In this document: one piece after another, positions 1-64,000 of the stretch | Position numbering within the stretch: position 1 is the stretch's first letter | How the letters are laid out: each line of letters begins with the position of its first letter | From: Leptolyngbyaceae cyanobacterium | GTDB taxonomy: Bacteria > Cyanobacteriota > Cyanobacteriia > Phormidesmidales > Phormidesmidaceae | Assembly: GCA_965263355.1 (NCBI GenBank) | Contig: CBDHHL010000056.1 | Coordinates: 2,112,001-2,176,000 of the forward strand | DNA length: 64,000 nucleotides | Direction: 5' to 3' | Made by a program: the position numbers and the translations under genes | Notes under the pieces: model-generated | Databases searched by the model: none | Told to the model about the DNA's origin: nothing | What the model saw: the letters and a program-made list of their open reading frames with translations, nothing else

Positions 1-1023
1 CTCCAGACGATCAACACTTTCCAAATAATCCTGAAAAACATAGAGACGATCAATCGAAGCCGCAAATTTAGTGTATTGGTCAAACTCATACATAATGGCA
101 TTCACTGAGAACGCAATATTGCCAAAAGCTCCCGCCGCTTCAACTAGTTTCCCAATTTCCACATCGCCAGCTAAAATTTGGGGTCCTAAAATAATGCTAG
201 GAATAATCCAGGGGAGAAATCCAAACTGATATTTGAATAAACTCAAATACACCTCAGACCACATAATCCAACGTTTAAAAATGTCAAACACTTGCTGAAA
301 CAAATACCTGGCCCGCTGGTCTTCCTGGGCAATGCCGTTATAGAACGCAATTGACTCAGCATTTTCTCTCACCCGCACCAGCCCAAACCGAAAATCTGCT
401 TCCCGTTTTAGTTTTTCAAAGTTAAGCTGCGTCAACCGACGGCCATAAAAGACAAAGGTCAGTACATAGGCTAACAGGGTGTACACGACCAAAGCCAAGA
501 CTAGATCATCAGAAATAGCATATAAAACAAGGCCAAATGAGATCACAACAATGGTGGAATCTGCAATGGTGAGAAAGAATTGCAGCGATCGTTGGCACAA
601 GATAGCAATGTCTTCCGCGATCCGTTGATCCGGGTTATCAATGTCAGGTTTAAAGTGGCTAAGATTATAAAAAGAACGATTCTGGAAATATTGTTCTAAA
701 AAATAGTGGGTCAACCATTTTCGCCAGTGAATACCAATAGTCTCTCTCGTATAACCATAACCAACATTGACAATACCGACTAAAACAATACCGATCAATG
801 ATACAACAATAGATCGCCAAAACCGCTCAGCATCTTGATCCACAAGGGCTGAGGTCCATTCTCCTTGCTGCGAAATCAAAACCACTTTACCTTGAGTAAA
901 GGTAACCAGCAGCACCAATAAAAGAGCTAAAAGACTGAGGGCTTTAAGTTTCTCCTCACCAAACCAGTAAAGTCGGAAAATCTTGAAAAAGTGTTTAATA
1001 AGCTGAGGATTTCTCTTTTTCAT
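1..1023 (-). CDS. ABC transporter fused permease/ATP-binding protein (SbmA/BacA/YddA-like), partial; runs off the window start
   Basis: Hand translation from the ATG at 1023 gives MKKRNPQLIKHFFKIFRLYWFGEEK..., several hydrophobic segments, DNPDQRIAEDI and EADFRFGLVRVRENAESIAFY, typical of the ABC_membrane_2 family. Confidence 0.85.
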   Translation of the reverse strand, partial: MKKRNPQLIKHFFKIFRLYWFGEEKLKALSLLALLLVLLVTFTQGKVVLISQQGEWTSALVDQDAERFWRSIVVSLIGIVLVGIVNVGYGYTRETIGIHWRKWLTHYFLEQYFQNRSFYNLSHFKPDIDNPDQRIAEDIAILCQRSLQFFLTIADSTIVVISFGLVLYAISDDLVLALVVYTLLAYVLTFVFYGRRLTQLNFEKLKREADFRFGLVRVRENAESIAFYNGIAQEDQRARYLFQQVFDIFKRWIMWSEVYLSLFKYQFGFLPWIIPSIILGPQILAGDVEIGKLVEAAGAFGNIAFSVNAIMYEFDQYTKFAASIDRLYVFQDYLESVDRLE

Positions 1024-1057
1024 GTATGTCAATAAGGTGTTAGGTTAGGCACTTTTT

Positions 1058-1330
1058 CTAACTTCTTCTAATCAGGTCCAACCCACAAATACCGGCAAAT
1101 CCAGCAAAGAAATATGCTGAAAACTGTCCTGCATGAGAATCAATTAACGGAGTTGAAGCACCAATCAACCGACCAGAATTATCACTTGCTGTAAAAATCA
1201 ACACAAATGCTACCAGACATAGACCAACGCCTTTACCCAGGGTATAGTGCCTACTTTTAGAATATTTTTTCGGCTGCATGGGTGTCTTCTGCATCGTGGC
1301 CTCTCGACGTTTTAACTGTTTGCCATTCAT
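1058..1330 (-). CDS. small hypothetical membrane protein (two TM segments)
   Basis: 90-aa ORF with two hydrophobic stretches, co-oriented upstream of the ABC gene. Confidence 0.45.
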   Translation of the reverse strand: MNGKQLKRREATMQKTPMQPKKYSKSRHYTLGKGVGLCLVAFVLIFTASDNSGRLIGASTPLIDSHAGQFSAYFFAGFAGICGLDLIRRS

Positions 1331-1334
1331 GGGC

Positions 1335-1532
1335 CTACTCCCTAGATGCCATTGTAATTAAGCCGACACCGCCCCCCATGAGCAATGCTGCCACACCCGA
1401 AATCTCACGATTTGGAATCAGGCTGATGGCTGTAAACATCAACCCAGTGCCAAACATGACACTGCCAAGGATTGCAATCATACGTTCGGAAAGAGTCATC
1501 ATAGGCAGTCCCAGCAAACATCTAGAGATCAT
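1335..1532 (-). CDS. small hypothetical membrane protein
   Basis: 65-aa ORF with two hydrophobic helices; ends 4 nt before the next minus-strand ORF. Confidence 0.45.
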   Translation of the reverse strand: MISRCLLGLPMMTLSERMIAILGSVMFGTGLMFTAISLIPNREISGVAALLMGGGVGLITMASRE

Positions 1533-1673
1533 TGTAGGAGGCAGCTGGTTTTTACGGGATTCTTAACCTAACCTGTTCCACATTCAAAACAGTCACCTGT
1601 AGGAAACCACAAAATTTCAGCTTGTATAGAGTTTCGTGCAGTACCCTATGGCTGAGAGTTTCATACTGCGCTG

Positions 1674-4058
1674 ATGACTGCCTCTGATCACAACGCACAA
1701 CTGCAGCAACTGCGTGATAGCTTGCGGCCTGGCCAACGTCGTTTGGCCGATTGGCGCGGTGGACCGTTGGCGGTGTCAGCAGTACCAGGTTCGGGGAAGT
1801 CTACCGGTATGGCGGCTGGGGCTGCGATCGCAATCTCCCATTTCCAACTCCATGGCCGCAAACAACTCGTCCTCGTCACCTTTACCCGCTCCGCTGCAGC
1901 CAACTTAAAGGCCAAAGTTCGCCATCACCTCAGAGACCTCAAGCTGCCCTACAACAGTTTTATCGTCCAAACCTTACATGGTCTAGCCCTCAACATCGCT
2001 ACCCACAACCCCGAAGTCTCCGGCATCAACCTCGAAACCACCACCCTTGTCTCCCCCAATCAAAGCAATCGTCTCATCCGCACCGCCGTAGAAGCCTGGA
2101 TCCACACAGCACCAAACCTCTATCACCGTCTGGTCGAAGGCCAAAGCTTTGACGGCGAAGAAACCGAACGGTTGCGCCGACAGTCCGTCCTGCGTACTGA
2201 GGTCCTACCGGACCTGGCCTACACCGCCATCCATGAAGCCAAAAGCTCTGGCCTTCAGCCTGATGAGCTGAACCGCATTGGCCAACAAGCGCCCGCCAAT
2301 ATCTATAACCTATTAGAGGTGGCCGCCGGACTCTACGAACAGTATCAAACCCTGCTCAGCCAGAGAGACTTGATCGATTACGATGACATGATCCTGGCCG
2401 CACTGAAGGCCCTAGACGATCCAGATATTTGCCATCGCTGGCAACGTCAATTCTTTGCCGTATTTGAAGATGAAGCCCAGGATTCGTCGCCATTACAAAC
2501 AAGGTTGTTGGAGAAATTGGCAGCAGATCCAGATGCGGAAAAGGCAGCTTTAGGACAATTGGAAACAGGTTCCCCTCAATATCAGCGAAACAGCAGGAAC
2601 TCCCCTAATCTTGTTCGTGTTGGTGACCCCAACCAGGCCATTAACTCCACATTTACCCCTGCCGACCCTGTCTTCTTCAACCAATTTTGCGATGCCAACC
2701 GCCCCGACCGCCTCGCCACCATTGCCCAGGCCGGACGCAGTACTCAGAAAATTATGGATGCCGCCAACTACGTGCTGCAATGGGTCAACCAACAGTTCCC
2801 TAACGATGCCCTCCCGTTTCGAGCACAGGCCATTCTGCCAGTTCCCCCCGATGACCCCCAGCCCAATGCCAATCCTGCACCGTTAGGTCAGGGGGTTGAG
2901 CTAATCAAACCTGAAGACATCAATGCCTCTGTTCAGAAAATTGCGCACCGGGTTAACGCGCTGATTGATGCTTGGAAAGCAGAGAAAAAAATTAAGCCGT
3001 CAACAGCAACAGCTAAGCCACCTACATTTGCAATTTTGGTCCGAGAAAATCGTCAGGGCCGGTTTATTCGCGAAATTCTGGAAGAGCCTGAACGTCTGGG
3101 ATTTGATTTTATCGAGACTACCGGGCTTAAAATTTATGATGTGGGCAGTCGCGATCGCAGCACTCAAGTTCCCCTCGAAATGCTGCAATTGCTGCAATTT
3201 ATCGAGCGCCCCCATTCCCCCGACTATCTCAAAGGGGCCCTGCGCGTTCTCGTCAACCGCCAACGTATTCCGACCCAGGACCTCAATCCCCTCACCACTA
3301 ACCCTGAACAATTCCTTCACCCTGGCCCCCTCGATCCACCATTGACCACTGAAGCCGCCCTCAACGCCCGCCGCTACTGCACTAGCCTGCTACGGGCCCG
3401 CTTCGACCTACCGCCCTATCACCTGATCCCGTTTCTGGGCTCCACCCTCCAATACAACCAGAGCGAACTGGCCACTGCCGACAAACTAGCGGCCCGCATT
3501 GCCCAACAAACCACAGAAGATAGCAGCCTTAGCACCATGATCAGCGCCATACAAGAAATCGTTAGCTCTGAACGATTTGACGCCATCGAAGCCGAAGATA
3601 CCGAAGCCCAGTACACCCGCTCTGGCCAGCTCACCATCATGACCATGCACAAAGCCAAAGGCCTAGACTGGGATGCCGTATTTCTCCCATTCCTCCACGC
3701 CAAACTTATCCCCGGCGACTCTTGGGTTCCTCCCCAAGGGGAATTTCTCGGCAGCGTATCCTTACCCGATGTTGCCCGGGCCCAAATCCGCGCCTATAGT
3801 CATGGCAATGTCCATCAAAATTCAACCATTCCCGACATTCCTACCGCCTGGCAACGGGCCAATGACCTCAAACAAGCCGAAGAATTTCGCCTGCTCTACG
3901 TCGCCATGACCCGTGCCAAACGTCTGCTATGGATGAGTGCCGCCAAACAAGCCCCCTTCGCCTGGAGCAATCCCGATAACCTGCACGAGGGAACGCCTTG
4001 CCCAGTCTTACCTGCATTAAGCAAATTTATGCGGGAGCAACGGTCAGAGCGGCTTTAG
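1674..4058 (+). CDS. UvrD/REP-family ATP-dependent helicase
   Basis: AVPGSGKS Walker A, EDEAQD, VGDPNQAI, TMHKAKGLDW and RLLYVAMTRAK helicase motifs. Confidence 0.92.
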   Translation: MTASDHNAQLQQLRDSLRPGQRRLADWRGGPLAVSAVPGSGKSTGMAAGAAIAISHFQLHGRKQLVLVTFTRSAAANLKAKVRHHLRDLKLPYNSFIVQTLHGLALNIATHNPEVSGINLETTTLVSPNQSNRLIRTAVEAWIHTAPNLYHRLVEGQSFDGEETERLRRQSVLRTEVLPDLAYTAIHEAKSSGLQPDELNRIGQQAPANIYNLLEVAAGLYEQYQTLLSQRDLIDYDDMILAALKALDDPDICHRWQRQFFAVFEDEAQDSSPLQTRLLEKLAADPDAEKAALGQLETGSPQYQRNSRNSPNLVRVGDPNQAINSTFTPADPVFFNQFCDANRPDRLATIAQAGRSTQKIMDAANYVLQWVNQQFPNDALPFRAQAILPVPPDDPQPNANPAPLGQGVELIKPEDINASVQKIAHRVNALIDAWKAEKKIKPSTATAKPPTFAILVRENRQGRFIREILEEPERLGFDFIETTGLKIYDVGSRDRSTQVPLEMLQLLQFIERPHSPDYLKGALRVLVNRQRIPTQDLNPLTTNPEQFLHPGPLDPPLTTEAALNARRYCTSLLRARFDLPPYHLIPFLGSTLQYNQSELATADKLAARIAQQTTEDSSLSTMISAIQEIVSSERFDAIEAEDTEAQYTRSGQLTIMTMHKAKGLDWDAVFLPFLHAKLIPGDSWVPPQGEFLGSVSLPDVARAQIRAYSHGNVHQNSTIPDIPTAWQRANDLKQAEEFRLLYVAMTRAKRLLWMSAAKQAPFAWSNPDNLHEGTPCPVLPALSKFMREQRSERL

Positions 4059-4132
4059 AATTAGGGATAATTGATAATTAACAATGAATAGTTGATAGTT
4101 ATCAATCGTTAATTATCAATTAGGAGCCCACC

Positions 4133-4438
4133 ATGACCATCTCTCTGCTCAAGTTCTCTTCTGAAGATTGTGGTCTTTGCCACAAAATGTCCTTTTACGA
4201 CGCCAAGGTGGCCAATGAACTAGGTTTGGACTTTATCGATATCAAAATGCAAGATACAGCTACCTATCGAAAATACCGACAGATCTTACTCACTCAATAT
4301 CCAGACAAAGTAGATATGGGCTGGCCCACTTACATCATTTGTGAAGAACCAGAAGGGGAGTTCAAGATTTTAGGCGAAGTCAAAGGGGGCCATCCCAAAG
4401 GAGAATTTCGTAAACGACTTCAAGCAGTGGTGAATTGA
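4133..4438 (+). CDS. thioredoxin-like protein
   Basis: CGLC (CxxC) motif, GWPT cis-Pro loop, AGGAG RBS. Confidence 0.8.
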   Translation: MTISLLKFSSEDCGLCHKMSFYDAKVANELGLDFIDIKMQDTATYRKYRQILLTQYPDKVDMGWPTYIICEEPEGEFKILGEVKGGHPKGEFRKRLQAVVN

Positions 4439-4499
4439 TATCATCGCCCAACGGCAAACGTTGCAAAATCATTTCCCCATGCCCATCAAGCCAAATAAA

Positions 4500-4526
4500 A
4501 AAGCTGAAGGACTAATCCCCAGCTTT
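4500..4526. terminator. probable bidirectional intrinsic terminator
   Basis: AAAGCTG...CAGCTTT hairpin between convergent genes. Confidence 0.5.
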
Positions 4527-4625
4527 ATATAAAGTTATTAACGTGAAATGTTATTTGAGTCTGTCTAGCCAGACTATCTAACCCGAACAGCTAGATAGCC
4601 TGATGGATTGCATTATCTATTGGAG

Positions 4626-4889
4626 TTAAAGCACACCAACGGAGGCCAAACCAATGATGGCACCAATGCCGATGACGTGGCCTAGGCTAGTGCAGGCCAA
4701 CATTGCACCATGGCTCATACCACCGAAAAATTCGGGGGAAGGCAGGCCAAGGCCAATATTCTTATGCTTGATACCGTAGTTACCAAGCGCGATCGCAAGG
4801 ATATTACAGATGATCATGACGAGGCCCACTTTGGGGCTCCAAGCGACAGTGGCGGGAGTCACTGCCAATAAAGAAGGTAAGTAAAGCAA
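4626..4889 (-). CDS. psaK: photosystem I subunit PsaK
   Basis: WSPKVGLVMIICNILAI and TSLGHVIGIGAIIGL signature. Confidence 0.92.
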   Translation of the reverse strand: MLYLPSLLAVTPATVAWSPKVGLVMIICNILAIALGNYGIKHKNIGLGLPSPEFFGGMSHGAMLACTSLGHVIGIGAIIGLASVGVL

Positions 4890-5038
4890 TTTACCGTCTC
4901 CTCTCAGAAATAGTATGGTTTTGAAGTCTGGAGCCTGACTTAGCGCAAACTAAGTACAAACCTTGTCATTATCTTTAATCAATGCGAAAGCTCAAAGACC
5001 GCCTCGTTGCAATACTTTACAATAGAGTATAAATACTT

Positions 5039-5449
5039 ATGATTCACGGTTTACTTTGGCTACCCCTTCTAGTCTTCTTTTTTTGGATTACCTGGGCCGG
5101 TTGGAACGAATACCAAAAAGTAGAAACCTACAAACAGTGGGCTACCCAATTTGAGCGCGCTAAATACGATATCTATGCCGCTTTAGGGCAAGCTGACCGC
5201 ACAATCACCTGGGGCTTACCGACGCGACAGGGGGTGATTGACTTGCAAAAAACCGAGCTAGATCACATTCACACCATAGATCTGCTGATTAAGGGTGATG
5301 ATGCATTTACCCAGCAAGTCACAGGAAACGCCAAGAAAGGTGACGCCGTCATTCAGCTAACGCTCGACAATGGCGCTACACCACAGATTCCATTTACAGA
5401 TGCCACCCTCGCAAAGCAGTGGCATGAGTTCTTAGTAAAGTCCTTATAA
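5039..5449 (+). CDS. conserved cyanobacterial hypothetical membrane-anchored protein
   Basis: N-terminal TM helix followed by GWNEYQKVE...AKYDIYA. Confidence 0.75.
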   Translation: MIHGLLWLPLLVFFFWITWAGWNEYQKVETYKQWATQFERAKYDIYAALGQADRTITWGLPTRQGVIDLQKTELDHIHTIDLLIKGDDAFTQQVTGNAKKGDAVIQLTLDNGATPQIPFTDATLAKQWHEFLVKSL

Positions 5450-5636
5450 ATGTCTCGGGTTAAAACTTTTTTCCCAGAAGTGTCAGCATAAGGCCCCCAT
5501 TGGGAAGTCTTGATGCTTAAATATATTATTTTCAGACCTTCAAGCACATCGATCGGCTCTTAATCTTAAGCACAAGCAGTATCTCCTGCTCCCCCAATTT
5601 CCCCTGGCAACATCACCTACACCTACCGCCGTCTCT

Positions 5637-6476
5637 ATGCCAGACATCACCGAGTTCTCTAAGGAAAATCTGACCACCCGTCGACACAACCTCAAACGTA
5701 GACGTCATAGGCTTTTCTTGCAGAAACTATGGCAACATACGGCCATAATTGGCCTCATGGTGGGCTGTTTGAGTGTAGCCACTTCTAACCGTTGGCAGAT
5801 TCAGTCAACTGCGCAGATCACCCTCAGCGGCAATCGCCTCCTACCCGATGAGGAAATCCATGAACTTATGGATATCGACTATCCGCAATCCCTACTCAAG
5901 ATCACACCGTTGGAGTTAGAAAATATTTTGATCGCTAAAGGCCCCATTGCTGATGCGATTGTAAGACGCCGACTACTGCCACCAGGGTTAAACATTCGGA
6001 TTCAAGAACGAATACCAGTTGCGATCACACTTCCCAATACTGAAGTTGCCATTAAATCTTTAGATGACGACCCCCAAGGCTTTACCCAGATGGGGCTACT
6101 CGATGCTAATGGCTACTGGATGCCCTACAACAGCTTTACACAGCTAGGCTCCCAGGAACCAACACTTCAGATACAGGGAATGCGCCCCACTTACCAAAAA
6201 GACTGGCCTGACATATACCAAACATTAAAAACTCATCCAGTCTCCGTTTTCCAGCTAGATTGGCGCGACCCAACCAATTTGATTCTGCACACAGAGCTGG
6301 GAACAGTTCACGTCGGTCCCTACGGAGCCAATTTTTCTAAACAGTTGACTGCCCTCGACCAAATGCGCAATTTGAACGCCAAAATGAATATTGAAGAAAT
6401 TGCCTTTATTGACTTGAGCAATCCCGAAAATCCCACATTAGAAATACTCCAAGCAACTAAGACAGTAACCCCTTAA
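5637..6476 (+). CDS. ftsQ: cell division protein FtsQ/DivIB
   Basis: Basic N-terminus, one TM helix, POTRA-like region (RRLLPPGLNIRIQERIPVA), directly upstream of ftsZ. Confidence 0.88.
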   Translation: MPDITEFSKENLTTRRHNLKRRRHRLFLQKLWQHTAIIGLMVGCLSVATSNRWQIQSTAQITLSGNRLLPDEEIHELMDIDYPQSLLKITPLELENILIAKGPIADAIVRRRLLPPGLNIRIQERIPVAITLPNTEVAIKSLDDDPQGFTQMGLLDANGYWMPYNSFTQLGSQEPTLQIQGMRPTYQKDWPDIYQTLKTHPVSVFQLDWRDPTNLILHTELGTVHVGPYGANFSKQLTALDQMRNLNAKMNIEEIAFIDLSNPENPTLEILQATKTVTP

Positions 6477-6954
6477 TGAAGGCTATAGGTAACATCACTT
6501 AAGATCGCTGTACACACTCAACTACAATTATCTGCGGTCTTAAATCCTGATACTTAGATAGTGAGTTATAACAACTATCTCTTACTTGTAATCCAGACAA
6601 TTAGTCTGCTTTTTTGGGAAGCAAGTTCTTAACCACTAAAATTCTTGAATTAATTAGGAAGTTTAGTTGGTTTTTCAAGCAAGTTCCCGTATAGTTGACT
6701 AGAATATGAGCCCATAGTGTTCGAAATCAATCTTCAGAATCTCTGTAAAGCTCTTGGACAGCTTACTTCGGGCTTCCTCTGCATAGTTTGATGCGTCACC
6801 TGATCTGCCATTGCTAGAGACCTGCCCTAATTAGTTTGTAATTGCTATATAGTTAGTCTTTACTTTTAGGGTGGCAGTCGTTGGTGTTTTGTGACTATTT
6901 AGGTCAATAGCTCACCAACACTTCTTATTATATTTGTTGCCCTATGGTTGCCCT

Positions 6955-8196
6955 ATGTCTAACTCATCCTCACAAAACTCTCACGGAAATTCGAGCTTGA
7001 GCCTCAATATGTCTGATATGAATAATAATCATCATAATGAATCTACGTTGAGTAGTACGGCTATGGGGAGTGATATTGTGCCGGGCAGTATGGCAAGGAT
7101 TAAGGTTGTCGGTGTCGGCGGCGGTGGCTGTAATGCAGTGAATCGTATGATTGACACTGGCGTATCGGGTATCGAGTTTTGGGCCCTGAATACCGATGCC
7201 CAGGCCCTAACCAAGGCAAACAGCTCTAACCCACTACAATTGGGTCAAAAACTTACCCGTGGCCTAGGGGCAGGGGGTAATCCAGCCATTGGTCAAAAGG
7301 CCGCTGAAGAGTCACGGGATGAGATTTCAACGGCCATTGAGGGTGCTGACCTAGTCTTTATTACCGCAGGGATGGGGGGCGGCACTGGTACAGGGGCGGC
7401 TCCCGTAGTAGCGGAAGCCGCCAAAGAAGCAGGAGCGTTGACCATTGGCGTCGTCACTCGTCCCTTTACCTTTGAAGGTCGTCGTCGGACGTCCCAATCA
7501 GAAGAAGGGATCATGGCGCTACAAGAGTGTGTCGACACCCTGATCATCATTCCTAACGACAAGCTACTGTCAGTAATATCAGAGCAAACTCCGGTACAAG
7601 AAGCATTTCGGTTTGCCGATGATATTTTGCGCCAAGGCGTTCAAGGTATTTCTGACATCATTACCATCTCTGGCTTGGTCAACGTTGACTTTGCCGATGT
7701 TCGAGCGGTGATGGCCGATGCTGGATCTGCCCTCATGGGTATTGGTGTTGGGTCCGGTAAATCTCGTGCCCGAGAAGCAGCGATCGCAGCGATCTCATCA
7801 CCATTATTAGAAACGTCCATTGATGGTGCAACAGGGGCTGTGCTCAATATCACGGGCGGCAACGACATGACCCTCCATGAGGTCAATTCGGCAGCGGAGA
7901 TCATCTACGAAGCAGTTGATCCCAATGCCAATATTATCTTTGGTGCTGTGATTGATGAGCGGATGCAGGGCGAAGTGCGACTTACCGTGATCGCCACGGG
8001 CTTCAATGTCAATAGCGAATTCGGTAGTGCGAGTGCGGCGGCTACCTCACCATCGCGGATTGCCCCCCTGAAACGTCCATCCTCCGTAAATCCGGTACCA
8101 GCATCTGATATACCGAACATCCCTAGCAATCGACCTGGCACTTCACCGGACCTGGACATTCCAGATTTCCTGCAACGGCGACGGCAATCGCGGTAG
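6955..8196 (+). CDS. ftsZ: cell division protein FtsZ (start uncertain; ORF opens at 6934)
   Basis: [19 protein letters not shown] tubulin signature, NVDFADV, C-terminal LDIPDFL. Confidence 0.98.
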
Positions 8197-8209
8197 GCAT
8201 TAGTTTTTT

Positions 8210-9007
8210 ATGGTTTACATTCCACCAGTAGCTCTAACCATCGCTGGCTCAGATAGTGGTGGTGGTGCTGGTATTCAAGCTGACCTGCGGACATTTTCAT
8301 TCCATGCCGTCCATGGCACCAGTGCCCTAACTTGCATTACGGCCCAAAATACCCAAGGTGTGTCACGGGTTGATGCTCTGGAGCCTGAGGCTGTCATCGC
8401 CCAAATTGAAGCTGTCGTCAACGACATTGGTATCCAGGCACTGAAAACAGGCATGTTGCTTAATCAAGCCATCATTGAAGCGGTAACAGACTATCTCAAA
8501 GGGTTAGTTGATATTGGCTGTGTGGTGGATCCGGTAATGGTCTCGCGTACGGGGGCTCAACTTATTGATGATGGTGCGATCGCAGCCCTAAAACAACTCA
8601 TTCCCCTAGCCACCGTCCTTACCCCCAATCGTTACGAAGCTGAAATTCTCAGCGGCCAATCCATCCAAACCCTGCAAGACATGGAAACGGCTGCCCAAAT
8701 TATTCATAAATTAGGGGCCCATGCCGTCATCGTTAAAGGTGGTGGCTTTGACGGCGACCTACGTGGCATTGACGTTTGGTACGATGGCACCACCCTAACC
8801 AAACTCACCACCCACTGCATTGACACCACCGATACCCACGGCACTGGCTGCACCCTTTCAGCGGCAATTGCGGCTAACCTAGCTCTGGGTTACAGTCCTT
8901 TCGAAGCGGTTACCCGCGCCAAAGACTATGTAACGAAAGCACTAGGCTACGCCTTACGAATTGGTCAGGGTCAGGGACCGGTAGGCCATTTTTATCCCTT
9001 GTTATAG
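8210..9007 (+). CDS. thiD: hydroxymethylpyrimidine/phosphomethylpyrimidine kinase
   Basis: TIAGSDSGGGAGIQADL and THGTGCT motifs. Confidence 0.95.
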   Translation: MVYIPPVALTIAGSDSGGGAGIQADLRTFSFHAVHGTSALTCITAQNTQGVSRVDALEPEAVIAQIEAVVNDIGIQALKTGMLLNQAIIEAVTDYLKGLVDIGCVVDPVMVSRTGAQLIDDGAIAALKQLIPLATVLTPNRYEAEILSGQSIQTLQDMETAAQIIHKLGAHAVIVKGGGFDGDLRGIDVWYDGTTLTKLTTHCIDTTDTHGTGCTLSAAIAANLALGYSPFEAVTRAKDYVTKALGYALRIGQGQGPVGHFYPLL

Positions 9008-9015
9008 GTGTTATA

Positions 9016-9065
9016 GGGTCATTTTTGTAGGGGTGTTGCATGCAACGCTCCTACAAAAATGACCC
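9016..9065. repeat. REP-like long palindrome, probably also a terminator between convergent genes
   Basis: GGGTCATTTTTGTAGGGGTGTTGCATGCAACGCTCCTACAAAAATGACCC; core related to copies at 19156 and 34065. Confidence 0.7.
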
Positions 9066-9083
9066 GGAAAAAACCCTTGTGAA

Positions 9084-9536
9084 TTAGTCCTTCGGCTGGG
9101 GCCAAACACTATCCCAATCAGGACATTCATCGTAGCCCTCAGGTCCATTGGGATGTAACGCACAGACCAGCATCTGGCCACCATAGCTCTCGCCATGGTA
9201 GTAGGAACAGCCCGCACACTTAGGGTGATTCTGCAACCAGGGAGTCAGGGTTTGATGTATCGGTGCCATAGTTTGCTCACACCAAGTCACCATCGACCCA
9301 ACGAATGGATCAATCTGGGTTTCTAACTCATCCAGTGCCTGGGAAAGCGGCGGCGAAATATTGTCCATAACTTGTTCCGCCAACTCATCAGCCATTTCAT
9401 CCGCTGCATCCAAAAGCGGACTAACCACTTCAGTGGCCTGATCAGCCAGATCATCCAAAAACTGCTCAGTTTTATCCAAAGTATTGTAAACAGATGTTTC
9501 CAAGTTTTGCTGGAGCTGTTTTAGCCAATCGTCCAT
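9084..9536 (-). CDS. conserved cyanobacterial hypothetical protein with C-terminal Cys/His cluster
   Basis: Acidic helical N-terminus, then CAGCSYYHG...LVCALHP...CPDW. Confidence 0.75.
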   Translation of the reverse strand: MDDWLKQLQQNLETSVYNTLDKTEQFLDDLADQATEVVSPLLDAADEMADELAEQVMDNISPPLSQALDELETQIDPFVGSMVTWCEQTMAPIHQTLTPWLQNHPKCAGCSYYHGESYGGQMLVCALHPNGPEGYDECPDWDSVWPQPKD

Positions 9537-9593
9537 AGGGCAACAAAGGGGTAATCAGTAGGCAACGTTTTGAATTAAGCAAACAAAACTCCC

Positions 9594-9965
9594 TTAGGAA
9601 TTATCTTCTTCTTTTAAACGCTGTAGCTCAGCTTGCAGGTCCTCAATTTCTTTACGGAGGGCATCGGTCGCCGCTTGATCGTCAGCATCGTCCTCTTCAA
9701 TGATTTCAATCTTGCGAGGGGCTATATCCGCTGATTGAGCAGACTCCGTCGATGCAGCAGATTTCTGGGCCCGGTCAACCATGTCATTAACCATTTTTTG
9801 GGCTTCCTCAGCGGTGATTTCACCGCGAGCGACCAGTTCATCCACTAATTTCTGGGCCTGCTGACGCAAATCGCTAAACCCATCACCCGCTTTTTCAGAG
9901 GCATAGGACGCTAAACCTACGCCTAAATAGAATGCTTTTTGCACTAATTGGCCAAAATCTGCCAC
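9594..9965 (-). CDS. phasin-like coiled-coil protein
   Basis: QKAFYLGVGLA...LVDELVARGEIT motif, C-terminal coiled coil; GTG start with AGAGGAG RBS. Confidence 0.7.
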   Translation of the reverse strand: MADFGQLVQKAFYLGVGLASYASEKAGDGFSDLRQQAQKLVDELVARGEITAEEAQKMVNDMVDRAQKSAASTESAQSADIAPRKIEIIEEDDADDQAATDALRKEIEDLQAELQRLKEEDNS

Positions 9966-10131
9966 TACTTACGCTCCTCTAACAACACTGGGCGCACAAC
10001 ATTAGGCGCACTATTCAGATGCGATTACCACCTCACATTTTCCGTTCTAACAAGAGATTGCGAGCGTGTGTAGCGTATTAAACGTCGGATAGCCGTACCT
10101 GATTAGAGCCAGACTCACCCTAAAAACAGAG

Positions 10132-10230
10132 GAGACCCGGAGACTACGCCTATCGCAAGCATCCCGTATTGCTGCTACCTTCCGGTCCTGACAAGGTTTG
10201 GGCGTTGTGATCGCATAGATCCGAGTCGCT
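10132..10230 (-). ncRNA. ffs: signal recognition particle RNA (4.5S)
   Basis: Minus strand contains TGTCAGGACCGGAAGGTAGCAGCA (conserved SRP domain IV) inside a long hairpin closed by GACTCGGA/TCCGGGTC. Confidence 0.93.
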
Positions 10231-10258
10231 TACTAGCATAGCACCGTTTTCACGACCA

Positions 10259-11104
10259 TCAAGACGATTTGGGGACTTGCCGCAGGAACCTGATTAGATT
10301 ACGAAAAAACTTCGGGCTCAGCTGAGCATCGTCATCGCTTGAAAATACTGGCTCCGGCATCCCAACCAAGGGTTCTGACAGCCTCATGGGAATCTCTTCA
10401 GCCAGACCGACAAAAATTAAACGAAACGCAATCCGCTGCACCTCATCAATGGACAACCCCAGATAGGTAGCAATTTGACTCAGGGGCATTTTGTCATCAA
10501 TTAATCGCCAGACACTCCACTCTGATTGATTAATGCGCACGTTAGGCTGTCCCCGAACTAGACTTACCAATGACGATTGGGGATGGGGTAGTTTTTTCTG
10601 CAAGGCACTCCAATCTTTCAAAAGCCTCAGCCCTGGCAGAATTACCTCAGTCGCCACCACACTTAAACCAGTCATTTCCACTTTAGGCAACGGGGCATCA
10701 GGATCAAAGCTAAAATAGCCATCCGGTGCTTGAAACAGATCACAAATCTGACGAATGACCTGAGCCGCAAACAAAATTTTTAACTTTTTAGGGGTCAACA
10801 CACCCTGGGAACGTAAAAAACGGCCTAGGGGCTCATCAGGGGGACAACGCCGAATCAACCGCTCGGTCATGGTCGGACTCAGGTAGCGGCAATGGCTAAT
10901 TAAGGTGGCTAGTCCCCGACTATCTAACCGATTCGTAACCGTGACAATCCGCCCACGGTGCAGCCAAATGAAGTAATACTTGGGTTCGGTTTTCCCTAGA
11001 GCGGTCAGCCCCTGAATGGACAAAAGCCCCGTCTTTTTTCCATCTTGCAAAAGCTGGAAAACCTCTGGCAGTGAAAAATCTGAAAGATAACCGTTGACAG
11101 ACAT
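10259..11104 (-). CDS. DUF4388 (PatA N-terminal-like) domain protein
   Basis: Starts GYLSDFSLPEVFQLLQDGKKTGLLSI; C-terminal HTH-like segment. Confidence 0.8.
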   Translation of the reverse strand: MSVNGYLSDFSLPEVFQLLQDGKKTGLLSIQGLTALGKTEPKYYFIWLHRGRIVTVTNRLDSRGLATLISHCRYLSPTMTERLIRRCPPDEPLGRFLRSQGVLTPKKLKILFAAQVIRQICDLFQAPDGYFSFDPDAPLPKVEMTGLSVVATEVILPGLRLLKDWSALQKKLPHPQSSLVSLVRGQPNVRINQSEWSVWRLIDDKMPLSQIATYLGLSIDEVQRIAFRLIFVGLAEEIPMRLSEPLVGMPEPVFSSDDDAQLSPKFFRNLIRFLRQVPKSS

Positions 11105-11259
11105 GCTGCACGATAGCGGCGGTAATTGGCGCTATTGTAACAGCATACATCGACCCGAACTGTGCCGGAAAATCGCCTTGACTTCAACTGTTTGAGCGAT
11201 TGGTACTACTAGATCCCCAACTGACATGGATGGGATTACGCCGTCTTTGCACATTGCTC

Positions 11260-11387
11260 TATCAGCACCATGAGCGCATTTGGTTACCGATGCTTGCTCG
11301 GTAGCCTTAACAGGAATAATAGGTGGGCAATTAACTAGACTTGCCAGCAACCACAGGGCCAGCAACCATCAGTCTCATTATTTCCAT
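11260..11387 (-). pseudogene. internally deleted MglA-like ATP/GTP-binding protein remnant
   Basis: ATG at 11387 reads MEIMRLMVAGPVVAGKSS-stop (degenerate P-loop); another frame reads PPIIPVKATEQASV, resembling the family C-terminus; lies between roadblock and DUF4388 genes. Confidence 0.7.
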
Positions 11388-11420
11388 GGAATCCCCAGAA
11401 CAGCCATTGAAAAAGCGTGG

Positions 11421-11792
11421 TTACATCAAAAGAGCCTGAATTTCGCCCACAGCTCGTTTCACTTCCAGGTTCAAAATACCCTTCTTCACCACGCGATTTG
11501 CCAGCACCAAAAAAACAGCATCTTCACCACAGTTACTCAAAATGCAGTAGCCTTCCTGACCGTCAATCGCGATTTGCTTAATATCTCCCCGCAGCAGATC
11601 GCTGCCAATCCGTTCGCCCAAAGACACGAGGGCAGCCGACATCGCCGCCACCCGCTCTTCATCCATATGGCTAGGCAACACCGACACTATTGGCAACCCA
11701 TCTAACGTAACCAGGGCCACCCCCTCAATGTCACTAGTACCACTGACAAAACTATGCAGAGTCGCTTGGAGTTTAGCTGCATCAATGGCCAT
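11421..11792 (-). CDS. roadblock/LC7 domain protein (MglB-like)
   Basis: GVALVTLDGLPI and MDEERVAAMSAALVSLGERI motifs. Confidence 0.88.
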   Translation of the reverse strand: MAIDAAKLQATLHSFVSGTSDIEGVALVTLDGLPIVSVLPSHMDEERVAAMSAALVSLGERIGSDLLRGDIKQIAIDGQEGYCILSNCGEDAVFLVLANRVVKKGILNLEVKRAVGEIQALLM

Positions 11793-11964
11793 AATCTATT
11801 GCACTAATGAATTACTTAACGCACTTATGAACGCTCATCATATAGTGCCCTTAGCCTCAGAATCTCAGACCCAAGTAATATGTCAAGATTATTTTTGGGG
11901 TAGACGTCTGAGCAAAATACAAGACTGGGCACTGCCCACCAAATATTTTGCAGCAGCAATTACC

Positions 11965-13494
11965 CTACTGCATACGATCTATCGTACGGTACTGAATCGC
12001 TTCAGCAATGTGGGCTGTGTCCAAACTATCCACAGCAGCCAAATCGGCAATGGTACGAGCCACTTTTAAAATTCGGTCAGTCGCTCGGGCTGATAAGCCT
12101 AATTTACGGACCGCTGTTTCTAGCAATGTACGTGACGCATCATTCAACTGACACCACTGACGCAGATGGCGACTTTCCAAATCTGCATTACACTGCAGCT
12201 TGGGTTCCGAAGAAAATCTGGCCTGGGCCCGCTGACGAGCTAGCTCCACACGCTGACGGACCTGCTCTGATGGCTCTCCAGGTTTATGTTGAGTAATCTC
12301 TTCGGGTTTTAAGCGACTCACAACCACCTGAAGGTCAATACGGTCCATCAGGGGCCCTGACAATCTGGCCCAATACTGTTCTCGGCTGCGCGGTGTACAG
12401 GTACAAGGCTGTACCGAATCCCCAAAGAAACCACAAGGACAAGGGTTGGTACTAGCCACCAACGTAAACTGGGCAGGGAATTCAACGCTTTGCCTTGTCC
12501 TAGCGATACTGACATAGCCATCTTCTAGGGGCTGCCGTAAAAATTCCAGCACCTTGCGGTTAAATTCGGTTAGCTCGTCGAGGAAAAGGATACCGCGATG
12601 GGCCAAGGAGATTTCTCCTGGCTTTGGGAAGGTGCCTCCACCCACCAGGGAAGGGCCAGATGCGGAGTGATGGGGACTGCGAAAGGGGCGTTCGGTAACT
12701 AGAGACCCTTTTTCTTTGAGTAGACCTGCTACGGAGTGAATTTGGGTTACTTCCAAGGCTTCTTGAAAGTTGAGGGGGGGCAAAATGGTGGATAGGCGAC
12801 GGGCCAACATAGTCTTACCGCTTCCAGGTGGGCCAACAAAAATCAGGTTGTGACCACCCGCTGCTGCAATTTCCAGAGCCCGTCTTGCCTGGGCCTGCCC
12901 TTTTACGTCTCGTAAGTCGACTCCATGGGGCTGGGCTTGGGCCAAAGCTTCACAGCCATTGATGGTGAGGGGAGTGCGATCGCAACCCCCATTCAAAAAC
13001 TCCACTACATCACCAATGGTCTTAAACCCATAGACTTCCAGGTCTGGCACCACCGCCGCTTCCTGGGCATTATCCTCAGGCACAATCAAGCCCCGAATCC
13101 CCAGCTGAGGTGCCGCTGCTGCCATGGCCATCACTCCAGCTACCGGGCGCAGGGTACCGTCCAGTGACATTTCGCCTAAGAGCAAATAGTTACCGACAGT
13201 TTCCTGACTAACCAAGTCTGCAGCGGCCAAAATACCAATGGCAATAGGTAAGTCGTAAATTGGTCCTTCCTTGCGCACATCTGCCGGGGTGAGGTTCACC
13301 ACCACCTTGCGCATGGGAAACGGAAATCCAGCATTTTTCAGCGCGGCTTTGACTCGTTCCCGCGATTCCTGCACAGCAGTATCGGGTAAGCCTACAACGA
13401 CGACACCTGGTAGTCCGCCTGAGAGATCTACCTCCACACCGACTTTTAGGGCATCAATACCAACTAACGATGCACTCCAGATTCTTGCCAGCAT
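11965..13494 (-). CDS. comM: YifB/ComM-family Mg-chelatase-like AAA+ ATPase
   Basis: GLPDTAVQESRERV, GPPGSGKT, PFRSPHHSAS, LFLDELTEF, NPCPCG and SGPLMDRID. Confidence 0.92.
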   Translation of the reverse strand: MLARIWSASLVGIDALKVGVEVDLSGGLPGVVVVGLPDTAVQESRERVKAALKNAGFPFPMRKVVVNLTPADVRKEGPIYDLPIAIGILAAADLVSQETVGNYLLLGEMSLDGTLRPVAGVMAMAAAAPQLGIRGLIVPEDNAQEAAVVPDLEVYGFKTIGDVVEFLNGGCDRTPLTINGCEALAQAQPHGVDLRDVKGQAQARRALEIAAAGGHNLIFVGPPGSGKTMLARRLSTILPPLNFQEALEVTQIHSVAGLLKEKGSLVTERPFRSPHHSASGPSLVGGGTFPKPGEISLAHRGILFLDELTEFNRKVLEFLRQPLEDGYVSIARTRQSVEFPAQFTLVASTNPCPCGFFGDSVQPCTCTPRSREQYWARLSGPLMDRIDLQVVVSRLKPEEITQHKPGEPSEQVRQRVELARQRAQARFSSEPKLQCNADLESRHLRQWCQLNDASRTLLETAVRKLGLSARATDRILKVARTIADLAAVDSLDTAHIAEAIQYRTIDRMQ

Positions 13495-13629
13495 TGAGGC
13501 ACTCCAACACGTTTATGTAGAGTGCCCAGCCATATATGAGTACCACCGAATCGGCCTTTACGAAGACGGCGTGTTCTTCACGAACCCTTCTATTTCACAA
13601 GGCTGCGTCTTTTTGCCCCAGGATATCTC

Positions 13630-13736
13630 ATACCAAATCCGAATTCATTAAACTCGATTAAAAATGGACGATCCTGTAGGGGCACTCCCTTGTGGATGCC
13701 CTTCGATACCGGGTACTATCAAGCAGGATTTCGTAT
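13630..13736. mobile_element. 107-bp MITE/REPIN-like element, copy 1
   Basis: Terminal inverted repeats ATACCAAATCC...GGATTTCGTAT with an internal GTAGGGGC hairpin; a homologous 107-bp copy lies in opposite orientation at 41924-42030. Confidence 0.7.
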
Positions 13737-14069
13737 CATGCATCATCTGAGCTATCAGGGCCTCACATTCGGGGCACTGACCATTAAAGAGTAAATTCAA
13801 GTCGAGCAAACCAAAGACCTTTAACTTAGCTTCATCCGTAGTTTCCGTAATTCCCTAGGTGTTTTTAACAGGTACACAGGTTTCAATAAACACAGGTATA
13901 CAGGGAAAATGCGATGCGTCTTCGAGAAAAGACAAAAAAGCTTTGGACTAAACTCGACGAAAATCAGCAAGAAACTATCAAGGGTGGCAAGGACGCCATG
14001 GCTAAAAAGCCTAGACAGATATTCACGCCGCCACCGGGCGGTTGGTGGTAAGCGCAAATGTAATTGCTA

Positions 14070-14165
14070 TTGATTTGGAGCTTAGTGACCCTAGCCAGGG
14101 CTAGGGAGCACTAATTGAATAACAAGGACCGGCCCGCCATTGCCTTAAGTTTTGGCGGGTTTTTC
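14070..14165 (+). ncRNA. putative small RNA 3' region: hairpin followed by intrinsic terminator
   Basis: TTAGTG-CCCTAGCC/GGCTAGGG-CACTAA hairpin, then CCCGCCA...TGGCGGG-TTTTT terminator with no plus-strand CDS upstream. Confidence 0.45.
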
Positions 14166-14179
14166 TATATTAATTTGGC

Positions 14180-14260
14180 TAACCCACGTCCAAGTTAAAA
14201 CTTGTAGCTTCTTCTACGGAAAAACTCCAGTTCTGGACGTGGACAAGGTTTAGATAGAGA
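14180..14260 (+). repeat. ~80-bp dispersed repeat, copy 1
   Basis: Aligns by eye with 37794-37874 (shared CTTCTACrGAAAAAC..CAG.TCTGGAyGTGGACAAG.TTTrGATAGA). Confidence 0.7.
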
Positions 14261-14462
14261 TTTTACGCTCTATGACCATGGCAGTTAAGCCCTAGCCACC
14301 TCATAACCTCATCCCCAGAGCTACCTGATAGTATTAGGAACACCATCCTGAACTACGCAGTATAGTACCTGTATACTAAACCGTTTAATAAGCACGGCTT
14401 AGCTTCTCCATCAGAAGTTGAGGCTCGATAGCTGCCACATATATATAAGTCACCTAAAACAT

Positions 14463-14810
14463 ATGTTGACGACTTCCAACGCCTCCAACGTTGCTATCAC
14501 CATCCGTGAAAAGCAACTCGAAGACGAGCAAATGAAGGACGTGGAACTTTTGCTAGAAAGCATGTTTAAGCGGGAAGAAGCCACCCTCCAGCTGATACTA
14601 GACCGTCTTTATGACATTGGTTCTAATAATTTGATCAACTGTCGAGTCAAGCCCCGTCGCCTCAATCGACTAATGAAATGGATTGCCCGGTTAACCAAAC
14701 CCGCATTTCATTACTTCGCCGTACGTTGGTCCCAAAAAAACTGCCCAAAGTTAATTACAGACTGGCTCTACTCACAAGTTCAGTTTTCTCAGCCATCCGC
14801 CGATAACTAG
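14463..14810 (+). CDS. conserved cyanobacterial hypothetical protein
   Basis: Clean ORF with REEATLQLILDRLYDIGS and NCPKLITDWL. Confidence 0.7.
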   Translation: MLTTSNASNVAITIREKQLEDEQMKDVELLLESMFKREEATLQLILDRLYDIGSNNLINCRVKPRRLNRLMKWIARLTKPAFHYFAVRWSQKNCPKLITDWLYSQVQFSQPSADN

Positions 14811-15023
14811 TGGTCCGTCAAGCCTAAGATTTAGGATGAGACTAGTAAAGAGTGAAGCTTCAAATGGCATGGAGAGTGACTCTTTACCTTTACCCTTAAT
14901 CAATACAAGCCCCTAATCTTTAGCGTTGACGCTGCACTAGTATCCAAATCCATGCCTCTGGCCCCTGCCAAAACATATCAATTCTTAGCCTACTTACCAC
15001 CATCTAACCCTTAAAATACATAG

Positions 15024-15389
<366 letters not shown>

Positions 15390-15590
15390 GGTAGTTGAGT
15401 ATTCACTCATTATCTATGTAGAAGTGTATCAATAAGGCAAGTTTCTTGTCTTACCCCTACAAACCGATAAGCATATTTACTAATCTTATAAACGAGTCTC
15501 CATCTACTTATTTGCTGCAGAGAGTAAATTATTTTTCTTTGCTTGCCTTCACAGTGATGTTGACTCGTGTACATAACTTCATTCATCACT

Positions 15591-16673
15591 ATGACTTCTA
15601 CTTTGCAATCCCGTGATCGGGTGAGCACGTGGGATCAGTTTTGCAATTGGATCACTAGCACTGACAACCGCATTTATGTTGGTTGGTTTGGTGTGCTAAT
15701 GATCCCCACTCTGCTAGCTGCCACTACTTGCTTTGTCATCGCATTCATCGCTGCTCCTCCCGTTGACATCGACGGTATCCGCGAGCCCGTTGCTGGTTCT
15801 TTAATACTTGGCAACAACATTATCTCCGGTGCAGTAATTCCTTCTTCTAACGCTATCGGTCTACACTTCTACCCCATCTGGGAAGCGGCTTCTCTAGATG
15901 AGTGGTTGTATAACGGTGGCCCTTACCAGCTAGTAATTTTCCACTTCCTCATTGGCTGCTTCTGCTACATGGGTCGTCAGTGGGAATTGAGCTACCGCTT
16001 GGGTATGCGTCCTTGGATCTGTGTTGCTTACTCCGCTCCTTTGGCGTCTGCAACTGCAGTATTCTTGATCTACCCCATCGGTCAGGGTTCTTTCTCTGAT
16101 GGTATGCCTCTGGGTATTTCCGGTACTTTCAACTTCATGCTTGTTTTCCAGGCTGAGCACAATATTCTAATGCACCCCTTCCACATGTTGGGTGTGGCGG
16201 GTGTATTCGGTGGTTCCTTGTTCTCCGCTATGCACGGTTCTCTAGTGACTTCCTCATTGGTTCGTGAGACTACTGAGACTGAGTCTTTGAACTATGGTTA
16301 CAAGTTTGGCCAGGAAGAAGAGACTTACAACATCGTTGCAGCTCACGGCTACTTCGGTCGTTTGATCTTCCAGTATGCTTCCTTTAACAACAGCCGTTCC
16401 TTGCACTTCTTCTTGGGTGCTTGGCCCGTAGTTTGTATCTGGTTCACTGCACTAGGTATTTCCACTATGGCGTTCAACTTGAACGGTTTCAACTTCAACC
16501 AGTCCATCCTGGATTCCCAGGGTCGTGTTGTTAGCACTTGGGCTGACGTGATCAACCGTGCCAACCTGGGTATGGAAGTAATGCACGAGCGTAACGCTCA
16601 TAACTTCCCTCTAGACTTGGCTGCTGGTGCTGAAACTCCTGTTGCTTTGAGCGCTCCTGCAATCAACGGCTAA
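15591..16673 (+). CDS. psbA: photosystem II D1 protein, standard oxygen-evolving form with Q130
   Basis: 360 aa from ATG 15591; Y161, D170, E189, H332, E333, D342 and A344 present; strongly biased codon usage. Confidence 0.98.
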
Positions 16674-16712
16674 GTACTTTCGGTAACGGCTAAGTTGTAA
16701 AGGCTTAGTTTG

Positions 16713-16746
16713 AAAAAGGGGTTCCTCAAACGGGGAGCCCCTTTTT
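16713..16746. terminator. intrinsic terminator after psbA (bidirectional)
   Basis: AAAAAGGGGTTCCTC-AAAC-GGGGAGCCCCTTTTT. Confidence 0.8.
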
Positions 16747-16838
16747 AGTGTTTTTTGTGATTCTGGAGCTGGTGGGCAATGCCCACCCTAGGAACTCTGG
16801 GAGGTTGACGGGGTGGGTTGTCAAGCTAATTCTGAGTG

Positions 16839-17705
16839 CTAATCTTCAATTCTTTCTAATTGCCAAAACTTATCTTGATCGGACTCGCTACTGACGCAAG
16901 AAATCGTCCAGTTACGCCAGGTCCAGTCATCGCCACGCTTCGCTAGTTCACCGGCAGATATTCCTGTTAAAACCACAAGTTCCGATGTGGTGATCAAATA
17001 TCCCTGGGTTGCAAGTTCATCAGCTGTTTGCAATAGTTTCAGCATATTGCTGACGCGATTAATGCGGGTGTCGGACATGTCACTCAGGGTGGTATCGATG
17101 ATAGGTAAGGAAATTTCTGGCTGTTGAGGAGATTTTTTGGGCAGGGTCGATGTGGCTTTGGGTATTGATTTGGTCTTTTCAGTAGTAGCTGATGCTTTGC
17201 TGGAGCCACCGATGGATTGGCTTAAGCTGATGGCACGCTGTTGCGAAAATGAACGGGCAATTTCATCGCAACGTTCGTTACCCACATTGCCTGCATGGCC
17301 TTTGACATATTGCCAATCGATATCAATACTTTGATCAGTTTTAAGGCTTTGCGCTAGTTCATCCAGCGTTAGCCACAGGTCTTTGTTGAGAACGGCTTTA
17401 CCTGCAGCTGTTTTCCAGCCTTTGCGTTTCCAGCCGCGCATCCACTGGGTGATGCCCTGGATTAAGTATTTGCTGTCGGTATTGAGTTGAATGTCATTGT
17501 CGTACGTGTGCTGTTGAAGAAATTGGAGGGCTGCGATCGCAGCCTGCATTTCCATCCGATTATTCGTCGTCCCCGGCTCATAGCCCCCCATTTCATGGAC
17601 TGAGCCATCCACAAAATAAATCACCGTCCCCCAGCCCCCCGGACCAGGATTTCCCGAACAAGCTCCGTCAGTGTATATCGCCTTGATCTCAGGCAAATCG
17701 GTCAT
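16839..17705 (-). CDS. rnhA: ribonuclease HI with cyanobacterial C-terminal extension
   Basis: YTDGACSGNPGPGGWG, TTNNRMEM and VKGHAGNVGNERCD. Confidence 0.93.
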   Translation of the reverse strand: MTDLPEIKAIYTDGACSGNPGPGGWGTVIYFVDGSVHEMGGYEPGTTNNRMEMQAAIAALQFLQQHTYDNDIQLNTDSKYLIQGITQWMRGWKRKGWKTAAGKAVLNKDLWLTLDELAQSLKTDQSIDIDWQYVKGHAGNVGNERCDEIARSFSQQRAISLSQSIGGSSKASATTEKTKSIPKATSTLPKKSPQQPEISLPIIDTTLSDMSDTRINRVSNMLKLLQTADELATQGYLITTSELVVLTGISAGELAKRGDDWTWRNWTISCVSSESDQDKFWQLERIED

Positions 17706-17941
17706 AAAGTTTAGCGATCTCAACAAGAAACCCTATGCATCATAGCGACGATTATCAAAATTGCTGAGCCTTCAGCACAAAAGTTCTACTAGTGGAGCGG
17801 GTTCTACACCTCAAGTACTATTCAACATCCACCACTAATAGAACTGATAAGCAAAACTTTGCACTCAGCACTCTAAAGATATGGGATAAGAATTAAAGGG
17901 ATAACCCATCCACCCGACACAGGTACTAAGGACTAACAACA

Positions 17942-18670
17942 ATGAAAAAATTAATGCGGGGTCTGCGTCAGTTTCAGGAGAACTATGTACCTGCCCACAA
18001 GAAACTGATGTCGAGTCTGGCCAAAGGTCAGAGCCCAAACGTCCTCTTTATTACCTGTTCAGACTCACGGGTACAGCCAGAACTGATTACCCAGGCTGAG
18101 CTAGGCGAACTTTTTGTCATCCGCAATGCGGGTAATATTGTGCCCCCCTTTGGGGCCACCAATGGGGGAGAGGGTGCCACCATTGAATATGCCGTTAAAT
18201 CGTTGAATGTCGATCACATTATTGTTTGTGGTCACTCCAGCTGTGGGGCCATGAAAGGTTTGCTGCAAATTGGCAAACTCGAAGAAAAAATGCCCCTGGT
18301 CTACCATTGGCTAATCCATACAGAAGCCACCCGCCAGCTGGTGGAAGACCATTACAACGAGTTAGACAAAACTGACAAACTGGAGATGCTGGTAGCGGAA
18401 AATGTGCTGACTCAGATTGAAAACTTGCGTACTTACCCCGCTGTTCGTTCCATGCTCCATAGCGGTAACCTATCGCTCCATGGCTGGATTTATAACATTA
18501 ACGACGGCAGTATCCTCTCCTACGACTCCGATCGCCATGCCTTTGTCCCCCCCTTTAGTGATCCAGGTAAAACTCTCAACAATGGCAATGCTCACACTAC
18601 ATCCCAAATGCCAGGGGAAAATCGCCTAGCATACGGACAATCGGCCAGAATCTTTAAAGGCTCCTATTAA
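17942..18670 (+). CDS. ccaA: beta-class carbonic anhydrase, probably the carboxysomal CcaA/IcfA type
   Basis: CSDSRV and CGHSSCG Zn ligands; C-terminal tail QSARIFKGS resembles the CcaA QRIYRGS tail. Confidence 0.75.
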   Translation: MKKLMRGLRQFQENYVPAHKKLMSSLAKGQSPNVLFITCSDSRVQPELITQAELGELFVIRNAGNIVPPFGATNGGEGATIEYAVKSLNVDHIIVCGHSSCGAMKGLLQIGKLEEKMPLVYHWLIHTEATRQLVEDHYNELDKTDKLEMLVAENVLTQIENLRTYPAVRSMLHSGNLSLHGWIYNINDGSILSYDSDRHAFVPPFSDPGKTLNNGNAHTTSQMPGENRLAYGQSARIFKGSY

Positions 18671-19134
18671 ATCCAATCCTTAAACGGATTCTCAACCAAA
18701 TTCGAATTGTAATATCGCGGATCCCCAGTCACCTCTTCACCAATCCATACAGGCAAATCAACCGTTTGCCCAGCATGGGTTAGTTCAACCTCGGCTAAAA
18801 TTAATCCCTGATTCTCTCCTAAAAACTCATCCACTTCCCAAACCGTTTCCCCTAACGCAATCCGATAGCGATGCTTTTCAATTAGAGGTCGTTGACATAG
18901 CTCAGTGAGAATAGCCTGGGCATCTGCCAGTGGAATTTCATATTCAAACTCAGAGCGGCTAATACCCACCACTGGACCTTTTAGGGTGAGATATCCCTGA
19001 TCGCCAATAATCCTTACCCGCACAGTTTGTTTCCCCTGGGTAGGGACGTATCCCTGACAGTAATAACGGCCTATCGCCAGACCACGCCAGGCATCACCTT
19101 GCACCAGAAATTTACGTTCGATTTCTACAGACAT
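18667..19134 (-). CDS. CYTH domain protein
   Basis: EIERKFLV N-terminal motif, WEVDEF and AEVEL. Confidence 0.9.
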   Translation of the reverse strand: MSVEIERKFLVQGDAWRGLAIGRYYCQGYVPTQGKQTVRVRIIGDQGYLTLKGPVVGISRSEFEYEIPLADAQAILTELCQRPLIEKHRYRIALGETVWEVDEFLGENQGLILAEVELTHAGQTVDLPVWIGEEVTGDPRYYNSNLVENPFKDWI

Positions 19135-19155
19135 CGGATTATATGGAGATATTTT

Positions 19156-19187
19156 GTGTAGGGGCGTTACATGCAATGCCCCTACAC
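19156..19187. repeat. REP-like palindrome
   Basis: GTGTAGGGGCGTTACATGCAATGCCCCTACAC. Confidence 0.7.
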
Positions 19188-19197
19188 GCGTATGTTT

Positions 19198-20178
19198 TCA
19201 TTTTCTCAAAAACAAGAATGCGTCTACCTCTCGCGGGGTGGGTTGTCCTGCGATCGCACCGGCCCGTGTAGTGGTCAATGCCGCAACAGCGCTAGCGTAG
19301 CGCACGACGTCATGGACACAGTCAGCATCTAACAAACAGGTCCGCCCAAGGGTGCATAGCTGATGGAGAAATCCAGCAACAAAGGCATCTCCTGCCCCCG
19401 TCGTATCTTCCACATCGACATCAAACCCTGGGACATGACCACTATACCCACCCAGATAGTAGCGACAGCCAGCGGCTCCCGCCGTCACCATCACCCCTTC
19501 TAAATAGGGCCGTTGGGCTGCGATCTCAACCGGATCGGTCGTATCCAACAACCACTGAGCCTCCGTATCCGACAGCTTCAGAAACGAAACATACTTAAGT
19601 AAATCCATCACCAGCCCCATCGCCTGGGCCGGATTTTCCCAAAACATAGGCCGCCAGTTAACGTCTAAAACCACCCGACCATTTTGTTCTTGTATCCAAT
19701 TCACCGCCTGTAGCATCGACTCGCGGGTTTCAGGATAGGCCAGCCCTAAGGTGCCGAGGACTAGATATTTGGAGCCCTTGAATAGGTAAGGATCGATGCG
19801 ATCGCAAATCAGATGAGCATCCGCAAAACCAGCTGGGTCCGGTAACGAAAACCCAGCAAACGAACGTTCGCCCATATCATCTGTTAGAACATAAACCTCA
19901 CGGGTAGGAGCCGTTGGATGACGCTGTAAACCACGAGAACCTACCCGTAAATCGGATAATAGTTGCCCTAGGGCCTGCCCCCAAGCATCCACACCCACAG
20001 AACCGATAAATTCTGCCGATGTTCCCAACTTTGCTAGACCACAGGCCACATTCGCTGGAGCACCACCTGGTAACGACATCTTCTTTTGCCGATCTCCCAA
20101 CCAAAAGCTATCAACCAGAATTTCTCCCAGACACACCACTGGACTCACCGGATTATCCATCCTCGCCTCTGGCCCCAT
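19198..20178 (-). CDS. PfkB-family carbohydrate kinase (fructokinase-like)
   Basis: PGGAPANVA, DVNWRP and DTTGAGDAF. Confidence 0.92.
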   Translation of the reverse strand: MGPEARMDNPVSPVVCLGEILVDSFWLGDRQKKMSLPGGAPANVACGLAKLGTSAEFIGSVGVDAWGQALGQLLSDLRVGSRGLQRHPTAPTREVYVLTDDMGERSFAGFSLPDPAGFADAHLICDRIDPYLFKGSKYLVLGTLGLAYPETRESMLQAVNWIQEQNGRVVLDVNWRPMFWENPAQAMGLVMDLLKYVSFLKLSDTEAQWLLDTTDPVEIAAQRPYLEGVMVTAGAAGCRYYLGGYSGHVPGFDVDVEDTTGAGDAFVAGFLHQLCTLGRTCLLDADCVHDVVRYASAVAALTTTRAGAIAGQPTPREVDAFLFLRK

Positions 20179-20322
20179 TGTTGCGACATACTTTGACAGC
20201 CCTAAATAGATAGAACTCTCAGCCGAAAGTATAGGGTACTAAACGATTTTCCAAAGCCTCTGCTTAAAGAATTATTCTCTTTTTTCAATTCGCAACCTTG
20301 GTTGGCCCTGCCTACCCTACGC

Positions 20323-21294
20323 CTAATACAATCGGCTTAAAACATAGTTCGACAAGGCTTCCAACGCACGCTTTGGTTCCGATTGAGGTAATTCAGCCAA
20401 ATTCTCAATCGCCTGCTTTACATGCTGTGACGCCAGTTCTCGCGAGCGTTCAATGCCACGACTTGCTTTTACTAATGCCATCGCCTCATCAAAATCACCA
20501 CTTTGGGCAAACTCCCGTTCAATCAACGTTGCCAAGTAAGGGGTTTCCTCCATGGCATACAACACGGGTGCGGTCAGATTGCCACTGAGCAAATCAGAAC
20601 CTGCAGGCTTACCCAGCACCTCTTCAGAACCAGTGAAGTCAAGAATGTCATCCACAACCTGAAACGCTAGCCCCAGATTACGTCCATATTGGTAAAGCGC
20701 TTCTGTAAGCCGATCAGATGATTGGCTCAAAACACCCACAGACTTGCAACTATTAGCAATCAGCGAAGCCGTCTTGTAGTAGCTCTTCATCAGATAAGCG
20801 TCCGTCGACAAGGTCGTATCAAACCGATTTAAGCCTTGTTGAATTTCCCCCTCTGCCAAATCCATAATGACGCGGGAGAGCAGTTTAACGACCGTCAAAT
20901 TGTCTAAATTAGCTAGATGCCACGATGATTGGGCAAATAAGAAGTCACCGGCCAGAACAGCTACACGATTATTAAAACTGCTATGAACCGTAGGCACACC
21001 GCGCCTGAGTGATGACTCATCCACCACATCATCATGGACAAGACTGGCCGTATGAATCATCTCAGTAATTTCGGCTAGACGAAGATGTCGAGCAGGAATT
21101 TCTGCCTCCATTACCGTAGCGCGTGATAACAGCAGGACAATCGCAGGCCGAATGCGCTTCCCTCCAGCCCCAAACAAATGCTCTGCTGCAGCATAGAGAA
21201 TAGGATGCCGAGCACCGACCAGCTGCTTTAAATTATCCGTCAGTAGCCTCAGATCGGCTTCGACGGGTGCAAACAGCGATGTTGTTGAAGTCAT
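20323..21294 (-). CDS. sds: solanesyl diphosphate synthase
   Basis: GGKRIRP, HDDVVD and QVVDDILD prenyltransferase motifs; 323 aa. Confidence 0.9.
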   Translation of the reverse strand: MTSTTSLFAPVEADLRLLTDNLKQLVGARHPILYAAAEHLFGAGGKRIRPAIVLLLSRATVMEAEIPARHLRLAEITEMIHTASLVHDDVVDESSLRRGVPTVHSSFNNRVAVLAGDFLFAQSSWHLANLDNLTVVKLLSRVIMDLAEGEIQQGLNRFDTTLSTDAYLMKSYYKTASLIANSCKSVGVLSQSSDRLTEALYQYGRNLGLAFQVVDDILDFTGSEEVLGKPAGSDLLSGNLTAPVLYAMEETPYLATLIEREFAQSGDFDEAMALVKASRGIERSRELASQHVKQAIENLAELPQSEPKRALEALSNYVLSRLY

Positions 21295-21996
21295 GGGAGA
21301 AAATGCTCAGACAGCTAGATTACGAAATTTTAAGCAATCCATCTTCATTCTAAGCTAACGACTCAGTTGGTGTCGTGAATCCCATAAGAATCCCCATAGA
21401 ATATTTTGTAATGCCTTTTATCCAAGCACTTTGAAGCCCCTAAAGGCCGTAGATTCATAAAGAGCACAATCTGGCTAGCAATGATTAGATATTTCTATTT
21501 CATTTTTTTAATTGTGACCATGTAAATAACAAATGCTTATGTTAATCTAATAATAGGAATTGGAAAAATTTCATAAGCAAGCTTGATGATTGGTGTTTGA
21601 TAACCTTCCCTGGAATCTTTAATGATTACTAGTGTTACTAGGGTTGTTCGCCAATGTGTTGCAACTGCCTCAGATATTGATAATTGATATTTTTGGCAGG
21701 CCAATGTCTGAAAATTATGGTAACTATCTGACTAGGCCTTATGGCTGAATCAGCATAGTAAGCTCTCAAGCAGACAACTTGGTTAGTAGCTTTATCGGTG
21801 CATGTACGCGCTAAAGTGCGTATGGAGTGACGAGCGATACTGCAACACTCGTAGTGCTGGGTAATTCTGGTATTAAGGTTTTTTGATTATTGAGCATTCT
21901 AGCTATATTGAGCCAGCCAAGTGCTGCCATTTCCTGCTGCCTGCTTCTTTAAGTGTGCGGATTACCCTTGTTGCTCCTCTAACTCCAGCTACGTCA

Positions 21997-22119
21997 ATGA
22001 CTCACCCATTTACCCCCCTGCTCATGCTGCTACTCGCTATCAGTTATCTACTGATGGTCTACTTTGCGTTCACGGTTATTCAACGGTTTGTCAATAGCCG
22101 AAAGCAAATGTTGAAATAA
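21997..22119 (+). CDS. possible 40-aa single-TM small protein
   Basis: MTHPFTPLLMLLLAISYLLMVYFAFTVIQRFVNSRKQMLK: hydrophobic helix plus basic tail. Confidence 0.4.
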   Translation: MTHPFTPLLMLLLAISYLLMVYFAFTVIQRFVNSRKQMLK

Positions 22120-22462
22120 CGATGACAGATGATTTCTAACGGCTCTTTTGAGTCGTCTGAATCGCTGCTATTTTCAGCAGTTGCATACGCTTATAAATTC
22201 TTTCCTCAATATATATTTATTATTCTCGCACAGCGGCTGAGTTACTTAGTAATTCAGCTGTTCTTTTTTAGAATTCATCCATTGACCGCCACAGCATCAC
22301 ATTATTTTTTGCTTTTCCAACTTCTTTTTCCCACTAGACTTTTTGGCTTGCTGATTTATTCAAGCTCTAGAGACTCAGACAACTTGAGCCAAGTATGTAT
22401 TCCCGAAAACAACTTAGGGAGTTAGCATAGACAGAAGTTTTGAACAGTAGGCAATCAGAAAT

Positions 22463-23764
22463 TTGAGTTCAGCCCCTGACGGTTTTGCCTCCAATATTTC
22501 CAATAGCGGCAAGCCCAACGTTCCATTTCCTGCCACCGTTGTCCGATTAGATAATGGCTTAACCGTGATTCATCAGGAAATTACGACTACCCCTGTCGTT
22601 GTCGTAGACGTTTGGATTAAGGCGGGTGCCCGCTACGAACCCAATCATTGGAATGGCATGGCTCATTTTTTAGAGCATATGGTGTTTAAGGGGACTGAGC
22701 AGATCCTGCCAGGCATGTTTGATGCCGCTATTGAGAATCGAGGTGGTCTGACAAACGCAGCCACCAGCCATGACTATGCTCATTTTTATATGACTATAGC
22801 TGCTGATGATTTGGCCGATGCGCTACCTTATCTCGCGGCGCTCTTACTACATGCAGCGATCCCCGCAGATGAGTTTGTACGAGAACGTCATGTGGTCGTT
22901 GAAGAGATTCATCAGTCATGGGATGACCCTGACTGGATTGGGTTTCAGACACTTGCAGAAATGATCTACGACGATCATCCTTACGGACGATCAGTTTTAG
23001 GATCTCCCGAAAGTTTACAGGAGCGTTCCCCCGAAGAAATGCGCCAATTCCATCGCACTTACTATCAACCCGAAAATATGCAAGTGGTGATCACAGGTGG
23101 CGTCTCCCTGGATCGAGTTCTAGAACTCGTACAGACAAATTTTCGGGCATTTGCCCAGCGGGCCTCTTGTGCCAACATCGAGCTAAACTCTTGTCCTCGC
23201 TTGCTGACTAACCCTCGCCAAGCAATCAAACTGCCTCGCTTAGAACATGGGCGTTTGCTCATGGCTTGGTTGGGCCCTGGTATCGGTGACCTAAAAACAG
23301 CCTGTGGGCTAGATATTTTAGCAACATTACTCGCTGAAGGGCGAATGTCACGGCTAGTGAGAGAACTCCGCGAAGATCGTCAATGGGTCGATGAAATCGC
23401 CAGTAGTTTTTCGGTACAGCAGGACTGCAGTCTATTTGTTTTATCAACTTGGTTAGCGCCAAGTCATATAAAAGAAGTAGAACAAATAATTTGCGATCGC
23501 ATCGCGTCCCTAGCCACCATACCGGTGACCAAGCTAGAGTTAGAGCGTGCTCAGCGGTTATTATGCAACGATTATGCCTTTTCCATGGAAACCCCAGGCC
23601 AGCTTGCCGGGCTATACGGGTATTATGGAACTTTGGCCACACCGGAGCTTTCCCTGGTATATCCCAACTACGTTAGCGCATACTCTGCGGAGCAACTCTT
23701 GCCGCTGGCAGAGCAATACCTCTCACCTAGCCATTGCGGTAGCCTAGCCCTCACTCCTGCCTAG
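22463..23764 (+). CDS. M16 (pitrilysin-family) zinc peptidase, catalytic subunit
   Basis: HFLEH inverted zincin motif and NAATSHD. Confidence 0.92.
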   Translation: MSSAPDGFASNISNSGKPNVPFPATVVRLDNGLTVIHQEITTTPVVVVDVWIKAGARYEPNHWNGMAHFLEHMVFKGTEQILPGMFDAAIENRGGLTNAATSHDYAHFYMTIAADDLADALPYLAALLLHAAIPADEFVRERHVVVEEIHQSWDDPDWIGFQTLAEMIYDDHPYGRSVLGSPESLQERSPEEMRQFHRTYYQPENMQVVITGGVSLDRVLELVQTNFRAFAQRASCANIELNSCPRLLTNPRQAIKLPRLEHGRLLMAWLGPGIGDLKTACGLDILATLLAEGRMSRLVRELREDRQWVDEIASSFSVQQDCSLFVLSTWLAPSHIKEVEQIICDRIASLATIPVTKLELERAQRLLCNDYAFSMETPGQLAGLYGYYGTLATPELSLVYPNYVSAYSAEQLLPLAEQYLSPSHCGSLALTPA

Positions 23765-23816
23765 TGTCTGTCAATTTTCTGACAGCCTTAACGAATAACT
23801 CTCAACCAAGACGCCT

Positions 23817-25088
23817 GTGACTGTATCCACTGCCCCAAAGCAAAATTCCATTACAACCCGTCTAGGCAACGGCCTGAAGGTTATCGCTATTGAAAATCCA
23901 GTCGCTGACATCGTCTCAGCACGAATGTTTTTGCCCGTTGGGCAAGGCCATGAGACACCGGAAAACGCCGGTATCTTCAGCCTACTCACATCGCTGCTGA
24001 CTCGAGGTACAGCTCACCGTAGTTCCTTAGAAATTGCTGAAGCTGTTGAGTATGTAGGTGCCAGTCTAGGAGCAGATAGCGCATCAGATTACAGCTTGGT
24101 CAGTGTCAAAACCGTCTCTGCCGACTTTGAGAAAATTTTCACCCTGGCTACCGAGATTTTGAGAGAACCCAGCTTTCCTGAAAATGAGATTGAGCTGGAA
24201 CGAAAGCTCACAATTCAAGGGTTGCGGTCGATGCAAGAACAGCCCTTTAGCGTGGCCTATAAATATTTTCGCGAAGGTATGTATGGCAGCCATCCCTATG
24301 GTTTTTCCAGCATGGGTACCGAAAAAACAGTCATGGCCATACAGCGAGATGATTTATTAGCAGCCCACAGCAAGCATTTCCGCCCCGATAATATGGTGGT
24401 AGTCATTGTTGGTCGCATTGATCCCGAGAGAGCAATTGCGTTAGTTGATAAACTTCTGGGTGACTGGACTGTGCCCAACTACCCAGCGCCTGAACCGCGA
24501 CTACCCGCCTTAGAATCCCATGCCTATCGCGTCGTTACCCCCCAGGAAACCAACCAAGCGTTTGTAATTATTGGCTATCTAGCCGCCTCGGTAAAGCACC
24601 CAGATTTTGCTGCCTTAAAGCTACTCAGCACTCACTTGGGTAATGGCCTATCGAGTCGTCTATTTGTTGAACTGCGGGAAAAACAAGGCCTTGCCTACGA
24701 TGTCTCAGCATTTTATCCCACACGCTTAGGGCCATCGCAATTTGTTAGCTACATTGGCACCGCCCCAGAAAATACGTCAGTCGCCTTGGATGGTCTACAC
24801 AGTGAACTACGACGTTTATGCGAATTGCCTTTAACTGAGCATGAACTGCAAGTTGCTAAAAACAAAATGTTAGGACAATATGCCCTTGGCAAACAGACTA
24901 ACGGACAGATTGCGCAGCTGTTGGGTTGGTATGAGATTTTGGGTTTAGGGACTGAGTTTGATCAGCAGTTTCAGGCAGATATTGCTGCTGTCACGATTGA
25001 CGCAGCCCAGGAGGCCGCAAAGCGTTGTTTTGTGGATTCCTATATTTCAATTTTGGGTCCGGCTACAGCAGTGGAAGCCTTGCGGTAA
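23817..25088 (+). CDS. M16 peptidase partner subunit (no HxxEH)
   Basis: SSRLFVELREKQGLAY motif; tandem with the catalytic subunit. Confidence 0.9.
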   Translation: MTVSTAPKQNSITTRLGNGLKVIAIENPVADIVSARMFLPVGQGHETPENAGIFSLLTSLLTRGTAHRSSLEIAEAVEYVGASLGADSASDYSLVSVKTVSADFEKIFTLATEILREPSFPENEIELERKLTIQGLRSMQEQPFSVAYKYFREGMYGSHPYGFSSMGTEKTVMAIQRDDLLAAHSKHFRPDNMVVVIVGRIDPERAIALVDKLLGDWTVPNYPAPEPRLPALESHAYRVVTPQETNQAFVIIGYLAASVKHPDFAALKLLSTHLGNGLSSRLFVELREKQGLAYDVSAFYPTRLGPSQFVSYIGTAPENTSVALDGLHSELRRLCELPLTEHELQVAKNKMLGQYALGKQTNGQIAQLLGWYEILGLGTEFDQQFQADIAAVTIDAAQEAAKRCFVDSYISILGPATAVEALR

Positions 25089-25539
25089 AGCAAAATAACT
25101 GAGTATCTATCTAAAATCCTGATAGCCAGCATCTCAGACAATCAGCCTTGGCTTGAGAGTTTGTTGGTATTGCTAACGCAGGCTATCTGCTCATCAGACT
25201 CATGATTATAATGCCAGGTCAGGGCACTTAAAATAAGGGTCGCTATGCGGTCGGTGTGTCTCCTAGCTTGAGTCATCGTTTAACAGCCAATGGATTGCAG
25301 TCGAAGGCAGCTTGATAGAAACGATTAGTGCCGCGTTGGGTGGCATTGATATTGGCTCCATAATGGATAAGGAGTTGGAGCGATCGCAAGATATCCGCTT
25401 CCTCTTGCTCGTTTTCTGTTTCAAACCCAAGCATCTCTTGAAACGGATCCCATCCCTGTTTTCTGATGACCGTAATATCTGCACCAGCGGCCCTCTTGAT
25501 AGGGCTTTTATACTAGAAACAGTATCGTCAAGTTAGCTC

Positions 25540-25677
25540 ATGCCTTCGCCATTTCCTGGAATGGCCCCCTCCATCGAGCAGGCTGCCTATTGGGCTTCGT
25601 TCCATAGCCGGTTGATTGTGGCTTTAGCGAATGCGATTGAGGCTAGACTCAGCCAGCAAATTGACCTACGTGGTTAA
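25540..25677 (+). pseudogene. truncated DUF4058-like gene fragment
   Basis: MPSPFPGMAPSIEQAAYWASFHSRLIVALANAI...stop after 45 codons; MPSPFPGM is the usual DUF4058 N-terminus. Confidence 0.65.
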
Positions 25678-25770
25678 CACCACTAACTAACTCAAGAAAA
25701 TGACTGAGGCTAAAGAGTGGCAAGCTAGCAAATTTTAACTTCACTAAGAATAGACGTTTGGAAGAGAAAA

Positions 25771-25800
25771 CTGACAACGTGTTGAAAGTACGCTGTCAGT
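25771..25800 (-). terminator. hairpin downstream of the haloperoxidase gene
   Basis: CTGACAACGTGTTGAAAGTACGCTGTCAG preceded by an A-rich tract on the plus strand. Confidence 0.5.
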
Positions 25801-25840
25801 CTTCATCTCAGACTCTAACTTTTAGATCCATCAGCTCTCA

Positions 25841-27520
25841 TTAAATCTGCACTGCATTACCGCTCATGCCTTGGAACTTAAACTGTCCGACCTCTTCACG
25901 GTATGTGGTCTTGACATCGCGCAGCATGCTAATCGCTAGTTTTTCACCCAGCAAATTACCACCCGTCTCAATCCCCATCTCCGGTCCAAAGGCAGTTCCA
26001 TCGGTGCGCCAATGCATACCAGCGCCATCACGAAATAGCGTAATATTCGCAATCAGCTTATTTAGCTCACCATGGATAGTCAGTTTTGTCCCCTGCAAGT
26101 CTTTTAGACCCTGACCGCTATCAGTGGGCACTTGTGGGCAAGGAAACTCACCATCAGCAAAAAAGGCCTTAGCCACCGTTGCCGCCGCTGCAATAAAGAC
26201 AGAGTGACCACCAGGATAAGCGGGGTGAGTAGGAGACCCCTCAGGGAAAGCCATCGGCAACAACCAGGTACCATCTTGATCACCACGCTTTTGAGCCAGG
26301 TTTTGCTGCTTATTGTGCTCAAAAATATAGTCAAGCACCGCTGTCTGCCGCCAAACATGCGCACCCTTACCAAACAAAGAAATAAATTTCTCATCATCGA
26401 ATGGGTTGTTTGGAGAATTCCCCAAAACACCACGCCGGAATAGCTCCAGACGCTGCGCATAGACTTCTGGTCGCAACTGGCGATGTACACACCATTTTTG
26501 GAACCAGGCATGCTTAAGACCATAAACACCGGCTAAACCAGCCTGAATGGTAATATCTGGACCACCCAAGCTACCAAATGCTTCAGCAGTTTCAATTGCT
26601 CCGCTAACATAGGGACTTGCCTGAGAAATAGCTGCCCCCAGTCCCAGAAGCATAATGGTGGACCAAAGACCCGACTGATGGGGAAAGTCAATATGTACCC
26701 ACTGCCCAGCATCACGCAATGTGGTGATATAGCGCTCACCTTCAAGAATATCGGTACCCGTGGGGTCAATATCGCCATTATTAACCCGTTGCCAGGTATC
26801 TAGATCGGTCATGTAATCTAGACATGGCTTAGGATAACGCTGCAGCTAACGAATCGGCTGATTACCAAAGTCAAAATCTTGCAACAGAAACTGTGACACG
26901 TGGGGACCCACATCACACCCTTCGTAAGGACCGCGGAAAATAGTATCCGGTGTGCAAACAAAGCCAAACTCCTGCTCAAACCCCAGGTTATTAAGGTCTT
27001 TACAAGCGGTTGCGATCAGCCCATTCGTGGCATATTCATCAAAGGGAATATCACGACATAGGGCCATCCAGTAGCGCTCGACCATATCAACTGCCGTATT
27101 ACGACTCGCAAATTTAGGAGCCACTGCCATGCGAGCACCATTGGAGTCATTACCAATCAGCTGAAAAGAATAGGTATTGAGAGGGTTAGCCAGCAAGCGG
27201 TTACCGCCACCAAGCTGCACATCATTAAATGCCTCTTGAGTATCTTCATCAATGGCCCGCAATAACGAATCAAACGATGACGGTTTTACAAACCCTTTGG
27301 CATCATGCTTCAGAGCTTTTGTAAACGATGCAAATCCAGGAAAGCCAATCTTTTCAAATCGTTCTTCGTCGCCATTGATTGGAGGAACAGCAACAACAAA
27401 ATCATCGGCTGCACTAGCCCGAACTTTTCGACGAATTTCATTGGCTGCCCGCCGACGCATTCTAAAATCTCTCCGATCTTTAGGATCTGATTCCTGCGGA
27501 ATTGGTGAATTACCTTTCAT
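25841..27520 (-). pseudogene. vanadium-dependent haloperoxidase (bromoperoxidase-like) interrupted by one in-frame TAG at 26846-26848
   Basis: ORFs 26846-27520 and 25841-26812 share a frame (GNQPIR*LQRYPKPCLDYMTD); vanadate-site motifs KHAWFQKWCVHRQLRPE, PEGSPTHPAYPGGH and RDGAGMHWRTD. Confidence 0.88.
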
Positions 27521-27822
27521 TCAATTTTCCCTCGAAGACTTTCATTAAGTGAGCTATACAAGACCTTTGACTTACCATCCATCATCAAAAGCAAGCCAAA
27601 GAAAAACAGAAAACAAAGCGCCTATTGCTACAAGCTTTGAAGATATTAGAATCAAGTATTGCGGATACAAAGAGGAGTAGATTTTGTAGCCTTAATCTGT
27701 TCTATAAAGTGAGTAATTTTCCTAACAGATCTGTGACCCAATAAAGTTGACCTTGAATTATTTCAATTATGGAATTAAGCTTTCTTGATTTAACAGTACA
27801 CTTTTGGGTACTTAATAAGTCC

Positions 27823-28131
27823 TTAGATGGTATTCATCGCAGTCAAGTCCTTGGCCTGGGCAGAATAATGAGTCTCTTCCAATAACAGATCAACAACATA
27901 TCCTTCCCTGTAGCAAACAACAATATCATCAGCATTTGCAACATCTCTTGCAGTAGTCGATTGAGCGGACAACAAAAAAATCACATACATCACATTAGCT
28001 TCTGCGGCATAGGACATCCAAAAAGATCTCTTCTTCAAATCCTTAATTGAGTGAGCTAATTGTAGAAAACTGTCAGCTTGACATTGTTTCATAGCCAAAA
28101 TAGTTCTTTCCCACTCAAATAGCTGCACCAT
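27823..28131 (-). CDS. hypothetical protein, doubtful
   Basis: 102-aa ORF in an AT-rich stretch with no recognisable motif. Confidence 0.3.
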   Translation of the reverse strand: MVQLFEWERTILAMKQCQADSFLQLAHSIKDLKKRSFWMSYAAEANVMYVIFLLSAQSTTARDVANADDIVVCYREGYVVDLLLEETHYSAQAKDLTAMNTI

Positions 28132-28197
28132 GGAAAAGCATAATACGTAATACTTTATCTACACAGAAAACATCAAACCCTTACCGCCTTGCATCCC

Positions 28198-29097
28198 ATG
28201 ACTGACTCCCCATCTACCCAAACCCAATTCTGGACCTGGCAAGGCTTCCCTATCCGTTACCAAACTGCAGGCACGCAAGGTCCCCCCCTACTCCTAATCC
28301 ATGGTTTCGGAGCCCACAGCGACCACTGGCGCAAAAACCTACCTGACCTCGGCCAAACCCATCGAGTCTACGCCATCGACCTCATCGGCTACGGCCAGTC
28401 CGCTAAACCCACCCCTGGCAAACCCATTAACTACACCTTCGAAACCTGGGGCCAACAAATTATCGACTTTTGCCAAGAAATCATTGGAGAACCCACCTTC
28501 CTCGTTGGCAACTCCATCGGTTGCATTGTCGCCATGCAAGCCGCCACCATGGCACCAGACCAAGTCAATGGCCTTGTTATCCTTGACTGTTCTTTACGTC
28601 TGCTCCACGATCGCAAACGAGCGACCCTCCCCTGGTACCGCAGCGCACCCACCCCCCTCATTCAGGCCATCCTCAACTACAAACCTGTTGGCAAATTCTT
28701 CTTCTCTCGCCTAGCCAAACCCAACACACTCAAAAATATCCTGCGACAGGCCTACGGTCGCAAAGAAGCTGTCACCGACGAACTCATCGAACTCCTACTT
28801 GCCCCAGCCTGTGATCCAAATGCAGTTGATGTATTTGTCGCCTTTATCAGCTATTCCCAAGGACCACTCCCGGAAGATCTTTTACCCCAACTCACCTGTC
28901 CAGTACTAATGCTGTGGGGCGAAGCCGACCCATGGGAACCCATTGAGCTAGGTCGGGAACTCAGTAGGTATAACATCGTCGAACAATTCATACCACTCGC
29001 AGGAGTGGGCCACTGCCCCCAGGATGAAGCACCCGAACTGGTCAATCCATTGATTAGCGAGTGGGTGTACAGGATGGCGGCAACCAGCTTAGTTTAA
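28198..29097 (+). CDS. alpha/beta fold hydrolase
   Basis: LIHGFGA, GNSIG nucleophile elbow and GHCPQDE. Confidence 0.92.
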   Translation: MTDSPSTQTQFWTWQGFPIRYQTAGTQGPPLLLIHGFGAHSDHWRKNLPDLGQTHRVYAIDLIGYGQSAKPTPGKPINYTFETWGQQIIDFCQEIIGEPTFLVGNSIGCIVAMQAATMAPDQVNGLVILDCSLRLLHDRKRATLPWYRSAPTPLIQAILNYKPVGKFFFSRLAKPNTLKNILRQAYGRKEAVTDELIELLLAPACDPNAVDVFVAFISYSQGPLPEDLLPQLTCPVLMLWGEADPWEPIELGRELSRYNIVEQFIPLAGVGHCPQDEAPELVNPLISEWVYRMAATSLV

Positions 29098-29196
29098 TGC
29101 AATTTAGCTGAGCCGCCTCCGCCTTGTAAACAGCAGGCGTGTCTAACGCCTCTTTTAGGCGTCTAACGCTCCTCCGCTTTCACATCTAAATTAGAC

Positions 29197-30207
29197 AAAA
29201 AAGTACCCTGGAAACACAAAAGTGGATCACAGGGTAGGGGCAACAGTTAAACGCTTGTGCTATTCATAGCCTCGCCTAAGAAAACGGTTAAACGCCTCAT
29301 TGTGTGTCGGTTTTTAGAGTGTCCATAATGCCATCCATAGACTTGCTTCCAGGGAGGGCATATGCGTTACATGGACATTTTTTCTTACTCTCAACAACAG
29401 TCCGTTTTAGCGCATACACTACAGCGTCATACAATATTGCACTGATGCATATCGTTAGTACAGCCCAATAGCTACTCACATTCAATAAAAAAGTACCTCG
29501 CGAACGCAGAGTTCACGAGGTCAGGGCAACAGTTAAACGCTTGTACTGTTATTAGGATTGCCTCAAAGAAAATCTACGCAGTTGGCCCTATGCCATTTCC
29601 TGTAGTGTCCATAATTTATTTACAGCCAAGGGGTTAGCCAAGTGAGCCATGTTACGCTTATGGTGCATCTACCACTGACGATTCGCCAATTTAAAGGTTG
29701 TACACAATCACTGTATAATTCCTGTTTAGTTGACGCGAATCGTCTCAAAAATTCGACCAATTCCCTTTAAATGAAAATATCCTTACAAATCTAAGCAAGC
29801 TCTTAGTAAGTCTCAGCCTTAATTGATAGTAAGGACAACAGTTAAACACTTGTGATTGAATATCACCGCCTAACTTTGAATAAAAAAATACCCCGCGAAC
29901 GTACAGTTCACGAGGTAGGGGCAACAGTTAAACGCTTGTGCTATTCGTAGAATCGCTCAAAAAACTTATTAAATACTATTTTTTGTGACGCTTTCTAGAA
30001 CGTCCATAGGTTTATCGGGTTGAGAATTACGACTATAAAAAGTTGGCGCGTTCACATCTACACTTAATGACCTTTAAATAAAAAAGTACCCCGCGAACGT
30101 ACAGTTCACGAGGTAGGGGCAACAGTTAAACGCTTGTGCTATTCGTAGAATCGCTCAAAAAAGGTCGTACGCCATTTGGCGTATGCCGATTCTTAGATCG
30201 TCCATAA
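29197..30207 (-). ncRNA. tandem array of five related putative small-RNA genes
   Basis: Units at about 29197-29261, 29487-29547, 29775-29856, 29882-29942 and 30080-30140; conserved ACAAGyGTTTAACTGTTGyCC core, hairpin and T-tract; TATGGAC motif at a fixed distance upstream. Confidence 0.7.
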
Positions 30208-30657
30208 TTCAATTACAGCTTGAGCGGACACCATCAGCGTTGTCATTAACTCTGTCGTTACCCGACTCAGACCTAGCCCCATCGCCGATAGGATGAGGAT
30301 TGTGACAAAGGCTAAACTGTTCCCAACATCGCGAATCAATAATTCCACCCGCAGTAATAGCGACGCAGCCAACATCACTAGGAAGTAAATAAAAATCTGA
30401 ATCCAGGATACGACAACGACAGCTAGAGAGGCGATTATTAAGGCCATCACCGTATAACCAAAATCGGACTGAAATCCAAGTAAAAAGAAGTTACGTAAAG
30501 GCTGCCAAATAATGGTGAGGAAGGCTGATTCTATGACTGCATATCCTAAGGCTAGCCACCAGATAAAATCTGAACTATGACGAGCATGTAAAAAAGCCCC
30601 AAACCCCATATAGGCTAGTAGTAATAGAAGTGACGATAACCAGGGCAACTTTCTCAT
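30193..30657 (-). CDS. hypothetical integral membrane protein
   Basis: Several TM helices from MRKLPWLS; follows the NIL-ferredoxin gene. Confidence 0.7.
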   Translation of the reverse strand: MRKLPWLSSLLLLLAYMGFGAFLHARHSSDFIWWLALGYAVIESAFLTIIWQPLRNFFLLGFQSDFGYTVMALIIASLAVVVVSWIQIFIYFLVMLAASLLLRVELLIRDVGNSLAFVTILILSAMGLGLSRVTTELMTTLMVSAQAVIELWTI

Positions 30658-30665
30658 GAGTATCC

Positions 30666-31070
30666 TCAAAGATTGGTAGAAATTGCCTGAACCGGACAAG
30701 TGGGGATACATTGCTCGCAAACAATGCATTGGGCTCGGTCAAAAACCAGTTTGAAGCTTTCTGGATCTAGACGTAAAGCTCCCGTAGGGCAAACCCCTGT
30801 ACATAGGCCACAGTGAACACATAGGTCTTCGTCAATGAGGATCTCCCGACTAGATAGGGATACACCAATTCCCTGGTTACGCATCCATTCAATCGCTTCA
30901 TCGAGCTGATCGATATCGCCAGACAGCTCAATGACCCCTTTACCAACCTGATTCGGTGCCACCTGCGCACGAATGATATTGGCTGCCACATTAAAATCCT
31001 TGGCTAGCCGATAGGTGATTGGCATATTCACCGTCTGTTTTGGAAATGTCAAGGTAACGCGCTTTTTCAT
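30666..31070 (-). CDS. NIL domain / 4Fe-4S dicluster ferredoxin protein
   Basis: FNVAANIIRA NIL domain; CVHCGLCTGVCP and CIVCEQCIPTCP. Confidence 0.9.
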   Translation of the reverse strand: MKKRVTLTFPKQTVNMPITYRLAKDFNVAANIIRAQVAPNQVGKGVIELSGDIDQLDEAIEWMRNQGIGVSLSSREILIDEDLCVHCGLCTGVCPTGALRLDPESFKLVFDRAQCIVCEQCIPTCPVQAISTNL

Positions 31071-31123
31071 TCCGCTAGACTAAAGAAGACGCTGTCATGA
31101 CGCCACTGGCGCTTTTTTATTCT

Positions 31124-31699
31124 ATGTCGGTTAACTCTCCTGAATCTGGCGGTTTCGGACAACGATTACGAAATTTTGTGGTAGCAATTGTAGCCATAGT
31201 GCTGAGTATAGCTGTGGTCCTTGGATTACAGACCCGTACCCCATCGGCCTCTCTTTCAAATATGGCTGAGGAATCTGTACCGCTCAACAAAGCCATTACG
31301 AATGGCAAGCCTACGCTCGTGGAATTTTATGCGAACTGGTGCACTAGCTGTCAGTCGATGGCTGGAGATCTGCAGCTGTTAAAGGATGAGTATCAGCAGG
31401 ATGTAAATTTTGTCATGCTGAATGTGGACAATAATAAGTGGCTACCGGAAATGCTGCACTACCACGTAGATGGCATTCCTCACTTTGCGTTTCTGGATAA
31501 GGCAGGGAAAGATGCTGGAACAGCCATCGGTGAGGTACCCCGGGCAGTACTGGCAGAGAACTTAACTGCGTTAGTGGCAGCAGATAAACTACCCTATGTC
31601 CAGGCTGAAGGGCAAACCTCAGATGTAGATACTGCAACTTTTGAGCCGTCCGGTTCAGCAGATGACCCGCGTAGCCATGGCTCACAGGTAGTGCAGTAA
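31124..31699 (+). CDS. txlA: membrane-anchored thioredoxin-like protein (TxlA/HCF164-like)
   Basis: N-terminal TM helix, EFYANWCTSC, NVDNNKWLPE and DDPRSHG tail. Confidence 0.8.
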   Translation: MSVNSPESGGFGQRLRNFVVAIVAIVLSIAVVLGLQTRTPSASLSNMAEESVPLNKAITNGKPTLVEFYANWCTSCQSMAGDLQLLKDEYQQDVNFVMLNVDNNKWLPEMLHYHVDGIPHFAFLDKAGKDAGTAIGEVPRAVLAENLTALVAADKLPYVQAEGQTSDVDTATFEPSGSADDPRSHGSQVVQ

Positions 31700-31703
31700 A
31701 AGG

Positions 31704-32627
31704 CTATTCCACCACGATATCGCGCAGGGCTATGTCCACTTTGGGATAGGCAAATGAAAAGCCGGTAGCTTGTGTGCGCTCTGGTAAAACTTTCTGGCCT
31801 TCGAGAACAACAATTGCACCATCACCAAGCAGTGTCTCGATCACAAAGTCAGGCACTGGCAACCAAGAAGGTCGATTCATAACTTTACCCAAAGCATCGC
31901 ATAGCTCAGACATGCGAACGGGGTGGGGAGCGGTACCGTTGTAAACCCCAGACATATTTTCATCGATAAGCCCTTGCATAAAGAGGCTAACCAGATCGTC
32001 AAGATGGACCCAGGAAAACCATTGCTGACCGCTACCGATAGGGCCACCTGCATAGAGCCTAAACGGGGTGATCATTTTTGCGATCGCCCCCCCCATACCC
32101 AATACAATCCCAATGCGCACCGTGACCAACCGGGTGCCATGGGCACTCACTTTGTCTGCAGCCTGCTCCCATGCCTGACAGACTTGGGATAAAAAATCCT
32201 GCTTAATGGGCTCGCTAGTTTCGTAAAATTCTGCTGTTTCGCTGGTGCCATAGAAGCCAATTGCTGAAGCACTGACCAATACCTTAGGCTTGATATCCGC
32301 CTTGCCAATCGCCTCCACAACTTTCTCAGTGCCCTTCACCCGGCTATTCATAATTTCCCGCTTGCGTTCAGGTGTCCACCGTTCAGAAATAGCCTCGCCA
32401 GCCAGGTTAATCACCCCATCACAGCCAGAGATTGCAGCTTGCCAATCGCCGGAGACTTGAGGAGTATAGTTCACAATTTCGACATGCTTAAAGGCAGATA
32501 TAGGAAATACCTTCCTGGCTCGCTCAGAATTACGGGTAAATATCTTCACTTGATGCCCTGCATCATGAAGCCGCTGTACTAAACGTGAGCCAACAAATCC
32601 CGTTGCCCCAGTCACTGCCACTTTCAT
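31704..32627 (-). CDS. TIGR01777-family NAD-dependent epimerase/oxidoreductase
   Basis: TGATGFVG, NLAGEAISERW and GSGQQWFSWVHLDD. Confidence 0.88.
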   Translation of the reverse strand: MKVAVTGATGFVGSRLVQRLHDAGHQVKIFTRNSERARKVFPISAFKHVEIVNYTPQVSGDWQAAISGCDGVINLAGEAISERWTPERKREIMNSRVKGTEKVVEAIGKADIKPKVLVSASAIGFYGTSETAEFYETSEPIKQDFLSQVCQAWEQAADKVSAHGTRLVTVRIGIVLGMGGAIAKMITPFRLYAGGPIGSGQQWFSWVHLDDLVSLFMQGLIDENMSGVYNGTAPHPVRMSELCDALGKVMNRPSWLPVPDFVIETLLGDGAIVVLEGQKVLPERTQATGFSFAYPKVDIALRDIVVE

Positions 32628-32649
32628 CATCAAACACTCCCCTGGATGG

Positions 32650-33390
32650 CTACACAGCTGGCTTTTCCTCCATGGTAACGGCATTCGAACCCCGTTCAAA
32701 CCATGGCGCAATCCAATCAAAGTCAATTTCGTTTAAGTAGTCTACGGCCCAGGTAGCACGACGTTGAATCATATGATAAGGATAAATTTGGGCCACACCA
32801 ACCACCGGAATATTAGCTGCTTTAGCCGCTTCGATACCAGCAAAACACGACTCAATGGCTAAACAGTTTTGGCAAGTAAGTGCCAGATTTGGATCACGCA
32901 AGTTAAGCTGATCAATCGCTGCCAGATAACTATCTGGAGCTGGTTTGCTAGCAGAAACTGACATATCACTGGCAGAAACCACCAAAGAAAACTGATCGGT
33001 CAAATTAGCCGCTACCAAAACCTGGTCTACATCTGCTCGTTGCGCCCCAGTGACAATAGCTGTCATGTATTGCTTGCTACGAATTCGATACAACAGGTCA
33101 TCCAACCCAGCATAGAGGGCAAGCTTAGATTGCGTTCTCAACCATTCCCCATAGCTCTCAGACTTTTTTCGTAACAACCTATCTAAATAGTCATTCTGAA
33201 CAAACCGACCTCGTTTCTGTAAAATCGCCGTCAGTCGTGCCCGATCGCTCCGTCCCAGATACATCTCCTGGTATTCATCTGGGTCAAACCGCAGATTTTC
33301 TGCCAGCAGTAACTGAGCAATCAGCTGCGGATGAACCTTGTCATCATTGATGATGACACCGTGAAAACCGAAGAATATAACCTTGAGCAT
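32650..33390 (-). CDS. HAD-superfamily hydrolase-like protein with degenerate motif I
   Basis: SKPAPDSY and CLAIESCFAGIEAAKAA; motif I reads FGFHGV instead of FDxDG. Confidence 0.8.
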   Translation of the reverse strand: MLKVIFFGFHGVIINDDKVHPQLIAQLLLAENLRFDPDEYQEMYLGRSDRARLTAILQKRGRFVQNDYLDRLLRKKSESYGEWLRTQSKLALYAGLDDLLYRIRSKQYMTAIVTGAQRADVDQVLVAANLTDQFSLVVSASDMSVSASKPAPDSYLAAIDQLNLRDPNLALTCQNCLAIESCFAGIEAAKAANIPVVGVAQIYPYHMIQRRATWAVDYLNEIDFDWIAPWFERGSNAVTMEEKPAV

Positions 33391-33585
33391 TGTGCCAAAT
33401 GACTCGATTAGCGGTCTAAAAAAACACTCCAAAAGAGGAGAAGCTGACGCTCCATCTGCGCCACCCTAATTCAATATGAAAGACGTCCGTAAATAAGACA
33501 CCAAGTATGTCAATAACCCTTTAGTATTAAATATTACTCCTTGGGGAATTCTTAAGGAATGAGCTTCAACCTTCCGGTTTAGTCC

Positions 33586-34041
33586 ATGAGGTTTGTAACT
33601 ATGCATCTGCTTTCTAAAAAAAATGTGATAAGTCCAACATCCATCCCTGTGATTTTACATTGGTGGCAACGGCGCAAGCGTCGTGCTAACTCAGGCGATG
33701 TCTTGAGTCGTCCCGTTGTGAAAAACGTTGATTCTAGCTATTTAGATCAGTACCAGCGGCTGATGAATGTCTATGCTGTGGTTAAGTCTGGTGGCGCTGC
33801 TGCCCAAATCCAGGCAGCCAATGAGTACTGGAATCGCGAACGTGATGCCATTACCCGCCGTCTTAACCAAATTAGCAATCAACCCGAAGCTACCGACGAA
33901 TATCTTCGACTCCAGCACGAAGCTCAGGAGTTAGAAAGTTCTACTCGATGGCGCATTAGCCAGCTTAAGGAAATTCACCCTGAGGAAGAAACCGCTGTAC
34001 GGAAGTATTTGCCGGAAATCGAACAAGTGTTGATCCGGTAA
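33586..34041 (+). CDS. hypothetical coiled-coil protein
   Basis: Clean 151-aa ORF. Confidence 0.6.
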   Translation: MRFVTMHLLSKKNVISPTSIPVILHWWQRRKRRANSGDVLSRPVVKNVDSSYLDQYQRLMNVYAVVKSGGAAAQIQAANEYWNRERDAITRRLNQISNQPEATDEYLRLQHEAQELESSTRWRISQLKEIHPEEETAVRKYLPEIEQVLIR

Positions 34042-34064
34042 ACAGGATTGAGCACATTGAGCAC

Positions 34065-34098
34065 ATATAGGGGGCATTGCATGCAATGCCCCCTATAT
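34065..34098. repeat. REP-like perfect palindrome
   Basis: ATATAGGGGGCATTGCATGCAATGCCCCCTATAT. Confidence 0.7.
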
Positions 34099-34159
34099 CT
34101 GTTAGGCATATTTCCTAGGGATGTTAAAACACTAAAAACACCCTACAGGCAAAAAACCT

Positions 34160-35680
34160 ATGGAATACGACATTGTTGTCATTGGTAGCGGCATTGGTGG
34201 TCTGGTGGCCGCAGGACTACTCGCTCGCTACGGTCGCCGGGTGTTAGTGTGCGAAAGTCACATGTTGCCGGGTGGGGCTGCCCACGCGTTTAAACGGCAG
34301 GGATTTATCTTTGACTCAGGGCCATCCTTTTATTGCGGATTAGCTGACCCCAGCTCCTGCAATCCCTTACGGGAAGTCTTAAATATCCTGGGTGAACCGA
34401 TTGAAGCCATCGCTTACGACCCGTTAGGCCATTACCACTTTCCCGATAGAACTCTGGCAATTTACGGCAATACTGAACGATATCGAGCCTCTCTTGCTGA
34501 GTTTAATCTCCAGGCAGCACAAGAGTTACAGGCGTTGACTAAAAAAATGTTAGCCATTTATCAGCCCCTGGCCGCAATTCCCGTCTTGGCCCTGAGAGCA
34601 GATGGCTGGTTACTCCCTTTACTGGCACAGCGATGCCCCAAAGCTATGCTCCAGATGTTGCCTCAGCTCAGAGGATTAGGGCGATCCATGGGGGACTTTG
34701 TGGATGAAACGGTGCGGGATCCATGGCTACGACGGCTGATTGATTTGGAATGCTTTTTGCTGTCTGGCATGAAAGCCCATGATACTGTTGCTCCTGAAAT
34801 GGCCTTTATGTTTGGGGAACGTGCCACATCAGTGATCGATTATCCCATCGGCGGCAGTGGCGCTTTAGTCGAGGCCCTCATACGAGGTCTAAAACGCTGG
34901 GGCGGCTCACTCCAACTGGGTAGCCATGTGAGCAAAATTTGGGTGGACCATAATCAAGTTCAGGGGGTGGAACTTGATTGTGGTGATCGAATTCGGGCTG
35001 AGACAGTAATCTCTAATGCCACCCTGTGGGATACCTACAATAATCTACTCGATGAAACCGATCTGCCTGTCAGCTATCGCCAAAAATTATTAGCTACTCC
35101 AGCCGTGGATAGTTTTATGCATCTACATCTGGGTATTCGAGCGACCGGCCTGGAGGATTTAACCACCCACCATGTCGTGGTGCATGACCTGGACCAGGAT
35201 ATTACGGCCCCTGGCAACACCTGCATGATTTCGATTCCATCAGTGCTGGATCCTTCCCTGGCACCGATAGGCCATCACGTGATTCATGCCTATACTCTTG
35301 AACCTTGGCATGGTTGGCAGCGAGGTACGGATTACGCTTCCAGAAAAGCAGCCAAGGTTCAACCTCTGATCCGAGCCTTGAAGAAAGTGATACCAGATAT
35401 TTGCGATCGCATTGTCCTCAAACTGATCGGTACTCCCCTCACCCACCAGCGTTTTCTCCGGCGACATCAAGGCACCTATGGACCTGCCATCGCCGCTGGT
35501 CAGGGTCTCTTCCCAGGCCATAAAACCCCCATCAAAGGCTTGTACAGAGTAGGTGATAGCACCCTTCCCGGTATCGGTGTGCCCGCCGTTGCTGCCTCAG
35601 GTATTCTCTGTGCCAATAGCCTGGTTAGCCCCAAAGAATCCACGGCATTGCTAGACTTACAGCCAACCAAATCTACCTAA
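34160..35680 (+). CDS. FAD-dependent oxidoreductase of the phytoene desaturase / carotenoid isomerase family
   Basis: VIGSGIGGL, FDSGPS, GTYGPA and GDSTLPGIGVPAVAASG. Confidence 0.88.
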   Translation: MEYDIVVIGSGIGGLVAAGLLARYGRRVLVCESHMLPGGAAHAFKRQGFIFDSGPSFYCGLADPSSCNPLREVLNILGEPIEAIAYDPLGHYHFPDRTLAIYGNTERYRASLAEFNLQAAQELQALTKKMLAIYQPLAAIPVLALRADGWLLPLLAQRCPKAMLQMLPQLRGLGRSMGDFVDETVRDPWLRRLIDLECFLLSGMKAHDTVAPEMAFMFGERATSVIDYPIGGSGALVEALIRGLKRWGGSLQLGSHVSKIWVDHNQVQGVELDCGDRIRAETVISNATLWDTYNNLLDETDLPVSYRQKLLATPAVDSFMHLHLGIRATGLEDLTTHHVVVHDLDQDITAPGNTCMISIPSVLDPSLAPIGHHVIHAYTLEPWHGWQRGTDYASRKAAKVQPLIRALKKVIPDICDRIVLKLIGTPLTHQRFLRRHQGTYGPAIAAGQGLFPGHKTPIKGLYRVGDSTLPGIGVPAVAASGILCANSLVSPKESTALLDLQPTKST

Positions 35681-35697
35681 CCATTACGAGGTATTTA

Positions 35698-35737
35698 CCC
35701 CATGTAGGTAAATTGCCTGCAATTTACCTACATGGGG
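35698..35737. repeat. REP-like palindrome between convergent genes
   Basis: CCCCATGTAGGTAAATTGC-CT-GCAATTTACCTACATGGGG. Confidence 0.65.
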
Positions 35738-35751
35738 ATCTGTCACAATCT

Positions 35752-37560
35752 TTAAATCCAAGGTAAGCCCATCGGCCAATAGAGTACTGTAATCGAAACC
35801 TGTTCTTGACGTAAAAAGGCCATCATCCGGCGATGCACATTACCGACAGACTGCCGTGCCTCAAAGGTCTTTAAATGCATCCAGGAACGCAAAGTCTCAC
35901 CTTCAGCGCGCGCTTGTTCAGGTGCTACGGTTCTCAACCAGCCTTGGACACTAGCAGGCAAGGTTTGAGTCATCCGCACCGGTAACCTCCCCGTAGAAAA
36001 CCGTTGGGCATAGGCAGGTTCTAAAAAGACCCTGTAAGTTTCGGCGGCATCAGTCTGCTGCATCGCCACGCTAAGGGCAAGCGCCTTTAAGTACTCCCTT
36101 AACATAACCGTTTGTTCACCCGATAATTCTGGCATAAACGGAATCTGGGTGAGGGCTTCATTCACATTTTCAGGATCACCCACACTCAAATGGGTTCCAC
36201 CAATCACCGCAATCAAATGATTGTCTGCTCCTGTAAGCTGATTAAACGGTCCTAGCTGCTGGGCTAATGTCGGAGTCACACCGTCTTTGGTGCCAGTCAA
36301 AATAATGCTGGGGACATCCACATTTGCTAAACCTTTACGACCAAATAACCGTCCCACTAGTGGATTCATCGCAATTACTTGGGTAATCCGCCTATCACTC
36401 AGGTCTGCTGTGACTTCAGGCAACTCTACTGCGGCGCACTGGAGCCAATCAGCTGGCGACAACCCCACGGGTGTCAAGCTGTCACAAAATGAGGGCAATG
36501 CCGATACATCTAACTTTGCCCCGGCCAGGGCAAAGCCGGTATAACCGCCCAAGGAATGGCCAATTAGCACTACCTCTTGTGGATCAAACTTACCTGCCAA
36601 CATGGGTGACACCTGTTCCATCCATTCCAGACGGTCCAGGACATAGGAAACATCACGAGGCCGATCCAGAAACTCACTGGCTGGCAAAATTCGGCTAGGA
36701 TCCTCAATCGCACCAGGATCCAAGGGCGTATTATTGAGGGCTTCAACGTTACTGCCCACATGCTCTACAGCTACCACAGTCAAACCATGGGAGGCCAAGT
36801 GTTCACCAATATAGGTTAGAAAGCGTCGATCGGCTGCAAATCCATGGGACAGGACTAAAAGTGGTGCATCGTCCAAAACAGTCTGCTCTGGCACATACAC
36901 ATCTATGGGAATTAACCGGTTGTTGCGATCGCTATCAATAAACTTAAACGAACGCTGGGTCACAGCCACCGAGCCATCCGCAGTGGGATCCAGGTCATCT
37001 GGTAAATCGATATCATCACTGACCAGCAGTTCTTGCTCCAGAACACTGCTCAACGCATCTCCTTCCAGTCGCGATAGATTGAGCTGTGACACCAGCGCCA
37101 GAGCTGCCGTTAAATCCACATCTAACGTTTGCTGGGGCACAGCCCGCAATACCCCAAGCATATTTAAGCCATTGGTCTGTTTAGCTGCTAAGCGAATGGC
37201 TCCCCGAATTTGCTCTACCGTCAGCCCAGGTGCCACACGAGCTAAAGAATCCAGCAATAACTCACCATTGGGCGATGCCAAAATATCAGCCACCATCCGA
37301 TCTGCCATAGCTGGATTCAACGCCACCCGATTATTGAGCATTGTCCGGAGTTCAGGCGTCAAAAACGACTGGTAAAGCCTCAAACGCGATGGTACCTGAC
37401 CTGTTTTAGCAAATTCTTCCAAATCACTGACATAAACTGTCTGCTTAATGGGACCTATTTGAATATTGACCCGCTCTGCGGCTTGCGCTGGCGCACATAG
37501 CACTACCCCCACCGCCATAGCACTACTCCATAAAACAGACCGCCATCGCTGCCACTTCAT
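35752..37560 (-). CDS. DUF1400 plus alpha/beta hydrolase, secreted
   Basis: Signal peptide ending AQAAE, then LSHGF, GHSLGG and GGTHLS. Confidence 0.85.
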   Translation of the reverse strand: MKWQRWRSVLWSSAMAVGVVLCAPAQAAERVNIQIGPIKQTVYVSDLEEFAKTGQVPSRLRLYQSFLTPELRTMLNNRVALNPAMADRMVADILASPNGELLLDSLARVAPGLTVEQIRGAIRLAAKQTNGLNMLGVLRAVPQQTLDVDLTAALALVSQLNLSRLEGDALSSVLEQELLVSDDIDLPDDLDPTADGSVAVTQRSFKFIDSDRNNRLIPIDVYVPEQTVLDDAPLLVLSHGFAADRRFLTYIGEHLASHGLTVVAVEHVGSNVEALNNTPLDPGAIEDPSRILPASEFLDRPRDVSYVLDRLEWMEQVSPMLAGKFDPQEVVLIGHSLGGYTGFALAGAKLDVSALPSFCDSLTPVGLSPADWLQCAAVELPEVTADLSDRRITQVIAMNPLVGRLFGRKGLANVDVPSIILTGTKDGVTPTLAQQLGPFNQLTGADNHLIAVIGGTHLSVGDPENVNEALTQIPFMPELSGEQTVMLREYLKALALSVAMQQTDAAETYRVFLEPAYAQRFSTGRLPVRMTQTLPASVQGWLRTVAPEQARAEGETLRSWMHLKTFEARQSVGNVHRRMMAFLRQEQVSITVLYWPMGLPWI

Positions 37561-37793
37561 CAGCTTGAGACCGTTGATCAACGGTAGTAACTGGACAAGC
37601 CGAGGCGATTGAATCGCCGCACGCGCAGGATGGATCATAGTCGAACGGAAATAGATAAGCGGACGATGGGAAGGTAAGCTCCTAGTCACAAAGGCACAGC
37701 CCTACCAACAGCTATATAATCGCCAAATCATTACTTAAGATAGCAATCAAAACTAGAGGTTATCGGTTGCTAATGTAGCGAACTGATAGGACT

Positions 37794-37874
37794 TAACCCC
37801 TGTCTAAGTGACAACCACTCGTTTCTTCTACAGAAAAACGACAGGTCTGGATGTGGACAAGATTTGGATAGAAA
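37794..37874 (+). repeat. ~80-bp dispersed repeat, copy 2
   Basis: Homologous to 14180-14260. Confidence 0.7.
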
Positions 37875-37937
37875 CTACAACGTTACTTCATCACAAACAG
37901 TCACAATGCCGGAAGACACTTAAATAATGACTAAATA

Positions 37938-38432
37938 ATGACCAGTCAACGCATTATTGGCATCATGGGTCCAGGAAACGACGCTCAAGACCCTGAAAGA
38001 CAGATGGCCTATGCCTTGGGCAGAGCCGTTGCTCAACAAGGTTGGATAGTGCTCACAGGGGGACGTCCGATAGGCGTCATGGCAGCTGCCAGTCAAGGTG
38101 CAGCCTCTGTAGGAGGTACTGTCTTGGGCATTTTACCGGATGGAGAGGGGAATCATGTGGCCCAAGGAGTCACTCTGCCCATCATCACTGGCATGGGCAA
38201 TGCTCGCAATACAATCAATGTCCTCTCTAGTCATGGCATTATTGCTTGCGGTCTGGGATTGGGAACTGTTTCTGAAATTGCCCTGGCCCTTAAGGCCCAC
38301 AAGCCCGTAGTCCTGATGCCCCATAATCCACTAGCAAAGTCATTCTTTGCATCGCTATCCCCAGGTCAATTTCACATGACAGATAATATAAATCTTTGTA
38401 TCAAGTATTTAAGGTCAGCGTTACATTGCTAA
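37938..38432 (+). CDS. TIGR00725 / LOG-like Rossmann-fold protein
   Basis: LTGG..GVM, TGMGNARN and GTVSEIALA. Confidence 0.85.
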   Translation: MTSQRIIGIMGPGNDAQDPERQMAYALGRAVAQQGWIVLTGGRPIGVMAAASQGAASVGGTVLGILPDGEGNHVAQGVTLPIITGMGNARNTINVLSSHGIIACGLGLGTVSEIALALKAHKPVVLMPHNPLAKSFFASLSPGQFHMTDNINLCIKYLRSALHC

Positions 38433-38460
38433 ACCTACGGAGGTATTGCCTGAAATGCCC

Positions 38461-39519
38461 CTATTGGTTTCGTTTCAAATCAGTCTGAAACCCTTGCCGC
38501 TGCAATAATCGCCGTCGTCGCTGTCGGGCTAATGCCTGTAGATCGACATTCCGGTCAGTTTCATCGACAATTTCACCAATCAGCACTTCCAGCACATCTT
38601 CCAGGGTCACCACTCCAGATACTCCCCCATACTCATCTACTACAATCATCAAGTGCTCACGGGCAGTTTGAAAGGTTTTGAGTAACTTATCGGCACGCTC
38701 AGTGGCTGGAATATAGCGAGCCTGACGCATACAGCTGGTAACTGGGTCTTGGCCTCGGCCCTGCACTAGAGCAGCCAATAATTCAGCCTTTAGAGCCACC
38801 CCCAGCACATCGTCCAATTCTTCCCCCGTGACAATGATGCGACTATGTTGCGACTGCATGATTTCTTGCTGGGCCGATTCCAGAGACTGGTTGCCCTGAA
38901 TGTAGGTAATGGCTACCCGCGGCGTCATGATATCTTTGGCAGCGATATCATTCATCCGAAAAACCTTTTGGATCATTTCTGCTTCGTCATCTTCGATCAA
39001 GCCTTCTTGATAGCCCAACATTGCCAAAAGCTTGATCTCAGCTTCATTGGTGACGGGACGTTGATGACCTCGGACCAGGGGTGCCGTTAATTTCTCTAGT
39101 ACTAAAATAATTGGCGTCATGAGCCAGGTGAGGCTGCGAACAGGCATGGCCACCAGCAAAGCAAACTGCTCAGCGTACCGCTCACCAATGGTTTTTGGAA
39201 CGATTTCGGCAAATAAAATAATCAAAAATGTGAGTATGCCAGAAAAAATACCTAGCATCAGGTTGCCAAATAGATCTGCAGCAATGCGGCTGACGACAAA
39301 ACTACCGACAATGTTAAAAATATTGTTGAGGATAACAATGGTAGCGATCGGTCGACTGACCTTTTCTCGAATTGAGAGTAAGGCAAGGGTAGCTGGATGA
39401 CGATTTTGGGCCAGTTGTCGAGCTTTGAGTAAGGGAATAGACAGCAATGCTACTTCAGTACCTGAACAGATAGCGGAACCGATAATAACGATCAAAACGG
39501 CGATCGCAAGTTGGGCCAT
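38461..39519 (-). CDS. hemolysin-family CNNM/CBS domain protein
   Basis: SGTEVAL, AEIVPK, MTPR and VVDEYGGVSGVVTLEDVLE. Confidence 0.9.
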   Translation of the reverse strand: MAQLAIAVLIVIIGSAICSGTEVALLSIPLLKARQLAQNRHPATLALLSIREKVSRPIATIVILNNIFNIVGSFVVSRIAADLFGNLMLGIFSGILTFLIILFAEIVPKTIGERYAEQFALLVAMPVRSLTWLMTPIILVLEKLTAPLVRGHQRPVTNEAEIKLLAMLGYQEGLIEDDEAEMIQKVFRMNDIAAKDIMTPRVAITYIQGNQSLESAQQEIMQSQHSRIIVTGEELDDVLGVALKAELLAALVQGRGQDPVTSCMRQARYIPATERADKLLKTFQTAREHLMIVVDEYGGVSGVVTLEDVLEVLIGEIVDETDRNVDLQALARQRRRRLLQRQGFQTDLKRNQ

Positions 39520-39861
39520 GGTGAAAATAGAGACAACATGTAATTATCAATGGCGAAGGATTGCTATGATGCTGGACTAAGCACGTACAATCGCCCAATG
39601 TGCGTTTTGCCCATGAGGCATGGACATTTTGCAAAAGCAGTGGCTAGTTCACAATACCGATCCTTGCATATTCGCACTAGCGCAGATTTGCCAAAGTCCC
39701 AACGGTTGACTCTACCTCTAACTATAGTTGGCTTACTCCCAATAAATACACAGACAACGCCGCGTTTTCTTACATCATCAAGAATTAAGACTTAAACTAG
39801 GATATTTGACTTCTTAGGGCAGTTCTACCCGTTCTTTATCGATTAACACCAACTACCATCC

Positions 39862-41760
39862 ATGAGCACAACTATCCTTGACGTCCGTAACCTAAAGGTC
39901 GAATTCGATACCGCCAATGGCGTGATCAAGGCAGTTGATGGCATTTCATTTCAGGTGCAACGGGGTAAAACCCTTGGCATTGTTGGTGAGTCAGGCTCGG
40001 GTAAATCCGTTACATCGCTATCCATCATGGATTTGGTGCCTAATCCCCCCGGACGAATTACCAATGGCGAAATCCTGTTTTCAGCCCAACCAGATACCCC
40101 TGCTGTTAATTTGCGCCAAGCCTCGCCCAAGCAAATGCAAACCTATCGGGGTAGTCAAATATCCATGATTTTTCAGGAGCCGATGAGCTCCTTAAATCCG
40201 GTTTATACCTGTGGTTTTCAACTGGTTGAAGCAATTCGACAGCACCAGCCTGTTACCAAGGATGAGGCCGAAAAAAGGGTTATTGCCAGCTTGCAAGAGG
40301 TCAAACTACTACCCAGCGATGACGATTTAGCTGTCCAAGTCGCCACGGAACAACATCTCAAGGACCGCCATACTATTGGGCGCGCAGTACAGCAGCGTAA
40401 AAGAGCAATGCTAAAGCGCTATCCCCATCAGCTCTCGGGTGGTCAGCTACAGCGGGTGATGATTGCCATGGCTATTGCCTGTAATCCAGCTCTCTTGATT
40501 GCAGATGAACCGACTACAGCCTTGGATGTCACTGTTCAAGCCCTAATTCTAGATTTACTGCGGGATTTACGGGATCGTCGCTCCATGTCGATGATTTTTA
40601 TCACCCACGACTTGGGCACTATTGCCGAAATTGCTGACGATGTAGCGGTAATGTATCGTGGCAAAATCGTCGAATATGGACCCGTTGACCAAATTTTTGC
40701 CAATCCGAACCATCCTTATACTAAAGGCCTCTTAGCCTGTCGGCCTCAGCCTGAGCAACGGTTACGCAAACTACCCACCGTGGCTGACTACATGCAAGTC
40801 CAAGATGAACCGGAAGGCGAATTTAAGATCTTTGCTCGCCATTGTGACGATGATGAAGCGGCTGCCCTGACGGCAGAAGTGACCGCCGATGAAATGGTCA
40901 GTCGACTAGAACAGCTTAAAGGCGAAACCCCTCTGGTCACAGTACAAAATCTGAAAGTGGGCTATCCAGTCAAAGGGGTCTTTGGTCAAACAACCCGTAC
41001 ATTGCTAGCCGTTGATGATGTTTCCTTTGACGTGTATAAAGGTGAAACCTTTGGCCTGGTAGGCGAATCGGGCTGTGGTAAAACAACCCTGGGGCGTGCC
41101 TTGCTACGGTTGGTAAACCCCATGGCAGGCAACATTTTCTTTGAGGGACGCAACATTGGCCAGCTACCAAAAGGGGAAATGCGCCAACTGCGCCGTGAGA
41201 TGCAGGTGATTTTTCAAGATCCCTTTAGCTCTCTGGATCCACGGATGAGCATTGGCAAGGCTATCGCTGAACCGTTAAAAATTCATCAAGTGATTCGTAG
41301 TCGTCGTAATCTCAAAGAACGGGTGGCTTATCTATTAGAGCGAGTGGATATCGACCCAGGCTGTGTGAATCGCTTTCCCCATGAATTTTCCGGTGGGCAG
41401 CGGCAGCGTATTTGTATTGCTCGTGCCTTGGCGCTTAATCCCAAGTTTATTATCTGTGATGAGTCGGTTTCTGCCCTGGATGTATCGGTACAGGCCCAGG
41501 TACTTAATCTGCTGAAGGAGTTACAAGCAGAGTTTGGTCTTACCTATGTATTTATTTCCCATGATTTGGGTGTCGTGAAATTTATGAGCGATCGCATCAT
41601 GGTGATGAACCAGGGTCGGCTTGAAGAATTAGGCCCCGCCGATGAGATTTACAATAATCCACAGCAAGAATACACCAAGCAACTGATTTCCGCGATTCCC
41701 GCTGGCACGCTGGAGCGGATTCAGGAATTGAAAATGGCAAGGGCTGCGATCGCCTCCTAA
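39862..41760 (+). CDS. peptide/nickel ABC transporter ATP-binding protein with two fused ATPase domains
   Basis: GESGSGKS and [13 protein letters not shown] and FSGGQ, HPYT. Confidence 0.93.
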
Positions 41761-41923
41761 CCCTTCACAGTTAAGCCAAATTGCATGTATCCGTAATAAT
41801 CCTTAATCAGAGATTCACCCTTTAGTTAAGCATTCGTAATTTCCCTGAATGCTATCAGGAGAGATTTGGCATGCCATGAAAGTTTAGGTGGTTCCATAGA
41901 GCATAGGTTGTACAACAACTGTT

Positions 41924-42030
41924 ATACGAAATCCTGCTTAGCAACATCCGGTAGCGCTGGACTGGCAAAAGGCATAGCTCCTAAGAGTTCACATTGTTTG
42001 ACTCGGGGTTACTAAAATCGGATTTGGTAT
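41924..42030. mobile_element. 107-bp MITE/REPIN-like element, copy 2
   Basis: ATACGAAATCCTGCTT...TCGGATTTGGTAT; reverse-complement homolog of 13630-13736 with the same length. Confidence 0.7.
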
Positions 42031-42367
42031 TAGGCAGCCTCACAAGGCTGTGGCAAAACATCTCGACAATCTTCTGCGCTAGGAACTGTCAACAACACAC
42101 CTACGTCCATCCACGTAAGTACATATGCAGGATGTTTTACAAACAAGTTCTCTTGAAATATGAGTTCAAAACTTTGCTATCTAAAGCAAAGTCTTCAGTA
42201 AAAAATCTGCATATCAACTACATCCAAATCGCCCTAAGTCTCTTGGGAAAAAGCATCGGGTAAATTTAGGGCAAAGGGATAACAGACTACTTATGCATCA
42301 CCTATCGCTAATCTCGAACACTCATTTACTACTGTTCACTTAATTATTAAGAAGACACGAAATCACT

Positions 42368-44395
42368 ATGGCCGCAGCTATCAATAGAATTTCCCTACGC
42401 GACGGTGATCCAACCGGAGGGTTAGAATTCCGCGTTATTTTTACTGAATCAGTTGACATCAGTTCAATTGCTATCGATGACTTTGTCGTGGTTGGGGGCA
42501 GTTCCGCAGAAGTAACTAGCGTTCAACCGATTGGCAGCGAAACTAACCGGATTGATGTTCGAGTTTCCGGTGATGAAGACCTTAATGGCTTTACCGGTGA
42601 TGTTGGCATTTTTCTCTCTGATACTGTCACCATTACAACAATATCTGACGGTCAAAATATTGAAGATGTTTTACCGAAATCACAGAATTTCGGAGTAGTC
42701 CGTTTAGTAAATGGTGTTCCAACTGTAGATAGTCCTACAACCGTAGATCCTGCAACAATTGTAGATATTACGGCTGATAACGGCGATGACGACAACGGCG
42801 GCGATGACAACGGTGGTGATGACAACGGTGGCGATGACAACGGCGGCGATGACAACGGTGGTGATGACAACGGCGGCGATGACAACGGTGGCGATGACAA
42901 CGGTGGCGATGACAACGGCGGCGATGACAACGGTGGCGACGACAATGGTGATATAGCGTCAACCGGTAATCCATCTGACTCTCTGGAGCTAGATAGAATC
43001 ACCCTACGTGGCGAAGAAGACACCAGTGACGACGTTTTACAGTTTAGGGTCGTTTTTAACGAGGCAGCTCAAAATGTCAGTATAGAAGACTGGAATGTCA
43101 CCGGTGATAGTACTGCGACAGTCACTAATGTTTTCAAAGTTAATGATGGTGGCGATGCCCTGTATGACATTACAGTTTCCGGTGGTGATTTAGCAGACTT
43201 TAATGGCATCGTCGGTATTGAATTAGCTGAAGAGCAAAATATTGTTGATGCTAATGGCGACGAACTGCCAACTGAACCACCTACTGGCAAAAATTTGACT
43301 TATAACGTCGCCAATGAGACTGATGACGATGATGACGACAATGACGATGATGACGACAATGGCGGTGATGATGACAATGGCGGTGATGATGACAATGGCG
43401 GTGATGACGACAATGGCGGTGGCGACAACAATGGCGGTGATGATGACAATGGCGGTAACGATAACGGCGGCGGTGACGATTCCGGCAGTGGCGGTGAGAA
43501 CATTCCTCTCGAACTAACTGCCCAAGGGGAGATTCTTGAAGTCGCAGGGCTTGACAGTAATGAATCCTTAATTCTCGGTATTGTCACCTCGAATGTTTCC
43601 AGCGTCGGTGATGTCAGGCTTTATCAAACTGATGCAACTGGCACTGAACGCACTCTTATTTCAGTATTTTCTGTGCTCGAAGACGGTGTTTTAGGGTCAA
43701 ATTATGCACCTAGTTTCACTCTCACAGGAGATGACTTTGACGCTGACTTCGCAGACGGCTCTGCTGAAAGTGATTTTCTACAAATCGAAATTGTCGAAAA
43801 AGGTCTTGTTAGTCTAGCCAGCTTTAGCACCAATAGTGAAACAGAAGTCTCTGCAGATTTTGGTGATGGTAGCCAATTGCAGGTCAACTTAACCGATGAA
43901 CCGCCTGTAACTGACCTCCTGTTGGGTAATGCCAGGACTATTGACTTAACTGACCTAGAAGGCACCTCAGAGGTTACATTTACAGTCTATCGTGAAGCCG
44001 CGCTAGACAATATTGTGGGCTTCTACGTCACAGACACCGCAGATGGCGGCATCATTGTTGATGACATCACGGGTGAAATATTGCGTCCTGGTGATGCTGG
44101 TTATGAGGATGCTGCATTGGCAAACCAATTGAATATTGAACTCACAGGTGAAAATGGTGAAGAAATCACCGTTGATGCCACCATTAACAACGGTGTATTT
44201 CTGGGCACGTTCGTTCAAATCGATGCTGCTGCTGGTGACATCTGGTTCAGCCACCAAGGTGCCAATAGCGATGGTGTTAATCATTTTCGCCAGGTGGGTA
44301 CTAATGCCTTTGGTATTGAAGACCTTGCAGGTGGTGGCGACCAAGACTATAACGATATGGTTATATCGTTTGAGATTACTGCTGTCAATGCTTAA
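42368..44395 (+). CDS. very acidic surface/exported protein: two Ig-like repeats, Gly/Asp/Asn tracts and a C-terminal DUF4114-like domain
   Basis: Duplicated FRVxFxE...VSG.DL..FxGxVG domain; C-terminal FGIEDLAGGGDQDYNDMV. Confidence 0.8.
   Translation: MAAAINRISLRDGDPTGGLEFRVIFTESVDISSIAIDDFVVVGGSSAEVTSVQPIGSETNRIDVRVSGDEDLNGFTGDVGIFLSDTVTITTISDGQNIEDVLPKSQNFGVVRLVNGVPTVDSPTTVDPATIVDITADNGDDDNGGDDNGGDDNGGDDNGGDDNGGDDNGGDDNGGDDNGGDDNGGDDNGGDDNGDIASTGNPSDSLELDRITLRGEEDTSDDVLQFRVVFNEAAQNVSIEDWNVTGDSTATVTNVFKVNDGGDALYDITVSGGDLADFNGIVGIELAEEQNIVDANGDELPTEPPTGKNLTYNVANETDDDDDDNDDDDDNGGDDDNGGDDDNGGDDDNGGGDNNGGDDDNGGNDNGGGDDSGSGGENIPLELTAQGEILEVAGLDSNESLILGIVTSNVSSVGDVRLYQTDATGTERTLISVFSVLEDGVLGSNYAPSFTLTGDDFDADFADGSAESDFLQIEIVEKGLVSLASFSTNSETEVSADFGDGSQLQVNLTDEPPVTDLLLGNARTIDLTDLEGTSEVTFTVYREAALDNIVGFYVTDTADGGIIVDDITGEILRPGDAGYEDAALANQLNIELTGENGEEITVDATINNGVFLGTFVQIDAAAGDIWFSHQGANSDGVNHFRQVGTNAFGIEDLAGGGDQDYNDMVISFEITAVNA
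42797..42946 (+). repeat. 15-bp tandem repeat x10 encoding (GGDDN)10
   Basis: GGyGGyGAyGACAAy units counted directly. Confidence 0.95.
43321..43480 (+). repeat. poly-Asp tract and 18-bp tandem repeat encoding (GGDDDN)n
   Basis: GGCGGTGATGATGACAAT units and variants. Confidence 0.9.
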
Positions 44396-44572
44396 GTCAG
44401 CGATTTCCTTAAGTCAGCAACCCTCATTCCTTTAATCAATATAGTTATGGACCGATGGATATATCCATCGGTCTTTTTTACTTGCCTCCACCCCCAGGTA
44501 CCCTTAACGGTACTATGGTCAATCTCAAGGACACGATAAACTGAGGCAGAATAATCTTCATCCTTCTGTCCA

Positions 44573-46048
44573 ATGCGACTAGACATTAGGGAACTAAATT
44601 TAGGATCCGATTCCGCTGAGCGCGACATCAATCTCGGGCTGGCAGACTATTTTTACCCCAACGTTACCTATCAAAAGTTTCTTAGCGGTCGCAAGACTAT
44701 CTTGGTAGGCAATCGGGGTACTGGCAAAAGCGCCATCTTCAAATATATTGCTACCATCGAAACCCGCAAGGGGAATCTAGTCCTAGAGCTATCTCCAGAG
44801 GAATACTCCTACGAACTACTGTCAGATCACCTGACCAGCGAACAGGATGGCTTTTGGCGTAAGCAAAGTGCCTACTCTGTGGCTTGGCAATATCTGCTAT
44901 ATACGCTGGTGTTTAAAAAGATTGCACAAACTAAACGCGGTCTGCTGCTAGGTGCTACCAAGAATATCTATGACTATGTTGCCAAGCAAAATTTATTTCA
45001 ACAAACCAGCTCTATTATTACGCTCGTCGATTATCTCAAACGGATTGAACAGGTAAAAACTGGTGTCAGCACAGGCGGTCTTCGCAGCCAAGAACTACAG
45101 GCACTCTACAGCCTAGATGAAATCAAAACCCTATTACCCAGCCTACAAACTGTCCTGCAAAATACCAAGATTAAAATCTTGATAGATGAGCTAGATAAGG
45201 GCTGGGACAATTCAGAAGATGCCAAATTTTTTATTGCTGGACTGTTCCAGGCAACTCAAAAACTCAATCTTATCAGCCCTAATTTAAGGGTGTACATTTC
45301 GATTCGCCAGGAGCTATTCGATAACATCCCCCAAATTTACGAAGATGCCCAGAAAATTCGCGAAGATGTAGAAGTGATCCGCTGGGGTAGAAATGAGCTG
45401 CTCGAACTGATTGGGCGGCGTATCGTTCATTCGTTTCCCCAAGCCGCCAGACTCGATGCCCACAAGCTCTGGCAATCAATTTTTGTCAGCCAGATGCAGG
45501 CTACCAATATCGAAACATTAGACTACATTATTGACCGTACCCAGCTGCGCCCTCGTGAACTGCTGCAGTTTTGTAAGCTATGCGCCGAAAGAATTGAGTA
45601 TTCTTTGGCAGGTCGGAGGATTGATGCGGTTGCGATCGCAGCTGCCGAAGAATCTTACTCTGAACAAAAGACCCGTGATCTTGCCTCAGAATACCGATTT
45701 CAATATCCCCATCTACTCGATGTATTTGAAATCTTTCGAGGTAAACGTAGCCACTACGACAAAGAAGAACTCGATTATCTACTTTTAGCCATCGTCTGCG
45801 GCGAATTTGACGTTGAACAGGCATCCAGCTGGATCCTTAATATGGACTATCTCGAACTCAAGCAAATCCTATGGAAAATTGGCTTTCTCAAAGCTTGGGT
45901 CCCTCGCCATACGAACCGTCGTACCAGCTTAGCTGGAGCTTACCTGGGTCACTACGAACTCCCCACTATTAACCTGGAAAATATTGAACAATTTCGGATT
46001 CATCCAGCCTGCACAAGTTTTTTACATTTAAAAGAGACCTTACCCTAA
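44573..46048 (+). CDS. P-loop ATPase, Sll1717/FunZ-like family
   Basis: LGSDSAERD N-terminus, GNRGTGKS Walker A, ILIDELDKGW Walker B, RTQLRPRELL and IHPA end. Confidence 0.75.
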   Translation: MRLDIRELNLGSDSAERDINLGLADYFYPNVTYQKFLSGRKTILVGNRGTGKSAIFKYIATIETRKGNLVLELSPEEYSYELLSDHLTSEQDGFWRKQSAYSVAWQYLLYTLVFKKIAQTKRGLLLGATKNIYDYVAKQNLFQQTSSIITLVDYLKRIEQVKTGVSTGGLRSQELQALYSLDEIKTLLPSLQTVLQNTKIKILIDELDKGWDNSEDAKFFIAGLFQATQKLNLISPNLRVYISIRQELFDNIPQIYEDAQKIREDVEVIRWGRNELLELIGRRIVHSFPQAARLDAHKLWQSIFVSQMQATNIETLDYIIDRTQLRPRELLQFCKLCAERIEYSLAGRRIDAVAIAAAEESYSEQKTRDLASEYRFQYPHLLDVFEIFRGKRSHYDKEELDYLLLAIVCGEFDVEQASSWILNMDYLELKQILWKIGFLKAWVPRHTNRRTSLAGAYLGHYELPTINLENIEQFRIHPACTSFLHLKETLP

Positions 46049-46077
46049 GGCTTCGTCAAACCTGTACAATCCCCCTT

Positions 46078-46818
46078 ATGAAATGGAGAGCCACCCGACC
46101 CGTCCACCCAATTGAACACTGGATGCAATCAGTGCCCACATGGCTGGTGGCAACCTTAGCCGTTATCACCTTGCTGGCAATTAAAATCGTGGCAGCCGTC
46201 CCAGAAATTCAGGATGCACTGCCTTTCAACATCCCAGACCATCACTGGAGCATGATCCTCACCTTACTGAGTGATGTTGAGTCCATTGCCGCCGTTATCG
46301 CCGTTATTTTGTATATCAAAGGTGCGCCCGAACGACGCGTCCAACGTCATTATGAAGCCTGGCAAGTTGTTGATATGGCAGCCTCGGCAAAAATGGGGGT
46401 GAGCTATGCCAGGTATCAGGCTTTAGAAGACCTACATAGGGATGGACTCTCCCTCCAAGGCTTAGAAGCAGCTAATGCAAACTTAGCTGAAATCGAACTG
46501 CCCCAAGCAGATTTAAGCTACTGCAACCTGAGAATGGCCAACCTACGTAAGGCTAATCTTAGGGGTGCCAATCTTCAGGGTGCTGACCTCCGGGCTGCCG
46601 ATTTACAACATGCCAATCTGAGGGGAGCTAATCTACAGGGCAGCAATCTTCAAGGCGCTAACTTACGCAATGCTGAACTATGGGAAGCGCAACTCTGGGA
46701 TGCAGACCTGAGCGAAGCAGAGCTTTGGTGGGCTGAGTTACACATTGAGGAGTTGGAAGGAGCACGACTTTGCCACACCATCATGCCCAACGGTCAACAA
46801 TTCGATCGAGATTGTTAA
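46078..46818 (+). CDS. membrane-anchored pentapeptide repeat protein
   Basis: Two TM helices, HYEAWQVV linker and A(N/D)LxG repeats. Confidence 0.85.
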   Translation: MKWRATRPVHPIEHWMQSVPTWLVATLAVITLLAIKIVAAVPEIQDALPFNIPDHHWSMILTLLSDVESIAAVIAVILYIKGAPERRVQRHYEAWQVVDMAASAKMGVSYARYQALEDLHRDGLSLQGLEAANANLAEIELPQADLSYCNLRMANLRKANLRGANLQGADLRAADLQHANLRGANLQGSNLQGANLRNAELWEAQLWDADLSEAELWWAELHIEELEGARLCHTIMPNGQQFDRDC

Positions 46819-46826
46819 CCTCAAAG

Positions 46827-46920
46827 TTTTCCACAGGCGCTGTCAAGCCCCTTACTCATGGTCAAAACCTGTGGAAAACTCCTTGCAAAATGTGGAAAAC
46901 CTGAGAAAACATCTGGAAAC
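46827..46920. promoter_or_regulatory. cluster of cyanobacterial-type DnaA boxes
   Basis: TTTTCCACA at 46827, TGTGGAAAA at 46870 and 46891, degenerate boxes near 46902 and 46912. Confidence 0.55.
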
Positions 46921-47087
46921 GTTTCTTTCGTTATCAAAATGGATTTGTAAAAATTTTAGATAAAGATGGGGTCACCCTCAGTGGCATTAAACAACTAACT
47001 ATGGTCAAAATTACTTAGATATATAAATATCTGATTACAGAGAAACAGATCTCTGTAGACTGCATCCCTAGATGAGCAAAGGGACCT

Positions 47088-48026
47088 ATGGCCGATGGAT
47101 GGGGAGATACCCCAATCGCAATTTCAACAGAATTAGTCCTGCCCAGGCAGTATGGTCCAGCTAACCAATTAAATAGAGCTGGAGCGAAGCTTCGGGGTAC
47201 AAATCTGAGCAATCACAACCTGGAACGGGCGGATTTTACAGGAGCCGATTTAAGCGGCGCAAACTTAGAAAACACAAGGCTAATTGATGCCCAAATGGTT
47301 AACGTTAATCTAAGTGGGGCCAGCTTAACCCATGCTAACTTAACCGCTGCTAGTCTCAGACGAGCGAACTTACTCGGCGCAGTGTTAATGGCAGCTAACC
47401 TTGAACAAGCAACACTATCGCAAGCCAAGCTAGCAGGTGCGAATCTTACTGAGGCTGACCTTGACAATGCAAATTTGGCTGAAGCCGATTTAAGTTACAG
47501 TCTGTTACGACGGGCCAGCTTGGTAGAGGCAAATCTAAGCCGGACACGGATGGATCACGCAAACGCAAATGGCGCTGAACTCTATGGCATTAATGGTAGC
47601 TTTGCACAGCTAAACAAAGCTCAGCTCCAGAGATGTGACCTCCGACAAGCTAATTTGACCCAGGCAGACTTCACCCAGGCTAATCTAACTCAGGCTAATC
47701 TCAATCAAGCTATCCTTACTGGGGTTAAAGGGACAGCCGCAATCCTAACGGCAGTGAATCTAGCGTGGACAACGCTAGACTATGCTCACTTCACTGCCGC
47801 CAAGCTACAGCAGGCGATTATGACTAATGCAACCTTAATAGAAACCGAGCTTTCAGGGGCTGATTTGTACCATGCAAAATTAGACAATGCTACGTTCAAA
47901 GGCTGCCATCTTCATAGCATTGATTGGCAAACGGTTTCTGTTAAAGGTACTCACTTCTATCACCCCCTTGGCTTGCTACAACAGGAAAAAGCTTGGCTGC
48001 GCTCTCAAGGTGCCACCCTCACCTAA
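47088..48026 (+). CDS. pentapeptide repeat protein
   Basis: Nearly continuous A(N/D)Lxx repeats. Confidence 0.88.
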   Translation: MADGWGDTPIAISTELVLPRQYGPANQLNRAGAKLRGTNLSNHNLERADFTGADLSGANLENTRLIDAQMVNVNLSGASLTHANLTAASLRRANLLGAVLMAANLEQATLSQAKLAGANLTEADLDNANLAEADLSYSLLRRASLVEANLSRTRMDHANANGAELYGINGSFAQLNKAQLQRCDLRQANLTQADFTQANLTQANLNQAILTGVKGTAAILTAVNLAWTTLDYAHFTAAKLQQAIMTNATLIETELSGADLYHAKLDNATFKGCHLHSIDWQTVSVKGTHFYHPLGLLQQEKAWLRSQGATLT

Positions 48027-48739
48027 GCCCTAAGTTTCTCCATAGCCCAAATCCGATAAACCGTTCCTCGCACTGTTGGATGATCTGGCTGTTCCAGGGT
48101 CATTGGCATTGACTCAAATTCAAACCCTTGAGCCATAAGTGCCCTTTGAAATTCTCCCCTATGCGCTCGATCCGGATCAGACAACCAACATTCACCTTTA
48201 ACTGCCAATACTGACGCCATTAGCCGTATCAACGGCTGAATATTACGTACCTCGTAAATCACATCTGCCGCCAATATCAACGGTACTTGCAGCCCCACAG
48301 GTGGAAATCGCCAATCTAACGGCAATGTACGAAACTGCTCAAAACCATTGAGCTTAGCATTTTGGGCAGCAAAACTTAACGCAGCAACATCATAATCACT
48401 AAATACCACATCCATGCCCAAAGCTAGTGCCACTAAACCCGACAGTCCCAAGCCACAACCCACCTCCAAAACTTGCATCCCTACAGGCCAAGCTCGTTGA
48501 GCAATTGCTTGTCCTAGCATGATTGCCGATGGCCACAGTTCTGCCCAATAAGGCATATATTCATCCTGGTCAAACGCCTCATAGGTAGCTGGATGATCTA
48601 ACAAGACATCAATACTAGTTGGTAAAACTAATCTAAATTGCTTCAACTCCCCCTCTCTGAAAGGAATCAGCACCCGTTTCTCAACCGTATCAGTCAAAGC
48701 TTCATTGGGCGTTGTATGCAAAAAGGGGTGAGCCATCAC
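48023..48739 (-). CDS. class I SAM-dependent methyltransferase (METTL21/Methyltransf_16-like)
   Basis: PYWAELWPSA, VLEVGCGLG and LAADVIYE. Confidence 0.85.
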   Translation of the reverse strand: MMAHPFLHTTPNEALTDTVEKRVLIPFREGELKQFRLVLPTSIDVLLDHPATYEAFDQDEYMPYWAELWPSAIMLGQAIAQRAWPVGMQVLEVGCGLGLSGLVALALGMDVVFSDYDVAALSFAAQNAKLNGFEQFRTLPLDWRFPPVGLQVPLILAADVIYEVRNIQPLIRLMASVLAVKGECWLSDPDRAHRGEFQRALMAQGFEFESMPMTLEQPDHPTVRGTVYRIWAMEKLRA

Positions 48740-50796
48740 GCCACAGCTTCACTCTCAACTACTTCGTCCGGTGCCACCTCAAGTCGAATAAAGTCTTGAC
48801 GTGGATTAGCGTGAACCACACGTACTTCAAAACGCTCACCCAAAGCCGGTGGCGTTTCAAATCGCATGGCTAATTCCAAGCCTAGATCTTCAATTATCAC
48901 CAAGCCCAAATTTTCATGCTCTCGCAACCACCGCAATAGCATGACCGACCAACGATGACCAGCTTCACGACGTAAGTACTCTAACGCCCAGTAGCGCTTG
49001 GTTTGGCGCTCTACGGTTACGGCCTCATAAGCAGCCGTAGATACTCCCTGAGTTAATTCAGTCATTTCCTCAGGGGAAAAGGGAAGATTCTCGCCCCTCA
49101 AATGGGCCTTTAACTGGAAATGGGCTAACAGATCCGTATAGCGACGAATGGGTGATGTTACCTGGCTGTAATAATCTAACCCCAACGTAGCATGCCGAGC
49201 TGGGCTAATCCCCATCTCACTGCGAGGCATACAGCGCCGAATAGCCGAGTCCCGTACCCATCCCGTTGGTAGTTGCAACAATTCGTTCTCAGAAGGCAAC
49301 TCAGGTTCAGGCTGACTGCGAAAAGGAATAGCCAACGCATGGGCTTCACCATAACGAGCCGCAACTTCCCCGGTTAAAATCATCATCTCAGCAACAGTTT
49401 GTCGTGACTGGGAGTTTTCCAAAACATCAATCGTGATTTCCTCGTCAATTACCTTGATCGATGACTCAGGCATATTAATAGAGATTGCTCCCTGAGATTT
49501 ACGCCACACTCGACGCTTTTTAGCAGACTCAGCAATTGCATTGAGTTCAGGTTCAGCCTTAAGCCCTAACTCCAACATCTCATCAACGTCATCATAGGTG
49601 AGTCGATAGGTTGGCTTAATCAAACTGGCCTTAATATCATATTCCTCCACAGCCCCTAACTCACTCAGCACAATACCAAAGCTAAGAGCACAGCATATTT
49701 CTCCCTGCCGCAAGCTCATAGGGCCAGTGGCCAATGCCTCAGGAAACATAGGAATCATACCTGTTGGTAGATATACCGTCGTACAGCGACGGCGAGCTTC
49801 CAAGTCAATGGCATCTCCAGGTAAAAGCCAACGAGTAGGATCCGCAATATGCACCCATATCCGCCTACGGCCATCACTAAGAGTTTCTAAACTTAAACCA
49901 TCATCGATTTCGCGAGTACTTTCATCGTCAATGGTATACACCTTGAGATAAGTCAGATCCAACCGATTAGCATCGGCATCAGGTGGCGGATTATTCATCA
50001 GATGCTGCACCATGGCACTAATCTCATCAGGAATTTGGATGGGAATTTGACTACGGCGTAGCGCTAGATTCTCATGGGGAGTCCATAAACCTAAATCCAC
50101 GAGCAGCTGAAAGGTATCTTCAGCTGATATCCCGTAATCCAGTGCCTTCAAGATCTCTTGTGCAGACGCTTTCTGAGAATAGTCCTCACTGAGAGTAGCA
50201 TAGCGCTCCAATATATCCAGCCGGGACCAATCCGTGCTTTTCCATTCTACAGAAGGCGAGGAGTCCTGTAGCGTAACATCCTCCAAGGGTTGCCCCGTAA
50301 GAATTTGCTTAGCTCGCGATAGAAAGCCCTCCCACTCAAGCTTACGAGCTATTTCACGAGCCTGCTGATGGCGCACCTCATCAACCTGCTTGATCGAGCG
50401 AGGTTCATAGCGATCGCCTTTACGCTTAAAAAAGACTTTGTCATTACTTAACAAACAGTAGGCTGCATAGCATAGAGCTGGCGACTGCTCCGAAAATAGC
50501 AGCAACGCCAAAGAAGCTGGGTCAGTCGACTCCCCAGCTTCTTGCAAAAATTCCCAGGCAACCTCTAGATTATCTGGATCAATATTAGGCTCAACCTCGG
50601 CTAAGAAATTAGCAATATCCGAAGACTGATAGCTACCACTTTCAACCGTATAAGTAATCTGACGAGGGTGCAAAACATGGGACTGACCATTACCATCAAT
50701 CACCACCCAATTTTTTTTACCTTCTGGGCGATCAGCCACCCCCAAACGGGGGGTTCCTTGAACCTTAAACTCGATCAGCGTTCCCTTTTCCACCAA
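48736..50796 (-). CDS. rnb: ribonuclease II/R family (RNB domain) exoribonuclease
   Basis: TIDDESTREIDDGLS, VHIAD and TSPIRRYTDL. Confidence 0.92.
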   Translation of the reverse strand: MVEKGTLIEFKVQGTPRLGVADRPEGKKNWVVIDGNGQSHVLHPRQITYTVESGSYQSSDIANFLAEVEPNIDPDNLEVAWEFLQEAGESTDPASLALLLFSEQSPALCYAAYCLLSNDKVFFKRKGDRYEPRSIKQVDEVRHQQAREIARKLEWEGFLSRAKQILTGQPLEDVTLQDSSPSVEWKSTDWSRLDILERYATLSEDYSQKASAQEILKALDYGISAEDTFQLLVDLGLWTPHENLALRRSQIPIQIPDEISAMVQHLMNNPPPDADANRLDLTYLKVYTIDDESTREIDDGLSLETLSDGRRRIWVHIADPTRWLLPGDAIDLEARRRCTTVYLPTGMIPMFPEALATGPMSLRQGEICCALSFGIVLSELGAVEEYDIKASLIKPTYRLTYDDVDEMLELGLKAEPELNAIAESAKKRRVWRKSQGAISINMPESSIKVIDEEITIDVLENSQSRQTVAEMMILTGEVAARYGEAHALAIPFRSQPEPELPSENELLQLPTGWVRDSAIRRCMPRSEMGISPARHATLGLDYYSQVTSPIRRYTDLLAHFQLKAHLRGENLPFSPEEMTELTQGVSTAAYEAVTVERQTKRYWALEYLRREAGHRWSVMLLRWLREHENLGLVIIEDLGLELAMRFETPPALGERFEVRVVHANPRQDFIRLEVAPDEVVESEAVA

Positions 50797-50957
50797 CCTA
50801 GATCCTTACCTATATGGCTTTATCGTTGGTTGCACAGCAACTCAGTCCGAGCATAAGCAATCTGATACGGGTAAATCAGAAAATCAGAAAACTGCTTAAT
50901 CAATGAGCCAAGAACCTTTAGCTGAACTAGAACTAAATGCCAGCTTCCAAACGACGA

Positions 50958-51173
50958 TTACCCTTCGCGGTTAACGTAAGGAAGCAAGGCTAGTATGCGA
51001 GCACGTTTGATGGCAACCGTTAAGTCTCGCTGTTGCTTAGCAGTCAACCCAGTGATGCGACGAGGCAAAATCTTGCCGCGCTCAGTAATAAACTTACGCA
51101 ACAGATCAACGTCCTTGTAGTCAATTTTTTCTTCAGGCTTAATCGGTGATACCCGACGGCGAAAATAGGCCAT
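50958..51173 (-). CDS. rpsR: 30S ribosomal protein S18
   Basis: [26 protein letters not shown]. Confidence 0.98.
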
Positions 51174-51180
51174 GGTGTCT

Positions 51181-51369
51181 TTACTTAATCTCTTTGTGGA
51201 CAGTATGAGTATTGCAATGGGTGCAGAACTTTTTCAGCTCTAGTCGACCAGTCGTATTCCGACGATTCTTTTGAGTGGTATAACGGGAAACCCCTTTAGA
51301 GCGCTTATTGGGGTTGCTACGACACTCCGTACACTCCAACGTAATGATAATGCGAACGCCTTTAGCCAT
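51181..51369 (-). CDS. rpmG: 50S ribosomal protein L33
   Basis: ITLECTEC...[14 protein letters not shown]. Confidence 0.97.
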
Positions 51370-51466
51370 GATTGATGGTGTTAGCTAGCAACTATTGACA
51401 CAGGGAATCTATGATGTCACACCAACCTAGGCAGATGCAAGATATAAGCACATAAGTTTTGATCCT

Positions 51467-51497
51467 GTAGTTGGGTTGAGCACATGAAACCCAACAT
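51467..51497. repeat. REP-like palindrome of a different GTAG class
   Basis: GTAGTTGGGTTGAGCACATGAAACCCAAC. Confidence 0.55.
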
Positions 51498-51637
51498 AGC
51501 TCACGTGAATTTTAATGCCATAGGCTAGCTTGAACATGTAACCCCTAATGTGGCAGATATATCTAAAGCCATATTAGGGGTTATCTTTTATGTGAATTGT
51601 CCTAACAACAAACAGCGGCGTTCGACTTACACGCAAC

Positions 51638-53065
51638 TCAGCTTGCTAAGTGCATCGATACCACATCCGCTAAAGCATCAGTCCAATAATCAACCAGCTC
51701 AGCATTGGCTGCTTCCACCATCACACGGATAACTGGCTCTGTCCCCGATGCCCGTACTAAGACACGACCTTGATCACCCATAGCCGACTCAGCTGTAGCA
51801 ATTGCCTGCTGAAGGGGCTCACAAGCTGACCAGGAACGTCGCTTTTCACGACTTTCTACTCGTACATTTTTTAACCGTTGAGGATAGGGGGCAAAACTCT
51901 GGTCAATCAAGTCGGGTAAGCAGCATTCCGCTCGCTTGAGCCAATCTGCTAAATGCAGTGCAGTGAGGATGCCATCTCCAGTCAAACTGTAATGATGACA
52001 AAGGATATGACCTGATTGCTCGCCACCAAGCATAGCGCCTCGAGCAACCATTTCGGCATGAACATACTGATCACCTACCTTGGTGCGCACTAGATTACCG
52101 CCTAAGCGCTCCCACGCATGTTCAAAGCCCAGATTGGCCATTACCGTTGAAATGATTGTATTGTCCGGTAACTGCCCCTGCTGTTTCAGAGTTTGTCCCC
52201 AAAAATACAGAATATAGTCACCATTAACAACACGACCCTGACCATCGACAGCCATTACCCGATCGGCATCCCCATCAAAGGCAAACCCGATGTCAGCACT
52301 ATGCTCACTGACAGCAGCTTTGAGGGACTCTAAATGGGTTGACCCACAATTAACATTAATTCGATTACCATCGGCACGGCCATGGATCACAATGACCTCT
52401 GCCCCTGTCGCTTCAAACACGGCTTGGGCAACACGGGCAGCAGCTCCCCATGCAAGATCCAAGACAATCCGCATACCACTCAAATAAGGCTGAGCTGGAA
52501 ATGGCTGATGTAAGAATTCAACGTAGCGCTCCACTAACTCTGGGCGTTGATAGGTTTTCCCCCATTGATTACCAGGGTTAAACGCACCATAACACGAGCC
52601 CTGGCGCAGCGCCTGCTCAATCTGCGCCTGTATAGTTTTCTCCAACTTAGTACCTTGCGGCCCAAAAAATTTAATGCCATTATCCGCAGGTGGATTATGA
52701 CTAGCCGAAATCATAATGCCGCCGACCGTACCAGCTGCTGCTGCCATATAGGCAACTGCCGCTGTGGGACACAATCCCATATCCCATACGTCCAAACCTG
52801 CCGAGGTTAATCCTGCCGCTAACGCTGACGCAATCATCGGACTCGAGTTGCGTGAGTCCTGCCCTAGGACGATCGCATCTGGCTGCTGCTGACGAAGTAT
52901 TTGCCCTGCCCAAAACCCGATTTGAACTGCTAAAGGAGCCGTCAGCAACTCCCCTGCACGACTGCGAATACCATCGGTTCCAAATAGCGGGGTGGTTGGT
53001 AAATCAAACGGTTGCCAACCTATACCAAAGTCTGTCTGTTCAGATCTAAGAGAAAACATTACCAT
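51638..53065 (-). CDS. glmM: phosphoglucosamine mutase
   Basis: [29 protein letters not shown] and RASGTEP; start trimmed to avoid overlap with the DUF309 gene. Confidence 0.93.
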
Positions 53066-53149
53066 ACTTGACACTCCAAACGACGCACACTCAAAGTGGA
53101 GAATAACATTTGTAAGTTTGTGTAGATTAAAGATTGCTGCAGTCTGCCT

Positions 53150-53614
53150 ATGACTAACTCCGTTAATTCTTTGAATGCTAATGATCAACCGGCTGATTTT
53201 TGGTTGGGAGTTAAGCAATTCAACCAGGGAGACTACTACGCATGTCACGATACGTTAGAAGCCATTTGGCTAGACGCTCATCCAAGCGAGCAGGCGTTTT
53301 ATCAAGGCATTCTTCAAATCGCTGTTGGGCTCTATCACTTGACCAATCTCAATTGGCAAGGAGCTGCCATTTTGCTAGGAGAAGGTAGTCATCGACTAAA
53401 CGCCTATGGAAGATTCCACGGTGGCATTCATGTCACTGACCTCATTAACCAGACCATGGACTGGCTGATTGCTTTGCAAGAAACAGGCCCTGACCACGTG
53501 CAACAGCTGGCATCCGCTTTATTAGAACGATCACCAAAAGCAGTGACGCATTCTCTTGAAAATGGGGATAAATTAATCACGCCCAATATTCAACTCGCAG
53601 ACATTACTAACTGA
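53150..53614 (+). CDS. DUF309 domain protein
   Basis: [17 protein letters not shown] and [13 protein letters not shown]. Confidence 0.88.
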
Positions 53615-53875
53615 GTCCCCAAAACACGGGTGTTAGGCGTCAAACTGGCCAACAATACTTTACGAAGTAACTCGCTGCTGAGTCGTTCCCTAGGACAGAG
53701 AAATTTACGTTAGCGCCGTAGCATAGAATAAACTTTCTAATGAGTAGAACCCTTAGAAAATCAGTAACACGAAGGACTTAGCTAATAAAACCAGTCGTAT
53801 AACTGGGCTAAGACTAAGCTTGTATGAAGCCATCAGAAGTTAGATTAGGTAGTGGGCAGTAGCAAACAACAAGAC

Positions 53876-54400
53876 ATGGTTGTACGACGCGGCAATTTCT
53901 TTCCATTTCCTTTTAACCCATCAATTCAGAACCTTAGTGCTGGAATGTTAGGTTTATTCATCCTAGTTAGTGGTTTAGCCTCCTCCTCCAATGCCCAGTC
54001 TGGAGGGTCTATCAAACTACGCGCAGATGTCCAAGAAGCAAATTCAAATACGGGCATTATTACGGCACGGGGAAATGTCAGGATTGATTATCCCGAAAAA
54101 GCTATTTATGCCACCTCAGCTCAAGCCCAGTACTATAGTCGCGAACGGCGAATTATATTGACAGGTAATGTATTTGTACAACAGGAGGCCAATACTCTAC
54201 AGGCTGAAGTAGTTACTTATCTCATTGATGAGGGGCGATTTGTAGCGACTCCCAATGCAAATGAGCAGGTGGAATCAGTATATGTTCTGCCAGAGCCAGT
54301 AGAAGAATCGAACGCTGCACCTCAGCCCCAAGAACCATCATCACCACTCCCGACCTTACCCGAGGAGTTGCCTGAGTTTGCTATCCCTACTGATGAATAG
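53876..54400 (+). CDS. lptA: LptA/OstA family protein
   Basis: ADVQEAN, TARGNV and ILTGNV; upstream of lptB. Confidence 0.8.
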   Translation: MVVRRGNFFPFPFNPSIQNLSAGMLGLFILVSGLASSSNAQSGGSIKLRADVQEANSNTGIITARGNVRIDYPEKAIYATSAQAQYYSRERRIILTGNVFVQQEANTLQAEVVTYLIDEGRFVATPNANEQVESVYVLPEPVEESNAAPQPQEPSSPLPTLPEELPEFAIPTDE

Positions 54401-55180
54401 ATGCTGTCTCCTGCTGTTGACTCCACCACGAATACATTGACAACGCTGGGGGCTGCCCTTGCCCTGGAAAATGTTTACAAGGCCTATGGCAAACGCACCA
54501 TTGTTCGTGGTGTTAGTTTATCCCTGGCTCAAGGGGAAATTGTTGGGTTGCTGGGGCCTAATGGAGCTGGAAAAACCACAACCTTTTATATGGCAATCGG
54601 TTTAGAGCATCCCGATCAAGGTTCTATACGCTTAAACGATCAAGAAATTACTGGCCTATCCATCCATCAGCGGGCTCGTTTAGGCATTGGGTATTTGGCA
54701 CAAGAAGCAAGTATTTTTCGCAATCTGACGATAAAAGACAACATTCGCTTAGTCATGGAGCAAACTGGCGTTCCTCGTCAGGAATGGCCTGAACGGTTAG
54801 AACGCCTGCTGCGAGAATTTCGATTGGAAAAAGTTTCTAATACGCTAGGCATCCAGGTATCTGGGGGTGAACGTCGGCGTACTGAGCTAGCTCGCGCCCT
54901 GGCTGCGGGGAAACAAGGCCCTGCCTTTCTTTTTTTGGATGAACCTTTTGCTGGAGTTGATCCGATTGCTGTCTCTGAAATTCAGCAGATTGTGTCCCGA
55001 CTACGCGATCGCAATATGGGAATTTTAATCACTGACCATAATGTACGTGAGACCCTACGCATCATTGATCGAGCCTATATCATGAACGATGGTCGCATAT
55101 TAGCTTACGGTAGTGCGGAAGATCTCGCCAATAATCCCCTTGTGCGTGAACATTACTTGGGCGATGGCTTTCAACTATGA
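54401..55180 (+). CDS. lptB: LPS export ABC ATP-binding protein
   Basis: GPNGAGKT, SGGERRR, DEPFAGVDP and ITDHNVRETL. Confidence 0.93.
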   Translation: MLSPAVDSTTNTLTTLGAALALENVYKAYGKRTIVRGVSLSLAQGEIVGLLGPNGAGKTTTFYMAIGLEHPDQGSIRLNDQEITGLSIHQRARLGIGYLAQEASIFRNLTIKDNIRLVMEQTGVPRQEWPERLERLLREFRLEKVSNTLGIQVSGGERRRTELARALAAGKQGPAFLFLDEPFAGVDPIAVSEIQQIVSRLRDRNMGILITDHNVRETLRIIDRAYIMNDGRILAYGSAEDLANNPLVREHYLGDGFQL

Positions 55181-55257
55181 TGTGCCATCTTTGTTTAGAC
55201 GGCCCCCCATGATCAAAGGCTTTGCCCTACTTTACCTGCCCCCATTACCCACCAGTT

Positions 55258-56430
55258 ATGGCCACCACATCCCCATCAAACTTCCCTAGCCTTGGTCTAC
55301 CCTGGTGGCCATCCCTATCGATTATGGATCGATATATCGCCAAAGAGCTTACCCTGCCTTTTCTCTTTGGTGTTGGCGCATTTTCTTCAATTCTGGTATC
55401 TGTGGGTGCCTTGTTTGATCTGATTCGAAAAATCACTGAATCAGGGCTTGACGTGGGTTTGGCAATGCAGGTTTTTGTGCTCAAAATGCCTGAGTTTATA
55501 GTGTTGGCCTTTCCGATGTCGACACTACTAGCCACAATGATGACCTACAGCCGCTTCTCTAGCGATAGCGAGCTAACAGCACTACGAGGATGTGGTGTCA
55601 GCGTTCGTCGTATTATTGCTCCCGCATTGGTCCTGAGCCTTCTCATCACCGGCCTGACTTTTGTATTTAACGAAGTGATTACCCCCGCTGCCAACTATCG
55701 GGCCAAGGTTATGCTCACCCAGGCACTTAACTCTGAAAAGCCTCCCTTTCGGGACAGAAACATTTTTTACAGAGAATATCAGAATGCAGCCGATGGCAGC
55801 GGGCGAGAATTGGGACGATTATTTTATGCCCGTCGATTTAACGGGGAAGAAATGCAAGGCTTAACCATTTTGGACTTTTCTCAGGATGGACTGGAACAAG
55901 TGGTGAGTGCAGAAACCGCCATCTGGAATTTTTCAGATAACGTCTGGACATTTTTTAACGGTACTATTTATGCGATTTCACCCGATGGATCTTTTGGCCA
56001 CATTTTAAAATTTGACCGCCAAGAGTTAAATCTTCCACGTGTACCTCTAGATATAGCATCGCGCAAAAAAGACGATGATGAGATGAATATTGCTGAAACC
56101 CGACAGCACCTCAATCAGATTGTTCGCAAGTCTGGCGATGAAGACAAAATTCGTTTTTGGGAGCTACGACTTTACCAACGCTATGCACTGCCATTCGTTT
56201 GTATCGTTTTTGGTCTCGTTGGTTCAGCGGTTGGAATTCATCCTCAGCGCACGGGCAAAGCTACCAGTTTTGGCCTCAGCATCATCATTATATTTGGTTA
56301 TTACCTAGTTGGATTTCTTGCTGATGCCTTTGGCAAAGTAGGTACGCTTAATCCTGTGGCGGCGGCTTGGCTACCTCCTCTTCTAGGCTTAGCTGTCGGT
56401 GGACTCTTGGTCATACGAGCATCCAAATAG
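55258..56430 (+). CDS. LptF/LptG (YjgP/YjgQ) permease
   Basis: MDRYI, DSELTALRGCGVS and AAWLP; operon with lptAB. Confidence 0.9.
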   Translation: MATTSPSNFPSLGLPWWPSLSIMDRYIAKELTLPFLFGVGAFSSILVSVGALFDLIRKITESGLDVGLAMQVFVLKMPEFIVLAFPMSTLLATMMTYSRFSSDSELTALRGCGVSVRRIIAPALVLSLLITGLTFVFNEVITPAANYRAKVMLTQALNSEKPPFRDRNIFYREYQNAADGSGRELGRLFYARRFNGEEMQGLTILDFSQDGLEQVVSAETAIWNFSDNVWTFFNGTIYAISPDGSFGHILKFDRQELNLPRVPLDIASRKKDDDEMNIAETRQHLNQIVRKSGDEDKIRFWELRLYQRYALPFVCIVFGLVGSAVGIHPQRTGKATSFGLSIIIIFGYYLVGFLADAFGKVGTLNPVAAAWLPPLLGLAVGGLLVIRASK

Positions 56431-56503
56431 CGGCAGTAACGCGTTTGGTGGCATAGCTGCACCATTGCCAGCTAAATTAAGGTGATCTAACGATTGCACA
56501 TCC

Positions 56504-58720
56504 ATGACGTCGCATTCCCCTGAATCGTCTTCTAAAGTTATTGAATCTACCTCTACCGGTCTAGGGACCTTTGGTGGTGTCTTTACGCCATCTATTCTGA
56601 CCATTTTGGGGGTAATTATGTATCTCCGTTTTGGCTGGGTAGTCGGCCAAATGGGATTAGTAAATACACTACTAATTGTTACTATTTCAACCGCAATTAC
56701 ATTTATTACCGGACTATCTATTAGCGCGATCGCAACTGATCAAGTTGTTCGAGCAGGCGGTGCGTACTATATGATAAGCCGCTCTCTCGGCATCGAGACA
56801 GGCGGTGCTGTCGGCATTCCCCTCTATTTCGCCCAAGCATTTTCGGTTGCTCTATACACGATTGGTTTTGCAGAAAGCGTCAATAGTGCGTTTCCCAATT
56901 TTCCGATTACCATTACCCTGCTAGCACTGGTAACGACTATTGCGATTACAGCCTTAGCGTTAAAGTCAGCTGATATTGCCATCAAGGCTCAGTACGTGAT
57001 CATGGCAGCAATTGTCCTGTCATTGGTTAGTCTAGTCTTTGGCAACCCTGTCCCTGCCGCCGAATTACCGGTTACCGAAGAGGCAGGCAGTGTAAGTTTT
57101 TGGGCCGTTTTAGCCGTTTTCTTCCCCGCTGTAACCGGTATCATGTCGGGGGTCAACATGTCTGGCGATCTCAAAGATCCTAAAAAGTCGATTCCCATGG
57201 GTACCCTGGCAGCGGTAGGGGTGGGCTATGTGATTTATATGGGTATCCCCGTATTGTTAAGCAATCGTGCGGATCCAGCTAGCCTCATCGCAGACCCTCT
57301 GATTATGCGAAAAATTGCCATCTGGGGTGATGCTATTTTGCTGGGGGTCTGGGGTGCAACTCTATCTAGTGCCCTGGGCAGCATCTTAGGGGCTCCTCGG
57401 GTATTGCAAGCACTGGCACGAGATAATATTTTGCCAAAGCGGCTACGCTGGTTAGGCAAAGGCCACGGCCCCACCGATGAACCTAGACTAGGTACGTTAT
57501 TTACCCTAGGCGTAGTTCTCGCAGTGGTCTGTATTGGTGATTTAGATGCGATCGCACCAGTGCTCACCATGTTTTTCCTCACTACCTACATGGTGCTAAA
57601 CGTTGCAGCTGGCATTGAAGGATTTCTGCAAAGTCCCTCATTTCGACCTACTTTTCGGATCCCCTGGTATATTTCTCTACTAGGAGCATTAGGCTGTATT
57701 GCCATTATGTTCTTAATCAATCCAGCTGCAACCGTCGTTGCCGCTATGATTGTTCTAAGTATTTACCTATGGCTAGAGCGGCGTGAAATTCGAACTACCT
57801 GGGGAGACGTCCGCCAAGGTATCTGGCTGTCTCTAGTTCGTGCTGGCCTCCACAACATTGCCGACAGCGCTGACCCCAAAAACTGGCGGCCTCACCTGCT
57901 AGTCCTTTCAGGTGCACCAACCAAGCGTTGGCACTTGATTGAACTGGCCACAGACTTTACCCACAATCGCGGCTTAATTACCGTAGCTAGTATTCTTCCC
58001 ACTGGTGCTCGCAACCTAAAGCAACAAGAACAGATGCGCGGTACTATCCGTGACTATTTAGAAAAACGAGGCATCCAGGCTTTTGTAAAATTGATTGAAG
58101 CAACGGATACCTCTACCGGAGCCCAACAGCTGATTGATACCTATGGCATTGGCCCATTAATGCCCAACACAGTACTTCTAGGCGATACTGAAACCGCTGA
58201 TTATGAATCACGAGAACGGTACTGCCAAATTATTAGTAAATGTCACCAAGCCAAACGAAACATCATTATCCTTAGAAATCCTCCCAGCCAAATGCCCCAG
58301 CTACCAGAACGCATCGATGTCTGGTGGGGTGGTCTCCAAGCAAATGGAGGACTGATGCTCATTTTAGCCTATTTGTTACGTACAGGTATGCGATGGCGGT
58401 CAGCTGATATCTATCTAAATCTCGTCGTCTCCAACCAAGCTGCAGCCCAAGCTGCTCAAACTAACCTAAATAAGCTGATTGAAACCCTCAGCATTGGTGC
58501 CCAATCCAACATTATTGTTGCCGGAAGTCGTCCATTCGATACCATTTTGAGAAACTCGTCTGCTACGGCAGATCTAATTTTGATGGGCCTTGCAACACCA
58601 GACAATCAGTTTCCCGAGTACTACGCATCTTTACAGAACAAAACTTTAGGCATGCCGCCTACCATTTTTGTCCTTGCCGCCGAAGACCTAGCCTTTTCAG
58701 AATTACTACAAAAAGAATAA
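56504..58720 (+). CDS. cation-chloride cotransporter (SLC12-like, APC superfamily)
   Basis: GVFTPSILTILGVIMYLR, GGAYYMISRSLG, FFPAVTGIMSG, KNWRP and IDVWW. Confidence 0.88.
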   Translation: MTSHSPESSSKVIESTSTGLGTFGGVFTPSILTILGVIMYLRFGWVVGQMGLVNTLLIVTISTAITFITGLSISAIATDQVVRAGGAYYMISRSLGIETGGAVGIPLYFAQAFSVALYTIGFAESVNSAFPNFPITITLLALVTTIAITALALKSADIAIKAQYVIMAAIVLSLVSLVFGNPVPAAELPVTEEAGSVSFWAVLAVFFPAVTGIMSGVNMSGDLKDPKKSIPMGTLAAVGVGYVIYMGIPVLLSNRADPASLIADPLIMRKIAIWGDAILLGVWGATLSSALGSILGAPRVLQALARDNILPKRLRWLGKGHGPTDEPRLGTLFTLGVVLAVVCIGDLDAIAPVLTMFFLTTYMVLNVAAGIEGFLQSPSFRPTFRIPWYISLLGALGCIAIMFLINPAATVVAAMIVLSIYLWLERREIRTTWGDVRQGIWLSLVRAGLHNIADSADPKNWRPHLLVLSGAPTKRWHLIELATDFTHNRGLITVASILPTGARNLKQQEQMRGTIRDYLEKRGIQAFVKLIEATDTSTGAQQLIDTYGIGPLMPNTVLLGDTETADYESRERYCQIISKCHQAKRNIIILRNPPSQMPQLPERIDVWWGGLQANGGLMLILAYLLRTGMRWRSADIYLNLVVSNQAAAQAAQTNLNKLIETLSIGAQSNIIVAGSRPFDTILRNSSATADLILMGLATPDNQFPEYYASLQNKTLGMPPTIFVLAAEDLAFSELLQKE

Positions 58721-58807
58721 GGTTCAATCAGAAAGCTACCTACTAACTACACAAATTTACTCATTGCGAAATCTTCACACAGGAAGTTTGCCTCAAAATC
58801 AAATTCT

Positions 58808-58990
58808 TTACTCAACTACACGTAAGCGCCCCTGGTTCAGAGCATCATAAATTTGATTAATTAACATCTTATCGTTGGCACTGATATTATTGCCAGCAAA
58901 CATTGCCATCAAAACACTCTGATCCGCGCGCGTAATACGGCGAGTCGCAAAGATTTTGGCAACCATTTCTTCTACTGATTGAATAGCCAT
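58808..58990 (-). CDS. small conserved cyanobacterial hypothetical protein
   Basis: IFATRRITRADQ...IYDALNQGRLRVVE. Confidence 0.7.
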   Translation of the reverse strand: MAIQSVEEMVAKIFATRRITRADQSVLMAMFAGNNISANDKMLINQIYDALNQGRLRVVE

Positions 58991-59504
58991 AAAAAAGATT
59001 TACCCACAAATCCAGAGAGATAGCATCGCACCCCAACGGCCAAGGACAGGTATAAAATAAAACACACAGCCTGGTTGTTTTACATACCTCAATCTATAGG
59101 GTCTGCCACAGACTCACATCCGTAAGATACCGTATTTCAATTATTAGACTATGGGGACTACCCATGGGTGCTTATGCTCTCGTCATACTAATTCTTTAAA
59201 CTGAGTACGCTTGAGATGCTGAACACCAGTAAATACACTGACACCCTCAACAACCCATGACTGCAATGCCTTCCTAAAAACCTCTCTATCCATTTTTTGA
59301 CAAGACATACAGCTATATTGCCTCATGCCAAAGCTGTTGCCTCCTAACAAGGGGTTCCCTTTAAAGTTGGCCAATTTTTGCTGAGAACTATCCGTAAATC
59401 CCCCTAAAAAGCATGTTACTTAAGACTTCAAGTATTTATTTGTTCTTTACACTGCAAGCATAATAGTCTTCTGACTCCAGCTCTTACTATTAGCATTGAC
59501 CATA

Positions 59505-59544
59505 TTTAAAGACCTAGGACGCTTGAGCATCCTAGGTCTTTAAA
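59505..59544. terminator. hairpin downstream of rpe
   Basis: TTTAAAGACCTAGGA...TCCTAGGTCTTTAAA. Confidence 0.6.
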
Positions 59545-59648
59545 ATACTGAGCATCGCTCGTAAAGTTAACGATACCTATTCAAAATGAAGTCTTGCCAT
59601 TACTGATTAGAACACTCGCATTGAAATTCAAAAGGATACAAGCTATGA

Positions 59649-60350
59649 CTAAACAGCTGCCAATTCAGGCGTAGGGCGTTTACTATTACGAATACTGCTA
59701 ATTGCTTCAGCGTAGTCTGGCGCTTTAAAGACAGCAGAACCAGCAACAATAGCATTTGCCCCTGCTTCTAACACCTGCCAAGTATTATGTGACTTTAAAC
59801 CACCATCAACTTCAATCCATGGATCCAAACCACGCTCATCACACATCTGACGCAGTTTACGAATCTTGGGTAGGATCTCAGGAATAAAACTTTGTCCCCC
59901 AAAGCCAGGATTTACACTCATAATCAGTACCAGGTCACACAACTCTAGTACATAATCAATTAATTCTAACGGCGTCGATGGGTTCAGCACAACACCTGCT
60001 TGCTTCCCCAAGTCGCGAATCCGACTAAGAGTGCTATGCAAATGAGGTGACGCATTATGTTCTGCATGTACAGAAATAATATCTGCTCCCGCTTTAGCAA
60101 AGCCTTCAATATACTTCTCGGGCTCCACAATCATTAAGTGAACATCGAGAGGCTTTTGTGTAATGGGCCGAATTGCCTCGACAATTAACGGGCCAATCGT
60201 GATGTTAGGTACAAATCGACCATCCATCACATCAACATGAATCCAATCTGCACCAGCTTCATCCGCTGCACGAATTTCATCGCCCAAGCGACTAAAATCA
60301 GCCGATAAAATAGATGGGGAAATAACAACAGATTTTTTTGATTGCGTCAT
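59649..60350 (-). CDS. rpe: ribulose-phosphate 3-epimerase
   Basis: [25 protein letters not shown] and EVDGG. Confidence 0.97.
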
Positions 60351-60457
60351 GGGAACTGGCCTCTAGTAATCACAATTAATGGTCACTATCGTAACAAAAA
60401 CTTAGTATCAAAATCGTTACAAACTGCTCTAGCTGATGCAATTCATCCTCTTGAAGT

Positions 60458-62167
60458 ATGTATATGGAAGTCTCCATGGAAATTTTTCAGCAACTATTTA
60501 ATCGTTCTAGCTCCATGAAGAAAACTGACATCAAGCACCTATTTCTTCCTATTACGCTGTTTACAGGAGTAATAGGTGGACTTCCAGTCCTAGCTCTTTC
60601 TGTATCCGTTGGCCCGAATGGAATTGACGCCCGTCGTTTACATCAAGCTCCGTATCACCTCACAGGCAAAAAAATCGCGATTGGCCAAGTCGAAGGTGGA
60701 CGTCCTGGACTATTTGGTACGGATAAACTGGCAATTCCCAATAACCCAGTCACCGTTCATCAAGTCCTGCAGCTGAATGACTCTGCCATTGCTGACGAGT
60801 TCGTTGATAACCATGCAAATCATGTGGCCAGTGTCATGATCAGTCGGGATAAGAGGCTCACTGGTGTAGCGCCTGATGCCACTCTATTTTCTGCCGCTAT
60901 TGGCGCCCTTGAAGGTGAACTTAGTGGTCAACCCCAAGAATGTTTAACTACACAGCACATCGCCCTTCGTAACAGCGATGATGTGCGGGCGATTAATTTT
61001 AGCTTTGGCGAACCTTTAGTCAGCGACCCCCGACCTAATGCTAGTCTTGACGGGAATGCTCTACTGACACAGTGCATTGATTGGTCAAGTATTACCCATA
61101 AGACGCTGTACGTCATTGCAGGTAACCAAGGAGGCGGTGGCATACCTATTCCTACGGATAATTTCAATGGCATCAACGTTGCCTATTCAACTCAGGTGAA
61201 TGGACAGTTCGTCAAAGTTGACTATGCCAATGCTGGTAGTGAACCTACATTTAGCCCGCGTGGAACAGCTGAACCAGAGTCTAACGTTGGGCCTCGACGC
61301 TCTATTAATTTAATTGCCCCTGGAGACGACATTAACATGCTGAATCCCGACGGGCAGGAGATTTTTAGTAGTGGCTCTAGTTTTGCGGCTCCACATGTCG
61401 CTGCGACAGTAGCATTATTACAAGAGTGGGGTGACCGGCAGATTCGAACGGCTGGCTGGAGTTTAGATGCCCGTGAACCCATTGTGATGAAAGCAGTTTT
61501 ACTCAATGCTGCCGATAAATTGATGGATCAAGGGGATGGCCAGAATCTAGGAATGGGAAAAACCCTACTAGATGAAGCCAATCTAACTTGGCTGGACTCC
61601 GATGCCTATCGCGATCCCAAAGTTCCACTACATGCAGAACTAGGCACTGGCCAACTAAATGCCTTTCGGGCTTACGAACAATTCAATGCTGGCCAATGGC
61701 GTCTTGGTTCTGTGCCACTCAGAGGATGGGCTTATAACTCGCTATCTGCCGCTTCTGATAAACCGGTAGAGCTAGGGTCTGACTACACTGACTATGTCAT
61801 GAATAGTCCTCTTCAAGAAGGTAGTTACTTTGCGGCTACTTTGACATGGGAACGTCCAGTTTCATTGCTAGACAGCAATAATAATGGCCTCTATGACATT
61901 GGTGAAAGCTTTGAGAATGAGGGGCTTAATAACTTGAATCTTTACCTGATGCCGATCGACGAAGAGGATACGGACAAAAGCATTTGGTCATCAGTCAGCG
62001 ATGTAGACAGCGTCGAACATATCTTTTACAAAATCCCTGAAACTGGGCGTTATAAACTGAGGGTCGTCTACTCACAGCAAGTAAATGCCCAAGCCGATCA
62101 ACCCTACGCACTAGCCTGGTGGGGAGTAGGCGAATCAGCCCAAACCAGCAACAGCCCACAGCCATGA
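60458..62167 (+). CDS. S8 (subtilisin-like) serine peptidase, secreted; alternative start at 60515
   Basis: HANHVA His, AGN oxyanion and GSSFAAPHV Ser motifs. Confidence 0.85.
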   Translation: MYMEVSMEIFQQLFNRSSSMKKTDIKHLFLPITLFTGVIGGLPVLALSVSVGPNGIDARRLHQAPYHLTGKKIAIGQVEGGRPGLFGTDKLAIPNNPVTVHQVLQLNDSAIADEFVDNHANHVASVMISRDKRLTGVAPDATLFSAAIGALEGELSGQPQECLTTQHIALRNSDDVRAINFSFGEPLVSDPRPNASLDGNALLTQCIDWSSITHKTLYVIAGNQGGGGIPIPTDNFNGINVAYSTQVNGQFVKVDYANAGSEPTFSPRGTAEPESNVGPRRSINLIAPGDDINMLNPDGQEIFSSGSSFAAPHVAATVALLQEWGDRQIRTAGWSLDAREPIVMKAVLLNAADKLMDQGDGQNLGMGKTLLDEANLTWLDSDAYRDPKVPLHAELGTGQLNAFRAYEQFNAGQWRLGSVPLRGWAYNSLSAASDKPVELGSDYTDYVMNSPLQEGSYFAATLTWERPVSLLDSNNNGLYDIGESFENEGLNNLNLYLMPIDEEDTDKSIWSSVSDVDSVEHIFYKIPETGRYKLRVVYSQQVNAQADQPYALAWWGVGESAQTSNSPQP

Positions 62168-62439
62168 GCAATATTCAAATTAACCACCAGCCCACAAAAA
62201 CTGAACTAGAAGCCATGGGAGTGTTTTCATGGCCTATTTGGCAAAAAGAAGCATCAGAGTTTCCTTGGTACTACGACCTAACAGAAACTTGCTACTTTCT
62301 AACTGGAAAAGTAACGGTTACACCAGACCAAGGGGAACCTGTGTCTATGGGTCAAGGTGATTTAGTTACCTTTCCTGCTGGCATGAGCTGCTATTGGTAC
62401 ATTGAAACTGATGTCAGCAAACATTATTCGTTTGGCTAA
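62164..62439 (+). CDS. cupin domain protein (DUF861/EutQ-like)
   Basis: WPIWQKE, ETCYFLTG and GDLVTFPAGMSC; ATGA overlap with the peptidase stop. Confidence 0.88.
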   Translation: MSNIQINHQPTKTELEAMGVFSWPIWQKEASEFPWYYDLTETCYFLTGKVTVTPDQGEPVSMGQGDLVTFPAGMSCYWYIETDVSKHYSFG

Positions 62440-62505
62440 TTTAGTGAAATACTGTCAAAGCTAAAAATTTAGGTTAGGACAGTGAGCGGTAAACAGTGTT
62501 TTCAC

Positions 62506-62551
62506 ATAAAAGTGTCCCCTTGAACCCATGGGTTCAAGGGGACACTTTTAT
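62506..62551. terminator. 46-bp perfect palindrome, likely bidirectional terminator
   Basis: ATAAAAGTGTCCCCTTGAACCCA|TGGGTTCAAGGGGACACTTTTAT between convergent genes. Confidence 0.75.
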
Positions 62552-62570
62552 AAATTTAACCATGGTGACT

Positions 62571-62738
62571 TTAGGCATTCTTGAGTAGGTGCTTCACCAA
62601 ATTGTCCTTCACCATCATCTGGCGCATAACCTCCACCACATAGTTTTGAGCATCTTCATGGGAAAGGTTACGCACCTGATCCTTCAAGACCTGTAGTTGA
62701 AACTGTTGCTCCAATGTTAACTGACCTGGCATATCCAT
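62571..62738 (-). CDS. nblA: phycobilisome degradation protein NblA
   Basis: LTLEQQF, LSHEDAQ and RQMMVKDN; GGAGGAG RBS. Confidence 0.9.
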   Translation of the reverse strand: MDMPGQLTLEQQFQLQVLKDQVRNLSHEDAQNYVVEVMRQMMVKDNLVKHLLKNA

Positions 62739-63178
62739 CAGATCACTCCTCCAATAAATCACTGTTAACGACAGCAGTATTGCTGCCTGTACTTATCAGA
62801 AATTTTAGCTGCAATGCAATTAAACGTCAACGTGTCAAGCAATAAATAATCAAAGAGATATTTATTTACAAAACAAATTGCGCTTTGGTAGCGAAATAGG
62901 CAGAATAGCCTCTGCAAAGACGCAGAAGCTGTGTAAATCTACCTGCCTCTCAGGAAACATTTCAGCTAATTTCTCATAAACGTTGGCAAATCATTAGACG
63001 CCATAACGGCCCTTGAGGAAACTACATAAATGAGCATGAGAAACCTGCGCATTAAAACAGCTCAATGCCTACAAAGCAAAAAAATTTTCAGATTTTCAAA
63101 TTTTATGGGGTCTGCAGACTTACAAGCATCTACTAATGCCCCAATCCATACACCAAAAGCTCTGTTTCAAGATTAACT

Positions 63179-63224
63179 AACTGAACGACTTAGCATCTTG
63201 CAAACTGAACGACTTAGCATCTTG
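63179..63224 (+). repeat. 22-bp direct tandem duplication (period 24)
   Basis: AACTGAACGACTTAGCATCTTG at 63179 and 63203. Confidence 0.9.
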
Positions 63225-63274
63225 AAAATGGCATACTATTTTTCGCAGAAGGCAGGGAAAATAATGATTAAAAG

Positions 63275-63835
63275 TCAATTATTTACAATGCCAATATTAT
63301 TAGATATAAGTTGCTCTTTGCTAACTGAAAAAGACTCATCACAGGTATTTTCTAACTCCCTTGGCACAGGTCGAAAAAGAGATAAAACGCCCGTTTGACA
63401 ACCTAAATCTTGTACTCGTTCAATGACTGGGACAAATTCTTGATCGGTCGTTACTAATAATGCATAGTCATAGTTTTTCATTGATGCATGATAAACCATG
63501 TCTGAAACAAGATGAACGTCTACCCCTTTTTCACTATAGTTGCCATCTCCAGTTGGAATCGCATACCCCAAGACAATTTTGGAAGTTTGCAATATGTCCT
63601 GACCATGCTCATTTTCAAACCAGGCTAAATGGGGTTCACAGGTATAGAAAAATGTTCTGATTAATTGGCGGCTTTCAAGAAACATTTCACCAATCCAATG
63701 AATCGGTTTAATAATCTTAATTGCGGCTCCATTAATACAATATCGAAAATTTGATCCATCGATAAATACCATCGCTCTTTGCACTTGTAGCGCAGGCGAT
63801 CTCAGTTTTATGTTGCCATCATAGGCTCGATACAT
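63275..63835 (-). CDS. NYN (LabA/DUF88) domain protein
   Basis: VFIDGSN, EKGVDV, LVTTDQEF and LENTCDE. Confidence 0.88.
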   Translation of the reverse strand: MYRAYDGNIKLRSPALQVQRAMVFIDGSNFRYCINGAAIKIIKPIHWIGEMFLESRQLIRTFFYTCEPHLAWFENEHGQDILQTSKIVLGYAIPTGDGNYSEKGVDVHLVSDMVYHASMKNYDYALLVTTDQEFVPVIERVQDLGCQTGVLSLFRPVPRELENTCDESFSVSKEQLISNNIGIVNN

Positions 63836-64000
63836 AAATATGAGTCCTAATAGTTATAGTTAGGCATTAAGGATTAAATACCTTGTGCCACTCATAAACA
63901 AAATTAATAACTTCCTGATGTCGATTAATTAGACCATCATCAAGTATCTAATCGATGACGGCCTTACCTAATAAAATTACTCACCACGGCAGCGCAGGCG

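Follow-up and report, generated by a model that had tools for sequence, protein, structure and literature searches.

We analyzed a 64,000-nucleotide stretch of DNA from a Leptolyngbyaceae cyanobacterium (the window), in which a 21-nt core occurs five times on the minus strand (29238-29258, 29524-29544, 29833-29853, 29919-29939 and 30117-30137), compared to a chance expectation of 0.01 and with a count of five reached in none of 100 shuffles. A hairpin followed by a T tract lies behind four of the five cores (fold z -2.5 to -4.2; a stem scan flags three of these four), and folding thus bears out the terminators that an earlier note on this DNA had read in four units. Each of the four is a predicted small RNA (sRNA) gene on the minus strand, with an activator-type box and a -10 hexamer upstream. 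Copy A (30080..30140, 61 nt) carries its seed at nucleotides 7-20 and its terminator stem at 30087-30115; its -10 hexamer (30147..30152, minus strand) is non-consensus, and its conserved box (30182..30203, minus strand) reaches into the final codons of the membrane-protein open reading frame upstream. Copy B (29882..29942, 61 nt) has its terminator stem at 29889-29917, its -10 at 29949-29954 and its box at 29984..30005, while in copy C (29487..29547, 61 nt) the stem lies at 29495-29521, the -10 at 29554-29559, and the box (29589..29610) is more diverged than the others. Copy D (29197..29261, 65 nt) ends in a different terminator hairpin (about 29204-29236) and has its -10 at 29268-29273 and its box at 29303..29324.

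The remaining core (29833..29856, minus strand) follows the terminator of copy B at a distance of 25 nt and has two substitutions. It shows no hairpin (fold z -0.39), box, -10 or terminator, and a counterpart is absent from the five four-copy arrays of relatives that we checked. For these reasons, we read the array as four complete predicted genes plus one promoterless, terminator-less remnant. The five separately promoted units of the earlier note are therefore retained as five cores at the places it gave, but its unit at 29856 is neither a complete gene nor separately promoted.

Downstream of the array lies a convergent alpha/beta-hydrolase gene (28189..29097, plus strand), a conserved neighbor whose role in the system is only putative, and upstream lie a membrane-protein gene and a NIL-domain ferredoxin gene (30193..31070, minus strand), which are also conserved neighbors at some distant homolog loci. 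A thioredoxin-like gene is a further neighbor, and this gene order is conserved across homolog loci. The array is unlikely to be an assembly artefact, since contigs from public sequencing runs cover all of it piecewise (30 of 30 bins, from two runs of a single sample, with no single record spanning it), and orthologous arrays occur in other genomes. Near 30140, the loose end of one contig from these runs (X1/X2) carries another spacer, which points to a further unit variant in the same sample. Seed-like words also occur in array promoters or just behind terminators, both in the window (29280-29296) and at three other loci (L010, L018 and L038); these are probably duplication relics and possibly sites. 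Elsewhere in the window (25841-27520, minus strand), two adjacent open reading frames encode 224 and 323 amino acids, and the downstream one matches vanadium-dependent bromoperoxidases over their C-terminal half (E 2e-36), so that a bromoperoxidase-like gene looks split in two.

Comparison of the promoters across loci defined two elements. The -10-like hexamer has a non-consensus first base, and 112 of 114 units share an A at -11 and a T at -7. A 22-bp box, a pseudo-palindrome conserved over 68 distinct promoters, precedes it by 29-30 bp, at about -63 to -42, at 115 of 123 cores; both box and T tract are present at 113 of 121 cores. The earlier note had missed this box, and its description of the DNA between units as non-repetitive does not hold, as the box recurs at each complete unit. 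Such a box ahead of a weak -10 is the layout of an activator-dependent promoter, and this layout places the +1 where the earlier note had put the 5' ends, 7 nt behind the conserved hexamer. An activator would bind the box and switch on the weak -10.

The box appears to be largely dedicated to the sRNA, as 29 of 36 strict box matches in 50 genomes fall at the gene of this sRNA. A regulon search with the box yielded, among 12 sites examined, two plausible extra promoters, which we regard as candidates only: at L198:1628 and L199:1585 an intergenic box lies upstream of a repeat-rich exported-type protein and of an acyltransferase-like gene (assigned by eye), possible members of the regulon. In one lineage (L381, L384, L386 and L108), a divergent hemB-like gene (also by eye) starts approximately 25-50 nt from the box of the RNA, so that the two may share a control region. 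We considered that the box might be an HLR1-like direct repeat of RpaB, but the alignment lacks that periodicity.

The RNA itself has a constant 5' part and a hairpin that changes in sequence and keeps its pairing, much as the earlier note had seen within the array. Specifically, in a clade alignment of 97 RNAs the 5' core is invariant and 8 of 8 terminator pairs show compensatory change, and class-wide 8 of 10 pairs covary, a score reached by none of 500 shuffles. The RNA begins directly with the seed in most lineages, whereas in the clade of the window a 6-nt extension precedes it.

An exact 19-nt scan of species genomes found 78 loci, nearly all in genomes titled Leptolyngbya-, Phormidesmis-, Leptothoe- or Adonisia-like, of which we kept 76 after dropping a chance match (L075) and a duplicate (L048, of L047). 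Fifty-five of these 76 loci have one copy, eight have two, six have three and seven have four. Copy number follows the neighboring hydrolase: at all 18 multi-copy loci where it could be measured, the hydrolase is at least 85% identical to that of the window, whereas identity is at most 74% at 51 of 53 single-copy loci, the two exceptions lying near contig ends. On this pattern, the window belongs to a Leptothoe/Adonisia-like clade. Weak matches of our first model outside the clade carry the same box, and a strict box-plus-seed pattern found the gene in 62 of 301 genomes of the class (reversed control, 0). A covariance model of promoter plus RNA found it in 48 of 150 genomes at E up to 0.01 (one match partial and doubtful), with tandem copies only in genomes of the window's clade. 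Thus, the RNA is single-copy except in the Leptothoe/Adonisia clade, where two to four copies stand in tandem; the tandem amplification proposed earlier is real, but it is confined to one clade.

Within that clade the array appears to be inherited: when the promoters of the window's four complete copies were compared to those in the four-copy arrays of five relatives, 16 of 20 comparisons picked the copy at the same position. The seeds are identical among copies and the spacers have diverged. Exact cores occur at one locus per genome in 5 of 5 genomes tested, so the unit is not a dispersed mobile repeat. Among 18 near-matches to the core in four genomes, most were unrelated coding sequence and were set aside; one was the target site described below, which we recognized later. 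No match to the unit was found on plasmids. Viral contigs gave 40 exact 15-mer matches, which we judged to be chance since none has the promoter word.

The family is apparently undescribed, in agreement with the earlier note. An Rfam 15 search gave no match for the window (E up to 5) or for four divergent homolog loci (L141, L344, L384 and L070). Literature searches by exact words and by topic, with figures, subscription papers and coordinate-only tables of transcription start sites outside their reach, returned no paper on this RNA, including in the accessible parts of PMC6596454, PMC3610870, PMC6091082, PMC3516471 and PMC6202907, and no sRNA acting in trans on nlpD, dipM, alr3353 or slr0993. 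Exact words gave nothing relevant in an sRNA table of Nostoc 7120 or in UTEX 2973 supplements, and at least four short word matches in a Synechocystis CRISPRi supplement could be tied to no locus. No RNA run was among the sequencing-run matches listed. There is a modest though not negligible chance that a homolog in a model strain is already catalogued and uncharacterized. We conclude that these loci are a class-wide cyanobacterial sRNA family, as predicted from sequence, and that the array in the window is a clade-specific amplification and not the main point.

We then asked what the seed might pair with. When 39 carrier genomes were searched for complements of the seed outside the sRNA itself, a single context came up repeatedly, in nine of them: the leader of a gene of 640-800 amino acids that lies downstream of trmL and starts with TTG. 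The encoded protein has two LysM domains at its N-terminal side and a C-terminal M23 domain (LysM-LysM-M23), an architecture like that described for DipM-type proteins (PMC4015805). Its best NCBIfam matches are ActS, NlpD and DipM, all below cut-off, and by domain architecture we assign it to the DipM/NlpD type, with likeness to DipM, Alr3353 and Slr0993. The gene is absent from the 64-kb window. Further leaders were gathered independently of the seed, by a Shine-Dalgarno pattern and a protein search, and eight pattern matches were dropped by eye as non-target.

In 41 modeled leaders, the site lies at approximately -35 to -22 from the start codon and ends 7-10 nt before a strong Shine-Dalgarno sequence. 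Relative to the start it falls in all three frames (16/16/7) and so does not reflect codon conservation. Some leaders have an in-frame ATG farther upstream, but its frame is not kept, and we therefore did not take it as the start. In the wider clade of the window (L220-L224), the target leaders are predicted at 161-216 nt compared to the usual ~115 nt, with a changed promoter. Loose target patterns showed no enrichment over control among the matches listed. Possible secondary targets, where long complements of the seed directly precede or follow a start codon, lie at G480:C3:62231, G347:C451:26190, G399:C54:8994, G486:C37:5458 and G550:C1:3357601; they include a start that resembles a response regulator and an N-terminus like that of gyrase (by eye).

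If the seed pairs with this leader, the two sequences are expected to change together. Duplexes form in 39 of 39 genomes that have both loci, including five of the window's wider clade, and in 35 of the 39 they beat all 200 shuffles. In the 35 genomes without an indel (the count leaves out four indel genomes), 456 of 490 pairing cells are Watson-Crick, 24 are G:U and 10 are mismatched. In a set of 60 pairs, all 13 core positions are paired in 44 and at least 12 in 50. Cognate duplexes have a mean energy of -23.6 kcal/mol compared to -22.3 kcal/mol for non-cognate ones, the genomes being related; for the same reason, p-values in this analysis overstate the case. Seed changes at positions 3, 5, 7, 12 and 14 are matched by changes in the target. 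Seed changes lack a matching target change in G035, G494 and G526, and five genomes show the same at position 14, on the edge.

The pattern of substitution in the target bears directly on whether pairing occurs as RNA. The seed and the leader site might both be DNA sites of one transcription factor, with an operator at the +1 of each unit, the matched changes being drift in its specificity and the RNA a by-product. Seed-like words near -35 in a few array promoters (including copy D of the window and L010) would fit such a factor, as would the few outer letters that the leader site and its 3' flank share with the promoter box (by eye). Over 12 distinct sites, however, transitions are skewed to those that form G:U with an unchanged seed (15 at the eight wobble-permissive positions vs 2 at the five non-permissive positions), which is not expected of a DNA site, and a covarying terminator stands right behind the seed in each unit. 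We consider this explanation very unlikely, also in view of one genome, G327, in which complementarity is kept in rewritten sequence next to an unchanged promoter box.

This genome emerged when a broader model was applied to 31 genomes missed by the strict pattern. The model found the RNA in 13 of the 31 (one of them, G035, was in the training set), and presence followed the state of the leader site: 12 of 17 genomes with an intact site have the RNA, compared to 1 of 14 with a decayed site. In the five other intact-site genomes the broader model did not find the RNA, and in decayed-site genomes neither loose patterns nor model R2 found variant RNAs. G327, the sole carrier with a decayed site, keeps box and terminator and has a wholly different seed. 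Of 69 leaders, the one that this rewritten seed pairs with best is the genome's own, likewise rewritten (-27.3 kcal/mol), and only 4 of 2000 shuffles do as well. A protein-binding motif is not expected to change along with an mRNA site or to be rewritten with it, and compensatory change was seen in 0 of 9 pairs of the weak 4-bp hairpin that the leader site can form by itself, so that, in spite of this hairpin and of an invariant core that is multi-copy in the window's clade, we give next to no credence to the idea that the RNA titrates a protein, with the array adding sites and the leader complement being structural and unrelated.

The pairing was also seen out of sample. In ten further genomes, in which nine pairs were scored, no more than 7 of 500 shuffles did as well as the duplex in seven of the nine; the two weak ones were in G026 (331 of 500 shuffles as good) and G133 (69 of 500). 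A compensated change is seen in G410, and G294 has one internal mismatch, with 83 of 526 background leaders as good by energy. By contiguity, at least 12 pairs in a row occur in 0 of 526 other leaders, while 13-14 occur in five of six leaders of the window's wider clade. On a weak tree of 67 columns, the compensated positions 5, 12 and 14 need 2, 3 and 2 events, of which 1, 1 and 2 are forced (G446 was excluded from the position-14 group), and decay of the site in 13 genomes takes about 3 events. This suggests several independent compensatory events, few of them forced. From this comparison of genomes, we conclude that the seed and a leader site in an mRNA encoded at another locus are both conserved, are complementary and show compensatory change.

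The best explanation, which we hold with good though not full confidence, is that every complete unit encodes, as a gene in its own right, a trans-acting sRNA of 50-65 nt, whose seed is predicted to pair with the leader of the LysM-LysM-M23 mRNA. The recurrent gene anatomy and the co-evolving target thus speak for the trans-acting sRNA with a single-stranded seed and an intrinsic terminator that the earlier note had predicted, and the promoter and intrinsic terminator at each unit are those expected of a free-standing, trans-encoded sRNA gene. An RNA of 50-65 nt would be transcribed from each complete unit and end at the terminator, and its 5' seed of 13-15 nt would pair with the leader site upstream of the Shine-Dalgarno sequence. 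Pairing would then repress translation, a direction that we favor by a modest margin because the Shine-Dalgarno sequence can fold into a local hairpin and the site lies where the ribosome would first load; blocking an upstream loading site on a structured start is a known mode of sRNA repression. The likely effect would be control of septal peptidoglycan splitting, and the RNA probably tunes cell division or filament remodeling.

The main competitor is that pairing activates or stabilizes the mRNA, as it might if it hid an RNase E site or opened the ribosome-binding region; we regard this as somewhat less likely than repression and well worth weighing. The site is upstream of the Shine-Dalgarno sequence and not on it, and among 41 leaders, pairing makes the ribosome-binding site easier to open in 18 and harder in 10 by modeled energy. 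On average this energy drops by just 0.5 kcal/mol, however (8.2 unbound vs 7.7 kcal/mol bound; 41 leaders, p 0.052). Moreover, the Shine-Dalgarno hairpin (5 bp, without compensatory support) is made with bases just downstream and does not involve the site, so that pairing would not open it. A precedent exists for activation in Yfr1, which pairs far upstream in amiC2 and thereby increases its expression (PMC6974561). Ncr1080, reported as a separate transcript upstream of Synechocystis nlpD, hints at processing of this region (PMC10615215).

A separate issue is what the array contributes. With the seed unchanged, tandem amplification in Leptothoe/Adonisia would most simply mean higher dosage or diversified induction. 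The array might instead be a neutral local duplication of a functional sRNA, given that one copy suffices in most cyanobacteria and that one decayed remnant occurs in the window and others in L018. We think this rather unlikely, as the multi-copy loci with a measurable neighbor all fall in one clade (18 of 18), promoters match at the same position in 16 of 20 comparisons, and seeds have stayed identical while spacers diverged.

We also offer, tentatively and as a possibility that we would not bet on, a broader interpretation of the sRNA as the effector of an ancient, so far unrecognized division or envelope checkpoint, in which an activator bound to the box induces an sRNA that throttles a DipM/NlpD septal hydrolase factor; one clade would have tuned the system by dosage, and some lineages would have lost or rewritten RNA and site together. 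If true, the checkpoint would control whether cells separate, filaments break or nanopores are drilled.

To our knowledge, targets are known for no more than a handful of cyanobacterial sRNAs that occur class-wide, and the present family would add another, with a single, strongly co-evolving predicted target. The DipM of S. elongatus localizes to the septum, where the cell divides, and attempts to deplete it do not reach completion; such proteins are needed for moss chloroplast division (PMC4015805), and Alr3353 of Anabaena interacts with AmiC1 and affects nanopores and their formation (PMC6463045). The timing of septal wall splitting in cyanobacteria thereby becomes directly testable, the promoter box provides a handle on the regulator, and G327 offers a natural example of a jointly rewritten sRNA-target pair.

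The closest known system in layout is NsiR1 (RF02399) of Nostoc sp. PCC 7120, described as a trans-acting sRNA of ~60 nt that is encoded in a tandem array with its own promoters and acts on 5' UTRs (PMC9045159). The likeness drawn by the earlier note extends to this layout (tandem copies, individual promoters and a length of ~60 nt, known here from sequence) and no further: RF02399 finds no match at the array, and no DIF1 hexamer lies within 29197-30207 (only two occur in the window, at 37344 and 48171). Moreover, the array is flanked by the alpha/beta-hydrolase, membrane-protein and NIL ferredoxin genes and does not lie next to hetF, and the RNA has another seed and target and is usually single-copy. 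Leptolyngbya sp. PCC 7375 (G001), which we take to be non-heterocystous, has this array and a true NsiR1 cluster elsewhere, with four tandem NsiR1 matches over the Rfam cut-off at G001:C5:4104981-4105749 and two more scattered. Four carriers tested also hold NsiR1 clusters (4-13 matches), consistent with their being heterocyst-forming lineages.

Other cyanobacterial sRNAs share single features with the family. PsrR1, given as 131 nt (PMC6091082), is set apart by length. Ncr1080/SyR47 of Synechocystis sp. PCC 6803 is linked to nlpD (slr0993) (PMC10615215), but it sits upstream of nlpD itself, whereas the array RNA comes from an unlinked locus and would pair in trans. Yfr1 is likewise a short, widely conserved cyanobacterial sRNA with an invariant motif that pairs with cell-wall mRNAs, according to a paper (PMC6974561) in whose main text nlpD is not named and alr3353 appears in a reference only. 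Unlike Yfr1, the array RNA has no Rfam match, carries its seed 5' before a single hairpin and does not lie upstream of trxA. The functional parallel is found outside the cyanobacteria, in OmrA/OmrB of E. coli and the csRNAs of Streptococcus, which are tandem siblings with a shared 5' seed, regulator-dependent promoters and targets among envelope or autolysis genes (PMC4211561). They belong to different phyla and have no sequence relation to the array RNA, but by analogy the RNAs of the array would work like such sibling envelope sRNAs.
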